Assembly: GCF_963676685.1 (NCBI RefSeq)
Contig: NC_092349.1
Coordinates: 82,522,001 to 82,586,000 of the forward strand
Direction of reading: 5' to 3'
Length of the DNA stretch: 64,000 nucleotides
Source of the DNA: Mytilus edulis
Taxonomy: Eukaryota
Part shown: piece after piece, positions 1 to 64,000 of the stretch
Position numbering within the stretch: the first letter of the stretch is position 1
Layout: the number at the start of each line of letters is the position of its first letter
Translations under genes and position numbers: made by a program
Notes under the pieces: model-generated
What the model was told of the DNA's origin: nothing
Databases searched by the model: none
Seen by the model: the letters and a program-made list of their open reading frames with translations, nothing else

Positions 1-1937
1 ATGTTGTAGTAATTTTTGTTTTTATTATTTGTTTGTTAGTTTGTTTGTTTGTTGCATTGGATTGTTGGTGTTAAACCCAATTTTCTGTAACCATGGCAAT
101 ATCACAGCGGTTAGTTGTTATTGCCCGAGTACAAAATGTAACAAGAGATGCCATTAACTAAAAATATAAATGTAAAAAGTGTGGAAGCAGTTTCCAAGCT
201 AGCTCATAATTGAAGCATACAGCTCCCCACTGACATTTCTCTTCAACTCTTTGTGCTTATGGATCCTGCCACATGATTTTTTTTATTACCTAATTGATTT
301 TAATGGTATTAACATGTATTCTTGGTTTTCTGAGAGAAAAAACAAATACTTTCCAATGCAACAAACCATGTCTTATTTATAAGAGTTTAGTGTCCTTTAG
401 GCTTTGATTTGTTCTTTTTATATTCCATCTATTGCATAAATTAAATCTTGGTTTATACCATTAATAATTTTGAAGACATGGTAGATATGGAAAATTGTCA
501 TGGCCAAAGATGATGTTTAAAAACATTCTTACTAAGAACTGTACACTACATAACATGCTTAATCATGTTAATATAATTATAACAGGGTTAAATCAGTTTT
601 CTATGGACCTTGCATTTGTTACTTTAAAAAAAATAATAAATACCAGTGAATCCAAAATAATTAACTTTCTGTTGTTTGTCTTTCTTGTATGTACAGTGAT
701 CCTTTCCCATTTTCATGATTTTGGATTGGGGGCAGTCATCTTATTGATATAACAAATGAGTGCTGCCTATATCAATTGACAATGGAAGGTAATTTTACCT
801 GAAACAGAGATCATAAAACATACCTTGTCAATTTGTGTAGAAGGAGATGTGATATGATTGCCAATGCAATGATAGTATAGATAAAACTATCCTCCAGAGT
901 TTAAATGGCGAGAACATACATTGTAAGTTATAGTATATCTGGCCATGGCATACAACAAAAAAAAAACTTACCGGTATGTTCGTTTTATTTATTGTGAAGT
1001 CAGCAAGAAAAGGCCCCGACATTTATTATTTTCTTTTCTTAAATTCTCATATGAAAGACACTGTCACGCCCATATAATTATACAATTGTCTGTATAATTG
1101 TTTATATTTTGTATTTGATCATGCACCAAGGGTCATAACCATTTAATGTAGATAAATCTTATTCTGTATTGACTAGAACTGTATATATGTATAGTACAAA
1201 AATGTATGTAAATAGATTGATGATTTATACATAACTCACATTTTTTTCAGTTCTGACATTTCATTTCATATTTCAAGGGAAAATAGATTTATATCATTTA
1301 TCTATTTCTTGCTTATTAATAAGTATCCGCAGAAACAATAATCATACATTAACAGTAACATAATAAATGTGGCCAGAGCCAGAATAGTTACTCTGTCAGG
1401 AGAGTAGCATTACCAAAGAGTTACATTTGTGTAGGTTAATATCAATGCCTCCCACACGTATATGTGTGTATGTACAGTGTATGACCAACTGATGAAGACA
1501 GCGCTCATTTACCATGTTTACATGTATACCACATACAAGAGGGTTATTGTCATGCATCAACTGTTCATTTTTGTGTTATCTTAGCTTTAAATGAGCCTTA
1601 ATCTTTTATTGTCATTTGTCAAATGGCATTTTATAGCTACCATTAGCGTCAAATGGAGTAAAATGTCAAAGTAAAAACTTTCAGCACTGTCATACTGTAG
1701 CAATCAGTCTTAAGCAATGTTCAATCAACACCATACAAATTATGCCAATGCAAGCAAATTTGGATTTTATAAATTAATATTTCTTAAGGATCATGATCAA
1801 CACCTTTTGACAAAAAAAGCTGTGTTCACATCATCATGATCATCAAATTTTCTCTGTGTTTAGACAAAACTGTACAGTTTGAAAAGTTTTGAATAACGGA
1901 GATATTATTTTGGACTTTTAGGGGGAAAAGGGGGAGG

Positions 1938-2927
1938 CATGCCTGTTAACCTGTGACGATGGAAATGCAGGTCATGACCTGCATTGAGAATGAAATATCA
2001 GGTCATAAGACTCATAACGCGTACAAACTTTTTTGAGCTGAATTTCAGTATTATGGGGACATTTTTCTTATAATTTAAATCAAAGTTTCCAAAACATGTT
2101 CACTTGGTTAAGTAATTTAAAATTTTATTGATTATTTTTTCATTGCACTTTTAAAAGCTTTTGATGAATTTGTGACCTTATATTATTGATATTAATATTG
2201 TACATCTGATGTCTCAGCCTTAACAACATGAACAATCAACTATAAGTTACATACTTCACATAAAAGTATTTACTGTTTTGTATCCAGCTAGTGACTTTTC
2301 ACTGCACACTTAGTGAAATTAGATAAAGTACAATGTATATGGTAAAATAAAGTTAAACAGTTAAAGGAAGTATAGATGAAAAAAATAATTTTTTAACTTT
2401 TTTTTTATAATTGTATAAAGGTACATGTATAAAAATAATGAAAAGTTATATTTCAATATGTATTTGAATTCTATTTGTTGTAGATTTAATATTTTTTACC
2501 CCAAAAATCGTAAATATAAGGAACAATTTTGAAAGGTGACATAAAAGGGGAAGTAACTTTAGTTGAAAAATAATTGTAAAAAAACAGAGGAACTATTTAG
2601 GACCTAAAGCTAAGGTAATTAGTGTTAATCAACAGTGTGTTTGACGCCAAAGCTGTCAATTGAAGTCATGCACTTAATGGGTCACTTAATTTGACAGTTT
2701 ACACAGCTCAGCTGAACTTCCTGTTCATAAAAGAATTACGAATTTGCCGGTATTTCAAAGGAAAATCACTTAATAAATCAATCTCAAGGCTTAGAAATCC
2801 AGATGAAAACGGGTAATTTTCAGAATTCCTGGGTCATTGAATGACCCTACGGGTGTCCTGGGTGATCCCTCCCAATTGTGAAAATCTCGGGTCAAATCCG
2901 CAGAATACGGGTCAGTTGACAGGTATG
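1938..2927. mobile_element. Non-autonomous hAT-like DNA transposon (MITE), ~990 bp
   Basis: TIRs CATGCCTGTTAAC ... GTTGACAGGTATG; flanks GGGGGAGG / GGGGAAGG (7/8 match, 8-bp TSD); subterminal GACCC/GGGTC motifs; no ORF. Confidence 0.7.
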
Positions 2928-3221
2928 GGGGAAGGGGGGCTAGAATGAAAAATTTGAACAGCATTTCAATTTTTATCCTGGAATCATATTTTTCATTCTA
3001 TACTGTCCTGCCTGTTTATTTTTCTTTTTCCTGACTCTCTTCTACATTAATTCTAATCCTGTCTTTTTTTTTTACTCAAAACCCCTGTCAATGCCCAAAT
3101 GATGCCTGTCCGGACTTGTTTTTACAAATTTCATCCTACCCCTCCCCCTCCCTTTTCAATCAAAATGGTACAATACAATCATAATTTACCGGAGAGGGAC
3201 CATCACAAAGATTTCACAAGA

Positions 3222-3374
3222 CAGTGGCGGATCCAGGGGGGGGGGGGGGTCCGGGGGTGCGCACCCCCCTTTATTTTTGCCGATCAATGCATTTGTATCG
3301 GGACATATGTTTTGCACCCCCCCTTTGCCCTGGGTTAGCACCCCCCCTTTCGAAAATTCCTGCATCCGCCCCTG
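3222..3374. mobile_element. Short GC-rich MITE with CAG...CTG ends
   Basis: TIR CAGTGGCGGATCCAGG / CCTGCATCCGCCCCTG; CAAGA on both flanks; poly-G and poly-C tracts. Confidence 0.75.
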
Positions 3375-4802
3375 CAAGACGTTGACTACATGGACCAAGG
3401 ACTTGTATACTATACAAATCCTTGCATGGACTAAGTCTTTGCTTTATTTTTCAACATGTGCAACAGGGATTGAATTTCTTAAGCTATATCCACAAAAGTT
3501 TTTTTTTTTTTTTTAAAGGAAAACGAATTGTATATCAAGGTACTACCAGGCTTTAAAACTCTTCAAGTTACACAGTTTTGTCTTTCCTCAGAGAAATTTC
3601 AGAAACAGTGACCCTGCCCTTTGGCTTTGTCAAAGTGTATTGATGAACCATAAATCGCAAGAAAATACTTGCTACCGGATTGAGCCTACACACACTTACA
3701 TGTGAATGAGTATTGCTGCATATGAGGTGATATTTTTTTGATTGCATTTCACTGCATATGCTAAATCGTGGTAATTATTTATTTTGGGTTAGGAAAAATT
3801 AAAACCGGAAACAAGAAACCCAGGAAAATCGCAGCCCAATAACGGAAAATACATGGTTTTAATACGGACATATTCTAGGAATGATTGTTAATTCAGCAAA
3901 AAGGAATCAACAACACACCAACATGAAGGAAATAATTTGAAAGTTACAAAATCTGTCCTGTTAAAAATTTAAATTGAAATGAAAATTACAAAGAGAAACT
4001 ATGATATCAATTTATTCAAAGGAAATCAATCATTTTAAAGATTCGATTTTGTAAGAATGATTTGTTATTTAATTTTCTAGGAGGGGGTAGACTTTCCTTT
4101 ATACTATCATGACTATGTAAATGAATGGAAGGGGTGAGCCAATGGTAAAGGTAATTATAGTTTTCGAGATAAAACATTATATGATAAAGGTTGTTGATTA
4201 AATCAAAAGTTCACTGTATTATAAAAACCAATCATGCACACTCCAATATTTTTCACATAAATTATTCAATTAAAACCATAGTCGGAAATACCTAAAAATT
4301 TTGTCAAATCTATGTTTTTTCTGTTCTCCAAATATGTGAAAAGTCACTGCCTAGAAAGTGATGTCTTAGCTGCTTATTCCTACCAAAATTTATTGTTGTT
4401 CCCTCCAGCTTCAGCCCCTTTTGAATTTCATTTGTAAAAAAAACTGTAGAGTTGATACTGACTTGACATGTAAATGGAACAAATCTTGGAAATATATTCA
4501 AGTATCGTAAACAATATCTATCAACAGAGGGAAAGTCAAACTCAAGTCAAAAATTATTGACAATGCCCCGGAAAGCAACCAAAAGTAGTGTTTCGTTCGG
4601 TCGCTTATTTGAAGTTTTCCCATAAAATGTGAGTCATAACAATAAAGGAATGATAAGATGGGAACTGATAGTCCACATTCATGACATTGAAATAGTACCA
4701 ACCACTTAGCGTTATACTTTATCACCAAAACGAACATCAATATTATGAACCATAATTGTTTTAACCATTGTTTTGCATGTTACACGATTGTTTTCTTGTA
4801 AA

Positions 4803-5250
4803 AGAAGGATGAGAGATACCCGAGGGACGTTCAAACTCATAAATCAAAAATAAACTGACAACGCCATGGCTAACAAAGATGAATACTAAGAGACAAAAAA
4901 TAGTACACAAACACACAACATACAAAATTAAAGGCTAAGCAACACAAACCCGGGCCACCAAAAACAGCGATGTGTGGTGCTCCGAAAGGATAGCAGATTC
5001 TGCTACACATGTGGCACCCGTCGTGTTGCTCATGTTAGTACAATGTCAAACCCGTTAATAAGTATAATTCGGTACGTCACATTCGTGCAAAGGGAACGGG
5101 ATTCTAGTTACGACACAAGGAAAATATCGGCTATCATCTGTGAAACGGATATTCCATAACAGTCAATCAACTCGTGATGGCGTCCGTAAAAATTACGACG
5201 AGATGATTTCAACTTCACCATTTGGAACTCTTGGTTTAATAGCTTCATTC
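4803..5250 (-). mobile_element. 3' fragment of the Penelope-like element family
   Basis: Reverse-complement similarity to ~19090-19515 (e.g. tccgaaaggatagcagattctgctacacatgtggcacccgtcgtgttgct). Confidence 0.7.
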
Positions 5251-5568
5251 AAGGAAATCAGGATAGTGTTATCAATAATAAAGAAATGTAACGATGCAGT
5301 AAACGATAGTTTCGCCATAATTTTATCGAAATACATTTTATATTGGAGTTTTTTATTATAAAAAAGAGAAATCTTCTGTTCAATTAGATTTAACAGGTTT
5401 AAGATACATATATATATATAACTTTATTTCCTCTATTATAGAGATTTGGTGTACATGAAATATATAAATCAGAAAATTACAAAAAACAAAGAATTAAAGT
5501 CACCGTTTAAAGTTAATATGAGAAAAAAAAATTAGCACTGTCTATAATATCGGTAACGGACACATCTT

Positions 5569-8500
5569 CTATCGATTGTAGAAATCTCTGCAGATTGTTT
5601 CAACATGACGAACACAAGTCTTAGAGAAAAAAGTTAATTCATCATTTTCTAATTCATATGACGTATTGCAAGAGAGAATTGTTGTTGTGAATTCATGTGC
5701 CGAAAGACTGTCCATATAAACACTGAACTGAATGGGATTAATGTTAATAATGTCTTCCCATAGATCATCTCTTTTGTCTTGAATAAAATCACAGGATACC
5801 AGTAAGTGTTCAACGATATTCAAGAAGAACTTTCCACATTTGTCGCAAAGTAAATGTTCATCTTCGTAGCGTACTATAGAACATAAGTCAATCACATACT
5901 TGGCGGAGACACGAAGTTCGGGAAACTGTTTCGCAATTGTCCATGCTTTATGCGGTTTGATTGCAGAATGAATATGTCTAAACATATAAAAGTCATTATC
6001 GCATGAAATTCGGTAAGACCACCATGTTTCTTCACTTGCATTTATATTCTGATTTACAATAATTGACCAAAGTTTTTTTGATGGGAAAGAACCAGTATTT
6101 GCAAAATTAACAATATAATCTGTAATGTTATATTTTTCGGCTGCTTTATAGATGTCAGGTATAAAACGAAGTTGTTCTGGAACACATTTATGTTTGAATT
6201 CCATAAGTCTGCTTATCATTATTCGTTTTGGTAACGCAGAAGACTTTAACCTACATAGTCTACCAAAAAATAAAAGTTTACATCTGTTGATAATGCTTTC
6301 AACTGAAAACCAACCTAGAAGACTTGTACACTTGTCAGAACGGGTTCGTTTTGGAAGCCCTTGAATAATTTTACACACAAATCTGTGAGATCTTTCTAAC
6401 ATCGTAAGTTCTGTTTGAGTCAAATTGTTCCATAACTCACAACCATATAGAGCTTTGCTGTAACATATTTGAAGTATTATCTTGGAACACGTCAAAGGGT
6501 TTAAAATTGATGGATGAATTCCAGAATTTAGAACTGAAAGAGCAGTTGATCGCAACACTCTACAAGCATTCAACGTCTGGTCCATTGATCTAAATTTACA
6601 GTTCAGAAGAATACCGACATGTTTGGCAGACGTCACGAGTGGTATGATGTCATTATACAAAGTTAAATTGCTTGTAACATTCTTGTTCTTCTTTGAATAA
6701 CGTAAGACGTTGCTTTTAGTCGGAGAAAACTTGAATGCCCACTTCTCGCTATATGTCTGACAAATGTTAATAAGTTGTTGCATTCCTTTTTCTGTTGTTG
6801 AGAGTAACGCAATGTCGTCGGCTTGAACAGAGCTGCTTACACTGATATCTAGAAGAACGCATCCCAATTTAGAGTCTTCAATGTCGCACAAAAGATCGTT
6901 TATGTATACTAAATATAACAGGGCGGATAAGACGCCACCTTGGCGAACGCCTCGTTTCAGTTCAAACCAACGAGATAGCCTACCATTGAACAGTACAGAA
7001 CTACGCATGTCACTGTATATTTCATCTATGAGCAGCCATAAATCACCGGTAACTCCATATTTATGTAGTTTATATAACAATGCATCATGCCATACGGTGT
7101 CGAAAGCTTTCGTGCTATCTAACAGCACAACAATAACATCACTGTTACGTTCAATATAATGACGAATCGGTTCTTGTAAGTTAAATGAAGCATGAATACT
7201 TGATAATTCCTTTTGGTATGCCATCTGAGATTGATGTGGAAACTTTATGTGCAAGGAGTCGAATCGAGGATAAAGAGACTTTTCGAATATCTTGGCGATA
7301 CAACTTGTTAACGATATACCGCGGTACGAATTGGGATCAGTTTTGTTTTTATTTCCACCTTTGAATAACGGTATAATTACACTTGTTTTCCAATCTAGAG
7401 GAGTATAACGTGTTTGTATTATTAGGTTGAATAGATTGCATAAGTGTTTTTGCAATGTTTTACCACCATATTTTATATGCTCATATGAAACGTTGTCTAA
7501 ACCTGTAGATTTGTTGTTACATAAACTTTTACAAATGTTGGAAATTTCTTCAAACTCAAATGGGTTGATTGGAGCTTTGATTTCCTTCTGCGTTTATCGT
7601 ATTTTATTCACTTCATGTTTTACCAAATTTATGTTTGCTGAATTTGTTAGCTTGCTATCAAACTGAAAAATGGATTCAAAATGGTACGCCCATGCTTCGC
7701 ATATTTCACTTTCGTTTGTATGAGTTATTCCATTTAAATTTAGTTCACGACAAAAAGTTTTCTGTTTACGTCTGCTTTTTAAGACCGACCATACATATCT
7801 TTGATCATTTTCGATAGACTCTACCATTCTGTTGGCAATGTTCATAATATGTTCGTTGTAAGCTTTATCCATTTCATTTCTGAAAGTCCGTTTTGCATGT
7901 TTGTAATCAGTAAAGAACTGATCGCTTCTATCGTGAACTTTTCCGTTCAGTATCCATAAACTGCGCTTATTTAGCATTGTTTTGTGTGATAGATCTACGA
8001 CTTTCGTCCAATAAGGCTTTATATGTTTCACAAATTGCTTATGTGGGAGTGTTTCTTTGTCAGCTTTTTGAACAGCAACTATAATAGTCTTATAGTAGAG
8101 CTCGATATCTTCATTGGTCGCTGGTAGTGACGGCATTTGAACAGACCATAAAAATTGTGAGACTGCAAATGAATAGTCATTAACTGAATTCATTTCTAAC
8201 GCTTTGGTCCACGATACTTTGTCAGCCATAACACTTTCGTATAAGTTGTCACTATCAGCACGACATTGTTCGATTAGTAAAGTACACGCGATAGGCTTGT
8301 GATCAGAAACGTTAAATATGCTTTCGTCTGGGACAAACACATTGTAAATATCTCGTGTATTTTCGTTATTTGTGACTATGTGATCTATCACTGTTTTAGG
8401 ACCATCCTCATAAGATTGAAATGTACATACCGGACCTTTGGCAAAGTCCTGAACATGTAATGATATACTGTTATTGTCAATAAGGAGACTTTCAAGACGT

Positions 8501-9021
8501 TGACTACGACGATCTTGAGTAAACGAATATCGGGGTCCACCAATCTTGCAATTGAAATCACCAAGAATATACACCGTCCCGTGGTTCGAATACGATTTGT
8601 ATGTGTCCATTAAGTATTCAAGTTCATTAACGAATGCTTCGTTGGGTTGTGTAATTGCTGGTAAGTATATAGACAGAAAAAATATACTAGGTAAATTAGG
8701 AAGTTTAAGTTCGATACCACATATCCTATTGCTATCAATTACTAATTCTGTGACATACGGAGATAAAGTTTTAGAGACCATAATCGCAACACCTCCACGG
8801 GCGCTATAACTGTATTTTTCAGGGCAGTGTTCATCGGCGCATTTTCCAAATACTAAATAGTTTTGTTTATCGATTGAATTAAGGAAGTGGAATTGTGATT
8901 TTCTAAGCCAGTGTTCAGATAAACAAATAATATCAATCTTATTATCATTTAAGAATTCTAGTAGATATGGTACTGCGGACATTATTCCGCGACAGTTCCA
9001 ACATGCTATGTTTAAAGACAT
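5569..9021 (-). CDS. LINE ORF2: apurinic endonuclease + reverse transcriptase + C-terminal zinc knuckle, split by one in-frame TAA (7594-7596)
   Basis: APE motifs WNCRG, LSEHWL, GGVAI, GDFN, IDHI, SDH; RT motifs YRGISL, LDSTKAFDTV, GVRQGGVLS, QADD; CDKC...EH...C. ORFs 7594-9021 and 5569-7455 share a frame and the gap reads *TQKEIKAPINPFEFEEISNICKSLCNNKSTGLDNVSYEHIKYGGKT. Confidence 0.93.
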
Positions 9022-10887
9022 TTATGGATGTTCGGTCTTTGTAGATAGAAAAACTGACCATGGAAGCCATTCTTTTAGAAAAATGCCTTCAGGCCAAAAA
9101 GACGGATCCCGTATTAAGGTTTCACATTGAGCATCGATATTAAGTTGTGCAGAAGCTGTTCGTCGATTTTGTTTATCAAAATATCTTAAATGTGTTACAT
9201 TAACACCTCTTGCAGCGAGATATTCACGCATAGATTCTTCACATGAATTGTGTTTGTCGATACCACCTACGTAGAATCTGGATACACGGTGTCTTGTTTT
9301 TTTAACAAATCCACGAAAATTGTCAACGGTTGTGGGATTACACATGGAAGTTGGAAAATGCACTTGTATATTTGTATTTTGTTCATTTCCAGTTATATTG
9401 TTGTTGGTGTTCTTGATTTTATTTGCTATTGAAGTAGACGAAGCTGGATTAACAATATTACTTTGTGCATGTATGTCTTTGACTAAAACGGACAGATTCG
9501 TAACATCAGAGGATCTGACGTGTTTTGTGTGTGAGTCAACTAGAGAATTGGAATGTTCATTAATGGAATTCCTTTGAATTGGCTCTTTGGACTGACTCAA
9601 ATCGGATTCGATCACATTGCAATTTTCTAATGCTTCAGCCGAAGCTTTAACTTGTTCAGATTTAGATTTTAGAATGTCTGCGTACGATTTTGTAGACTTG
9701 TCAAGGACTTTGACATCTTTCTCGGTGTTTATGATACGCTTTCGCAAATCACTAATTGACTTCGCATGAGAACAACAATCAATATTTACTTTTTTGAGTT
9801 CATCGTCAAATTCTTTCAGTTTATCACTCATGATGTTTGTCTTTGTTTTCAGACTTACAACGCCTTGCGCTCTTGTATCACTTAGCTGGTTAATTCTACA
9901 TGACTCAGATTTCACGCTTGAACGTAGTTCATTAACGTCTAGTTTTACTGTTTTAAAGTCGTTTTTTATTTTGTTTACATCTGTTGTTAACTGTTGAATG
10001 CTGTTTTCGTATTCATCCAGTTTGTTTCGGAAAGTTCCTGAACTTTTTTCAATTGCTAATTTATTTGATTTGCATGTCATTTCCGCTTCATGTGTAACGA
10101 CACTCATGTTGTTTACTGTTTTAGCTAAGTTTTCGTTGTTTTCTCGTAAGGATGAAATTTGATTCTGAAAGTTCCGTAACCGGTCATTGTTTTTCTGGTT
10201 AGCGTTGACCAGTTGCTTGTTTTCTCGTACTAATACAGATACTGTTTTATTAAGATATTCGATTTCCTGAGTGTAGTCGCCTTTCAATGTATTAATTTCT
10301 CTTTCTATGCGCACGAGAGACTCTTTCAGACACAAGTTCTGAGAAAATTCGCTGGAATGTGTTTGGTTATTTTCATCTGCTGTAGACATTTTTCGGGCAC
10401 TTTGCGTATGCGAACGAGTATTAAGTGTTAATCTTAAATCTTCCGTATATTCTCCGAGTGATGCTAAATAAAGCGCATAGCAATCGCTACCAAGTTTGTT
10501 TTCAACTGATTCACCGTTTGGTTTTCTAGGACAAAGACGCTTTTTAAGAGTTGCATTCAGATATGGAAAGTTATGTTGACATTTTGCAATTTCCAGAAGT
10601 GCGTAGCGAATGTCGTCAATTTCACAGTGAGCGTTTTGGCATTTATCAATTAATTTAGACACAAAGCTGTCTTTAGGTAAAGATAAAAGTTCTTCTTGGA
10701 TAAATTTTATTATCGATTCTGTTATGCTTGTATCGTTGCTTATGTTGCTTGTGTTGGAAGGAACATCTATTGTAATGTTAGTTTGTCTTTGTGACGAAAG
10801 AAGATCATCAAAAGGATCAAATTGGCTATCTATAAAACTCGAGTGAACAAGTAAATCGCTAGGTCTAAGTTCCGTTAGATTGTTCAT
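9022..10887 (-). CDS. LINE ORF1 (long coiled coil + C-terminal RRM-like domain)
   Basis: 621 aa intact; heptad-rich central region; C-terminal RFYVGGI...FWPEGI..KEW motif typical of non-LTR ORF1; lies immediately upstream of ORF2. Confidence 0.85.
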   Translation of the reverse strand: MNNLTELRPSDLLVHSSFIDSQFDPFDDLLSSQRQTNITIDVPSNTSNISNDTSITESIIKFIQEELLSLPKDSFVSKLIDKCQNAHCEIDDIRYALLEIAKCQHNFPYLNATLKKRLCPRKPNGESVENKLGSDCYALYLASLGEYTEDLRLTLNTRSHTQSARKMSTADENNQTHSSEFSQNLCLKESLVRIEREINTLKGDYTQEIEYLNKTVSVLVRENKQLVNANQKNNDRLRNFQNQISSLRENNENLAKTVNNMSVVTHEAEMTCKSNKLAIEKSSGTFRNKLDEYENSIQQLTTDVNKIKNDFKTVKLDVNELRSSVKSESCRINQLSDTRAQGVVSLKTKTNIMSDKLKEFDDELKKVNIDCCSHAKSISDLRKRIINTEKDVKVLDKSTKSYADILKSKSEQVKASAEALENCNVIESDLSQSKEPIQRNSINEHSNSLVDSHTKHVRSSDVTNLSVLVKDIHAQSNIVNPASSTSIANKIKNTNNNITGNEQNTNIQVHFPTSMCNPTTVDNFRGFVKKTRHRVSRFYVGGIDKHNSCEESMREYLAARGVNVTHLRYFDKQNRRTASAQLNIDAQCETLIRDPSFWPEGIFLKEWLPWSVFLSTKTEHP

Positions 10888-11138
10888 GATATATTATATA
10901 TGTTGTGAATCGCTGAAAACAGTTCACAGTGATCTGATTTTGAAAATCAATACAGTCATGTTTATGAAGTAATATCTGTAAATGTATTTAAATTCTTTTT
11001 TATCAATATGGTGTTGTTGAAAGTATGGAATGATCTCACCAAATTCTTGATCTTTGAAGATGTATGAAAACTGTCCTATTCTAGAATAATAACAAGAGCA
11101 CATTAACAGCACGTCCTTCACTAAAGGGACTGGTTTGT

Positions 11139-11806
11139 GACGGCTGCAGTGCAGGCGATTTGGTGTCACGATATCACAGTAGCATGGGTTCGAATCCCGG
11201 CGAGGGAAGAACCAAAAATTTGCGAAAGCAAATTTACAGATCTAACATTGTTGGGTTGATGTTTAGACGAGTTGTATATACATTATGTACACAGCCATGT
11301 ATCACCATCATTGATGGCGATCCGATGGATACATCTGTTGTAGAGTTGTCATTGACTCAGACGTACTTATAAATATAATTATTTTCTGTGACTGTATATT
11401 ACATTAATTTGTAGGATCCTTTACTATAGATAATTTAGCTGATCTGTAACAATAACATCTTCATGCCTTATATATCATGTACTGTAGTACGCCGCTAGAT
11501 TAAAACTGACGAGGAAAGGTAACACACGGCCATCGAAAGCTCTTTTAGTGAGAGCCCAGGTGGTCGTGTGGTCTAGCGGGACGGCTGCAGTGCAGGCGAT
11601 TTGGTGTCACGATATCACAGTAGCATGGGTTCGAATCCCGGCGAGGGAAGAACCAAAAATTTGCGAAAGCAAATTTACAGATCTAACATTGTTGGGTTGA
11701 TGTTTAGACGAGTTGTATATACATTATGTACACAGCCATGTATCACCATCATTGATGGCGATCCGATGGATACATCTGTTGTAGAGTTGTCACTGACTCA
11801 GACGTA
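11139..11806 (+). repeat. 1.5 tandem copies of a 441-bp structured unit (227-bp direct repeats at 11139-11365 and 11580-11806)
   Basis: Offset exactly 441; one mismatch seen (attgactc/actgactc); ends in (TA)n at 11805-11828. Confidence 0.95.
11554..11648 (+). ncRNA. tRNA-derived head with internal Pol III promoter (not a functional tRNA)
   Basis: A-box TGGTCGTGTGG (11561-11571), B-box GGTTCGAATCC (11628-11638) in a T-arm hairpin, long variable-arm-like hairpin; acceptor and anticodon stems poorly paired. Confidence 0.7.
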
Positions 11807-11909
11807 TATATATATATATATATATATAAATAAGCAGTGAATGGGGTTGTTTAATTTGATAGATGCTTTTGTGCTTTTTAGTTAAATATTTGTGTGTTTT
11901 TTTCTAATT

Positions 11910-12210
11910 GAGATTGTGACACATTGATGACTGCTGTACACCTTTTTTTTGACAATTTTACCTATTGTGTCTGTTTTGTTGTAAATATAATGGAATTTAA
12001 TACGACTGTCATACAAGTGAGCGGTTAACCGCTATAAAACCAGGTTCAATCAATCATTTTCTACAGTTGAAAATGCCTGTACCAAGTCAGGAATATCACA
12101 GTTGTTGTCCATTCGTTTAATGTGTTTTATCATTTGATTTTGCCATTTGACTAGGGACTTTCCGTTTTGAATTTTCCTCGGAGTTCTGTATTTTCGTGAT
12201 TTTACTTTTT
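11910..12210 (+). repeat. Dispersed SINE-like repeat (other copies ~13090-13300, ~17200-17460, ~60780-61060)
   Basis: Shared actgtcatacaagtgag...aaaatgcctgtaccaagtcaggaatat...gtgattttacttttt. Confidence 0.75.
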
Positions 12211-14133
12211 ATTATATAATATAATTTAAAGAAGAGAAATCATGACTGTAAATGAAGACTAACATACGCTACCTTAACGTATCCAATGCTTCCAAAGACG
12301 TGTTCCACGTCAGAAATAATTGTTATCACTTTAAACCTAATAATCTAAACAGCTTCTGGGCGATTGAAAGACCACAAATCAAAACTTCAGAAGAACCACA
12401 CGATATGAAGTTGAACATGTACTGGATACAGATATGATACAAAATCTATAAGATTCGTTTATGTGTACTTTGGGAAGCTTATACAAATTGCAAACCTTGC
12501 GCTGTCCAGTTGTTGTTGATGCATGTTCATTTACGACCTTTTCTTCAGTAAAAGTTAGGATATACCGTGACGACGCGTACTGGTATATGTGTGATCTCAG
12601 TTTTGGGTAATTCACTCAGTTTGTAATTAGGTAAACGACCAAACCAGCACAAGGAGCTGGTAAAGTGGTTGTATGAAAATTGCACTTGTCTCAGAATATA
12701 TTTAAATATTAAGGTATATAGGAATATTTTTTTCTGACACAAGTGCCTGTGGATATATATAAGAAAATTCAATTTAGAAAACTTATTTAAAATTCGTAAT
12801 TGCAAATAATCATATATAAATTAGATCATATATTTTTTTAGACATAACTGATTGAAATAAAAAATAAAAAAGAATGTCCGAATCATACGTCTGACATATA
12901 CTTAGATACTCAAATATTAAAATTCCTATAGAAACGAATCGATAGCATAACATTTCAAAAGAAGAAAGATACACATTTTTATGTCATGATAATTACATTG
13001 GTAATCCGTTTCATTATTTATTCAATGTGTAATAATGATGATGTTACAAGATTAAGAAATAATTCCAATTACAAAAAAACCTGAAACGTATACTGTCATT
13101 CAAGTGAGAGGTTTAGCTAGCCATAAAAACAGGTTCAATCCACAATTTTCTACATAAGAAAATGCCTGTACCAAGTCAGGAATATGACAGTTGTCATCCA
13201 TTCGTTTGATGTGTTTGAGCTTTTGATTTTGCCTTTTGATAAGGGACTTTCCTTTTTGAATTTTCCTCGGAGTTCAGAATTTTTGTGATTTTACTTTTTA
13301 TTTGTCTCTGTGTGTACTAGATTACTATTTCGTTTAAACTTAGAGATGATAAGATGAAACGTCTGGTGTCTCTATGTAATATAAAAGTCTTGAATAATTT
13401 AGCAATTTATAAAATATCACTATATAAATTGTATAATTATACATTTATAGTGAATATAATAAATTATCAATGAATTAGAGGAGTTTTATTAAATGCCAGG
13501 AATAATGCTAAAAGAGAACAAAGAAAAATAAGATTAATGATTTTCGAAAAATGTTGAGAATAATTTTATTTCATTTTCAATGAAACCCAGACGTCTGGTT
13601 GTCAGTGTTATTTCATTTGTAAATTAAATTCGTATTAAACTACGAGTAGTACAAACACATGTCCAATAAGTGCGATGGATCATTCCTATTAATTACCCAT
13701 ACTTCACGTCTTTCTGTTGTCTCCTCAACATTTCCATTCGTAAATGTATTTCGAGTTATACTCCAGAAAAATGTCTTCGTGATTTTTTTCTAATTAGACT
13801 TTCTAAACAGGCGGAAAGTCCAAATATAAGACCATGTAAACGTAACCAAATACTTGTGTAGGATTGTTTAATTAAACTCTGCTATCTTCACGACGTAAAT
13901 ATTTTCAGTTTGGGAAAACGAGAGATAACTAAAAATACTAAAAAAATCGACTACGCAGTTTTGATTAATATTTTAAAACAACTAATTAGTTTGTAAAAAT
14001 AGTGGGCATCATCAAATCATATTAATCATTGGTATACTTATATAACCTAATGCTATCGGAGTTCCAATAGATAACGAAATCCGAGAGGTGATACGTTCAC
14101 CTGTTGTAATCTCACGAAACGAAAATAAACCCG

Positions 14134-17100
14134 ATGGCGGTGTTTTATTTCCTTGTGGTGACCATTCTACCCGCGCTTGTTGTATCTTTACCAACCACAG
14201 ACCTATTGAAGGAGACATTGTCAACGGTAGACCGGGCTTTGACATTTTTTAGTTCAGATTATAGTAGCATCAATGTGGACGGATTATTTGGACTAAGAAT
14301 CGGACAGGGTGAGTGTCAATATTTATCGTAGTTATTGTTTAAATAAGCAAATCTAAGTGAATTGTATTGCATTATAATACAACGTCAATGAGTTAGTTTA
14401 CCAGTCATATTTTTATTCATATTCTGAAATTATAAAGTCAATTGCAAAAGAGATAGAATTAAATTAAAACGAACGGTCTTTATATCAATATTTATCCGTT
14501 ATTGTATTAATAAGCCAATCTAGGTAAACGTATGCCTTAATATTACGCCAATGAGTTAGTATACCCCCTATTGTTATTCATATTATAAAGTCAATTGCAA
14601 AAGAGGGTGAATTTAAAATAAAAGGAAAGGTCTTATCAATTACCAATGTATACATTCAAGGGTTATATAGTACGTAGAAAATTGAGAAGAAATCCCAGTT
14701 TGATATGGTATTTTACGTTTTGTATATCAAGTTTATTGCAAAAGAGGATAAATTTAAAATACAAGGAACGTCTTATAAATTACCAATGTATGCATTCAAA
14801 GGGTTATATAGTACGTAGACAATTTAGAAATTCAAGTAAAAAATTAAAAACCAATTCTTCAGAGAACAATTGAAGGTCTTTCCACCTCGATAATAAGAAT
14901 GAAATTTAAAAAACGATGTTAGAAAATGTCACTCCTTGTTGATGTTATTTGGTTCTTCAAATTGATATAAAAAATAAGACTAATAGGTATATGCAGAAGA
15001 CTTGAAATTATTTTTAGCAAAGGTCAAAATCTAAAATGTCAAATTGACCTTTGACCTTGACCTCAATTTCAAGGTCATAGGTCAGGGATCTCAAATCAAA
15101 AGACCCCAGGTCAATCATTTGTATGGTTGTGGAGAAATACTGATTTCAAATACATAAGGGGAGAAAACTCCTATAAGGGTTAACCAAAACACTTCGACTG
15201 AAATAGATTGAAGTTGCGCCTTTTTGTAAACAGCATTCAAAATTTATAACATGACCTTGACCTTTGACCTTGATCTCAATTTCAAGGTCATAGGTCCGTG
15301 AACACAAAACGGAAGACCGGAGGTCAATCACTTGTATGGTTGTGGAGAAAAACTGATTTGAAATACATAAGGGGAGAAAACTCCTATAAGGGTTAACCAA
15401 AACACTTTGACTGAAATAGGTTGAAGTTGCGCCTTATTGTAAACAGTTATTTAGTAAACACATCATATCATTTACTGTCACAGTTTCTGTGGTATAACGA
15501 TAACAAGCAAAATTCAAAATTTAGAACATGACCTTGACCTTTTACCTTGACCTCATTTTCCTTCAAATGGACCAAGGACTTCATATCAAAAGACTGTAGG
15601 CCTCTACGACTTATAACGTATGAATTGATCCAACAAATCGCCTATCTTAAATTTTCAAAGGGAAATAACTCCCTTAAGATGTCTTCCGATCACTAAAGTC
15701 AAAATAATTCAAATCATTCTCAAGAGTAGACGACCAATTTGGTGAAAACAGTTTGCTAAAATCTTTTACGGTTTTAGAGATATAGCGATAACAAGAAAAA
15801 GGGGACGCAGGGAGATAACTCCTATAAGAATAAGTGTTCGGTCACACAGGGTGAGTTTCGAAACCCCCATTACTGTACAACATCATTGGCCAAAAAATCC
15901 ATTCTATATGTTGTAAGACAAAAAAGCATCTCAGACGGCAGAAGAAAAAAAAAAAAAAAAAAAAATAATCAGAAGAAAAACAAAAGGTCTTTCCACGAAA
16001 AGTGGAAAGACCTAATTAGTATTTCAGGTGTTTAACAAGCAATTTACACACACATATAAGGGGTATTTTCAATTGGTGCTTTTTATAATCTTCTACATTT
16101 TTGATATGCCACAGATTATTTCATTGCAAAATGGAAGATTATATCTTAAATTTGAGATTCTATGTAGATTTGCTTGCTTTCGATTCAAGCTGAAAGACTG
16201 TTTTTGTGTAAATGAAAAGAAATAGAACATTGCAGTTAAACTATTCAAATGACCATTTATAATCGTGATATGCAAGTGCAAAATACTTGTATATAGAAAG
16301 TTGTGATTATCATTCGATCATTATGGTCATGATGGTATCTAGTGATTTAAGAAGTTTTGGTAAATCATTAAAATGCATATTTTGTCTATGGTATAACAGA
16401 AATTGCCGACAGATACGATTAAGATAGGAAGAGAATTAGTTGTAAGCTAATGCTGATGAATGTCATTACAGAATTAAAGTTTCAGTTTTAGAGTAAGCCC
16501 TGTAACAAAAACCAAAATTAATCCTCGAAGACATGCAAAGTCTATTTGATGTACGTTATTCATGACATTTATATGTAGCTTTACATTTTTATCAGTTTTT
16601 AAGTAAATATTAAACTGATTAACCCGTGTAATAATGTTATATTTTAACCTATCTACTTTCAATTCTTGTTTAAGTACTAAACGTTTTTTTTTAGAACCAG
16701 ATGTTAATTTATTGATTTTATTGAAACACAATTCCAAAATACTGTGCTCATCAATGCAGAAATGAGATATATTTTTTAACAGATATCAGTTACTTAAATA
16801 TTGAATTTCAAAACTGTGTGATCTTAATATAAACAAGCACATTTTAAATCGAGACTTTAAACATCAGTATAATCTCTGTTATATATGTACATGTTCGCTG
16901 CAGCTGTTAAATATGTATTGAGACATGAAAGTTTTAAAAGCGACCTTTCTTCTCAAATCTAATTGATATAGAAAAAGGCCTTCAAAGTACTATTCACTTT
17001 TTTTTCTTCGTGTATCTTTTTATTGACAAAGCACGTCGAATAAATGAATCGTATTTAAAATAAGATTGAGAATAAGTGGATAATGCAATTTAAACATTAT

Positions 17101-20100
17101 TAATTATCTATGAAAATGAGGTCAACATGGTCAAGGATAAGATGAAACATTTGGACAGTCATAAACATATTACAATAATTCTTTATAAGTTTTGTTATGA
17201 TTAAGATAATAACACAATGTTGACCTTTGTACCCCTATTTTTGACATTTTTACCTATTAGGCCTACGTGAGAGGCTTAGCTAACTATAAAACCAGGTTTA
17301 ATCCAACATTTTCTACATAAGAAAATGCCTGGACCGAGTCAGGAATATGCCAATTGTTGTTCATTCGTTTGATATGTTTGAGCTTTTGATTTTGCCATTT
17401 GATTAGAGACTTTTCGTTTTGAATTTTCTGAGTTTAGATTTTTTGTGAATTTACTTTTTTCACCGAATACAGTTGGTCAATTATTTATAGTACTTGAGAA
17501 ACAAACACCACGAACACAAAGTTGATCACACTGCCACACACATTAAGGTCAAGATGATTTCTAATTACTCAGTTGACCACATATGACATGTATCGATTAC
17601 AACTATGAAAATAATGTTAAGGACAAAGACATATATGTCAGGCGATATATAAATAGGATGCAATATTATTTCTGTAATATAAATCTGTATATATATTACG
17701 AAAATATGTGGACAATCGATGTATATGAAATTCTAAAATATGAAGCAGCACCCATTTCAGATGCTGAATGGTTCTGCGACATTCGTCATAAAATAGTAGA
17801 GATAGAAAGTGATGGTTAAATTTGATGTGTTAATCTTTAGCACTTGTTTCAATACAAATTTCTCCAATTAGAGTTTAGCCGAAGATTTAAATGTGTATTA
17901 GGTATAAAGATATAAAAAAAACCACCGAAAGATATTGTATTGCATCATGTTTATTTCAATAATTTGTCGCTAGAATAATGGTAATTGTTAATTAAAGCAT
18001 TGTATCAGTACATCACTGAAGTGCTGATTTATGTCCTCATCCTATGTAGTTACATTTGTATAGAAATAATGTGATCATTCAATTGAAACATACTTTGACT
18101 AGATCTTTTGTTTAATTAAATTTGATTGATATATAGTAAACTTAAATAAATTTGATTGTGGAAGTTAATATGTTATTTTGATGTTTCATTTTGGCACTTT
18201 CGCCATGAATATCTCAATTTGTTATCATTTAGAACCGGACTGTAAGATTAAGCTTTGTTTCATATCTTAGATTATGAATATATAGATATTGAAATAACGG
18301 GTACTGTTCACTGATGCTACTGCAGTACTAAGTGCAACGGTTTTGGCATAATCATGATAATGTTTGAAAAACACTTTACAAGTATTCCACATTCCAAACT
18401 AAAATACAAATTGAAAGAGTTGGTATTGCTTTGTTTCATAAAAAAGAAAAGGCAACGCAGATACAAGTATCTTGTCTTGGGAAGGGATAAATCCTACTTT
18501 GTAAAAGATCACTCTGATTCAAATAAAAAATTCTCTGAAACTGACATTATCAAGATGTTGACAACATATTTGTTACCTTCGGAGGACGTGTTTTTCAACA
18601 GACTATCGGGATTCCAATGGGAACCAATTGTGCCCCTCTTCTTGCCGACTTGTTTCTTAATTATTATGAGGCTGACTTCATACAGGAACTTCCTAGGAAG
18701 AAAGATAAGAATTTAGCAATATCCTTTAACTCTACTTTCTTCTATGTAGTTAATGTTCTTTCACTAAATAATTCGAAATTTGGTGACTATTTCGAATGCA
18801 ACTATCCCATTGAACTAGAGTTAAAGGATACAACAGATACAGTTAAGTCTGCCTCATATCTTGACTTACATCTAGAAATTGACAATGAGGGTCGATAGAA
18901 AACAAAACTTTACGACAAAAGAGATGATTTCAGCTTTTTTAATGGTGAACTTTCCATTTCTAAGTAGCAACATTCCAGCAGCAGCTGCATACGGTGTATA
19001 TATCTCCCAATTGAAACGATATTCCCGTGCTTGCATTTCCTAATGATTTTCTTAATAAAGGGTTGTTGCTCATAAGAAAGCTATTAAATCAAGAGTTCCA
19101 AATGGTGAAGTTGAAATCATCTCTTCGTAAATTTTACGGACGCCATCACTAGTTGGTTGACCGTTATGGAATAACCGTTTCACAAATGATATCGGATATG
19201 TTCCTTACGTCGTAACTACAATCCCCTTCCTTTTCATAAATGTGACCTACCGAATTAGACTATTTATCGGATTTTATATCTCATAAGCAACACGACGGGT
19301 GCCACATTTGGAGCAGGATCTGTTTACCCTTCCGGAGCACCTGAGATCACCCTTAGTTTTTGGTGGGGTTCGTGGTGTTTATTCTTTAGTTTTCTATGTT
19401 GTGTCATTTGTACTATTGTTTGTCTGTTTGTCCTTTTTATTTTTAGCCATGGCGTTGTCAGTTTATTTTCGATTTATGAGTTTGAATGTCCCTCTGGTAT
19501 CTTTCGTCCCTCTTTTAAAAGATTCCGTTTATAATATCCAAAATTATTACGAAATCAAGGTTCAGATCCCTCAGGCAAAGTTAACCCTACAAGGTTTACT
19601 GAATTTGGCTATTTTGTATTTTCCGTTTGTTCATATAGATCATAATATTTCAGCGTATTTATATATTCCTGACTTTTAAAAGTTAAGTTTTGAATGTCTT
19701 GGCGAAGTTTATCCAGCTTCAAGTTAATACAATATTCCATACTTTGGCACAGCCTGGTTAATACATGTAGTTCTTGTGAAATGTTTTACAGGTTTAGGGC
19801 CGATCATCGTTTTTGTAATCCTTCTACCCATTGTCCATACTACAATCTGCTTTTCGTCGACTAATTAATGTTTTCAAATTTCAAATTGTCCTCTTGATGT
19901 CTTTTGTTCTGTTTTACAGGTCAATTGATAGAGGCTGCAAATGTATGTGCCAAAAAGAAAAATTGTGGAGAATATCTGAAACTTTTGAAATCTTTAACAA
20001 AACAACTCGATGAAACATGCGAGAAAGCATTACCATATATAGAGCAGAGTGATCCTGATTATTACAAAAGATTTGAGCAAACAATTTCAAAACCATATAT

Positions 20101-23100
20101 TCTGCCATATACATCAACCAAATTTGACTCTTCTGTTTTGTCCAGTATACGAACAGGAACAAACTCTAGCTATGTGGAGGAGGAAGGAGACGCATGTTAT
20201 GCAAGAATTATGGGAACGTTCGAAGAACCGAAATCAGGCCTGTAAGTTAATAAACTGTTATAAAATTAAACATAATTAGATAGTTTGAAATGTGAAATTT
20301 AGTACAAAAATAATGTGTGACATAAGCCAAAATTTAATATTTCTTGCATTCACAATTTAACAATCTTCCGTATTATCTTAGTATACACGTTAATAAATGT
20401 AGAGGACCACAAACTCATATTATCCATTTTAATAGTATTAAAGTTCTTGCTTTAAAATCTTGTATAGCAGCCGTGGACTTGAAACACGTAGAAACCTCTC
20501 ACTACTTGATGATTGAAAATTGTTTTTAGACTAATTAAGAAAGTCAAATAAATCAATGATCTACGTGGTATATCTTCCTGAGACATATAGATGACTGTAT
20601 AGTATTTTTTTGTCCTCAAAATGAAACCTTGCTTAAATATGTGTTTGGCTGGGACTGAGATTCTGTTACCAACATGTAAATTCGTATAAACTGCTAAACA
20701 AAACAAATGGAAGTTTATAACGACCCTTGGCTGCTAAACCGCAATTGATTTTATGATGTGTGATGCCTACGAATACCCACAATTCTTAACCCTTAGCACA
20801 CGTTTTCCTTACCAAACCTTCATTCATCGCAAAGCTAATAAAATACTTCTATCCATAGGATGTATGTCATATTAAGCGATCTAATAGATTTACAAAAATC
20901 TGCTAGTACCATTACAAAGTTTTATTTAGAATTTGAATACTCGACAATAGCGTAATTTGAGGCAATACGATATTGTGTATTATATCTGGCAATTTGTGGG
21001 ATAACAATTTGATAAAACAGTTCTTTAATGTACGAGTTTAACAGTTATTTAACTGCTTCAACCCTTATGAATTCGAGATCATATTTAGCGTGCAATGCTT
21101 TTCTGTTTCTTCACACATTGCTCATTTTAATTTTGCAGCAAAACAACTCGTTGTAACATCACTAATTCATGTTATAATATGATGACGTCACAAGGTACAT
21201 CTAAATATGCTATCACACATCAGCTGTTATTCTTTATGGTGATAGAACATGTAAGTATATTTTAATAGTAACATGTTATCTGGAATGTATATTGGCTAAT
21301 ATTTGAAATTAATACGAGCATATCACGGAATCATTTTTCAATGTCACCACGTTTTCAAATTTTCTAGTATATTGTCTGCTAATATACTGTCCTAGATTTG
21401 GTGCTGAAAATCAGAATAGCGTTTAACGTCCAAAATCACCCTGATTGTAAGAGTGTTAATGATAAAGTTCTTTTTTAGTAGATTATTAGAAAGTGGTGAA
21501 TAGGTATTGCTACACCAGTATTACTGAAAGGAAATCTTTTTAAAAACAGATAAGTTGAGGACAACAGTAGTTGACCGATGTTCTAATCTCTTAGATCACA
21601 AACACCCCCGCAGACCGTAATACAAAGGAGTAGGTCCGGTAAGGCCCATTTTTGGCCCAAAAATATAACAGTTTTACAAAATTGTTAAAATGTAAACTTT
21701 TAGTTATTTATTGGACAGTTGAATGCTTCTGCTACATAAATATGGGCTGTTTTTGACAATACAATGCACATATATCGGGTTGTAGCACTATTAAGTCATG
21801 CTAAATTACTGAAATCTTCAAAATTCTATCATTTTAGTTAAATTTTAGACGGTTTCCGTGTAAAACGAAAGTGGCCGCATTCGTGTTCATCCTTAATATT
21901 GCAATGTAAGTTGTATTTTATGATAATACATAACATATATAAAGGTTGTGGATGAACACGGATGCGGCCACTTTCATTTTTGACAAAAACAATCTGAAAA
22001 GTGACGATTTTTGGCATATTTGAGAGATTTTTCATATTTGAGCTTCAATCGAATCGTTTTTAATGACTTAATCAATTAAAATCTTTCACATAAACTAATT
22101 GAATCAAGTAAAATAGACACTTAAGTGTTTAAAAAGTGGTCAAAATCTTTCTTCAGATGAAACTGAAATTTGAGACCAAAATGAGTCCTTACCGGACCGA
22201 CTCCTTTCAAATCGACGAAGTAGTAATTAACCATATAGAAATGCATGTCAAAGTTGAGATCGATTCTAGCGAGCAGTTGATCCCTTTTATGAAACTAAAG
22301 TTGCAATATTCTCAAACAATGTCATTGCTCTCTTTAGACCACATGGGTTTAATGATTTCTGTTGTTGTTTTTTTGTTTTTGTTTTTTTTTTTAAATTATT
22401 TACGTGTACCTGATGATGGTATTTCCAACAGTGAAGTAACCATTTTTGTGGGTATTGTGCGCTAGGAAGTTATGGAGTATGTTTTAACATTATAGTTAAT
22501 ATGTTTATGACGTAAATGTTACTTACAGCTCGATCAGGTAAAATTAAGTAATAGTATGGAAAATAAAATCTTTGTTATTACTATTCTAGGCAAATTAGGA
22601 AAAACGTTCAGGGCTAGACGTTCGAATAAATAGTGTTTAGTTGTTGGAATTAATTTAAAAGAACCTACCTGTCATGTATCATTTGCTTGTTTGTAGGTAG
22701 GTTGTACTGAACAGGTAGAAAAATTCATCAATGGACATAAATTACGTGAAATACAACAAGGATTCTGCCAGAAAATATACAAAGAAGCCGATAACTTAGT
22801 AGTCAATGGAAAGGTGAAATCATCTCATAGAGATTTGTTCCTAGAACAAAGTAAGTTATCGTTAAGCTTTCCATAAGCTCTATAATAGATTTTCAAGGAA
22901 CTTTACACTTGATTGTACGAAGTAATTCTTTGAAACTTTGCTTTCAAAACCAAAAGATTTCACAAGTTGAAATGATAATACTAAATGGTATATTATACAT
23001 CTAGAGTTATTTTATCTATAATATTCCGGAGAACGTAAAATATTCTGAATCCCATATTTATCTATACTAGTTACTCCAAGTTTTATTAACCAACAAAGCT

Positions 23101-25485
23101 GTTTCAGAGACGATGAAACTATGTCCTATGTTATTTAACATCGACGAATATGTGTGGCATCATTCCCGTTACAGGTATAATGCAAAGTTAACACTTGGAA
23201 TCGACCTTTACTCCACAGAGTCTTTTGTAGACCAAACGAGCATCTGGCGTTCAAAATTACAATCATGGTATCGATGATGAGTTTCTGTATTGCCATAGGA
23301 AAAGTTTCCACATTTGGATCCCTTAAACACAACGAGACTGAATACACAGACGTTTTACACATAAATATAAAAGTTTATTTAAGCTCCCTATGAGATTACT
23401 GGTGTTTCATTATAATGATAAATAAAACACAAAAATTCTGTTCATTCAGGTGTATTGTGTGGTTCCTTGGGATTTGAAGATTTCTTTAGATCTGATTGGA
23501 TAAAAATGACCTTGACATGGCCAGACAAAAAAGATGGTTGTATGAAATCATCATGGACACAGCTACTTGAAATCGACAGCCAAAAACTAGTTAACTCGCT
23601 GTTTACTAATCCTAAAGCTCACCAGCTTGCTGGAGACGTGGGCAAATCAATTGAAAATAAGTTTGAAGAGGAATTGAAGAAATTAAGGTATGGATTCCTG
23701 GACTTAATAACTCTTGTTAAATTACCAAAATGTGTATCGCTTCCAATGTTCAATATCATACTTGAACACAAAAAAAAAAACATTCACGTAATACTCTGTT
23801 TCACTTTACGAAAAGCTAGGAACTTGAACTAAAAAGTTCATGTAAACAAAAACAATCATGGCAATGCCAGACAAAACTTTCATAATGAAAAGGAACTATC
23901 TTTTAATGAAGCAATTAAATGTGTTAAAATCTCTTAAGATTCATGTTATGACAAACTGGTGTTATCACAAGTCACGATTCAAACTTATTATAAACTAATA
24001 ACTCTGGGGTATGGAATTTGAAAATTGTCAAACTCAACATGGAGATTTTTTCATATATCAATAGAACAAAAAAATTGTAAACACTAAAACTTATTCTGAA
24101 CTTTATTTGTAGTATAGGGAGAAAAGTGTAAGCCTTTAATAAAGACATTAAAACAACTCCATTATGATCACCTGGAAGTCATGACAAGTTGATAATGAAT
24201 TTAAAGTAGACAGAACTTATCTGACAATAGCAATAAATAGACAAAAACTACTGCCCCAACCATTAGATTAAAACAAAAGGTAAATAATGCAATTGTACCA
24301 CGTACTGCAAGATGTCAATATATCTATTTGAAAGTATACATACTACTTGAAAAAAAGTATGTGTCTCGTTCAAGTTTTCTTATAACAAGAATAACTAATT
24401 ATTGAAGACATGTGAAGCATATTTTTTATGAAGAAAATACTAGTAGCTAAAACATGTTATATTCATCTTGTATACTTTCAGTGGTTCTAAAACAATGAGG
24501 AAACTTCTGAGAGAAAAGGCAATGAAAGGTAACTATTCGTGTCTCCCCTTATATTTATGTATAATAATATCTAATCATCAACCACCGGTGTCCTGTAACC
24601 ATTCCCCTTTTTAATCATTGACTGTAGTTTTCTATTTATAATACTTTTTGAAAATTGAAAGTTGTCAAAAATATATTTTTAACTTGATAAAACCTGTTTT
24701 TGCTACTATTCGGAAGGGTAGTTGAGCATACTTAGTAATGAAAAAAAATAAAGGCAACAGTAGTATAACGCTGTTCAAAAGTCATAAATCAATTGAGAGA
24801 AAACAAATCCGGTTACAAACTAAAACCGAGGGAAACATATCAACTATAACAAGTATAAGAAGCAAACAACGAAACAACAGATACATTGAAATGCAACAGA
24901 AACAAACGACAATGCAACACACACAGAAACGAACTATGAGATAGCACTAAAATTTCCTGACTTGGTATAGGACATTTAAAAAAAATCGTAAGTTGAACCT
25001 GGTTTTGTGGCTGGCTAACCCTCGCGCTTTTATGGGATTGTTAACTTTATATAACACTACATTGACAACATTATACGACAGGAATACAGTACTAATAAAT
25101 GCAAGAACATTCAGGACAGAGAAATACACAAAAAACAATACAGTTGTACATTTTGAATTGCTAACTGCAGAATGAAAACAACTTTGTAAAACAACCTAGT
25201 GCAGCACACCAGAACCACGAACTGTCTGTCACACGACTGGATCAACGCCACATAAGTGCATCAAAGGTAAATTTCTAGAATTTGATATAATACAAGATTG
25301 ATAAAATTTGATAAAATTCAAGATTAGGATGAAACTAATAATGTCCCCCTTATTTTTATAATGCACTATTGCTTCGACTTTAAATACCATTGTTTGTATT
25401 TTCAGATGACTGCATGGCCCATGCCTCAGGATTGGCTTTTGGAACATTCGGCAGTTATGTACGCTATTTAGTGCTGCAGTTATAA
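14134..25485 (+). CDS. Secreted UPF0764 / C16orf89-like protein; exons 14134-14308, 19920-20241, 21139-21250, 22697-22850, 23450-23687, 24482-24528, 25406-25485
   Basis: Signal peptide MAVFYFLVVTILPALVVS; all introns GT-AG with compatible phases; family motifs INVDGLFGLRIGQGQL, YAITHQLLF, DLFLEQSVLCG..GF, W..DGC, REKAMKDDCMAHASGLA. Confidence 0.88.
14826..16016. mobile_element. HINE/Helentron-like non-autonomous element in intron 1
   Basis: ggtctttccac at both ends, 3' palindrome ggtctttccacgaaaagtggaaagacc, internal ~243-bp repeats carrying tgacctttgacct, A-rich borders. Confidence 0.6.
18365..19515 (+). mobile_element. 5'-truncated, frameshifted Penelope-like element (RT + 3' tail; probably Naiad/Chlamys-type)
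   Basis: GIPMGTNCAPLLADLFL, SASYLDL, KLYDKRDDF, SNIP motifs across frames; no GIY-YIG downstream of RT; homologous to 56655-57635. Confidence 0.8.
21625..22207. mobile_element. MITE with ~35-bp TIRs and an internal inverted repeat
   Basis: aaggagtaggtccggtaagg... / ...ccttaccggaccgactcctt; internal aaagtggccgcattcgtgttcatcc / ggatgaacacggatgcggccacttt. Confidence 0.75.
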
Positions 25486-26709
25486 TTCAATAAATTATAT
25501 GATAACTGATGACATATCATGCAATTTGATACTGAGATTTATATCACGCATCTTGTATAAATGTATGTGTGATATAAAAAAATAAACATGCCGACCTCCA
25601 AGGAAAAGTCTGAACGGAAAAATCCCTCATCAAGTAAAAAAATTATGAGAGGGAAAAAATGTCAAAATTGTAGTGCAGCAGTCAACATTTGATTATAGTA
25701 TTACGGTACTCACTATGAAAATAAAGACCGGGATAAACATGATAAACTATTGAAACAATGAAAAAAGGCTTATAAACTCTCTATAGACAAAGTTTTTATG
25801 CGAATATAAAATACAAGAATTCAAATATGATCGTAGCACAATAACACAATGGCGAAAACTTTATACCGAGTCATGTCAAACGAATATATAAAAGAACTGA
25901 AGAGTACATTTAAAAAATATACAAAGACAAATAAAAGCAACCGTAAGCACCTACATGTATAATCTATACTTTAAAACCGTTGGGTATAATTTGTAAAGTT
26001 GAAACGGAACAAGGTCTAATAAAATAGGATTAGACATTCATTGACATACCCCTGATACCCCTGGTTCAGCAACTTTCTGATCAGACACTGGTGCTTTTTT
26101 ATAAAAGCTCCTAAATATTCTGAATCAGTTCGGAAATGTATATCCCACAGGCAGGTGAAGTTGGTATACAAATTGACGATTTTCAATACCTGTAAACTGT
26201 GTCGAAGGTCAAAAAATAATTTATAAAGGCCAAGTCAGAAACAAAACGTCAATGAGTTATTTTCATTTTAATTTAGAAATGTAAAATGTTGTACCCTAGT
26301 AAAACATTTTTAGACAACAATCAAATCTTGGGATAGGTTATTTTGGACCAAAACATATTTTTTTGTGTTTTGACAATTTGTCGTTTTTTAAAGATTGATA
26401 TATAATAAGTATACCATACATTCCAAATTGTTTCTTTGTGTCAAAATACTGCTTAAACTAACGCTATAATGAGTCTTCTCGTGTTAAAATGTGTTATAAG
26501 TACTTCATAACATTTTCAAAGATAAAAGACAATGAGGTCAATGTCAGATAACCCTATCAGACTGATATTTAACACCTCAAAATCATGCCAGACTGATATT
26601 TAACACCTCAAAATCATTCCATGCACCAAATGAAGTGCTTATTATGTCTGAGGAACAAACTAGGAAAACTAACGTGTATATACAATCTTTCCTGTACAAC
26701 AAATATAGT

Positions 26710-26935
26710 TACGTATTTGTTTTTCGTTCATTTTTGTACATAAATTAGCCCGTTAGTTTTCTCGTTTGAATTGTTTAGATTTGTTATTTGGGGGGCCTTT
26801 TAAAGCGGACTATGCGGTATGACCTTTGCTCATTGTTGAAGGCCCTACGGTGACCTATACTTGTTCATTTCTGTGTCATTTGGTTCTTGTGGATAGTTAT
26901 CTCATTGGCAATTATGCCACATCTTCTTTTTTATA
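26710..26935. repeat. Abundant dispersed SINE-like repeat (copies also ~36770-36935, 49185-49295, 52400-52700; inverted ~840-1020, 47525-47650)
   Basis: Shared gctcattgttgaaggcc...tctcattggcaatcataccacatcttct. Confidence 0.7.
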
Positions 26936-27149
26936 TAGAACTATTGGCTATAGTATATGGCATGAGGGCCAATCCATACAAACCTTTTCATTTGCAAAAG
27001 AACATTCAAAATAAGGTCAATGTCGGTTACACATTAAAATCATTACATACACCAAAAACAGTAAGTTGACATATTCCGAATAGTATGTTTAAATAGACCA
27101 AAACATAAAAAAATCATTGAACCATGAAAATGAGAGCAAGGTCAAATAG

Positions 27150-27560
27150 AAAAGAGAGGCTTAAAATACCGAAGGTACATTCAAACTCGTAAGTCGAAAA
27201 TAAAATACAACACTATGGCTTAAAAAGAAAAAGTCCAACAGACAAAAAATAGCATACAAAATACAACATAGAAAACTAATGACTAAGCAACAAACACCCC
27301 ACCAGAAACTGGGGGATATCTCAGGTAGCTCGGAAGGTTAAGCAAATCCTGCCCCACCTCTGATACCCTTCATGTTCCTCATGTAAGTACAAACATGGTA
27401 TTAAGTAGCCTAAGTAGGTCATATTCAGGGAAAATGAAAAGGTATTGTATTTACGACATTTGGAAGATATCTGCTATCATCATATGTGAGACGGGTATTC
27501 CATCACGGTCAACCAACTCGTGGTATCGTCCAACTTTACCAATTGGAACTCTTGGTTTAA
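27150..27560 (-). mobile_element. Degraded 3' fragment of the Penelope-like family
   Basis: Similar to 4803-5250 and to the reverse complement of ~19090-19515. Confidence 0.6.
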
Positions 27561-27913
27561 TACTGTGGATTCATTTATATCCTTTAGTACCAGTTTTCGT
27601 GTTTTGAGGAAAACTTGCATTTTCGTGAATATTTAATGTCTTGGTTAAGCATTTCAGTGTTACATTGTTTCGTTATTTTCCTCTTATAGTTGATGTGTTT
27701 ACCTCAGTTTTAGTTTGTAACCCGGATTTGTTTTCTCTCAATCGATTTATGACTTTCAAACAGCGGTATACTGCTGTTGCCTTTATTTGGCAATAGTCTG
27801 CTAAAATTCCTGAAGAAAATTTGCAATTCTTTGAATATTGGGATTCGCGGTTCTCTGGTTACCACGAAATTCACGACAATTTGTATCCAACTAATAATAA
27901 TGAATCTACAGTA
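27561..27913. mobile_element. Tc1/mariner-like MITE with a nested repeat fragment
   Basis: tactgtggattcatt ... aatgaatctacagta terminal inverted repeat including TA; related copy ~62237-62545. Confidence 0.55.
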
Positions 27914-28280
27914 GCTACCTTGTGAGCAGCAATCCTCTATCAGGGAAATCATGATAGGAAATATAATCCCTGGAATGTCGTATCAATTGATAAACGGACA
28001 AAATCACGTCACTTTCATGTTAATCGCTAGTCAATGAAATGTGTTAAGAGGTTAAGGAACATGTGTCTTATGTACAGGCAGATTTTTCAAAGAAACGCAT
28101 TTATAAACCAACTATATTCATCCTATCAGTCTAAATAAGTGAGAAACTCACATGAAAAAAAATAGAATCTCATTTTAGCAGTCTTTAAACATGTTAAAGG
28201 TAAGGTCAACGAAACTGGAAGAATGATAGACGGAAATTCTTAAAATAAGACATCCAGGTCCTCAGTCTTTTGCATTTACC

Positions 28281-29213
28281 AACAAGAGTGCGTGCACACG
28301 CTGAAATGTCTCGCCTTCTTTACTAATCATTGACATTATGTTGATATTATGTTGATAGTCCTAAATATAAAGCGTTATTACAACTTTAACATTAACTTAA
28401 CATTAACCAAGAAAACTAAACATTGACCAATACACCATGAAAATGAGGTCAAGGTCAGATAAACCATGCCAGGCAGACAAGTCTTCCATACAACAAATAT
28501 AGTGACCTATTGCTTATAGTTTAAGAAAAACAGACCAAAAATAAAAAAAAACCTTAACACTGAGCAATGAACCGTGAAAATGAGGTCAGGGTCAAATAAA
28601 ACATGCGTGACTGACATATAGATGCTGATCATAAAAAATATCACCATACACCAAATATAATTGACCTATTGCATATAGTATAAGAAAAACAGACCAAAAC
28701 ACAAAAACTTAACTATAACCACTGAACCATGAAAATGAGGTCAAGATCAGATGACACCTGCCAGTTGGACATGTAAACCTCACAGTCCTTCCATACACCG
28801 AATATACTATACCTATTGCTTATAGTATCTGAGATATAGACTTGACCACCAAAACTTAATCTAGTTCACTGATCCATGAAATGATGTCGAGTTCAAGTGA
28901 AAACTGTCTGACATGCATGAGGACCTTGCAAGGTACACACATACCAAATATAGTTATCCTGTTACTTATAATAAGAGAGAATTCAACATTACAAAACTTT
29001 TTTTTAAGTAGTCACTGAAATGAGGTCAAGGACATTGGACATGTGACTGACGGAAACTTCGTAACATGAGGCATTTATATACAAAATATGAAGCAACCAG
29101 GTATTCCACCTCTTAAAATATAAAAATTTTAAGAAGTTAGCTAAAGCTGTCGCCGCCGGAGCACTATCCACATGTCGAGCTTTCTGTGACAAAAGTCGCA
29201 GGCTCGACAAAAA
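28281..29213. mobile_element. HINE/Helentron-like element with ~150-bp internal repeats
   Basis: Starts aacaagag; repeated gaaaatgaggtcaagg; 3' hairpin tcgagc...gctcga then an A-run. Confidence 0.6.
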
Positions 29214-29284
29214 TTAATAAATTGAAATTTTATCAAATTTTGGTTTTTATACAAAGTAAATAAACTAGTGTTTAGTTTAAACAT

Positions 29285-29656
29285 ATTGTAGCGGCATTAG
29301 TCTGCTCTTTTTTCGAAATCTACAAGGGTGTCTTTAACGTGCAAGAGATATGGCTTTCTCTTTACACGGGTCAGCCATTTATCGTCCCCTTCCGACGGAC
29401 TATCATCGTTTCCTCAAGACCATACTCGCAAATGGTGGGTGTCTTTAACGTGCAAGAGATATGGCTCTCTCTTTACACGGGTCAGCCATTTATCGTCCCC
29501 TTCCGACGGACTATCATCGTTTCCTCAAGACCATACTCGCAAATGGTGTCAAGGGAGAGCCTAAAATTCAGTCCCTCAAATTTTCAACCCAGACGGGAAT
29601 CGAACCAGGAACCTTTGTATTAGTAGTCCGATGCACTAACCACTACACCACGGCTC
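29285..29656 (-). mobile_element. tRNA-derived SINE (Meta-domain-like body) with an internal ~112-bp tandem duplication
   Basis: Minus strand: A-box TGGTGTAGTGG, B-box GGTTCGATTCC; body motif GCACGTTAAAGACACCC; 29326-29436 repeated at 29438-29548. Confidence 0.75.
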
Positions 29657-30805
29657 TGTGGTGTTGTCAACGGTTAACCGGTTAACAGTTTGAACAACCG
29701 AATACCGAATACCAAAAACGCTAACCGGTTAACCGGACTTTTTTTTAAATTTTGATAGATTTGATATAAATTTGTAATGAAATCATTAAATAGTGGTAAT
29801 TAATTTGACAGATCAATTATCTAGTAAATTGATTGCTATTATTAATAAAAAAAAATATACAATTAATTAGAACTTGTCTCTCAGCTCGGGGCAAGATCTT
29901 AAGGAAACATAATTAGAATACTAGAACACACCCGTGATATCGCGGGTCCGTGACTGAATTAAAGTATATAACTATGCGCAAGCCTTATTTGAGTATTATT
30001 TTTTATCTGATAAAGTCATGCCGATAATAAGATACACAGTTTTCTCTGCTTTCAAATCTTTCTGTTTGAATCCGTCGAACTGGAACTTATCAATTATTGG
30101 TAATATTAATTATTTTGATAACAAAAGGTCCTGGAATGGAGTAATTTTTAATCAACAGCATTGTCCTATGTCAGTTATAAATAAAGTTGAATTATTTGAT
30201 TCACTGTTTTATTTCATGCCCGCTAACAAATTGAAAACGGTTCCTATATATACACCTTAGTTTTAGTCCAGATTTTTAGTATTCGTATTGTTATCTTAGA
30301 AAGTCTTACTGATTAAAATACTACAATAGGTAACAATTTGACAATGATTGAATTTAGTAGTGTCAACCCTGTGATTATGATCCGTGTATATAGCATAATC
30401 CTAAATACACCGTTTGGTGGTGCACCTGTTAGATGCGGAACGTACAGATAAGGTAATAGATAACAGGTGAATTATACTATTGGTATCGGTATCGGACTCG
30501 ACCCGGAACTTCTTAATTATTGGCAATATCAATTACGTGGAAAACAAAAGGGCCTGGAGTGGTGTAATTTTTAATCTACACCTTTGTACTATATTAGTTA
30601 GGCAGTGGCTATTTGACCGGCACCGGCTAAATAGCAAATTTGCTATTTGACCGGCACCGGCAAAATAGAAAATTTGCTATTTAGCCGGCACTGAATAAAA
30701 TTGTTCATTGATGTGATTAGTCATGTTAGTAGAGAATAAAAAAGCTTAATAATAATTTAAAATCATTTTATCACAATATCAAGCATTAAAATACAGTACA
30801 ATATA

Positions 30806-30950
30806 AAATAAAATATTAAAGATGTTCATATAAATAAAATATTAAAGATGTTCATATAAATAAAATATTAAAGATGTTCATATAAATAAAATATTAAAGA
30901 TGTTCATATAAATAAAATATTAAAGATGAACATCTTTAATATTTTATTTT
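30806..30950. repeat. 27-bp minisatellite ending in a fold-back palindrome
   Basis: (aaataaaatattaaagatgttcatata) x ~4.7, then catctttaatattttattt inverted. Confidence 0.9.
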
Positions 30951-30989
30951 TAATTGTTCATATATAAATAAATAATTTATAACTTAATA

Positions 30990-32280
30990 ATATTAATTAA
31001 AAGCATGAAAACACCATCAAAAGATCAAAGAACTAGCTGCAAACTGCAGTTCAACCAAGGAGCTCTGGTTAGTCTTTAAGACCAACTTAAACCAGAGTGT
31101 GGCAAATCACACCCCGCACAAAACTGCAAAACAACCTTGGTTCACACCATCAGTACGCAAACTAATAAAACGCCGTGACAGATTGTACAAAAAACATAAA
31201 AAGTCAGCTGATCTTACAATAACATCCAAACTTAAAGAAACAAAGAGAATGGTACAAACATATTGAAACTGCAATGAGAACATCGTAACACCTAAGGAGG
31301 AAAACAACCAATATACATGTAGTAGTATGAAACGATTCTGGACATACATCAAACATCAGAAAACAGAAAGCAATGGAGTTGCACCTTTTCTCAGTGAAGG
31401 TATAAGTTACACACACACTCTGTAGACCACGTAACCATTCTAAACAAGCAATTCCAATCTGCCTTTTCCACCAAGGACACATATAAATAATACGAGTTTA
31501 AATCCAGATGCAATATGCCAGGTCAAAATCCCTTAGCATGCAGAGGAACTCAACATCACAGAAAATGGTAAACTCAAACTTCTGAAAAAAATAAATTCAA
31601 ATACAGCAGCTGGACCAGATAATATTAAACCTAAACTACTCAACGAACTGGCCACAGAAATAGCCCCAATCCTACAATCATTTTCAAAACATCAATAGAA
31701 ACTGGGGATGTACCAAATGACTGGACAAATGCGAACGTAACACCAGTATTCATATAGTACGTAAGTCCAGTATGGGACCCATACTTTAAAACAGAAATAG
31801 ATTGTCTAGAAATGGTCCAGAGACGAACAGCAAGATATGTGTCCAACAAACACCATAATCACTCAAGTGTCAGCAAAATGAGTGAGCACCTGGAATGGTC
31901 ATCTCTGCATGGGAAAAAGGCGAAAAGACGATAGACTAATCATGTTCTATGAAATAGAATACAACAAAGTGACTGTAACTACGGAAGGACGTCTCATGCA
32001 ACCAACACCACTGTCGAGGAACATGCACGACAAAAGTTTCCAAATTCAAGCATCCAGAAGGGATTACAGGAAATACTCATTTTTCCCCGAGAACGATCAG
32101 GGATTGAAACGCTCTCCCTCCTGGTGTAGCATCAGCATCGTCAGTCAAGGCCTTTAAAGCCTCGCTGACAAAGCTGAACTAAATTATTAAATTAAGGTGG
32201 GTGGGGGAGGGGGTCTGTATGCACACTTAAGTCATTGCATGTGGCCATTATCAGACAGAAGCAGGAGCAGAAGAACACAT
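30990..32280 (+). pseudogene. Degraded LINE ORF2 fragment with the RT core deleted
   Basis: PWFT, KRFWTYIK, AAGPDNIKP, GDVPNDWTNANVTPVF joined directly to the post-RT region (SPVWDP, LEMVQRRTARYV, YSFFP). Confidence 0.7.
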
Positions 32281-33176
32281 TAATTTGTATATACATTACT
32301 AAATATATCAATTACGTGGAAAACAAAAGGGTCTGGAGTGGTGTAATTTTAATCTACACCTTTGTACTATATTAGTTATATATAAAGCTGAATTCTTTGA
32401 TTCGTCGTTTTAACGTGATGACGGCTGACAAATTGGACCTCGTAATTTTAGTATTATAGATAGATGTATATGTTTTGTTAACAGTAACTTTAAATCAGTA
32501 ATACGATTAAGTTTTACGATTTACTTTATTATTTTATTTTTCTTTATATTGTGCTACATCTGAATGTGCAATCTCCGTCGTGCAAGGCTTTGCCATACTT
32601 TAAACGAAATGCTAACTAAAAAAAATGGTGAACTGCAAACCTATGTGAATGTAATCAGTGTATACTTGATAGTACGAGTAACAAGCTTTGGCTTAATCAT
32701 TTCAAATTGAAACACTCCGATTTATTTTCGGAGACAACAAGAGAAAATGAAAGAATCATCAGTTTCTGACACATTAAATTCTACGAGATCAAGAAAGTTT
32801 TTTTTTCATTTTCCAATATGAATTTAGTACAAACGCCATAGTTGGTACGGTGTATTTGATTACTAAAAGTCAAACTTCGTCAGGAATCTTCACAAACAAG
32901 TCTTATAATACCAAAGAACAATAACTTCAATTCAGCGTATTATAAAAAAGTAAATGTATGACTTGGATGGAAGGTTGTCACATTAACACTCATACCACAT
33001 CTTCTATATATATGTGTGTAGCGTACTATAGATAAGGCCTTCAAACATCAACATAAACTACCGGTTAACCGGTTAATCGGTCGAACGATTATCCGAGTAA
33101 CCGGTTAGGCAAAGGCGTGCGATATGACAACACTAAAATAAACTTATCTAAGATACCAGGATTTAATTTCGTATTT

Positions 33177-33220
33177 ACGCCGGACGCGCTTTTCGTCTAC
33201 AAAAGACTCATCAGTGACGC
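33177..33220 (-). ncRNA. Minimal type I hammerhead ribozyme motif (family B), catalytic core intact
   Basis: Minus strand: GCGUCA CUGAUGA GUCU-uuugu-AGAC GAAA AGCGCG UC^ CGGCGU. Confidence 0.75.
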
Positions 33221-33535
33221 TCGAATTCGAAAAAGTTGAAAAGGTCAAATAAAGAGCGTTGAGGACCAAAATTCCTAAAAGTTTTGCCAAATACAGCGAA
33301 TGTAATACATGTATATTCCTGAGACAGAAAAGCCTTAGTATTTCAAAAATTCTAAATTTTTGTCAATAGTTAATTTATAAAGATGACCATAGCAATGATA
33401 ATTCATGTCAACACAGAAGTGTAAATATCTGCTACAACCTCTCTTTTCAAATTAAGGCCAAATTACGTGTCAAAAGATTTTATTAAGACATTAAAAAGTA
33501 ATTTACACTGACAAACATCTAGATAGTTTCATGAC

Positions 33536-35870
33536 ATAACCAGATGCTCCGCAGGGCGCAGCTTTATACGACCGCAGAGGTCGAACCCTGAACAGTTGGG
33601 GCAAGTATGGACACAACATTTAAGCTTGATACAGCTCTGAATTTGGATTGTGATTAAATAGTTGACACAACATAGGTTTCTAACACAAAATGAATGTGGT
33701 CTATGATCTTAAACTTAAAAACTTAAAAATTTTACATTGGACATTTACCTATTATGGTCCAATATCCAAAATATAAATACATGGTTAGATTCGGCATATC
33801 ATAAAACCCCATGAATTCAATATTTGATGAAATCAAATAATGTTCAATTTTAGACCCTTTAGTCAATGTGGACCAATTTGATAACCGGGCCCAAATATTA
33901 AAAATTTGTAAGGGTTCCGCGGAACCCAGTGTCTCGCCTACTTTTGCTGTTAATCACACACTCATCAAAAATGATGAAAAAAATAAATAAAATTATTCCT
34001 CTCGGTACTATCTTTTGATTGTCAGAAGCTTCTGTCAACGTTTGGTAAAAATCCAGGCTATTTTAAAAATCTTAAAAATGTTTTAAATACTTTAACTGCA
34101 GACTGTAATGTTAACTGGAAGAAAAACTAAGTCCATTTATAAGTAAAATACGGGAAAAATGGAATTTTATTTTTACAAAATTTACTTCTGGATACTATCT
34201 TCTGATCATAAACAAGCTTCTGGCCAAGTTTCTTACAATTCCAGGATAGTTTAAGAAAGTTATTAAAATTTTAAAAACTTTAACCACAGAGTGAATGTAA
34301 TGTTACCTGGCAGAAAAAACTAAGTCCATTTATAAGTAAAATACGGAAAAAATGGAATTTTATTTTTACAAAATTTACTTCTGGATACTATCTCCTGATC
34401 ATAAACAAGCTTCTGGCCAAGTTTTGTACATTTCCAGGATTGTTTAAGAAAGTTTTTAAAATTTCAAAAACTTTAACCACAGAGTGGATGCCGCCGCCGA
34501 CGGAATGTAGGATCTCTATGTCTCGCTTTTTCGACTAAAGTCGAAGGCTCGACAAAAATCTAAATACATGGTTAGATTCAGCATATTGAAGAACCCCATA
34601 TATTCAAATTTTGTTGAAATCAAACAAAGTTTAATTTTTGACCCTTTGGGCTTTAATGTAGACCAATTTGAAAACGGGACAATACTGTGCAATTGAATAT
34701 TTCTGCTATTGCGCAAAACTTTGCAATTCAAAATTTCTTGCTATTGCGCAATATTGTGTAATTAGATATTTCTTGCTATTGCGCAATACCGTTCAATTGA
34801 AGATTTCTTGCTATTGCACAATACTGTGCAATTGAAGATTTCTTGCTATTGCGCAATTGAAAATTTCTTGCTATTGCACATAACTGTGCAATTGAAGATT
34901 TCTTGCTATTGCACATAACTGTGCAATTGAAGATTTCTTGCTATTGCACAATACTTAATATAATATTTTGGACCCCGATTTGGACCAACTTGAAAACTGG
35001 GCCCATAATCAAAAATCTAAGTACATGTTTAGATTCAGCATATCAAAGAACCCCAAGAATTCAATTTTTGTTAAAATCAAGCTAAGTTTAATTTTGGACC
35101 CTTTGGACCTTAATATAGACCAATTTAAAAACAGGACCAACAAGAATGTGTCCTCAGTACACGAATGCCCCACTCGCACTTTCATTTTCTATGTTCAGTG
35201 GACCGTGACATTGGGATAAAAACTCTAATTTGGCATTAAAATTAGAAAGATCATATCATAGGAAACATGTGTACTAAGTTTGAAGTTGATTGAACTTCAA
35301 CTTCATCAAAAACTACCTTGACCAAAAACTTTAACTTGAAGCGGGACAGACGGACGAACGGACAGACAGTCGGACGAACGAAAGGACGCACAGACCAGAA
35401 AACATAATGCCCCTCTACTATCGTAGGTGGGGCATAAAAATTAAGAATCTGAATACATGGTTAGATTTGGCATATCAAAGAACCCCAATAATTCATTTTT
35501 TTATGAAATCATTTGGACCCTTTTGGCCCCTAATTTGTTGGGACCAAAACTCCTAAAATCGACCCCAACCTTCCTTTTGTGGTCATAGACCTTATGTTAA
35601 AATTTCATAGATTTCTGTTTACTTATACTAAAGTTATTGAGGGAAAACCCAGAAAAATGCTTATTTGGGCCCTTTGTGGCCCCTTATTCCTAAACTGTTG
35701 GGAGGGAAACACTTTTATGGTCATAAACCTTGTATTTAAATTTCATGGATTTTTATTTACTTTTACTTAAGTTAGAGCGCGAAAACCAAATGTCTTCGGA
35801 CGACGATGACGCCAATGTGATACCAATATACGACCAAAAAATTTTTAATTTTTGCAGTCGTATAAAAACA
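33536..35870. mobile_element. HINE-like element with two nested HINEs (33910-34557, 35140-35440) and a ~35-bp minisatellite (34680-34950)
   Basis: tatacgacc at both ends with a 3' hairpin; nested elements have their own 5' and 3' hairpins; host repeat resumes across each insertion. Confidence 0.6.
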
Positions 35871-37248
35871 ACTCTGAATTCTGCAGTAATAACATGACTC
35901 AGTTTTGCAGGGGCAAGACAGATGTCCTCATGATTTAAACAGTGATTTGCTTTTATAATATGAGAAACATTAACATATTTTGTTTTTGACTGGGTTTTTC
36001 ATATCATTTGATAACTTTACCTTCTATGTCTATAATTTCAAAAGGAAGTGTATTGTGTAAGGAAATTGAATGTCATGATAATCCCTCAACTATTGAATAT
36101 AAATTGTTTATCAAAAAAGTAAACTAGGGGGAATATCAGTACACATCAACAACCTACCACTAATAATAAATAAACATGCAAACAAAGTCAAACAGTGAAC
36201 CAAACACGGTCAAGAAAACTGGACTTGGTATACCAACAAAACGGGGTTTGGTTAAACCCCATATCTAACCTAACGTGTTAAAACACGCAAACTATTTAAG
36301 GTTTTACTTATCTAGAGCATAGTTTAACCATCCTGTATATAGTTATTTCATTTTTTTATGATTTTCATAATATTCTTTACACTTGAATTGAAATAAAGTC
36401 CTACTCAATTTTTTTTAATTTCAATCATGGAATGAGTGCAAGTTACACTTGGCTTATCTTACTCAGACTTATAAGAGTTTGGGAAAGTGGTTTCTTTTTT
36501 TCTGATGAAAATTGGGCATTGTATAAGGGAAACTCCTAAAACATGAAAGGATATTTTACAGATTTGTATTTAATGACCAATAAATGAAAGACTTTTTTAA
36601 AGATTATGACATTCTTACTTCGTTCTTTATTTTATTTTTTCAATTATTTTTTGTTGGATCATCAGTGATGAGTCTTCTGTAGAGGAAATATGTGCATTTG
36701 GTCTACAAAATTATAAGCCTGGTATCTTTGATGAGATTTTACAGGCCCATACATAGGACCAAGTCTTCAATTGTTTTACACTTGTCATTTCGAAGACTTT
36801 TGCAGTTGACTATGCAGTATGGGCTTTGCTCATTGTTAAAGGGTATATATTGACCTATAGTTGTTAACTTCTGTGCGATTTGGCCTCTGGTGGAGAGTTA
36901 TCTCATTGGCAATCATACCACATCTTCTATTTTTAAATAAGATTAGTGTTGGCTGGATAAAACTCTGATACAAGATGAGAGGAAAAAAAGTTTACATGTA
37001 TATCTTTTAATCATGGATTTATCTAAGAAATGAATGTACATGGTTATTAACATGTTGAAATGAAATGATATTAGACAATCAATTGTTATTGTTCCTATGA
37101 TTGACAGATTCTCATGTGTCCATTATGGGAACCAATATCCATTGTTCCTTCAGGTTTAGACCAGCTAAACTTATTATTTCAACAAAATACATTTTCTGTT
37201 GAAATACAATTGTTTGTACATTTCACAATAATGTTGCAGATTTTGGTT

Positions 37249-40200
37249 TCATATGTCACCATCCTGTCGTTCTCTTACTGCATCCTAAAATACATAAAAA
37301 GATTAATTAGTTTGGATCATAGATGCTCATCATTTTAACAAAATTATGAAATCAATACCGCAGTATGAAACATTAAACTAGAGGCTCTCAAGAGCCTGTA
37401 TCGCTCACCTGATTCTACTTGGGTTTTTGAAATCATATGAAAAAATATAAAATTTGGCTAAAAGTGACAACACAACCTCATTGATAAGGAAAGGAACATG
37501 TTTAATTTCATTCAAAAGTCCCCCACTGGCGGCCATCTTGGATGGCGGATCGGCTACAAAGTAACAACACTTGGTCAGCACCTCATAAGGAACATTCATG
37601 CCATGTTTAGTTTTATTCCATTCAGTGGTTCTCTAAAAGAAGTCATTTGTATGCATTTCCCATAGGGTCCTATGTTAAACTAAGTCCCCTGCTGGCGGCC
37701 ATCTTGGATGATGGATCTGCTACAAAGTAACAACACTTGGTCAGCACCTCATAAGAAACATTCATGCAATGTTCAGTTTTATTCCATTCAGTGGTTCTCT
37801 AAAAGAAGTCATTTGTATGCATTTCCCATAGGGTCCTATGTTAAACTAAGTCCCTGCTGGCGGCCATCTTGGATAATGGATCGGCTACAAAGTAACAACA
37901 CTTGGTCAGCACCACATTAGGAACATTCATGCCATGTTTGATTTCATTCCATTCAGTGGTTCTCTAAAAGAAGTCATTTGTATGCATTTCCCATAGGGTC
38001 CTATGTTAAACTAAGTCCCATGCTGGCGGCCATCTTGGATGATGGATGGGCTACAAAGAAACAACACATGGTCAGCACGGCATAAGAAACATTCATGCAA
38101 TGTTTGGTTTCATTCCATTCAGTTGTTCTCTAAAAGAAGTCATTTGTATGCATTTCCCATAGGGTCCTATGTTAAACTAAGTCCCCCGCTGGCGTCCATC
38201 TTGGATAATGGATCGGCTACAAAGTAACAACACTTGGTCAGCACCACATTAGGAACATTCATGCCATGTTTGATTTCATTCCATTCAGTGGTTCTCTAAA
38301 AGAAGTCATTTGTATGCATTTCCCATAGGGTCCTATGTTAAACTAAGTCCCCCGCTGGCGGCCATCTTGGATGATGGATTGGCTACAAAGTAACAACACT
38401 TGGTCAGCACTCCATAAGGAACATTCATGCTATGTTTGGTTTCATTCCATTTAGTGGTTCTCTAGAAGAAGTCATTTGTATGCATTTCCCATAGGGTCCT
38501 ATGTTAAACTAAGTCCCCCGCTGGCGGCCATCTTGGATGATGGATCGGCTACAAAGTAACAACACTTGGTCAGCACTCCATAAGGAACATTCATGCTATG
38601 TTTGGTTTCATTCCATTTAGTGGTTCTCTAGAAGAAGTCATTTGTATGCATTTCCCATAGGGTCCTATGTTAAACTAAGTCCCCCGCTGGCGGCCATCTT
38701 GGATGATGGATCGGCTACAAAGTAAAAACACTTGGTCAGCACCCCATAAGGAACATTCATGCTATGTTTGGTTTTATTCCATTCAGTGGTTCTCTAAAAG
38801 AAGTCATTTGTATGCATTTCCCATAGGGTCCTATGTTAAACTAAGTTCCCGGCTGGCGGCCATCTTGGATAATGGATCGGCAACAAAGTAACAACACTTG
38901 GTCAGCACCTCATAAGGAACATTCATGCCATGTTTGGTTTCATTCCATTCAGTGGTTCTCTAGAGGAAGTCATTTGTATGCATTTCCCATAGGGTCCTAT
39001 GTTAAACTAAGTCCCCCGCTGGCGGCCATCTTGGATGATGGATCGGCAACAAAGTAACAACACTTGGTCAGCACCTCATAAGGAACATTCATGCCATGTT
39101 TGGTTTCATTCAATTCTGTGGTTCTCTAAAAGAAGTCATTTGTATGCATTTCCCAAAGGGTCCTATGTTAAACTACGTCCCCTGCTGGCGGCCATCTTGG
39201 ATGATGGATCGGCTACAAAGTAACAACACTTGGTCAGCACCCCATAAGGAACATTCATGCTATGTTTGGTTATATTCCATTCAGTGGTTCTCTAAAAGAA
39301 GTCATTTGTATGCATTTCCCATAGGGTCCTATGTTAAACTAAGTCCCCGGCTAGCAGCCATCTTGGATGATGGATCAGCAACAAAGTAACAACACTTGGT
39401 CAGTACCTCATAAGGAACATTCATGCCATGTTTGGTTTCATTCCATTCAGTGGTTCTCTAAAAGAAGTCATTTGTATGCATTTCCCATAGGGTCCTATGT
39501 TAAACTAAGTCCCCCGCTGGCGGCCATCTTGGATGATGGATCGGCTACAAAGTAACAACACTTGGTCAGCACCTCATAAGGAACATTCATGCCATGTTTG
39601 GTTCCATTCCATTCAGTGGTTCTCTAGAAGAAGTTCAAAATGTAAATTGTTAACGACGACGACGGCGGACGACGACGGACGCCAAGTGGTGAGAAAAGCT
39701 CACTTGGCCCTTCGGGCCAGGTGAGCTAAAAATTGACCACCTGATATATGTAAAGAAAAAAAAGACACTGTCAAAGATATCTACTAATATAATTTCATAC
39801 GGTTGAACGTAGTCAATTAGAGTGAAATTATTTTCTCTTGTCTTTTTATGATGTATAGGTGTCGTACCTATCGTGTGGTCAGTTTCCCGCCAAAACAGGG
39901 GTTTTGGTCATTCAGCCTGACAGCGCCAAAGCAAGAGGTTCTCATCTAAACACTTGGTAATTTTTAATTTATTCAATAAGTCCCCTTTTTAGTTATTTAT
40001 AAGATATATAGGATTGATAGGACTTGAGGGTTGTTTTTCTTTTTGGTATTATATTGAGTGAAGTATATAGTTTCGATATGTGTTTTTGAATGTTCAGGTG
40101 TAACATATTTAATAAACATAGAAGCAGCATTGTCGTGTAGCTTCCCACTTTAATTATGAGTTTTGCATTCTTTATACTTATACAGTAAATGGTTTTTCAA

Positions 40201-43200
40201 AGGCATACATTATCATGGGGTGACGTACATGAGACTAGTATTATGTAGTGAAGTTTTAATACAGAATGAAGGTTGTTACAAGAGAACATGTAGATTTTTT
40301 TTGGGTGTATACAGTGTTCTAGGATTCCCATTACCCGTTACCCGGGGTAAGTGGATTAGGACAACGGGTAAGTCATTTTTTAGCCTTTGTCACCCGGTGG
40401 TAAGTCAATTTTCAAGTTCGGGGAAGCCGAAAAACTCTTGAAATTTCCCGGTCCTCTTCAATTTTCCCATATCTGCTTTTTATTTTTATTAAATCACGAG
40501 AAAAAACTTTGATAAAAGATCGAAGATTTTGTCGATGTCTATCGGCGCTTTTATTCAAGCACTCGTTTACTAGGTGTAATCAAGCGCAAAAGAGACCACA
40601 TTCTTCTCCTATCATTCTAAAAGTCGGTCACGGTGTCTGTAAAATCGGAAAATCCGGATTGATAACTGGTGCTTAAATCGGGACATAAACGATTTTTTTT
40701 CTTGTCATCGGAGGAAAATAAACTTACAGTTGCATTTATTATAGCTCTTAATAAATGACATAGTAATAACTATAACATATTTGTCAAATTTAGTAAGAAA
40801 TCGTTTTTTTTGCACCGTCCGCATTGGTTGGTGGATTTAACTTTTAGATGTGGGTAAGTAATTTTTTTATTGATCTTACCCGTGGTAAGTCAAGGTGCCA
40901 AAAAAATCCTAGAACACTGTGTATATACTTATTAGAAAATTAACAATACTTCTTTTATACACTACATTCAAATACAAGTACATAATAGAAAATTGAAACA
41001 CGTAAGAGGCATATTGAAAAATAGAATATGTTGATAATAACATGTTGAAAATCTGTCAACATTGGTCAACAAAGTATATATATGGGATATGAGTCAAATA
41101 ATCTCTATGAGGTAAGATCTACTATTTTTGTATACAGTTATGCCATAATTGTTCTTGAATCAAGGTAATTCTCTCTTATGTGTTACTTCATTTTTATGCG
41201 TCAGTTAGTTTGTTTTCTAAAATTGTTGTGCAGTCCAACCATATTAATTGCCATATTATGCATTATATCCTTTCAAATAATTTATTCCTGCCACTTGCCA
41301 AAAATGTAAAGTATTCAAAAGTCAAACTGAACAGATCCTGCTTTTTCTTAGAATATGTATACCTGAAAATAGAATTGACTGAAAAGTTGATTTTACTTTG
41401 ATACGTGTAGCTAGGTTTACTCAATTTGTGACACAAAAATCTATGTAAATTTTAAAGACAAGCTTGAAATAAAATACAGTTATCGATTTAGTTAAGAATA
41501 AACTCTTAGCCTTTACCTTGAATCTTTCTTCTAGAAGTGAGAACTCACTAATGAGATCAGTGATGGCATTGGTCAATGCATCCTGAGGACTGTAGTCTGA
41601 GGTCGTCTGTACTCTTAACACAAATTTGTGCTCCAATGGATGCGGGTTTTTATATCCAGAAAACAAAACTTGTGGGTCTTTCCATAACTGTCTGTAATAA
41701 GTAAAAGAATATTCATTTTTTGTTTTTCAAAATGTGTTGTGCAATTATAACTTTATTTGGTTAAAGTGCTCATTTGTCCCTCTTTAAAATCATCCACAAC
41801 TGAAATTCCTTAATTTCAAGTCATGATCATGAGAAGATGTGTGCAGTTTTTTCATTGAAAGGCCAGTTTTCCTCAATTTTCAAAATATTGAAAATGTTTA
41901 TAAAAAATTCTAGAACACTATTTGTGTGTTCAAATAATCCAAAATCCCCACAAAAAAATAACCAACAGGAAATTTAAGCTTGTCAATAACTGGAAATAAA
42001 TTTGGTGAATGGGCAGAATCACTCAGGTATTTAATAGATATAACAAAGAAATATGACCTTTGAAAGTACAACTTATTCATCAAATCAGAACTAATAAATT
42101 ATAATGAAATATTTTTGTAGTTAATACATGTAATAAAAAATGTACATTAATACATTGTTACGTTTGAACTACACATGTAGTTGTATTTGATTTTTATATT
42201 GAAATCGCATATAAATATGCATTTGGTAAATGATTGAAAAATAATATTTCAACAAAAATTTGGTGTTACAAACAAAAAGTAAAATCACAAAAATACTGAA
42301 CTCAGAGGAAAATCAATTCGGGAAGTCCATAAACAACATTCTGAAAGTTTTTCACTTATTCATGAAGTACCCAAAATCCTCAGCTTGTCTGGCAATTTGA
42401 GTTTTGGAGTAAAATATCACAGATTATACATGATCCAATATGGTAAATGACTTCAGGAATGTTTGTGAATGGTATTTTAGTGAATGTTCAGATGAATTCA
42501 AGTTACTTTTTTAAAAAATAAATTATACTCCTATCTTTTCAGTCATGGAGATAATATTGTAGTGTATCTCGAAGGTTACAGATCTAATGTCATTATTCAT
42601 AAAATGTAAAAACAATATTTAAATAATGATAAATTTTTACAAGCGTATCAGTCTTTGACTCTTTTACCATGTTTACTGGTTACACCTGCCTAATATTATG
42701 GATGTTTTATTAAACTTACGAACAGATCATGTTTCCTAGTGTGTGATCTTCTTTATTCACTGTAAATATTGCAGCATTTGGTACTTTAGTGTCTTTTTCA
42801 ATAGTGATTCTGAAATATACATTAAATATAAGTACAAATGTATCTGAATCTATCTTCATTTGATCTTACACCATAAACACATCATGCACATGCCAAAATA
42901 AACTTTACATTAATACAAGTACATTGTACATGTATATGAATGTGTCTCTCTTTTTTTAGTCGCCAGCGTAAAATGCCTGCCAAAAACTAATTTCATCTAT
43001 CAACATGATCAATTTATAACGGAAAAATATATATGGTACATGTATAATATGGAAAAAAATGTTAAAAATATTTCTTTAAACAAATTGTCATAAAATTGCT
43101 TTAAACCTCACATTGGTCAAAGATTTTGAGATAAAATATATAGGCATATTCTGTTTTGCAGACTGATAAAAATTATAAAGATCTTTTAAATGAAAATTTT

Positions 43201-44596
43201 GATGGGCATTTTTTCGATCCAAACAGATGTAAGAATAAACTAAGTTACTGTTATCTTTTTGATGAATCTGAGTCTGTTCGCCCTAGTTCCTGTTCGCCCA
43301 GGGTCCATTCACCCAGATTTAATTTTTTTCCTAATTGTTGTCTAGTCACATAATTTTAAGTATTTGAAACAAAATATGTTATTAAAAGTTTGTTGAAAAA
43401 TTTACAGAATATTTATATTGTTGCAATCAATTTATCTTTTTCCCTACGATTTGCAGAGTAGAATACAATACAATCATGACAATGTATTTATCTTTATTGA
43501 TATTTGTTAACGAAATAATTGTATTCAGTCAATCTCGAAGGTATGCAGTATAACTGAGACTAGTCTCAGAGTATAATAATAAAATCCTTTATTCAACTTA
43601 AATGCCCTGAATATTTTTTATTTTTTTTAGTAGGGCCAACAGACTCTTATGCAGGTTTGGGACAACCCATCAAATGGGGAACTGTTCCCCAAATGAGTAA
43701 CAATCCCTCATTTGAGTAATCATTTCATAGTGCTAAAAAGCAAAATTTTCATAATTGAGTCTTTTTTTCTTAAAATGGCACATATTCATGAAAAATGCAG
43801 ACATTTTTCAAAAGATGATTATCCCTATCTAGATTTACTGAGAAGATACAAGCCTATGAAAAATTAGAAAATTTGACTATTTCCAAGGCTTCTAACTTTT
43901 TTAAAACCCATAATAACAATATAGTTCTTTGGAAGAAGTTGTTCAATTTTCTATCAATGTGTGCCATTTTATCTAAAAAAGACCCATTTTTAGAAAATTT
44001 GGTTTTTAGCACTATGAAATTATCACTGAAATGAGGGATTGTTACTCATTTGGGGAATAGTTCCCCATTTGACGGGTTATCCCCAACCTGTTATGGGCGA
44101 AAGGACTCTATGACTATGGGCGACCATGTTATTAGGGCGAACAGATCCGATACCCTTTAGACACCCCTATGAAGTTCAACTTATATTTGTTATCAGTGTT
44201 ATTAGACAGTTAATGTAGTCAACGACGTATAACTAACATCTAATATACGTCCTTGATGCAGTGTACTAATAGAAAAATTTATGGTGCAAACACAAGGGTT
44301 TGTTACAATTGATTCTTTAAATACAGAAAAATATCAACATCAAAATTCATTTTCGGGGTTCGTATGGACAGACACGTCAAATTGTTTCAAACCCCTGTGT
44401 CTGTGGTGCAAACGCAGGAAATTATTTGTCATTTTTGTCAAAGTGTTTTGCATTGAAAAAACTTAATTTAATGGTTTTGAAGGATTGTTTGTCCTTATCG
44501 ATAAACTTGTCTCATTATGACAACATTTTTCTCAAACAATTACTTCTTTTCGCCGTCAAACAGAAGGAAAGACTCAAAAGTCGGAGGCGCATTCAT
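37249..44596 (-). CDS. POLR2J: DNA-directed RNA polymerase II subunit RPB11; exons 44596-44544, 42809-42720, 41691-41517, 37284-37249
   Basis: Spliced 117 aa: [117 protein letters not shown]; GT-AG introns in phase. Confidence 0.97.
37376..39732. mobile_element. HINE/Helentron-like element carrying a satellite array, in the last POLR2J intron
   Basis: 5' hairpin aggctctcaagagcct + gctcacctg; (GAC)n microsatellite; 3' palindrome agctcacttggcccttcgggccaggtgagct; A-run borders. Confidence 0.8.
37515..39632. repeat. 166-bp tandem satellite, ~13 units
   Basis: Anchor motif ctggcggccatcttgg (with minor variants) recurs at 37526, 37692, 37857, 38023 ... 39517. Confidence 0.97.
40312..40919. mobile_element. 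MITE with CAGTG ends
   Basis: TIR CAGTGTTCTAGGATT / AATCCTAGAACACTG; TGTATA on both flanks; subterminal GGTAAGT repeats. Confidence 0.75.
43652..44090. mobile_element. MITE with ~95-bp TIRs nested in an older element (~43262-44155)
   Basis: CAGGTTTGGGACAACCCATCAAATGGGGAAC... inverted at the right end; TTATG on both flanks; host has tctgttcgcccta / tagggcgaacaga ends. Confidence 0.8.
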
Positions 44597-44744
44597 TTTT
44601 ACGTGCTGTTTTCCGACGAAACGGAAATGTAATGTTTGTACAATATACCGCACTTACTTATAATGTCATTTTGATTGGTCAAAAATAAGATAACGTCTGA
44701 TAACCAACGAGATGTAAGGGACACCTCTTTCTTTTACAGTCAAG
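44597..44744. promoter_or_regulatory. Probable bidirectional promoter plus non-coding first exon of the methyltransferase
   Basis: POLR2J ATG at 44596 (-); strong + donor AAG|GTAAGC at 44745; ATTGG (CCAAT box) at 44674-44678; ETS-like CGGAAAT at 44621. Confidence 0.55.
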
Positions 44745-45918
44745 GTAAGCTATCAATTAATTGATTTCTTCATGTTATTTCATACACAAAACTTCAGTCG
44801 ATTGTTTCATTACAGCTGCAATACAATTCATTAATTGATCTAAATATTTAGAGGAGGTTTAAATGCATTTTTGACTGAAGTGGAACTAACTAGGTCAGTT
44901 AACTTATGATGCCGAAAATAGTTTTAAAAGTGGGAAATATGAATATTTCAACCGCAATTCAAATTCAAATTATTTATCTGGGAAAGTTAGGACAGAGCAC
45001 TATTAAAGTAAAAAAAACCAAGTAAACTGGCAGTATATTATGTCGATGGACAGAGACACAAAATATTTGTTCCGCATAATGGTATATTTTTCAATATGAA
45101 AAACTCTGTCTTCTTTTCTCAGTTTCTCTGTGTAAACTTTGTAGTACGCTATGCTACGTTTTTGCAGGAGGATAAACATGTTTAGTAAGTTACAATTTAT
45201 ATCAACTTTGCATATCTTTTAAAAATGGTTATGTCATGAATGTTGTACTAAAATTTATAATAGAAAAGAGGTACTGTACATTTGAAAAATGTTATTTTTT
45301 TTGTTAAAACACAACTTCGAATTTCAGTTAAAACTGTTTAATTTTATTAAGTCCCTATTAAGAAAACAATTAATTTTCTTTTTATTTCTGACACTTACCG
45401 TTTATCGGCTTTCCTATCTTTTTCACTTTATGTTCACCCGGCATTTGAACTGCTACTCTTAGCTAGTTTTCTGGGATTATTTTCACTTTGTGATTTAAGT
45501 CTCTAATATCTTACCGAATTCTTTGTTTTGCGTGCTAAACATATGAATGTATTTCATCCCAATGTCTATACATTAAACATGTGAAGCTCCATTGCCACCG
45601 AGTAACGGGCGGGACTGAGTTGTGGCTGACATCGGACACAGGCATTTGTCTCAGAAAAAAACCCTATATGCATTGAGGTATGTAAGAAAAAAAATCTTAG
45701 ACAAGTGCCTGTGACACCGAACTACATTTTCGTACCTAAATGTCGACGTATCAGTGTTGTGCAAGTAATTTACGAAATTTCGATTGGATAAAATTAAATT
45801 AAAAATATTTTTTCCTAGATGCATATGAAATAAAAACAAAATGATTTGCCTACATCAACATGATTAAGCTATATGAGTTGATAGTTTTTTATTTCCAGAA
45901 ACAAACCATGCTACTGTA

Positions 45919-48900
45919 ATGCTCATTAAACTGTGTGGACAATTACTCAGTAGGACAAAACAATCCACAAATACAACTATAATCACAAGGAATATGAGTA
46001 CAAGACTTTTCGAAAGTTCTGACCATGCTAAGTACTATGCCCAGTTCAGACCAGACTATCCAGACACAGTGGTCAAGTCAATAGTTGATTATTGTAAATT
46101 ATCAAATAACGATATTGATACGGCGATCGACATCGGCTGTGGAACTGGACAAAGTACTTATTCATTGAAGACCTATTTCAAAAACGTGTTTGGTGTTGAT
46201 GTGAGTGAAAAACAAATAGAGCAGGCCAAACTCAAATACCATGACATAAAGTTTACAGTCGGACCGGCAGAAGACTTGTCATTTTTGGAGTCGGGAAGTG
46301 TAAACTTGATAACAACAGCACAAGCATTGCACTGGATGAATCATGAAGCATTTTACGAAGAAGTTGACCGAGTTTTACGACCTGGAGGAGTATTGGCGGT
46401 ATATGGTTATGGGATACCTGTAGAAAACAAAAAGGAGGCACACAACCTTGTCTCACATGTAAGATCAAGTATTATACTTATGTATAAACGTTTTTGGCAA
46501 TTGTTGAAACACTCTATCACGTTCGCACAGGATTACTTTATATTATAAATAACTTCTTTAAAGATCTACCTATAATTTTTAAACATATCTTTCACTTTAT
46601 GCATGGTTGCTACATTGGCCCATACATTACATTATCATTTACTATAGCTAAATAAATATTTGATTACCATAGATTTTTTAACTTGACATTGAACAAATAC
46701 CGTGTCCCTTCTGAACCCGATTTCTACTCCGCGTATTGCAACGCTTTGATTATAATACGTTTTATACAACAAAAAACATATCATCAGTGCAAGAAAATGA
46801 TCATAGCCTATAGCTATGACTATGTCCAGGCAGACAGCAGAGAAAAAAAAACCACGACATATGTACTTAAATCAAGTATTGATGTTTCTTTAAATGCGAT
46901 CTATAATTTATCATTTTAAGAATAAATGCATGCATTGCCAGCACTTGCATAGTCAAAGAAAGTATTTATACTTCGTGGAATAAATCATGCATCTCCCTTG
47001 CCCAAAGGGGATACGTAGTTAACTATTTCCAACATTTTATTTGTCAGGAGTTTTATTCTTACGCCAATTTTTAAATATTCATTTTTTCCAGTTGCAATGC
47101 CAAATAACTTATTTAAAAAAAAACCTCCTTCCAAAATGGTCGTCTATATACTATATTTGATATGACTTAATTTCATACCCGACTGCCATATAATGTGTCA
47201 AAGTTGCCTGGAAGGTACGGTTGGATAAATATCTGGTATAGGCTGTGTATACAATCCTTCGCTCAACCAAACATGTGAGGGTGGTTTAGGAAACGTTGCT
47301 GATGACAAATGTTTAATTTTAATAACTATTTCCTTTCACAGTTTTACTCTCAAACTCTGTCAGAATATTGGAGCAAAGAAAGGAAGTTTATAGAACAGCA
47401 CTATCAGTCGTTTCATCTTCCATACGATGGTTGGATTAGGTCTGTGGCAGTAATTGGTTGAATAAATCTATCTTACGCCCCCTTTAACTGTTGACACTTA
47501 ATAATAATTCATGCACATCACTATAAAAATAAGGAGATGTGGTATATATGATTGACAATGAAACAACTATCCGCCAAAGTTCAAATGAAGTGGATATAAA
47601 CAGCTATAGGCAACCGTACGACCTTCAACAATGAGATAAACCAATACCGTATGGTCACTGTTCATTAACCCAAGCCGAAACACAATGTACCTATAGATTC
47701 ACGGAACACCCAAAATTCACGACTGCATGAATGATGCATATACGTTTAACAGTTCCTCTCATTGCTTGTATTCGCATTTAGCATTCAAAAAGACTAATTC
47801 GAGTGAAATAAATGTATATATGAGAAAATAACCCTATATATACTTTTCGAAATTGACTCATCTGATTCATTAATTGATTGAACATCTACAGCATCGATCA
47901 GATAAGAAAACTTATAAGAATATCTGTAAATTCTATAGAATCACAGTCTCTGATGGAATTCAGATGCTCATTAGATTAAAATGTTATGTTATATTTTTTT
48001 ATATATTTTATAGGAATGATGAACTAGAAATAGTTAAGAACTGGTCAGTAGACCAGTATACCGGTTATATTACCTCCTGGTCAGCATGGCAGAAATACCT
48101 CAAATCTTATCCCGAATCAAAGGATTTACAGACATTACATGAGCAGTAAGTAATTCAAAGGACACATGATATATAAGTGAGAGACGATTTCAGATTTGAG
48201 AAATCTGTCTCATAAGCCTCGGTCACACCTTACCGGATAGCACGAACGGACGCCTAACGGATGAAAATAAAAGTTGTCCATTGACAAAATTGTTATCCGT
48301 TGGGAGTCCGTTGATGTACTGACCGAATAAAACGGACGCGTAACGAATGCATAACGGACACACACCGATCTATGCAACGTTCGGGAAACGTACCGGACAG
48401 AACGGTTGTCGAACGTAAGCCAACGGACGAGCAACGCATAAAACGGACACCTGTAACTGAAGCGTATCGGATAAAACGGACGAACAAGATATACGGAAAA
48501 ATTAAAGGCGACAATATTAATACATCATGTACATATAAATCGCATAAATATTCAAAATGATTCTGTGTAACTGGTTGTGTTTTTTTTCAAAATTCCGCCA
48601 AAGGGCAGTGTCTGGCCTGAATAACTTAAGAACTGCTTGATTGTGAAGACGTGCCCTTTTATGAATAATAAGAATTCATGAACCTTAAGAAATCTGACAT
48701 ACCAATAATTGGCATTTCTGACACGAAATTTCCAATTGGCATTTATCCGTTTCAGATTCGTTCAACATCCCTTTTAGGTAGAAGTCCGTTGATGAATTTA
48801 TCTGCCAGACCTCCAAAGGATGTATAATGGACATGTAACAGATACAAAACGGAAACGAAACGGACGAGTACCGTACAAAACGAACGGCTACCTAACGTTC

Positions 48901-50111
48901 AACGGATATTTCATCCGTTGGACGTCCGTTCATAGTTTAGAGTTTTTCAAGTTTTCCACCGGACAGAACGGACGTCGACGAATAAAACGTACGTTAAACG
49001 GACATGCAACGGATATGGACGGACGTCTAACGGATAAGAACGGACGTCTATAACAGACATGAACGGATTGAAAAAAAGTTATCCGTTAGGCGTCCGTTCG
49101 AGCTATCCGTTAAGGTGTGACCGAGGTTTTACCTTTTGGGTTATAAATATATTGTACTTTCTACAAATAACTGAAAAAGAAATGCTAATTGTCGAAAGCC
49201 GTATGGTGACCTATAGTTGTAAAATATACATGCCACTGATTTGGTTTCTTGAGAAGAGTGGTCTCATTGGCAAAAAACAACATCTTCTTTTTTATATGCA
49301 CTAAATAATGTTTACGTATACGTCCATGCAGGCCAATTTGTCAGCATTATTTCATTACGCATACAGTTATTTTTATTTATTCAAGTTTATTAAGATATCC
49401 AATTTCCTTCTGAAATGCTCTGGTCTACGACAGAAAGTCACTCTGAATTAAGATAAGTGTTTAATTTTTTTATAAATTTCCTGTTGACAAAACTTTTAAC
49501 TTTTCGAAAAAACATAGGATTTTCTTATCCCAGGAATAGATTACCTTACCGTTTTTGGCATAACTTTGGGGAATTTTGGGTCCTCAATGCTCTTCAACTT
49601 TGTACGTGTTTGGCTTTATAACTTTTTTGATCTGAGCGTCACTGGTGAGTCTTATTTAGACGATATGCGCGTCTTGCGTATTAAATTATAATCCTGGTAC
49701 ATGTACCTTTGATAACTATTTAACCGGGCAGGTACCACAATTCATTAAGTTTAACTCTAAATCGTATACGTTTAATCCAAGCACGTACCACAATGCATTT
49801 AGACTATACAAGTGCAGTCCATTATCTAGTTGAATATGAATATATTTATTTATGTATGACACCAATATAATTTTATTGCCTGTCCATTATGAAAATTGTA
49901 TTTTTTTGTTATTTATATCATCTTTTCTATGCGATTTCTATCTACAAAATCTCTACAACTACATAAAAAGCAAATTATAAAATTAGAATAACTCATTTTT
50001 TCTGACACCAACTTTTTTTCTTTCAGATTGTTATCGTTGTATCCGAATGAAGAAATAATGACAATAAGATGGCCTATTTTTATGCTACTTGGAACCAAGC
50101 CCACGGCGTAG
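45919..50111 (+). CDS. Class I SAM-dependent methyltransferase (Methyltransf_11; DDB_G0268948/Crg1-like); exons 45919-46458, 47342-47439, 48014-48145, 50027-50111
   Basis: YAQFRPDYP, DIGCGTGQ, GVDVSEKQI, AQALHW, RVLRPGG, YITSWSAWQ, IRWPIFMLLGTKP; GT-AG introns in phase. Confidence 0.9.
48215..49128. mobile_element. PIF/Harbinger-like MITE with ~48-bp TIRs and many AACGGA repeats
   Basis: cctcggtcacaccttaccggatagcacgaacggacgcctaacggat / atccgttaggcgtccgttcgagctatccgttaaggtgtgaccgagg; TA-rich flanks. Confidence 0.8.
49636..49679 (+). ncRNA. Degenerate hammerhead motif (family B) inside a dispersed repeat (~49470-49720)
   Basis: GCGUCA CUGGUGA GUCU-uauuu-AGAC GAUA UGCGCG UC UUGCGU; two core substitutions; flanks homologous to 33140-33420. 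Confidence 0.6.
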
Positions 50112-53066
50112 TCAAACATTAATTCCTACTCAAACATTTACAACAACAAACATGATCAATATATACAGTAAAAATAAATTCAGTTAATTTAGTTCTATAA
50201 TCATCATCTAACGCGTTATATAGTTAGTATTGAAAGTCACAAATTTGTTGTACAGTAACCTTGCATTTGATAGTACTATTGTTCGCACTAGACTTACACT
50301 TGAAGGGCTTGTGTTGTGTATGTTTAATGAAGCTATGTTAGTCACTTGACTTACTTATACTCTTCTGACTGAACATTTATTTTTATTCTATGTTGTTTTC
50401 TTCTGCAAAAATTAATAAGCGAGGCACTTGTATGGCGTATGGCTTACTAGTATTCCAAATGCGGATTTACGTTAAGGGCGGTGCATAATGAAGTAAGTGT
50501 TATACAATAAAGGCAACAGTAGTATACCACTGTTCGCGGATCAATCCGTTAAGCAATCTGTTATGCAACCTGTGTAGGCCATAGCTCTACAGAGGACGGT
50601 TATAATTTTATTATGTTAGCCAGTTAAGGCCATGTCGCGTTTTTACGTTTTTCGCTTTTTTTGCACTTCACATTCTGAGGGGAGAAAATGCGAAAATGAG
50701 AAGTCGCGAAGTCGAAAACGCGACATTGGATTTGATCTCCTTCAGTCACATACCGATAGACTTTTCATGTGATAATTGGATCAATTATAAATGAAGGGAA
50801 CAGTGGTAAACCGCTGTGATAAATCATAAATCGATCAAGAGATTCTGAAAACAAATCCGAATTACAAACCAGAACCGAGGGAAAAAATGGCGAAATGGCG
50901 AAATGGCGAAAACGTGAAAACGTATAAGCCGAATCTTTTTCAAGCAAATCAGCTATGAGCAATGATACCAAAAAGGACGTGAAAAATAATAGCCAAATCC
51001 ATGCATCTTAAGTCGGCTTTGCCTGAAGGAGTTGGAACCTTTGTTTCTTGATAATTTATAAATTTGTAAACGGACAATTTTAAAAAGTTATGTTCTAAAT
51101 CATGCCAGTTAATACGTAGGTAATGATATCCTCGGTTACTGAAAGTCCACCATCGCAAGCAGCGGTATCGACCTAGTGCTATAAAAATATAAAATACACT
51201 AAGTAAAAAGTAAAATCACAAAAGTAAGTCAGTTGTATGTGTCGGAAGAAGCGTTTTCCCTGATTTACATTCACAGGGAACGGTCAAAGTCAAGATAAGA
51301 CATTCAATGTAAAAGAACTGAAGCAGTTGAAAAGTTAATTTTGACCGGAAATTGAACATATTAAAAAAATTGAGATGGTCCCAAAAACGTTTACGATATG
51401 CAATATCAGTAGTGTATCAGAAGTGATAGAAATAATGTGGTCAATGCTACATAAAAGAAGATTACATACAACATGTAAAAGATTAGTGATGTTCTCGTCA
51501 TCTTCAGATAAATATATATCCCTCTTATTATAATAGTTCACGCTAATTCCAAGTATTCCTCCTTTTTATGTTATAACTATTACTAGTATGGGACCCTTGT
51601 ATGGTAGAAAGATGTACATAGGCTACGCCTGCGCAAACAGTATCTTGTCAATTAAAAAATATTGAAGGATAAAAGGAGTAAGAATTGGCTTCTTGTGATA
51701 AACTTATTATTATATCCAAATGGATAAGCATCAATTTAAATAAAGACTTTTAGCAGCAGTCGTCTTGCGACATACAAGGAATATATGCATACTGCAAAGA
51801 TTTTAAATTGTTATCTTTAAGGCGTTATTTTGAGCATAATTTACTACTTTAACAATTGACTTGAAGCTCTACTGCTCGCTTAACTTATGTAACCATTTCG
51901 AATCATTTGCCAAAAAAATATATTGTCGTCATCTTTTACGTATCTAAACGTCTGACTGGAATGCTAGATGGGCTTATTGTGATTATTGCATATGAGGACA
52001 ATTTTCTGTCTATTTGTAAACTCAGAAAAGTGAGAAATGTTTTGGTTTGGGTAATTTTTAGTTGTTCGTTTTTCAATTTTATTTTCAATTTTAATTAATC
52101 GTTTATAATCAAGTGCCATTGTTAATGTTGACGAAACTTGCGTCTACTTTAGCCTGGTTTCTTTGATGATACATTGTAAGTAAAAGATCTAAAACTGTTT
52201 TGATGATCTGGTAAAGTATGTTTTAACTACTCGTTTGTAGCATTGTCATGGTTTGAAAATAACAGCAGAGTTTCTTTCCATACAATTAATATAAAATAAA
52301 TCGTATTGTACCACCGTGTTTTAGCATAACTGTTATATAACAATGATTCAAGTAATTAAAAGTAAAGTGAAGTAAAGTAAAGTATTAAAACGTTTAATCC
52401 CGCTGCAAATCTTTGCACCTGTCCTAAGTCAGGAATCTGATGTACAGTAGTTGTCGTTTGTTTATGTAATATATACGTGTTTCTCGTTTCTCGTTTTGTT
52501 TATATAGATTAGACCGTTGGTTTTCCCGTTTGAATGGTTTTACACTAGTAATTTTGGGGCCCTTTATAGCTTGTTGTTCGGTGTGAGCTAAGGCTCCGTG
52601 TTGAAGGCCGTACTTTAACCTATAATGGTTTACTTTTTAAATTGTTATTTGTATGGAGAGTTGTCTCATTGGCACTCACACCACATCTTCCTATATCTAT
52701 AATCTTTATTTAAAGTCGGGTTGCATATATACATAATAACAAAGAACATGAGCTCTTTAGAGCTCTTTAATCGACTGATATTGATAAACAAAACATACAT
52801 GTAATAACATCAGATACACATATACAACACAAACATACAGACATCACATATATATATATATATATATATATTAAAGTATAAAATAGCACATGCAGAATAA
52901 AAGCTAGGCAAGATATATTAAAACAAATGTAGAGTAGCACATGCAAACTTAAACACTATAAGTACAAACAAAAGACTGCATGCAGCTATAGCAAAGGTAA
53001 TGCATAAGCAAAAGAAATAAATGGCTAAATGGCTAAATAAAAATAACTGCAAAAAGATAAAAAAAA

Positions 53067-53103
<37 letters not shown>

Positions 53104-53117
53104 AGCAGGCTTCGAGA

Positions 53118-55340
53118 TCAAGTTATGAGGCAGCAAGTAAGTACATTATTTACAAGAACTGCATGTACATTTTTCTGAAAAACACCAGGTGGAGATAAAA
53201 ATTTTGAACTGGCCAAAAGTTGATAAGCTCCTTGCCTAATTTGGCAAGGAGTTCCAGAGTATTGCTGCCTCAAAACTAAAGCTTTTCTTACATACCTTGA
53301 TGTTTTTGGCCGTGGTATATCTGCTATGCCTTTGTACCTGAAGTTATATGAATTTTCTTTAATATTTATTAAATTATGTAGGAATTCTGGACTTGATTTA
53401 TTTATTATTTTATATGTCTCTAATGCCATGGTTCTCAATCTTCTGATTTTTAGTGCTGGTAGCTTAGATTGTACAAGAAGTGTATTGTAAGAATTTGTGT
53501 AGTCGTCATAAATAAATCTGAGTGCTCTTTCTTGTATTTTTTTGTTTTTTGTTTTTGTTTTGTTCACTGCAGAAGTGCCATGTAAGAGGACAGTAGCTGA
53601 GGTTTGACATGATAAATGAGTGGTATATTGTGAGTTTAGAAAGTCTTGTGAGATGAGTGCCAATTCTTTTTAGAACGTTTAGTTGTGCTGCTTTTTTGCA
53701 AATATTTGAGATGTGAGTGTTGAAATCCAGTTTAAAGTCTATTGTTACACCGAGAAGTTTCACTTCGTCGTCACATTTTATGTTGAATCCATTTAGATTG
53801 AAAATAATATTTTGAGTGTGTGTTTTTTACCTATGGAAATTGCCTGGAATTTTTCAGGGTTTGCCTGCATTTTGTTGAAAGAGAACCATGCTATTAGGGA
53901 ATTACTATCTTCCTCTAAGGGTTTGATTACTGATTCCAAAGTAGTACCTGTTTTTGAGAGGGTGTTATCATCAGCATAGTTGTATAAATCACAGTGTTTG
54001 ACAAAAAGAAAAATATCATTTATGAAAACATTAAATAATACAGGGCCTAGTATAGACCCCTGAGGAACACCTTTATATATATCTTGCATTTGACTGATAC
54101 TCTGGCCTTTTTTTACACACTATTTTCTTGCAGTCAGATAGCTTTTGAGTAATTCCAGAGCAGATGGACTAAGGCCATATTTTCCAATTTCAAAAGAAGT
54201 AAATCATGTGGGAGACAGTCAAAGGCTTTACTTAGGTCCATTAATATAGCCGCTAAATATTTATTGTTATCCAGTGCCTTTTTCCAATCTTCCAAAATTT
54301 GATAATTTGTTGACTGGCAGCCATAACCAGCTCGAAAAGCCGCAAGAAAATGGTCGAAAATATCATCAAAGTATTTATATATAGTAGTAAGTTGATTTTC
54401 TATGGCTGTTTCAAAATTTTTAGATATAGCAGGTAAAACACTAACTGGTCTATAATTACCCTTTTCAAGAACACTGTTTTTTTGTGAACAGGTGCCACTT
54501 TGGCAATTTTTAATGAGTCTGGAAAAATGGAAGTGGATAATGATAAATTTACAAGCTGTGTGATAGGTTTGATCACTACAGGTTTAGCAGCGTGTACAAT
54601 TTTTGGTGATATACCATCTATACCAGTAGCCTTTTTAACATTTATTTTACCAATTCTTTTAGAAACTAATTCCTCATTTATAGGCTGAAAAATAAGTTTA
54701 TTTGATGTTGACCCGTTTGAGTATTTATTACTTATAGCTTCTATACTTGGGTGTTTGTTATTCACCTGTATGTTCTTGTCACCAATGTTTTTTGCAACAT
54801 TAAAAGTCATTAAAAATTTCAGATATTTCTTGTTGGTTCGTAATGATTTTAATGTTTTCCTGCAGTATGGTTTCTTTTTGGCTGGTGCATCCTTTGTTTG
54901 TAAGGAATGGCTTAACTGTTGGCCAGAAATCTTTCGACTTAGGACCACCTGTGCAGCGTTCTATGAAGTATCTATTTATGGATTGTTTTTTAAGTTTAGT
55001 GACAAAATTTCTTTGTGTTTTGTATGCATCCCATGTCTTGCTGTTATTCATTTTTTGAAATTTGTTGTACAGCATTTTCTTTTTATAAATTGTAGATTTT
55101 AACTGTTTGTTCATGGTATGGTATCTGTTTAGATAGGGTTTTTCTTTCTTTAAAGGATGCATGTTTATTAGCTGTTTCAATAAACTTCTTATTGAAGTTT
55201 TCATACTCAGTATTTATGTTATTATGTGGGTGAACATCCCAATTCAACTCATTCAAATCAGATAAAAAATCATTTACATCAAAACTTTTAAAACTTCTAC
55301 ATTTTCTGTATTTTGGTTTAATATTAGGTCGTTCACATTT
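53118..55340 (-). pseudogene. 5'-truncated, frameshifted CR1-group LINE ORF2
   Basis: KATGIDGI, GVPQGSILGPVLFNVFIND, YADD, KLLGVTID, IQERALR in shifting frames; T-rich and (TA)n tail at ~52850-53100. Confidence 0.85.
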
Positions 55341-56654
55341 TATTTGAACCCCAATCAGGTTCAGTAATTAAGAGAAAAAAAATCATCATACAACAAATAA
55401 CCCTTTTCTATCTCAAATATTTAGAAACTTAAAGCCGGCTTACAAGTTCTTGGTGAGTTGGCTTAGAGACAATCAAAATGCTTTACCCGTTATTTATCTT
55501 TATTGATGCCAATATTTACATTATCATGATCTTATTCATTTTTTTTCAGTAAAATGCATGTATCTTTTTTGTTCGAAAAGCTTTTTGATTTCGCAGAAAG
55601 CACTAAGACGTATTATTTGTTATCTCAACTGACATGTTGTATTCAGTTGAGAAATCACTACAATGAACATTAATGGTTATTTTAAGAAGTATCATATACT
55701 TTATAATATTTATCTTTAAGTACTAATAAAATCTTAATTCTATAATAACTAACAATATCAGTAGGGAAATTATTACTTTAAACTTTATAAAGAGCAGTTA
55801 CGATCATGATGATATTCATACAAGTAATATATGTCTGTATGAGAATTGTTGTCGTGCACTTTTTTTTAAACACTTATCAAGTGCTTTTACCTTGCAGTCT
55901 TTCTGTGATGTAATTATAAGAACTAAAAAATATTAAGGTCACATCTTGGAAGCATGGTATTCCATGGTCACTTTATGGGGACGGTACAATTTGCAGTTGT
56001 CACTACACACAGGCAGACATATACATATATTTAATTGTATTTATTTACAGTGATTGTATGCTTCTAAAATAGATAAGCATCCTGCAATTATACTGAAGAG
56101 ATTAGTAGATGATCATTTCTGTACACTAAAAATAAATACTTCGTGTATTGTATCAGAGATCCTTTTTATAAGCTAGATGGGATAAGGTCGCTGCGCAATG
56201 CTAAGCTGTGTTTTCAAGAAGCTAGAAAATAAAGTACAGGTTCCAGCCCCGGTGACTGGGAGGAAGTTTTAAACGAATCAAATCTACTCTAACATCGTTA
56301 GGTTGATTTTCTAGGTACTTTATATATATACATGTCTCTGGTTATAGGTAGTGTAGTAGATCAACATGTAGGCATTAGACATTAGAAAATATTGTCACAT
56401 AATGACTTGAGCTGAGTATGTAGTGATGTTAACTACTGATACTTTTCAAAGTACAATACTATAAACATGATACATGATAAATAATTTTGGAGTATTTAGT
56501 TCATACTTTAAAGTAATATAATTATAAAAAAAACTTATGAGTAAAAGACGCAATTATTTTATTAACGCAGTCAGCAATCAATAAAAAGTCGTTGTAGTCC
56601 AATCGGAGGTCATATCAGAACCAATGTGTAAAAGGGATCAAAACCATAAGTACC

Positions 56655-57635
56655 ACTTTCCCGTAAATATTCAAAGGTTAATGAATCCAAATTAGAAGAA
56701 TAATAAGTATCTTGTCTTAGGGAGGGATAAATCCTACTTTGTAAAGGATCACTCTTATTCAAACAAATATGCTCTGAAACTGACATTATCAAGAACTTGA
56801 TTTCTTGATTTACAACATATTTGTTACGTTCGGTAGATGTGTTTTTCAACAGACTGTCGGTATTCCAATGGGAAACAATTGTGCCCCTCTTGCCGACTTG
56901 TTTCTTTATTATTATAAGGCTGACTTCATACAGGAACTTCTTAGGAAGAAAGACAAGAAGTTAGCAATATCCTTTAACTTTACCTTCCGCTATATAGATG
57001 ATGTTCTCTCACAAAATAATTCACAAAATTGGGTGACTGCGTTGAACGCATCGATCCCGTCGAAATAGAGATAAAGAATACAACAGATACAGTTAAGTCG
57101 GCCTCATATCTTGACTTACATCTAGAAATTGACAATGAGGGTTGGTTGAAAACAAAACTTTACGACAAAAGAGATGATTTCAGCTTTCCAATTATGAACT
57201 TTCCATTTCTAAGTAGCAACATTCCAGCAGCACCAGTGTGCATACGGGGTATATATCTCCCAATTAATACGATATTCCGGTGGTTATATTTCCTATCATA
57301 ATTTTCTTGATAGAGGGTTGCTGCTCACAAGGAATTCGAAGCTATTAAACCAAATGGTGAAGTTGAAATCATCCCTTCGTAGATTTAACGGAATTCATCA
57401 CGAGTTGGTTGACCGTTCAATTTCACAGATGATATCGAATATGTTTCTTTCGTCGTAACTACAATCCCATTCCCTTTCATGAATGTGACCTTTCGAATTA
57501 GACTATTCACCGGATTTGTTATAATATGCGCAACACGACGGGTGCCACATGTGAATCAGGATATGTTTACCCTTCCGGAGCACCCGAGACCACCCCTAGT
57601 TTGACTGTCCCTCTGGTATATTTCGTCCCTCTTTT
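56655..57635 (+). mobile_element. Second truncated Penelope-like RT copy
   Basis: FQQTVGIPMG, FRYIDDVLS, SASYLDL, KLYDKRDDF; same 3' end gtccctctggtat..ttcgtccctctttt as 18365-19515. Confidence 0.82.
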
Positions 57636-57888
57636 AAAAATATCAATCACAGTCAATTTTTTGTCATGGGAATAAACGGAACATAAAGAAATGTAACAAA
57701 ATAATGTAAATAATGAAAGATAAAGAAAATTATTGAATATTGAAAGATAGAATCACGGTGTGATGTTGGAAATCGAATGTTGATTATCAAGTGTTGAATG
57801 TTTAAAGTTGGATATTTGAATGTTTAATGTCGAATATTAATGTTGAGTCCAACTTTTGACTGTTGTGAAAATTGAAAAAAAAGAAAAT

Positions 57889-58370
57889 TACACGTTATGA
57901 ATTTCATGCGTCCGAAGCGATTTTCTGGATTTACCATTCATCAGAAACGCCCAAAGCCGAATATTTGAAAGCCTTAGATGTATAAGAACCTAAACAGACG
58001 AAAAGCTATGTAACCAAAAAGGACATGCATAAAACAGCCAAATCCATCTACGGTCAACTTTGCCAGAGGGATTTCAGTGAAACCTTAGCTCCCAACAATT
58101 TCGAAGTTCATTAACGGACAAGTTTTTAAATGGGTTGTTATAAATTATGTCAGTACCGAATTACTGACTACTAAGCTGATGGTACACTTGGGGACGAATA
58201 GTCCACCAGTAGAGGTATCGACCCAGTGCTGTAAAATGTGAAAACAACACGTTATAAATGTCATGCGCCCGATGCGCTTTTGTGGATTCACCTTCATCAG
58301 GAACGCTCAAAGTCGACTATTTGAAAGCCACGGATGTATAAGAACCTAAACAGTTCAAGAGATATATAGC
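57889..58370 (-). mobile_element. Retrozyme-like tandem repeat (357-bp period, ~1.3 units) with a hammerhead motif in each unit (family A)
   Basis: Hammerheads at 57908-57950 and 58265-58306; related units at ~59361-59480, ~50990-51290, ~19550-19720. Confidence 0.7.
57908..57950 (-). ncRNA. Minimal type I hammerhead motif (family A), core boxes intact
   Basis: GCGUUU CUGAUGA a UGG-uaaau-CCA GAAA AUCGCU UC^ GGACGC. Confidence 0.68.
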
Positions 58371-58987
58371 CAGAATTGAGACTTGAAAATTATAATTTTG
58401 AATATTGAAAAGAAATACATTTGGCCATGCTTATAATTTTTTTCACACTGAATCAAAACCATTAGAACTACTATCCTTAGACATGCTACATGTCCTTTCC
58501 TAATTATGTTTTTTTTTATAATTTTGCCCCTTTAACAATTTCCTGTTATAACTAGGAGAATACCATTATACTGACATCTGCAGGACAATCAGTACACTGG
58601 CAGTTATCAGTACACATATAAATTAGTAAGAAATAAATAAATAAAAGAAAGGGAATTGTAGCAAGTCTACACTATCCTGTAAATATGCAAATGTTCACGA
58701 ATTCAAATTAGAGGAACATTAAAAATATCAATTACAGTAAAATAACTGTTTTTGGAATAAACGGAGCAAAAGGAAATGTAAAATGTAATAACATCTATTT
58801 CAAGAAATATGAATGTGAATAACTTAATATAAAGAAAATAATATTAAATACTAGTATCGAAAGATCGAATGTGTGATGTTGAATGTTGATTTTCAAGTGT
58901 TGGATGTTTAAAGCTGGATACTAGAATATTGAAAGTTGAATATTAAATGTTGAGTTCGAACTATAAACTGCTGTAAAAAATGAAAAA

Positions 58988-59352
58988 CAAGAATGTGTCC
59001 AAAGTACACGGATGCCCCACTCGCACTATCATTTTCCATGTTCCATGGGGCGTGAAATTGGGTAAAAATCTAATTTGGCATTACAATTAAAAAAGACTAT
59101 AGGGAAAATGTTTACTAAGTTTTAAGTTGATTGGACTTCAATTTCATCAAAAACTGAAACTCCCACTTTCATTTTTGAAATTAGAAAGATCAAATCATAA
59201 GCAACAAGTGTACTAAGTTTCTAGTTGATTGGATTTCAGCTTCATCAAAAACTACCTTGACCAAAAACTTTAACCTGAAACGGGACGGAGGAACGGAGCC
59301 ACAGACCAGAAAATATAATGCACCTCTACTATCGTAGGTGGGGCATAAAAAA
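58988..59352 (+). mobile_element. Short HINE/pearl-like element (copies 35140-35440, 60296-60618 inverted, 61223-61675)
   Basis: acaagaatgtgtcc...(GACG)n...ctactatcgtaggtggggcataaaaa shared by four copies. Confidence 0.8.
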
Positions 59353-62300
59353 TTGTAAAAAACACGTTATAAATTTCATGCATCCGAAGCTCTTTACTGG
59401 ATTTTCCTTCATCGGAAACTCTCAAAGCCAAATATTTGAAACCCACGGATGTAAAAACCTAACAGTTGAAGAGCTATATTACTAAAATGGAGACTACTGA
59501 AAATTATGATTTCAAATATTGAGAAGAAATACATTGGGCCATGCTAGTAAAAAAAATAATGATAAGGTACCGGTACTTTCTGTATCAAACTAACAAATGT
59601 AAAAAAAAAAAAAAAATCAATAAAGTAAAAAAATAATGAATGATGAATACTGAGCCAACTTGACAACCGTAAGTACAATTAAAGAATAAATTGCAACTAG
59701 TAAACATCTAAACAATTATTGGTTATATTTTCAAAAGAGTACATGAAAACAGTTGTCAAACGATGCAATTTCATACAATGGTGTATCTTAGATTAATTCT
59801 GGTCTGTAACGTCAGATCATTATTAAAAGAAAATGACCTTATCTCGAAAGGAACAAAAAATTATATAAATTGATAAAACCACTTCTAGATACAGTAAATA
59901 TGAATTCTTGTTACATGTCTTTAGGTTTGATGTGCCGGGATATGCCAAATTCTAGATAACTTGATATGGGCATTGAAGTTTGAAGCTTATAACTTCAATA
60001 AACACATACGCACACCAAACTGCAATATATGGTAGACTTTATGTCAAATTATAATTCATCAGTATTGCACATATACATGCGATTAACTTAGTCACCTAAT
60101 TTAGGATAATTCGGTGAAATCACATATTTATACAAAAGAAACTTAATGATGATTTCAACAGCTGCTACTCAGAATTTATGAAACACCACCGGAATCTGAG
60201 CAGATAACGACAAATGAGGGTTATGTCAGAAAAAGTCATGTCCTTTATCTTAATTATTTCATAGTATTTGTTTAATCTATATTTGTCTTTTGTATTTTTA
60301 TGCCCCACCTACGATAGTAGAGGGGCATTATGTTTTCTGGTCTGTGCGTCCGTTCGTCCGTCCGTCCGTTCGTTCGTCCGTTCGTCCGTCCGTCCGTTCG
60401 TTCGTCCGTCTGTCCCGCTTCAGGTTAAAGTTTTTAGTCGAGGTAGTTTTTGATGAAGTTGAAGTCCAATCGACTTCACACTTGGTACACATGTTCCCTA
60501 TGATATGATCTTTCTAATTTTAATGCCAAATTAGAGATTTTACCCCAATTTCACGGTCCACTGAACATAGAAAATGATAGTGCGAGTGGGGAATTCGTGT
60601 ACTGAGGACACATTCTTGTTAACCTTAAGTCAATACTTGGTAATATCGTTTCTGACGTGGCTTGGTACTTATACATTACGCAGCTTTGTTATTGTGCTCT
60701 GGTCATTTTATGAAATCTTTTTTGACTGTGCTATGTCTAAAGAGTGTCTACATGCCGTTTTAACATTGTTAATTGTTTTTAAGGTGATTAAGATTATAAC
60801 ACAATGTTGGTTGCTGTTTTTATTTTTACATATCTCTCCTTTGTTATCAATAAATTGTCATATACTGTTGTCAAAATAATAGAATTTTATGAGACTGTCA
60901 TACAAGTGAGAAGTTTAACTAGCTAAAAACCAGATTTAATCCACCATTTTCTACATATAAGGAAATGACTTCAAGTCAGGAATAAGTATGTTGATTTGCA
61001 TACTTTTGATGTCTTTGCTTCTAGTATTTGTTGATGGAATTTTCGTTTTGAATTTTCCTTGAATATAAAAAAGAAGGATGTGGTACCGTATGATTGCCAA
61101 TGAGACAATATCTGTTATTCATCTTTTTTCTACCTCTTAAGTTTTTCTTGCAAACCACTGAATGAACCATAAGACTTTTTGACCATGGGAAATAATTTCT
61201 AGAAGATGAAAAAAATCATATAACAAGAATGTAGGAATGTGTCCTTAGTAAACGGATGCCCAACTCGTACTATCATTTTCTATGTTCAGTGGACCGTGAA
61301 ATTGGGGTCAAAACTTTAATTTGGAATTAAAATTAGAAAGATCATATCATAGGGAACATATGTACTAAGCTTCAAGTTGATGAAACTTTAACTTCATCAA
61401 CAACTACCTTGACCAAAAACTTTAACCTGCACTTCGCACTATCATTTGCTATGTTCAGAGGACCATGAAATTGGGGTCAAAACTATAATTTGGCCTTAAA
61501 ATTAGAAAGATCATATCATGGGGAACATGTGTACTAAGTTTCAAGTTGATTGGACTTCAATTTCTTCAAAAACTACCTTGACCAAAAACTTTAACCTAAA
61601 GCGAACAGACGCACAGACGGAGGCACAAACCAGAAAACATCATGCCCAGCTACTATCGTAGGTGGGGCATAAAAATCAAGGACTCTCCCATTGGCAGTTT
61701 CTATTAATTTTCCCATAGTGAATTTTTCTTACTGTGTAGCAACATTTAAACAGAACCTACATATCATTTGGTGTTTATATATCCCTGCTTTGATAACTCA
61801 TGGCTTGCATCACACTTATAAGTTTCCTTTCTAGATGGTTGCTTTTATCAAGAAAACTATTGAACCAAGGTTTTCAAATCTTGTAGTTTTGTTGAAACCA
61901 GGACGAGCTGCTTTTTATGAAGTTTTTTATGCTTTTGTTTTGTAGTATGTATTGTGACCATTGTTTTCTAATGGTCATTCTTCTCATGGTGTTTTTTCTG
62001 ATTTTTTTGTTGTGTGGGGGTGGGGCTGTTTATCAAACTTGTTTGTTTACATCTTTGTACTAAAGCAAAACGGAACATGACTGAAAGGATCAAAAGGTCA
62101 TTAAAAAAATTGTTATACGAAGTTATATCAAACAATTCATGGTAATTTTTTTGTGCATTTACTACATGCCTTTGCTAACAATTATCTTCTTCTAATAAAT
62201 ATACCTTTGATAACAACTATCTCTTCCTAATAGACTACCCATGAATTCATCATTATTCCTGGATAACTAATTTTCATGGATGTTTTGGGTAAACAAAATT

Positions 62301-63859
62301 GAGAATGGAAATGGGGAATGTGCCAAAGAGACAACAGCCCGACCATAGAGCAGACAACAGCAGAAGGTCACCAACAGGTCTTCAATACATGTAAATCACA
62401 AAATTAAGTGTTTACTGAATTACACATTTTTAAAAAGGTTATATGCAGACTTGGACAAAACCATGGAATCAAATATCCACAAAAAATCAAGTTTTCCCTT
62501 ATCCATGAAAATTGCTTCCGACTATAATAAAAGAGTCCACAGTATTCATTTAAATGAAATAATTAAAATAAAATAGCTGATGCAACTCATTTTGACATCC
62601 TTTTCTTAAACTTGCAAAATATATAAAGATCTCAAGCATTATTATGAGAAATACACAGACACTTATTAAAGTTATTTCTACACAAAAAAGTATTTGCACA
62701 TAGGTAATTCCACTAACAATTCGGTGTGTTTGTGTTCTATTTATACTGTAAAAAGATGCTCTCTATTACATCCATTGATTGGCTTCAACAAGTTTCCTTT
62801 TGTTCATGTCTTTATTCTTAAATTATTTGTTAGTATGAAATGTTTGATGTGTTCATTAATTAATGTGTTTATTAAGACGTTATAAAGTTGTAAAACTTGT
62901 GTCTAATACATTTGTCATTTTGAACAATAAAATATGTTTAAACTAACTTATTTTGGTGACCACACCAATTTCCTTAAGAAAAGCAAAAGAAACATAAAAC
63001 AAAATTTGACTTATTTATTCATGAAAGACAACAATTTGAATGAAAGCTTTTTTAATAGTTCCAAACAATTACATTTTAATCATAAACATATCATGTTATC
63101 ACTCAACATATAACATTAAAATAGATTGCACTTGCCAAAAACATAATTATAAGTTCACATTATCTAAGTATTAATGTTTTCTATAATAAATACAACCACT
63201 TTTTTCATTGAAACAGGAATGTGATAAAAAGAAACAAAATATAAATGTAGCATTTCGAAGATATTGACTTTAAGTCTGCAATTAAAAAAAAAAGAATGGA
63301 GGTCTCCCAAGACCAAAAACCTGACAGGTGGTTATAATAACCATCTGAGAAGTAAATAATCTTTCTTTAAAACTTAACATACAGTTGAAAACCTAATTAT
63401 TTGAGTTGACCAGTTGAAGCTTCTTTCCATGTCATTCAAATAACTTATCCCTATCAATTTTTTTATTCAAATATATTTTTTTTCAAGAGAATTATTCTTT
63501 GAACTTGAAAAAAATGATATCATGAGAAAACAATCAGGTGTTTAGCAAATCTCCACATAAAATCTTATACATATGGCAGAAATGAAATAATGTTCTTATA
63601 TTTCAAATTATCACTCATTAAACTTTTTGTTTCTGATCTAAAACCAATACTACATTTCCTGGAAACTGACATTTATTTCCAACTGCTTCATGTATCCACA
63701 TAATAAAACAAATAAATCCACATCATATTAATATGTATTTTATAACAGTTAATTAAAAATGTAGTTTTGGTGGATAAGCACTCTTTTGAAATGATATGTA
63801 TTTCAATTATACATAATGCACCAACAAATACCTGTAATTTAATTGATCATAATTGATCA

Positions 63860-64000
63860 TCACACAGGATTATCTAATTTATAATCATGCCAGTATTCTT
63901 TCAATCTGTCATCTTTGTTGGAACAAAACTCACGGAAATCAGCCAACATTTTGTCCTGAAAATGTTCATCCCCTGTGTGCGATGTCCGCCACTTTTTAGA
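63860..64000 (-). CDS. Terminal coding exon of an unidentified gene (extends beyond the window)
   Basis: Open frame SKKWRTSHTGDEHFQDKMLADFREFCSNKDDRLKEYWHDYKLDNPV*, higher GC than the flank, followed by repeat-poor AT-rich 3'UTR-like DNA containing AATAAA. Confidence 0.55.
   Translation of the reverse strand, partial: SKKWRTSHTGDEHFQDKMLADFREFCSNKDDRLKEYWHDYKLDNPV

What the first reader, a model, noticed from the sequence alone, without database searches (positions are those of the whole stretch)
5409..11828. Composite retroelement: full-length LINE fused at its 5' end to a 1.5-mer of a tRNA-headed structured RNA unit, inserted into (TA)n
Seen: the LINE 3' end (AATAAA-GT) runs into (TA)6 at 5409-5420. 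Its 5' leader joins with no spacer, at 11138/11139, the middle of a 441-bp unit present 1.5 times, which ends in ~(TA)12. The interrupted unit does not continue at the LINE 3' end, so the LINE did not simply insert into the repeat. The two copies differ by about one base and the LINE has only one visible lesion, so both look young. Inference: the 6.4 kb went in as one event. Either the repeat is a monomer-type 5' promoter module of this LINE, or the RT jumped from LINE RNA onto a circular/concatemeric small RNA and copied more than one turn. That would make it a TA-microsatellite-targeting LINE with a small structured partner RNA.
Basis: partly seen in the sequence, partly recalled or inferred. 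Interest (0 to 1): 0.85.

Follow-up and report, generated by a model that had tools for sequence, protein, structure and literature searches.

The report
LINE and Penelope-style repeat, joined head-to-head
A nearly complete mussel LINE retrotransposon lies 5'-end to 5'-end against a 1.5-unit copy of a very abundant, heavily transcribed 441-bp repeat that inserts into (TA)n; they are two separate mobile elements, probably laid down in one double-ended insertion, not one element with a new 5' module.

Summary
The block at 5408-11828 is real, but it is not one composite retroelement.

**The two elements.** The LINE runs on the minus strand. The 441-bp unit runs on the plus strand, judged by its tRNA-type A/B boxes, its RNA strand and its 3' end. 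They meet 5' end to 5' end through 8 filler bases (11131-11138).

- The 4 other full-length LINE copies lack the unit.
- A template jump from LINE RNA would place the unit in LINE sense, and it is antisense.

**The LINE.** The (TA)6 at 5408-5420 is the LINE's own tail, present in about 29 copies. Truncated LINE copies have non-TA 5' flanks, so targeting of TA microsatellites is not shown.

**The unit family.**
- About 6,170 copies of its 3' motif occur in the genome, which implies about 3,300 arrays.
- It sits in (TA)n, with fixed 3' ends and variable 5' ends.
- It forms inverted head-to-head pairs.
- It abuts a rare GIY-YIG Penelope-like element far more often than chance predicts.
- It is transcribed abundantly, with no fixed RNA ends.

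Earlier notes of this scan describe the same family on other DNA of this genome. Only the LINE junction is new here.

**Best reading (0.55):** one double-ended (twin-priming) insertion at a broken (TA)n. **Main rival (0.33):** two sequential insertions. No empty or intermediate allele could be examined.

The parts
5408..5420 (-). LINE 3' tail, 13 nt of TA repeat following AATAAAGT
   Evidence: about 29 family copies end AATAAAGT + (TA)3.5-6.5, then unique DNA.
5421..5568 (-). LINE 3' UTR, with a terminal hairpin (CTCTAT A ATAGAG) about 10 nt before the tail
   Evidence: There is no similarity to the 441-bp unit beyond the TA run.
5569..9021 (-). LINE ORF2: APE endonuclease (PF03372, PF14529) and reverse transcriptase (PF00078). 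It is interrupted by one in-frame TAA at 7594-7596.
   Evidence: It is 97-99% identical to predicted proteins of Mytilus trossulus, M. edulis and M. galloprovincialis.
9022..10887 (-). LINE ORF1, 621 aa, with only weak coiled-coil-type Pfam hits. Its TAA stop (9024-9022) is followed directly by the ORF2 ATG (9021-9019).
10888..11130 (-). LINE 5' UTR, ending at the family's common 5' start (GTCCCTTTAG...). The TTAT that precedes this start in the other four full-length copies is missing here.
   Evidence: only 5 such 5' ends exist in the genome.
11131..11138 (.). 8-nt filler at the 5'-to-5' joint (plus strand TGGTTTGT). It belongs to neither family and holds no TA repeat.
11139..11579 (+). First 441-bp unit. 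The array is 5'-truncated here, starting just after the A box. It contains a B box (11187-11197), T4 runs at unit positions 244 and 405, a hammerhead look-alike core (about 11505-11560) and an A box (11569-11579).
11580..11806 (+). Second, partial unit (unit positions 1-227). It ends at the family's minor 3' end, GACGTA, running into (TA)n.
   Evidence: There is one mismatch to the first copy.
11805..11828 (.). (TA)12 at the 3' end of the unit array
   Evidence: Family arrays end in TA runs at nearly every locus.

Best explanation
Two different retroelements lie 5' end to 5' end.

(i) A near-full-length APE/RT LINE on the minus strand (5421-11130), with its own (TA)n tail.

(ii) A 5'-truncated 1.5-unit array (11139-11806, plus strand) of a 441-bp tandem-unit, non-coding retroelement with tRNA-type A/B boxes. 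This family inserts into (TA)n with fixed TA-adjacent 3' ends and variable 5' ends. It is most likely copied by a GIY-YIG Penelope-like element, not by this LINE.

Most likely mechanism: one double-ended integration (twin priming) at a broken (TA)n. Each TA 3'-OH end annealed to a UA-rich 3' region of an RNA and primed reverse transcription. One side used the unit RNA. The other used LINE mRNA, whose tail is (UA)n. The two cDNAs were then joined 5' to 5' with 8 filler bases.

Shown: the anatomy, the orientation, the habits of both families and the unit's expression. Inferred: that it was a single event, and which reverse transcriptase did the copying.
For: Orientation and ends:
- The LINE ORFs are on the minus strand.
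- The unit's A/B boxes are on the plus strand. Its RNA shows about 40:1 strand bias, read as plus strand.
- At 19 other loci the family's 5' ends vary and its 3' ends are fixed.
- The array ends at a genuine family 3' end running into (TA)12.

The joint formed when the LINE integrated:
- The LINE reaches the family's common 5' start, so the joint is not a later random break.
- The joint holds 8 filler bases and no TA.
- Junctions made by separate insertions into a shared TA run keep TA between the elements (L008, L024, L025).
- 13 of 17 solo arrays have TA at their 5' flank.

Head-to-head pairs made in one event are a habit of this system:
- The two inverted unit arms in L026 share a private variant and meet with a 6-nt offset and no TA.
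- Inverted Penelope-like fragments meet with gaps of 1-7 nt (L004, L027).
- In the coordinate list, many copies of this Penelope-like family lie as inverted pairs.

Chance adjacency is unlikely:
- The LINE shows no TA-microsatellite preference.
- Only 1 of 38 other LINE loci has an array within 1.5 kb, and it does not abut the LINE.

Substrate and precedent:
- Unit RNA is abundant (depth 1000-2400 from 6% of a run).
- LINE RNA carries a (UA)n tail.
- Antisense tRNA/5S/Alu-L1 chimeras in mammals are attributed to twin priming (PMC13174262).
Against: - No empty, array-only or LINE-only allele could be examined. The DNA runs are about 1x and their contigs do not bridge the site.
- Target-site duplications are uninformative in a TA run.
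- This is the only LINE-unit joint seen. The other four full-length LINE copies have ordinary flanks.
- No LINE RNA was seen in the two RNA runs laid.
- If the unit is copied by a Penelope-like RT and the LINE by its own protein, two machineries must have met at one break.
- The LINE's short TA run could be partly target-derived. In that case TA runs beside arrays would be plausible LINE targets.
Confidence: 0.55

Rival explanations
1. Two sequential, independent insertions at one TA run. Either the unit array inserted first and the LINE later integrated into the TA run at its 5' flank, or the LINE came first and the array then used a TA run beside the LINE 5' end. In both orders the intervening TA was lost at the joint.
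For: - TA runs in this genome are reused landing pads. Tail-to-tail and tandem neighbours share a TA run in L004, L008, L024, L025 and L027.
- The LINE has a (TA)n tail that could anneal at a nicked TA run.
- About 3,300 arrays offer many TA flanks, against about 13 (TA)>=4 runs per 64 kb.
- A Penelope-like 3' end joins an array 5' end with only TATAT microhomology in L011/L014, so TA can be absorbed at a joint.
Against: - 17 truncated LINE copies have non-TA 5' flanks and none sits in a long TA run.
- The joint has no TA, has 8 filler bases, and lacks the TTAT found at all other full-length LINE 5' ends.
- The joint resembles single-event head-to-head junctions (L026, L004, L027) more than shared-TA junctions.
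Confidence: 0.33
2. Either the unit is a monomer-type 5' promoter module of this LINE, or the RT, on reaching the LINE RNA 5' end, jumped onto a circular or concatemeric unit RNA and copied 1.5 turns.
For: - The unit abuts a (near) full-length LINE 5' end.
- Unit RNA is abundant and shows no fixed ends, so it could be concatemeric or circular.
- Genomic arrays exceed one unit.
Against: - None of the other 4 full-length LINE copies has the unit.
- About 3,300 arrays exist without a LINE.
- The unit is antisense to the LINE, whereas a jump onto sense RNA gives sense orientation. Antisense RNA is about 40 times rarer.
- The outer end is a regular family 3' end in (TA)n, not a random stop.
Confidence: 0.03
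3. The juxtaposition is secondary or artificial: a later deletion or rearrangement between a nearby LINE and array, or an assembly mis-join between two repeats.
For: - No read or contig listed bridges 11131-11139.
- Both sides are multi-copy repeats.
Against: - The LINE side of the joint falls within a few bases of the family's natural 5' end, which a random breakpoint would rarely hit.
- 8 filler bases are typical of retrotransposition 5' joints.
- The flanks are continuous within a chromosome-scale contig.
Confidence: 0.06

Closest known systems
Twin-priming chimeric LINE insertions (Ostertag and Kazazian 2001; antisense tRNA/5S/Alu-LINE-1 chimeras, PMC13174262)
   Same: The two retro-copies are in opposite orientation and joined at their 5' ends. 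Each has its own 3' end at the target. The small-RNA partner is 5'-truncated.
   Different: - The host is a mussel and the LINE is an APE-type element with a (TA)n tail, not an L1 with poly(A).
- The partner is a multi-unit array of a Penelope-style element.
- The target is a TA run, so no target-site duplication can certify one event.
Penelope-like element insertion architecture (partial tandems, inverted 5'-truncated copy at the 5' end, microsatellite bias; PMC8557442)
   Same: The unit family shows partial tandems, inverted head-to-head arms, frequent 5' truncation and (TA)n targets. It physically abuts GIY-YIG Penelope-like 3' ends.
   Different: - The unit encodes no protein and carries tRNA-type A/B boxes.
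- In the window the inverted arm is a LINE, not a second Penelope-like or unit copy.
- The (TA)n bias in that paper is described for Naiads, which have an N-terminal endonuclease. The associated element here has a C-terminal GIY-YIG.
Metazoan retrozymes (PMC7229834)
   Same: [quoted passage not shown]
   Different: - No hammerhead ribozyme is detected by Rfam even at E<=10. There is only a look-alike core, without an NUH site or helix I.
- The unit is 441 bp rather than 350-390 bp.
- It has tRNA-type boxes.
- Circularity was not tested.
tRNA-derived SINEs of bivalves, including tandem and palindromic SINE arrays (PMC11481361)
   Same: A and B boxes, no coding capacity, high copy number, and tandem or inverted arrangements.
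   Different: - No cloverleaf is found.
- There is no fixed 5' end at the tRNA head.
- There is no LINE-derived 3' tail.
- The unit boundary is not set by the Pol III start and stop.
Monomer-type 5' promoters of LINEs (mouse L1 A/Tf monomers)
   Same: Tandem units lie directly upstream of a full-length LINE.
   Different: The units are antisense, absent from all other full-length copies, and form an independent dispersed family.

Membership tests
LINE with monomer-type 5' tandem promoter | The same tandem units are present, in sense, at the 5' end of other full-length copies | tested here: not met
   4 of 4 other full-length copies start at GTCCCTTTAG preceded by TTAT and unrelated DNA. The unit here is antisense.
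Template-switch LINE chimera (U6/L1 type) | The partner RNA is in the same orientation as the LINE, upstream of its 5' end | tested here: not met
   by boxes, RNA strand and 3'-end polarity, the unit's sense strand is opposite to the LINE.
Twin-priming (double-ended) chimeric insertion | Two arms in opposite orientation, joined 5' to 5', each with its own 3' end at the target | tested here: met
   the LINE tail is at 5408-5420, the array's family-type 3' end is at 11806 running into (TA)12, and the joint is at 11131-11138.
Twin-priming (double-ended) chimeric insertion | One target-site duplication or one empty site flanking the whole structure | tested here: inconclusive
   The flanks are TA runs, so a duplication cannot be read. 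No empty allele or haplotig was found.
APE-type LINE | ORF2 has an apurinic-type endonuclease followed by a reverse transcriptase; copies are 5'-truncated with a common 3' end | tested here: met
   (PF03372 E=5.8e-13; PF00078 E=1.3e-27). Searches show many truncated copies with a common 3' end. The clade was not determined.
(TA)n-microsatellite-specific LINE | Copies are flanked on both sides by the target repeat, or empty sites show the repeat | tested here: not met
   the 5' flanks of 17 truncated copies are not TA repeats; the 3' TA run is short and nearly constant. Empty sites were not available.
tRNA-derived SINE | tRNA-related head with A and B boxes | tested here: inconclusive
   The A box TGGTCTAGCGG and the B box GGTTCGAATCC are present, with starts 59 nt apart. 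ARAGORN and Rfam find no tRNA.
tRNA-derived SINE | Copies start at the head and end in a tail shared with a partner LINE | tested here: not met
   5' ends are scattered over the unit; there is no similarity to the LINE 3' UTR.
Retrozyme | A self-cleaving hammerhead ribozyme in each unit | tested here: not met
   no hammerhead hit at E<=10 in the window's array or at E<=0.01 in 20 loci. My own reading of the look-alike core finds no U at position 16.1 and no helix I.
Retrozyme | Tandem genomic units expressed as abundant unit-length circular RNA | tested here: inconclusive
   plus-strand RNA covers all 441 nt, reads cross unit junctions and no internal start or end was flagged. Tandem read-through transcripts would look the same.
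Non-autonomous partner of a Penelope-like element | Penelope-type copy shapes (partial tandems, inverted 5'-truncated arm) and microsatellite target | tested here: met
Non-autonomous partner of a Penelope-like element | Physical or sequence link to an autonomous Penelope-like element | tested here: met
   - GIY-YIG ORFs (PF01541) lie next to arrays in L004, L009 and L014.
- The PLE-A 3' end abuts 4 of 19 array loci and 0 of 45 other loci, although only 215 copies exist genome-wide (about 0.01 expected).
- The elements share a terminal T-Y-A-G-R-C motif a few nt before the TA run.
- Trans-mobilisation itself was not tested.

The most novel reading that the evidence does not exclude
A LINE mRNA with a (UA)n tail was captured as the second arm of a Penelope-style double-ended integration at a cut (TA)n. 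On this reading, any RNA with a UA-rich 3' end (Penelope-like RNA, the 441-nt unit RNA, LINE mRNA) can be primed by either TA end of the break. Penelope-like and LINE systems would then cross-mobilise and build heterologous head-to-head composites.
Probability: 0.25. Interest if true: 0.65.

Novelty: new member of a known kind. Interest (0 to 1): 0.4.

Why it matters
If the composite arose in one event, it is an invertebrate, non-L1 example of heterologous twin priming. It would also give a rare view of how Penelope-style integration builds its head-to-head structures: both ends of a broken TA run prime on whatever UA-tailed RNA is at hand. That mechanism is still undefined in the Penelope literature.

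The physical link between a rare GIY-YIG Penelope-like family and the abundant 441-bp unit supports the published but untested idea that retrozyme-like tandem RNAs of animals are copied by Penelope-like elements.

If the two elements arrived separately, the locus is an ordinary nest of mobile elements at a TA run.

Tried and rejected
- **tRNA and ribozyme searches.** ARAGORN at default and relaxed settings, and Rfam up to E=10, found no tRNA or ribozyme in the unit. Rfam on 20 family loci gave only sub-threshold miRNA-like hits on TA palindromes.
- **LINE versus unit similarity.** Local alignment found nothing beyond the TA run. Unit versus Penelope-like 3' parts gave only the short terminal motif.
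- **Empty-site search in the assembly with the left flank.** Only a self-match was found. Positions 4900-5249 belong to another high-copy repeat.
- **Own-genome search with the 100-bp unit 3' part.** It returned nothing because its words are too common. Exact-pattern counts were used instead.
- **Allele test with public reads.** The DNA runs are about 1x and held as short contigs, so no bridging piece was obtained. This says nothing for or against either model.
- **LINE clade.** The protein search gave only unnamed Mytilus proteins, so the clade is left undetermined.
- **Retrozyme paper supplements** hold no matching sequence.
- **Origin of the 8 filler bases.** The octamer occurs nowhere else in the LINE or the unit.
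Full report
**What is at the site**

The three long ORFs between 5569 and 10887 are all on the minus strand.
- ORF1 (9022-10887, 621 aa) has only weak coiled-coil-type Pfam hits.
- Its TAA stop is followed directly by the ATG of ORF2.
- ORF2 (5569-9021) carries an apurinic-type endonuclease (PF03372, E=5.8e-13) and a reverse transcriptase (PF00078, E=1.3e-27).
- ORF2 has one in-frame TAA at 7594-7596.
- In LINE sense the element ends AATAAAGT followed by 13 nt of TA repeat (5408-5420).

To the right lies a direct repeat of period 441, at 11139-11579 and 11580-11806. The two copies differ at one of 227 positions. The second copy runs into (TA)12 at 11805-11828.

**Orientation changes the picture**

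The unit's Pol III-type boxes read on the plus strand: TGGTCTAGCGG at 11569-11579, and GGTTCGAATCC at 11187-11197 and 11628-11638.

At 19 other loci the family's arrays start at scattered unit positions. They end at fixed places. Most end at unit position about 145 (GAGTTG followed by a TA run). Some end at about 227-244 (GACGTA followed by a TA run), and this is the end used in the window. That polarity makes the plus strand the sense strand.

RNA reads agree. In two raw RNA runs the first mate lies on the minus strand about 40 times more often, which in the usual stranded libraries means plus-strand RNA.

The LINE and the unit array are therefore antisense to each other and meet 5' end to 5' end.

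**The joint**

The genome holds only five full-length 5' ends of this LINE. The other four all start at the base matching window 11130 (GTCCCTTTAG...), preceded by TTAT and then unrelated DNA.
- None of them has the unit upstream.
- The 8 bases at 11131-11138 belong to neither family and occur nowhere else in the LINE or the unit.
- The joint contains no TA repeat.

**The LINE family**

About 29 copies end AATAAAGT plus (TA)3.5-6.5, followed by unique DNA. The (TA)6 at 5408-5420 is therefore the family's own tail.

Seventeen 5'-truncated copies have 5' flanks that are not TA repeats, so a preference for TA microsatellites is not shown. I cannot exclude that part of the short TA run comes from the target, because no empty sites were available.

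The RT part is 97-99% identical to predicted proteins of Mytilus trossulus, M. edulis and M. galloprovincialis, so the genome is a Mytilus mussel. The LINE clade could not be named. The LINE 3' UTR shows no similarity to the unit beyond the TA run.

**The unit family**
- *Copy number.* The exact 23-mer at its major 3' end occurs 6,170 times (reversed control: 0). Of these, 2,842 continue into a next unit. That leaves roughly 3,300 array ends, and some arrays have at least 8 units.
- *Target.* Both flanks are TA runs at most loci, and 13 of 17 solo arrays have TA at the 5' flank.
- *Head-to-head pairs.* In L026 two arrays lie head to head. The arms share a private variant and meet with a 6-nt offset and no TA, as expected if both arms were made in one event.
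- *Structure and RNA motifs.* Folded as a circle, the sense strand gives -132 kcal/mol (z = -4.5 against shuffles; antisense -107.5). No tRNA or ribozyme is recognised. The CUGACGA...GAAA stretch near 11505-11560 lacks a U at the cleavage triplet and has no helix I, so I read it as a look-alike.
- *Expression.* RNA depth is 1000-2400 from about 6% of each run and covers all 441 nt. Reads cross the unit junctions and also cross the T7 run that most expressed copies carry at 11547-11548. The tool flagged no internal start or end; it flagged only the array borders. This fits concatemeric or circular RNA but cannot tell them apart. The LINE 5' region had no RNA in these runs.

**Who copies the unit**

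Three array loci carry ORFs ending in a GIY-YIG domain (PF01541) within 1.5 kb. These are the 3' parts of Penelope-like elements with a C-terminal endonuclease.
- Family 'PLE-A' ends ...CATTCTTAGACACT followed by a TA run. It abuts arrays in L004, L008, L025 and L027.
- A second family abuts the array in L011/L014.
- None occurs in 45 other loci.
- The PLE-A 3' end has only 215 copies in 1.37 Gb. About 0.01 would be expected by chance in the 65 kb sampled.
- The sample was biased to the youngest multi-unit arrays, so the fraction cannot be extrapolated. The association itself is clear.
- In the coordinate list, PLE-A copies lie mostly as inverted pairs 1-5 kb apart.
- Inverted PLE fragments meet with gaps of 1-7 nt.
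- Both unit 3' ends and the PLE 3' ends share a T-Y-A-G-R-C motif a few bases before the TA run. The LINE does not have it.

Published descriptions of Penelope-like elements list the same features: partial tandems, an inverted 5'-truncated copy, and microsatellite bias, with (TA)n bias reported for Naiads (PMC8557442). I put about 0.75 on the unit being a Penelope-dependent, retrozyme-like element without a hammerhead.

Earlier notes of this scan on other windows of this genome reached the same reading (s1-832274, s1-834038, s1-834036). I read them only after my own analysis.

**How the composite arose**

- A promoter module should recur at other full-length copies, in sense orientation. It does not.
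- A jump of the RT from the LINE RNA 5' end onto unit RNA would place the unit in LINE sense and give a random outer end. Here the unit is antisense and ends at a regular family 3' end.

Because the LINE side of the joint is its natural 5' end, the joint was made when the LINE integrated. That leaves two readings.

(a) *One double-ended event.* Both TA 3'-OH ends of a broken (TA)n primed reverse transcription, one on unit RNA and one on LINE mRNA with its (UA)n tail. The cDNAs were then joined with filler.

(b) *Sequential insertions into one TA run.*

For (a):
- The joint is TA-free and carries filler, like the single-event head-to-head joints of L026, L004 and L027.
- It is unlike the junctions where neighbours share a TA run (L008, L024, L025).
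- The TTAT seen at every other full-length 5' end is missing.
- The LINE shows no TA-microsatellite preference.
- Mammalian antisense LINE-1 chimeras set a precedent (PMC13174262).

For (b):
- TA runs here are clearly reused landing pads.
- TA can be absorbed at a joint (L011).
- Only one such LINE joint exists.

I could not obtain an empty or intermediate allele.

**Verdict**

It is wrong on mechanism and on partnership.

The composite is best filed as a new example of a known kind, a heterologous twin-primed or nested insertion. The unit family itself has already been noted elsewhere in this scan.

**Limits**

Noticed in passing
window 4900-5249: A fragment of another very abundant repeat (6,757 first-look candidates, 83-85% identity). 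In locus L072 the same repeat continues into an ORF with a weak RT match (PF00078, E=2e-4) that contains an FDFSTLYTSIPH stretch.
   Followed up: partly
window 11942-12211: A further high-copy repeat in the right flank, with very high DNA word depth and low RNA coverage on both strands.
   Followed up: no
window 11505-11560 (and 11547-11548): A hammerhead look-alike core (CUGACGA ... GAAA) lies just upstream of the tRNA-like head. About 80% of RNA reads carry T7 instead of the window's TTTTAG at 11547-11548, and reads run through that T-run.
   Followed up: partly
L058, L047, L052, L053 (LINE 3' ends): Some LINE copies have duplicated tail pieces. Examples are AAAGT-TAT-AAAGT-(TA)n, and in L058 a second 23-nt LINE 3' fragment with the same (TA)4 and the same flank 24 nt downstream.
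   Followed up: no
G000 coordinates listed (e.g. C1:7039891-/7044574+, C2:87680605-/87683080+, C6:74313602-/74314672+): The 215 PLE-A 3' ends lie largely as inverted pairs 1-5 kb apart with their 3' ends pointing outward. This is the classic head-to-head layout of Penelope-like elements.
   Followed up: partly
L004:1261-1345, L027:765-860, L014:1215-1296: Penelope-like 3' ends carry an extra extension of about 90 nt that ends in a second copy of the terminal motif (TTTTAGACACT or ATAGGCAC) before the TA run. This resembles the published 'tail' extension.
   Followed up: no
L024, L025, L027 (around the array 3' ends): Short inverted 3'-terminal unit fragments (40-70 bp) alternate in orientation within one TA run. 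They form palindromes that Rfam scores as sub-threshold miRNA precursors.
   Followed up: partly
window 37516-39634: A 166-bp tandem repeat, 12.8 copies, 94% matches.
   Followed up: no

What the first reader, a model, noticed from the sequence alone, without database searches (positions are those of the whole stretch)
11139..11806. 441-nt unit is a dense structured RNA whose leader base-pairs over its own tRNA A-box
Seen: CCGCTAGA(~11493) pairs with TCTAGCGG(11572); CACACGGCCA(11523) pairs with TGGTCGTGTG(11561, the A-box); an apical hairpin GCTCT-tttagtg-AGAGC closes this long rod. Further hairpins: AAATTTGC-GAAA-GCAAATTT (GNRA loop), ATGTATC..CCATCA-T-TGATGG..GATACAT, and AACATT...GATGTT. 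The leader/tRNA rod can form only in a read-through multimer or circle, not in a Pol III monomer starting at the tRNA head. Inference: selection acts on a concatemeric or circular RNA form, as in retrozymes and Pol III tandem retroelements. The Pol III promoter points away from the LINE, antisense to its leader.
Basis: partly seen in the sequence, partly recalled or inferred. Interest (0 to 1): 0.75.

Follow-up and report, generated by a model that had tools for sequence, protein, structure and literature searches.

The report
Circular tRNA-headed retroelement, ribozyme dispensable
This 441-base unit is one of thousands of copies of a small, tRNA-derived jumping element that lands in TA repeats and makes an abundant rod-folded RNA, likely a circle copied round and round by a borrowed Penelope-type enzyme and likely closed without the self-cutting ribozyme that known elements of this kind need.

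Summary
The helices are real, and the rod is under selection (z -6.2; rebuilt with compensatory changes in older subfamilies and a 475-nt sister family). The other named hairpins are mostly not significant.

The unit is a young non-autonomous retroelement with over 4,800 copies and a tRNA-Leu-derived head. 3' ends are fixed at two internal AGAC...TATA sites inside (TA)n, 5' ends are random, and arrays are short. Array units share private mutations and junction alleles, which fits rolling reverse transcription of one circular RNA. Neptune-type Penelope elements share the end motif and are fused to the unit, so they are the likely helpers.

RNA reads are abundant, plus-strand, cross both junctions and rarely leave the unit. 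A minimal hammerhead core lies in the rod, but it is degenerate in the most expressed subfamily and absent in the sister family.

Circularity and the ligation route are untested. The scan noted this family before on other DNA (e1-9541180).

The parts
11139..11806 (+). One insertion of the 441-nt element (1.5 turns): unit 1-441, then 1-227; 5' end arbitrary, 3' end at internal priming site 2
11492..11579 (+). Conserved rod: CCGCTAGA/TCTAGCGG, asymmetric loop, CACACGGCCA/TGGTCGTGTG, apical hairpin with U-rich loop
   Evidence: z -6.19; same geometry in subfamilies B and D and in the sister family; covariation
11478..11594 (+). Long-range 11-bp helix closing the rod (11478-11488 with 11584-11594; in a circle with 11143-11153)
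   Evidence: kept with different letters in subfamily D and the sister family
11543..11549 (+). U-run / hypervariable junction at the apex; likely Pol III terminator joined to the start site (majority allele T7G; here TTTTAGTG)
   Evidence: 22 alleles, top allele 19 of 63, against 75-93% at six control windows
11550..11645 (+). tRNA-Leu-derived head: likely start near 11550, tRNA +1 at 11554, A-box 11561-11571, B-box 11628-11638
   Evidence: alignment to genomic tRNA-Leu(AAG); not called as a tRNA by ARAGORN; start site inferred
11187..11197 (+). B-box of the first turn (its A-box is lost by 5' truncation)
11500..11549 (+). Degenerate minimal type I hammerhead: CUGACGA 11506-11512, 2-bp stem II, GAAA 11535-11538, palindromic stem III, predicted site after C11542
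   Evidence: only hammerhead block hit in the unit; all features in 26 of 71 A, 0 of 14 B, 0 of 16 C and 0 of 29 D copies; no Rfam hit
11516..11525 (+). AAGGTAACAC, invariant in both families, role unknown; about 45% of RNA fragments end just here
11216..11235 (+). GNRA hairpin (second copy 11657-11676); not kept in the sister family
11244..11280 (+). Main 3' priming site: small hairpin, AGACG, then TATATA (unit 127-142; second copy 11685-11721)
   Evidence: 46 of 65 chains end at unit 135-142
11357..11377 (+). Second 3' priming site (AGACG then an AT-rich patch); its copy at 11798-11806 is the end used at this locus
   Evidence: 9 of 65 chains end at 238-239
11382..11385 (+). Internal T4; read through in RNA
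   Evidence: depth does not fall behind it
11805..11828 (.). (TA)12 target or tail at the 3' end
11131..11138 (.). 8-nt linker at the head-to-head joint between the LINE 5' end and the element 5' end
5409..11130 (-). Neighbouring APE-RT LINE (ORF1 10887-9022; ORF2 9021-5569 with one in-frame stop; (AT)n tail), lacking its first 5 nt; not part of the element

Best explanation
The unit is a non-autonomous, tRNA-Leu-headed retroelement that inserts into (TA)n and makes an abundant plus-strand RNA, which is likely a unit-length circle, likely reverse-transcribed in rolling fashion by a Neptune-type Penelope-like enzyme and likely closed by a host ligase rather than by its own degenerate hammerhead. 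Steps: (1) inferred: Pol III starts near G11550 in a copy longer than one turn and stops in the U-run one turn later. (2) Predicted, with covariation support: the 5' ~45 nt and 3' ~70 nt zip into the rod, which masks the A-box and puts both ends in one small apical hairpin. (3) Inferred: the ends are joined there, leaving a junction that differs between insertions but not within one. (4) Shown: copies end at two internal AGAC-N-TATA sites inside (TA)n and begin anywhere. Inferred: a nicked TA repeat anneals there and primes the helper RT, which runs round the circle for 0.2-7 turns. This window's copy has only 257 nt behind its promoter, so it is likely a dead end.
For: Copy number: 4,819 exact B-box 28-mers and 3,114 exact rod 34-mers, controls 0. 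Ends: 46 of 65 chains end at unit 135-142 and 9 of 65 at 238-239; starts span 1-422. Of 30 B-box-anchored loci, 25 reach the head and 19 of those run on through the U-run, so there is no wall at the start site. Units of one array share 1.54 private variants per pair (28 pairs) against 0.15 between arrays (675 pairs). Junctions are identical within arrays in 33 of 55 and 9 of 10 pairs, between arrays in 136 of 1170 and 262 of 1071. RNA: 524-723 reads per million in 3 runs of one study, 90-99% one strand, 535-915 reads across the unit-unit joint, depth 740-1260 over the U-run; only 46-83 reads (4-7%) leave the unit at position 142, where 17 of 25 genomic copies end. Helper: 13 of 40 GIY-YIG loci hold the unit, about 1.3 expected; TA-free head-to-head fusions with three PLE families (L102, L135, L146) and one tandem fusion (L139); two PLE families have two alternative 3' ends with TAGAC-N-TATA, like the unit. 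Ribozyme dispensable: a 99-100% identical 475-nt sister family has the same rod, ends and arrays but no CUGA core at this place; 85-89% of RNA reads carry A9U.
Against: Circularity is not shown: short reads cannot tell a circle from a long multimer, and an unassembled long array is not excluded. U7 dominates both DNA (17 of 38 arrays) and RNA (one U less 12-15%, one more 7-8%); termination plus ligation should scatter the run more. Some older copies have no T4 at the apex. A triphosphate 5' end is not an RtcB substrate (recalled), so a trimming step is missing. No sharp 5' or 3' end is called in the reads. The fourth run (second study) has 33 reads per million, no clear strand bias, and 66% run into other sequence. 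Strand rests on the usual library convention. No sequence homology to a PLE was found beyond the short motif, and two other PLE families lack it. The sister family's RNA was not examined.
Confidence: 0.55

Rival explanations
1. A true retrozyme with a captured Pol III head (like Schistosoma Sm-alpha): read-through precursors are cut by the minimal hammerhead working as a dimer, and RtcB closes the circle at C11542/U11543.
For: The window copy has every minimal-hammerhead feature, with a palindromic stem III and G10.1-C11.1, as described for PLE min-HHRs (PMC4209133). It explains a templated U7. CUGANG is kept in 122 of 130 family-1 copies.
Against: All features in only 26 of 130 copies; B has A9U in 14 of 14; C and D have 0-2 bp of stem I. 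Forced hammerhead stems cost 24 kcal/mol against the rod. Arrays exist whose units all carry G5A (L008) or a broken G10.1 (L029). No depth step at the site (967 to 930). The sister family lacks the core. Variation peaks 4-7 nt behind the predicted site, not at it.
Confidence: 0.2
2. No covalent circle: the template is a linear monomer whose rod holds the ends together so that the RT jumps from the 5' end back to the 3' end, or a linear multimer from longer arrays.
For: A linear monomer from 11550 folds the whole rod. Junction variability fits jumps with added bases. Depth rises about 20% at the predicted start. PLE-unit fusions show that the RT does switch templates.
Against: Rare junction alleles repeat exactly through an array (4 of 4 in L020, 3 of 3 in L025, 4 of 4 in L029). 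Most RNA reads cross the junction. Multimers from typical short arrays should enter the flank at position 142 far more often than 4-7%.
Confidence: 0.18
3. An ordinary tRNA-SINE or satellite with fixed ends, multiplied in tandem at the DNA level; the RNA is passive read-through and the fold is incidental.
For: It has a tRNA-derived head with A and B boxes. Tandem SINE arrays are known in bivalves (PMC11481361). Half of the unit folds no better than shuffles.
Against: Copies are circularly permuted, with 3' ends in the middle of the unit and 5' ends anywhere. No convincing target-site duplication in 13 loci. The rod is kept by compensatory change. The RNA is one-stranded and confined to the unit.
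Confidence: 0.05

Closest known systems
Metazoan non-LTR retrozymes (Cervera and de la Pena 2020, PMC7229834: abstract to discussion read, supplement not readable; Li et al. 2026 preprint 10.64898/2026.07.22.740005: parts 1-3 of 5 read; review PMC7761336: passages)
   Same: Short non-coding tandem units, AT-rich, abundant structured RNA, proposed rolling reverse transcription from a circle, PLEs as the suspected helper.
   Different: Defined by a working type I hammerhead and said to carry no promoter (PMC7761336). This element has a tRNA-derived promoter, a degenerate or absent hammerhead, a 441/475-nt unit and (TA)n targeting. The genome holds a separate 356-nt repeat with a canonical hammerhead (26,078 matches, Rfam RF00163 E 2e-5) that fits the published 350-390 bp mussel retrozyme and shows no homology to this unit.
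Schistosoma Sm-alpha / Sj-alpha SINE-like elements (seen only through passages of PMC6765202 and PMC2770079; the primary paper was not held)
   Same: tRNA-derived Pol III promoter in tandem units together with a hammerhead; single copies lose the ability to propagate.
   Different: There the hammerhead is active in vitro and frees monomers from multimers. Here it is degenerate or absent, a U-run abuts the start site, and the ends lie in (TA)n at internal sites.
Neptune/Nematis-type Penelope-like elements and their pLTRs (Craig et al. 2021, PMC8557442: passages; Cervera and de la Pena 2014, PMC4209133: parts 1-2 of 4)
   Same: (TA)n targets, unclear target duplications, 5' truncation, tandem and inverted insertions, minimal hammerhead-like core, shared TAGAC-N-TATA end motif.
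   Different: No ORF, no alignable pLTR homology found, own tRNA-derived promoter; unit loci do not continue into a common PLE body.
Tandem tRNA-SINE arrays of bivalves (Martelossi et al. 2024, PMC11481361: passages) and Ajax/Helenus TRIMs (Kojima 2024, PMC10886601: passages)
   Same: Small-RNA-derived promoter in a non-autonomous element, sometimes in tandem, in bivalves.
   Different: Those have fixed heads and tails with LINE partners, or LTRs with PBS and PPT. 'Penelope', 'circular' and 'rolling' do not occur in the main text of PMC11481361.

Membership tests
Non-LTR retrozyme | Short non-coding tandem units, dispersed, from dimers to multimers | tested here: met
Non-LTR retrozyme | Intact type I hammerhead in each unit | tested here: not met
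   all features in 26 of 130 family-1 copies, none in the most expressed subfamily, core absent in the sister family, no Rfam hit
Non-LTR retrozyme | Self-cleavage in vitro | not testable with these tools
   no depth step at the predicted site
Non-LTR retrozyme | Abundant unit-length circular RNA | tested here: inconclusive
   abundant, stranded, continuous and unit-confined reads; covalent closure not testable with short reads
Non-LTR retrozyme | No promoter of its own | tested here: not met
   A and B boxes from tRNA-Leu; promoter activity itself untested
tRNA-derived SINE | tRNA-related head with A and B boxes | tested here: met
tRNA-derived SINE | Fixed 5' head and 3' tail; copies at most one unit long | tested here: not met
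   permuted copies; 19 of 25 cross the start site; 3' ends internal
tRNA-derived SINE | 3' tail shared with a LINE partner, target-site duplications | tested here: not met
   no unit homology in 8 loci of the neighbouring LINE family; no convincing duplication in 13 loci; other LINE families not tested
tRNA-derived SINE | Transcribed by Pol III | not testable with these tools
   inferred from the boxes and the U-run
Non-autonomous PLE-dependent element | Same target and insertion anatomy as PLEs of the genome | tested here: met
   (TA)n ends, inversions, co-location in 13 of 40 loci, direct fusions
Non-autonomous PLE-dependent element | Sequence derived from a pLTR | tested here: inconclusive
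   only the TAGAC-N-TATA motif and the twin-end layout are shared; 6 PLE families compared
Non-autonomous PLE-dependent element | Mobilised in trans by the PLE protein | not testable with these tools
   inferred from the fusions
Non-circularly permuted hammerheads (SGC, CSG, GCS; PMC10085705, passages) | Blocks C, G and S with stems I-III in any order | tested here: not met
   only the weak type I hit in family 1, and one weak hit with a non-standard core at a non-homologous place in the sister family
Match to a described Dfam/Repbase family | Library identity | not testable with these tools
   no repeat library is held

The most novel reading that the evidence does not exclude
A class of 'circular SINEs': Pol III transcripts whose own ends are zipped into a rod and ligated without any ribozyme, and which then use internal AGAC-TATA mimics of Penelope 3' ends to be copied by rolling reverse transcription into TA repeats. 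Family 1 would still carry the decaying hammerhead of a pLTR ancestor and the sister family would have lost it, catching the step from retrozyme to ribozyme-free circle.
Probability: 0.4. Interest if true: 0.82.

Novelty: new variant of a known kind. Interest (0 to 1): 0.63.

Why it matters
Retrozyme mobilisation by Penelope-like elements has been proposed from co-occurrence and pLTR phylogeny. Here young insertions show direct PLE-unit fusions and a shared priming motif, which makes a trans-mobilisation assay straightforward. If the RNA is a circle, it would be a natural, promoter-carrying, ribozyme-independent route to an abundant animal circRNA, and it raises a testable question about how a Pol III transcript's ends are joined. 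I found no description of such an element in 9 full-text searches. Repbase and Dfam could not be checked and may list it as a SINE or satellite.

Tried and rejected
- Rfam on 10800-12000: 8 chance-level hits, none to a ribozyme or tRNA. ARAGORN: 0 genes in the window.
- The unit as the LINE's leader or promoter: rejected.
- My first reading, an active PLE-type minimal hammerhead retrozyme (stated), was lowered.
- HDV-like ribozyme on the minus strand, twister, pistol and back-splicing at AAG/GTAA: considered by eye against recalled consensus features and dropped because the flanking stems do not form or the skipped piece is never missing. These were not run as formal searches.
- Permuted hammerheads.
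- An antigenomic RNA (viroid-like replication): the 1-10% opposite-strand reads follow the profile of truncated genomic copies; no support.
- Whether LINE and unit entered one TA site in one event: the left flank is unique, so the empty site cannot be rebuilt; open.
- AGAC before TA runs not belonging to the unit: 34 of 326 flanks against 6 in a shorter control window (11 versus 7 start places); weak.
- Loci with duplicated flanks (L018, L023, L048) and overlapping loci of one array were dropped before the counts. The 40 PLE loci include some overlaps, and the expectation there assumes 8,000 independent sites.
- Not readable: the supplement of PMC7229834 (it holds the mussel retrozyme sequences, so non-identity rests on unit size and on the separate 356-nt family) and PMC5785218, PMC108972 and PMC108974.

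Full report
1. Observation. The region is one full 441-nt unit (11139-11579) plus 227 nt, followed by (TA)12. The unit folds better than shuffles (linear z -4.78; circular z -4.45). The signal lies in the rod (z -6.19) and in an unnoticed 11-bp helix below it. The ATGTATC and AACAT helices have pair probabilities near 0.2, and unit 126-351 is no better than chance.

2. A dispersed young family. The own-genome search gave arrays of 1 to 4.5 units at 96-99% identity (40 of 369 candidates scored). Exact patterns give lower bounds of 4,819 B-box and 3,114 rod matches. The host is likely a Mytilus mussel; this comes from earlier notes of the scan and from the 356-nt repeat described below, not from a tool label. 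The LINE to the left is an APE-RT element. Its four other full-length copies end 5 nt further and carry no unit, and only the window's own locus among 30 joins the two.

3. Insertion anatomy. In 40 loci taken in order along contig C1, 46 of 65 chains end at unit 135-142, 9 at 238-239 and 10 elsewhere. The fixed ends run into (TA)n, and starts are spread over 1-422. Inverted pieces are common. No convincing target duplication was seen in 13 loci. Both end sites read AGAC, a few bases, then TATA. Of 30 B-box-anchored loci, 5 stop within unit 9-44, 6 within 413-435, and 19 continue through the U-run (two of them older variants, read by eye). The template is therefore continuous across the likely start site. 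Units of one array share private variants ten times more often than units of different arrays, so each array was likely multiplied from one molecule.

4. The phase of the unit. The head aligns with this genome's tRNA-Leu: +1 at 11554, A-box 11561-11571, B-box 11628-11638. Directly in front lies a T-run, T7 in the majority. That spot is by far the most variable window tested (22 alleles, top allele 30%, against 75-93% at six controls including two homopolymers), yet it is nearly constant inside arrays. I read it as terminator joined to start. The 'leader' is then the 3' end of the transcript, and the rod is the 5'/3' terminal stem, which a linear monomer also forms. This window's copy extends only 257 nt behind its promoter and could not give a unit-length RNA.

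5. Selection on the rod. Older subfamilies and a 475-nt sister family, found beside PLEs and alignable over its whole length, fold the same four stacked helices (z -4.7 to -6.4). On 19 distinct rows, 99% of cells pair and 12 cells change on both sides against 3.1 in shuffles (0 of 500), at 3 of 16 pairs; RNAalifold finds 6 of 22 pairs with double changes. These are few independent events, the structure was derived from the same sequences, and the tRNA side is also constrained as a promoter. The GNRA hairpin is not kept in the sister family.

6. The hammerhead. 11500-11549 reads as a minimal type I hammerhead of the PLE kind (PMC4209133), and it is the only block hit in the unit. All features are met in 26 of 71 A copies and in none of 14 B (all A9U), 16 C or 29 D copies (stem I 0-2 bp). 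The rod buries it by 24 kcal/mol, and the sister family, with 99-100% identical arrays of up to 7 or more units, has no core at this place. The genome's canonical retrozyme is another, unrelated 356-nt repeat.

7. RNA. Three runs of one study give 524-723 reads per million, 90-99% from one strand (the plus strand under the usual convention), with coverage over the whole unit, the U-run and the unit-unit joint. Only 4-7% of reads leave the unit at position 142, where 17 of 25 genomic copies end. Depth does not fall after the internal T4. The A9U subfamily B makes up about 60-75% of reads against 30 of the first 100 genomic matches (different individuals). There is no step at the predicted cleavage site, a 20% rise at the predicted start, and a 45% fall just 5' of the rod's second helix, most simply read as the last place where priming is possible. 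A fourth run from a second study shows little, unstranded, mostly embedded signal. Short reads do not prove a circle.

8. The helper. GIY-YIG loci hold PLEs with a C-terminal endonuclease behind a CX2-5CxxC motif, the Neptune/Nematis layout of PMC8557442, and they end in (TA)n. 13 of 40 such loci contain the unit. Three show TA-free head-to-head fusions with three PLE families and one shows a tandem fusion. Two PLE families have two alternative 3' ends about 90 nt apart, each with TAGAC-N-TATA, like the unit's two ends 97 nt apart; two other families lack the motif. Shared targets alone could explain the co-location, while the fusions point to one enzyme.

9. Mechanism and rivals. Best (0.55): a Pol III monomer, ends zipped and ligated at the apical hairpin, then rolling reverse transcription by a PLE enzyme primed at (TA)n. 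Shown: anatomy, ends, expression, covariation, fusions. Inferred: Pol III, start and stop sites, covalent circle, ligase, helper. Rivals: a dimeric hammerhead with RtcB (0.2), a linear template with RT jumps or multimers (0.18), an ordinary SINE (0.05). The dominance of U7 in both DNA and RNA and the missing end-trimming step are the weak points of the best explanation.

10. Comparison and verdict. It works like a non-LTR retrozyme but fails two defining features (intact hammerhead, no promoter). It has a SINE head but not SINE ends. Sm-alpha is the closest known mix of promoter and tandem unit. Nine literature searches found no description; repeat libraries were not available. Earlier notes of this scan reached a similar reading on another copy and on an element in another genome; I saw them after my own turn away from the hammerhead, and they are not independent evidence. 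Verdict: real, a new variant of a known kind, interest 0.63.

Noticed in passing
L187:1188-1662 (G000:C11:39.43 Mb) and L180-L209: Sister family with a 475-nt unit, 99-100% identical copies, the same rod and tRNA head, one fixed 3' end and no hammerhead core; 682 candidates in the own genome.
   Followed up: partly
window 5409-11138: The LINE's 5' end meets the element's 5' end head-to-head with (TA)n on both outer sides, the same layout as the PLE-unit fusions; it may be a single two-ended insertion event. The LINE family has five full-length copies at 98-100% over the 5' stretch compared, and this copy has one stop in ORF2.
   Followed up: partly
window 33144-33421, 36666-36743, 49467-49722, 58147-58235; L238:1501-1856: Pieces of the separate 356-nt canonical-hammerhead retrozyme, with about 26,000 core matches in the genome and a fixed 3' end near unit position 72-76 that is not in (TA)n.
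   Followed up: partly
L133 and L135 3' UTRs; L131, L130: PLE families with two alternative 3' ends about 90 nt apart; minimal hammerhead-like cores read by eye in the 3' UTRs of the 959-, 791- and 784-aa families; the 784- and 791-aa families have an upstream ORF of about 420 aa.
   Followed up: partly
L136:1370-4528 (-): 1,053-aa ORF with an N-terminal GIY-YIG and C-terminal RT, the Naiad layout.
   Followed up: no
G000:C2:53.80-53.91 Mb (L210-L221) and C7:21.41-21.44 Mb (L222): Long tandem tRNA gene arrays: a 1.28-kb unit with tRNA-Leu(AAG) and an ARAGORN call of tRNA-SeC on opposite strands, and a 409-bp unit with a second Leu-like gene.
   Followed up: no
window 37516-39634: 166-bp tandem array of 12.8 copies, in the size range of mussel satellites (recalled).
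   Followed up: no
window 12011-12210 and 13105-13300: Two copies of another short interspersed repeat right of the element.
   Followed up: no
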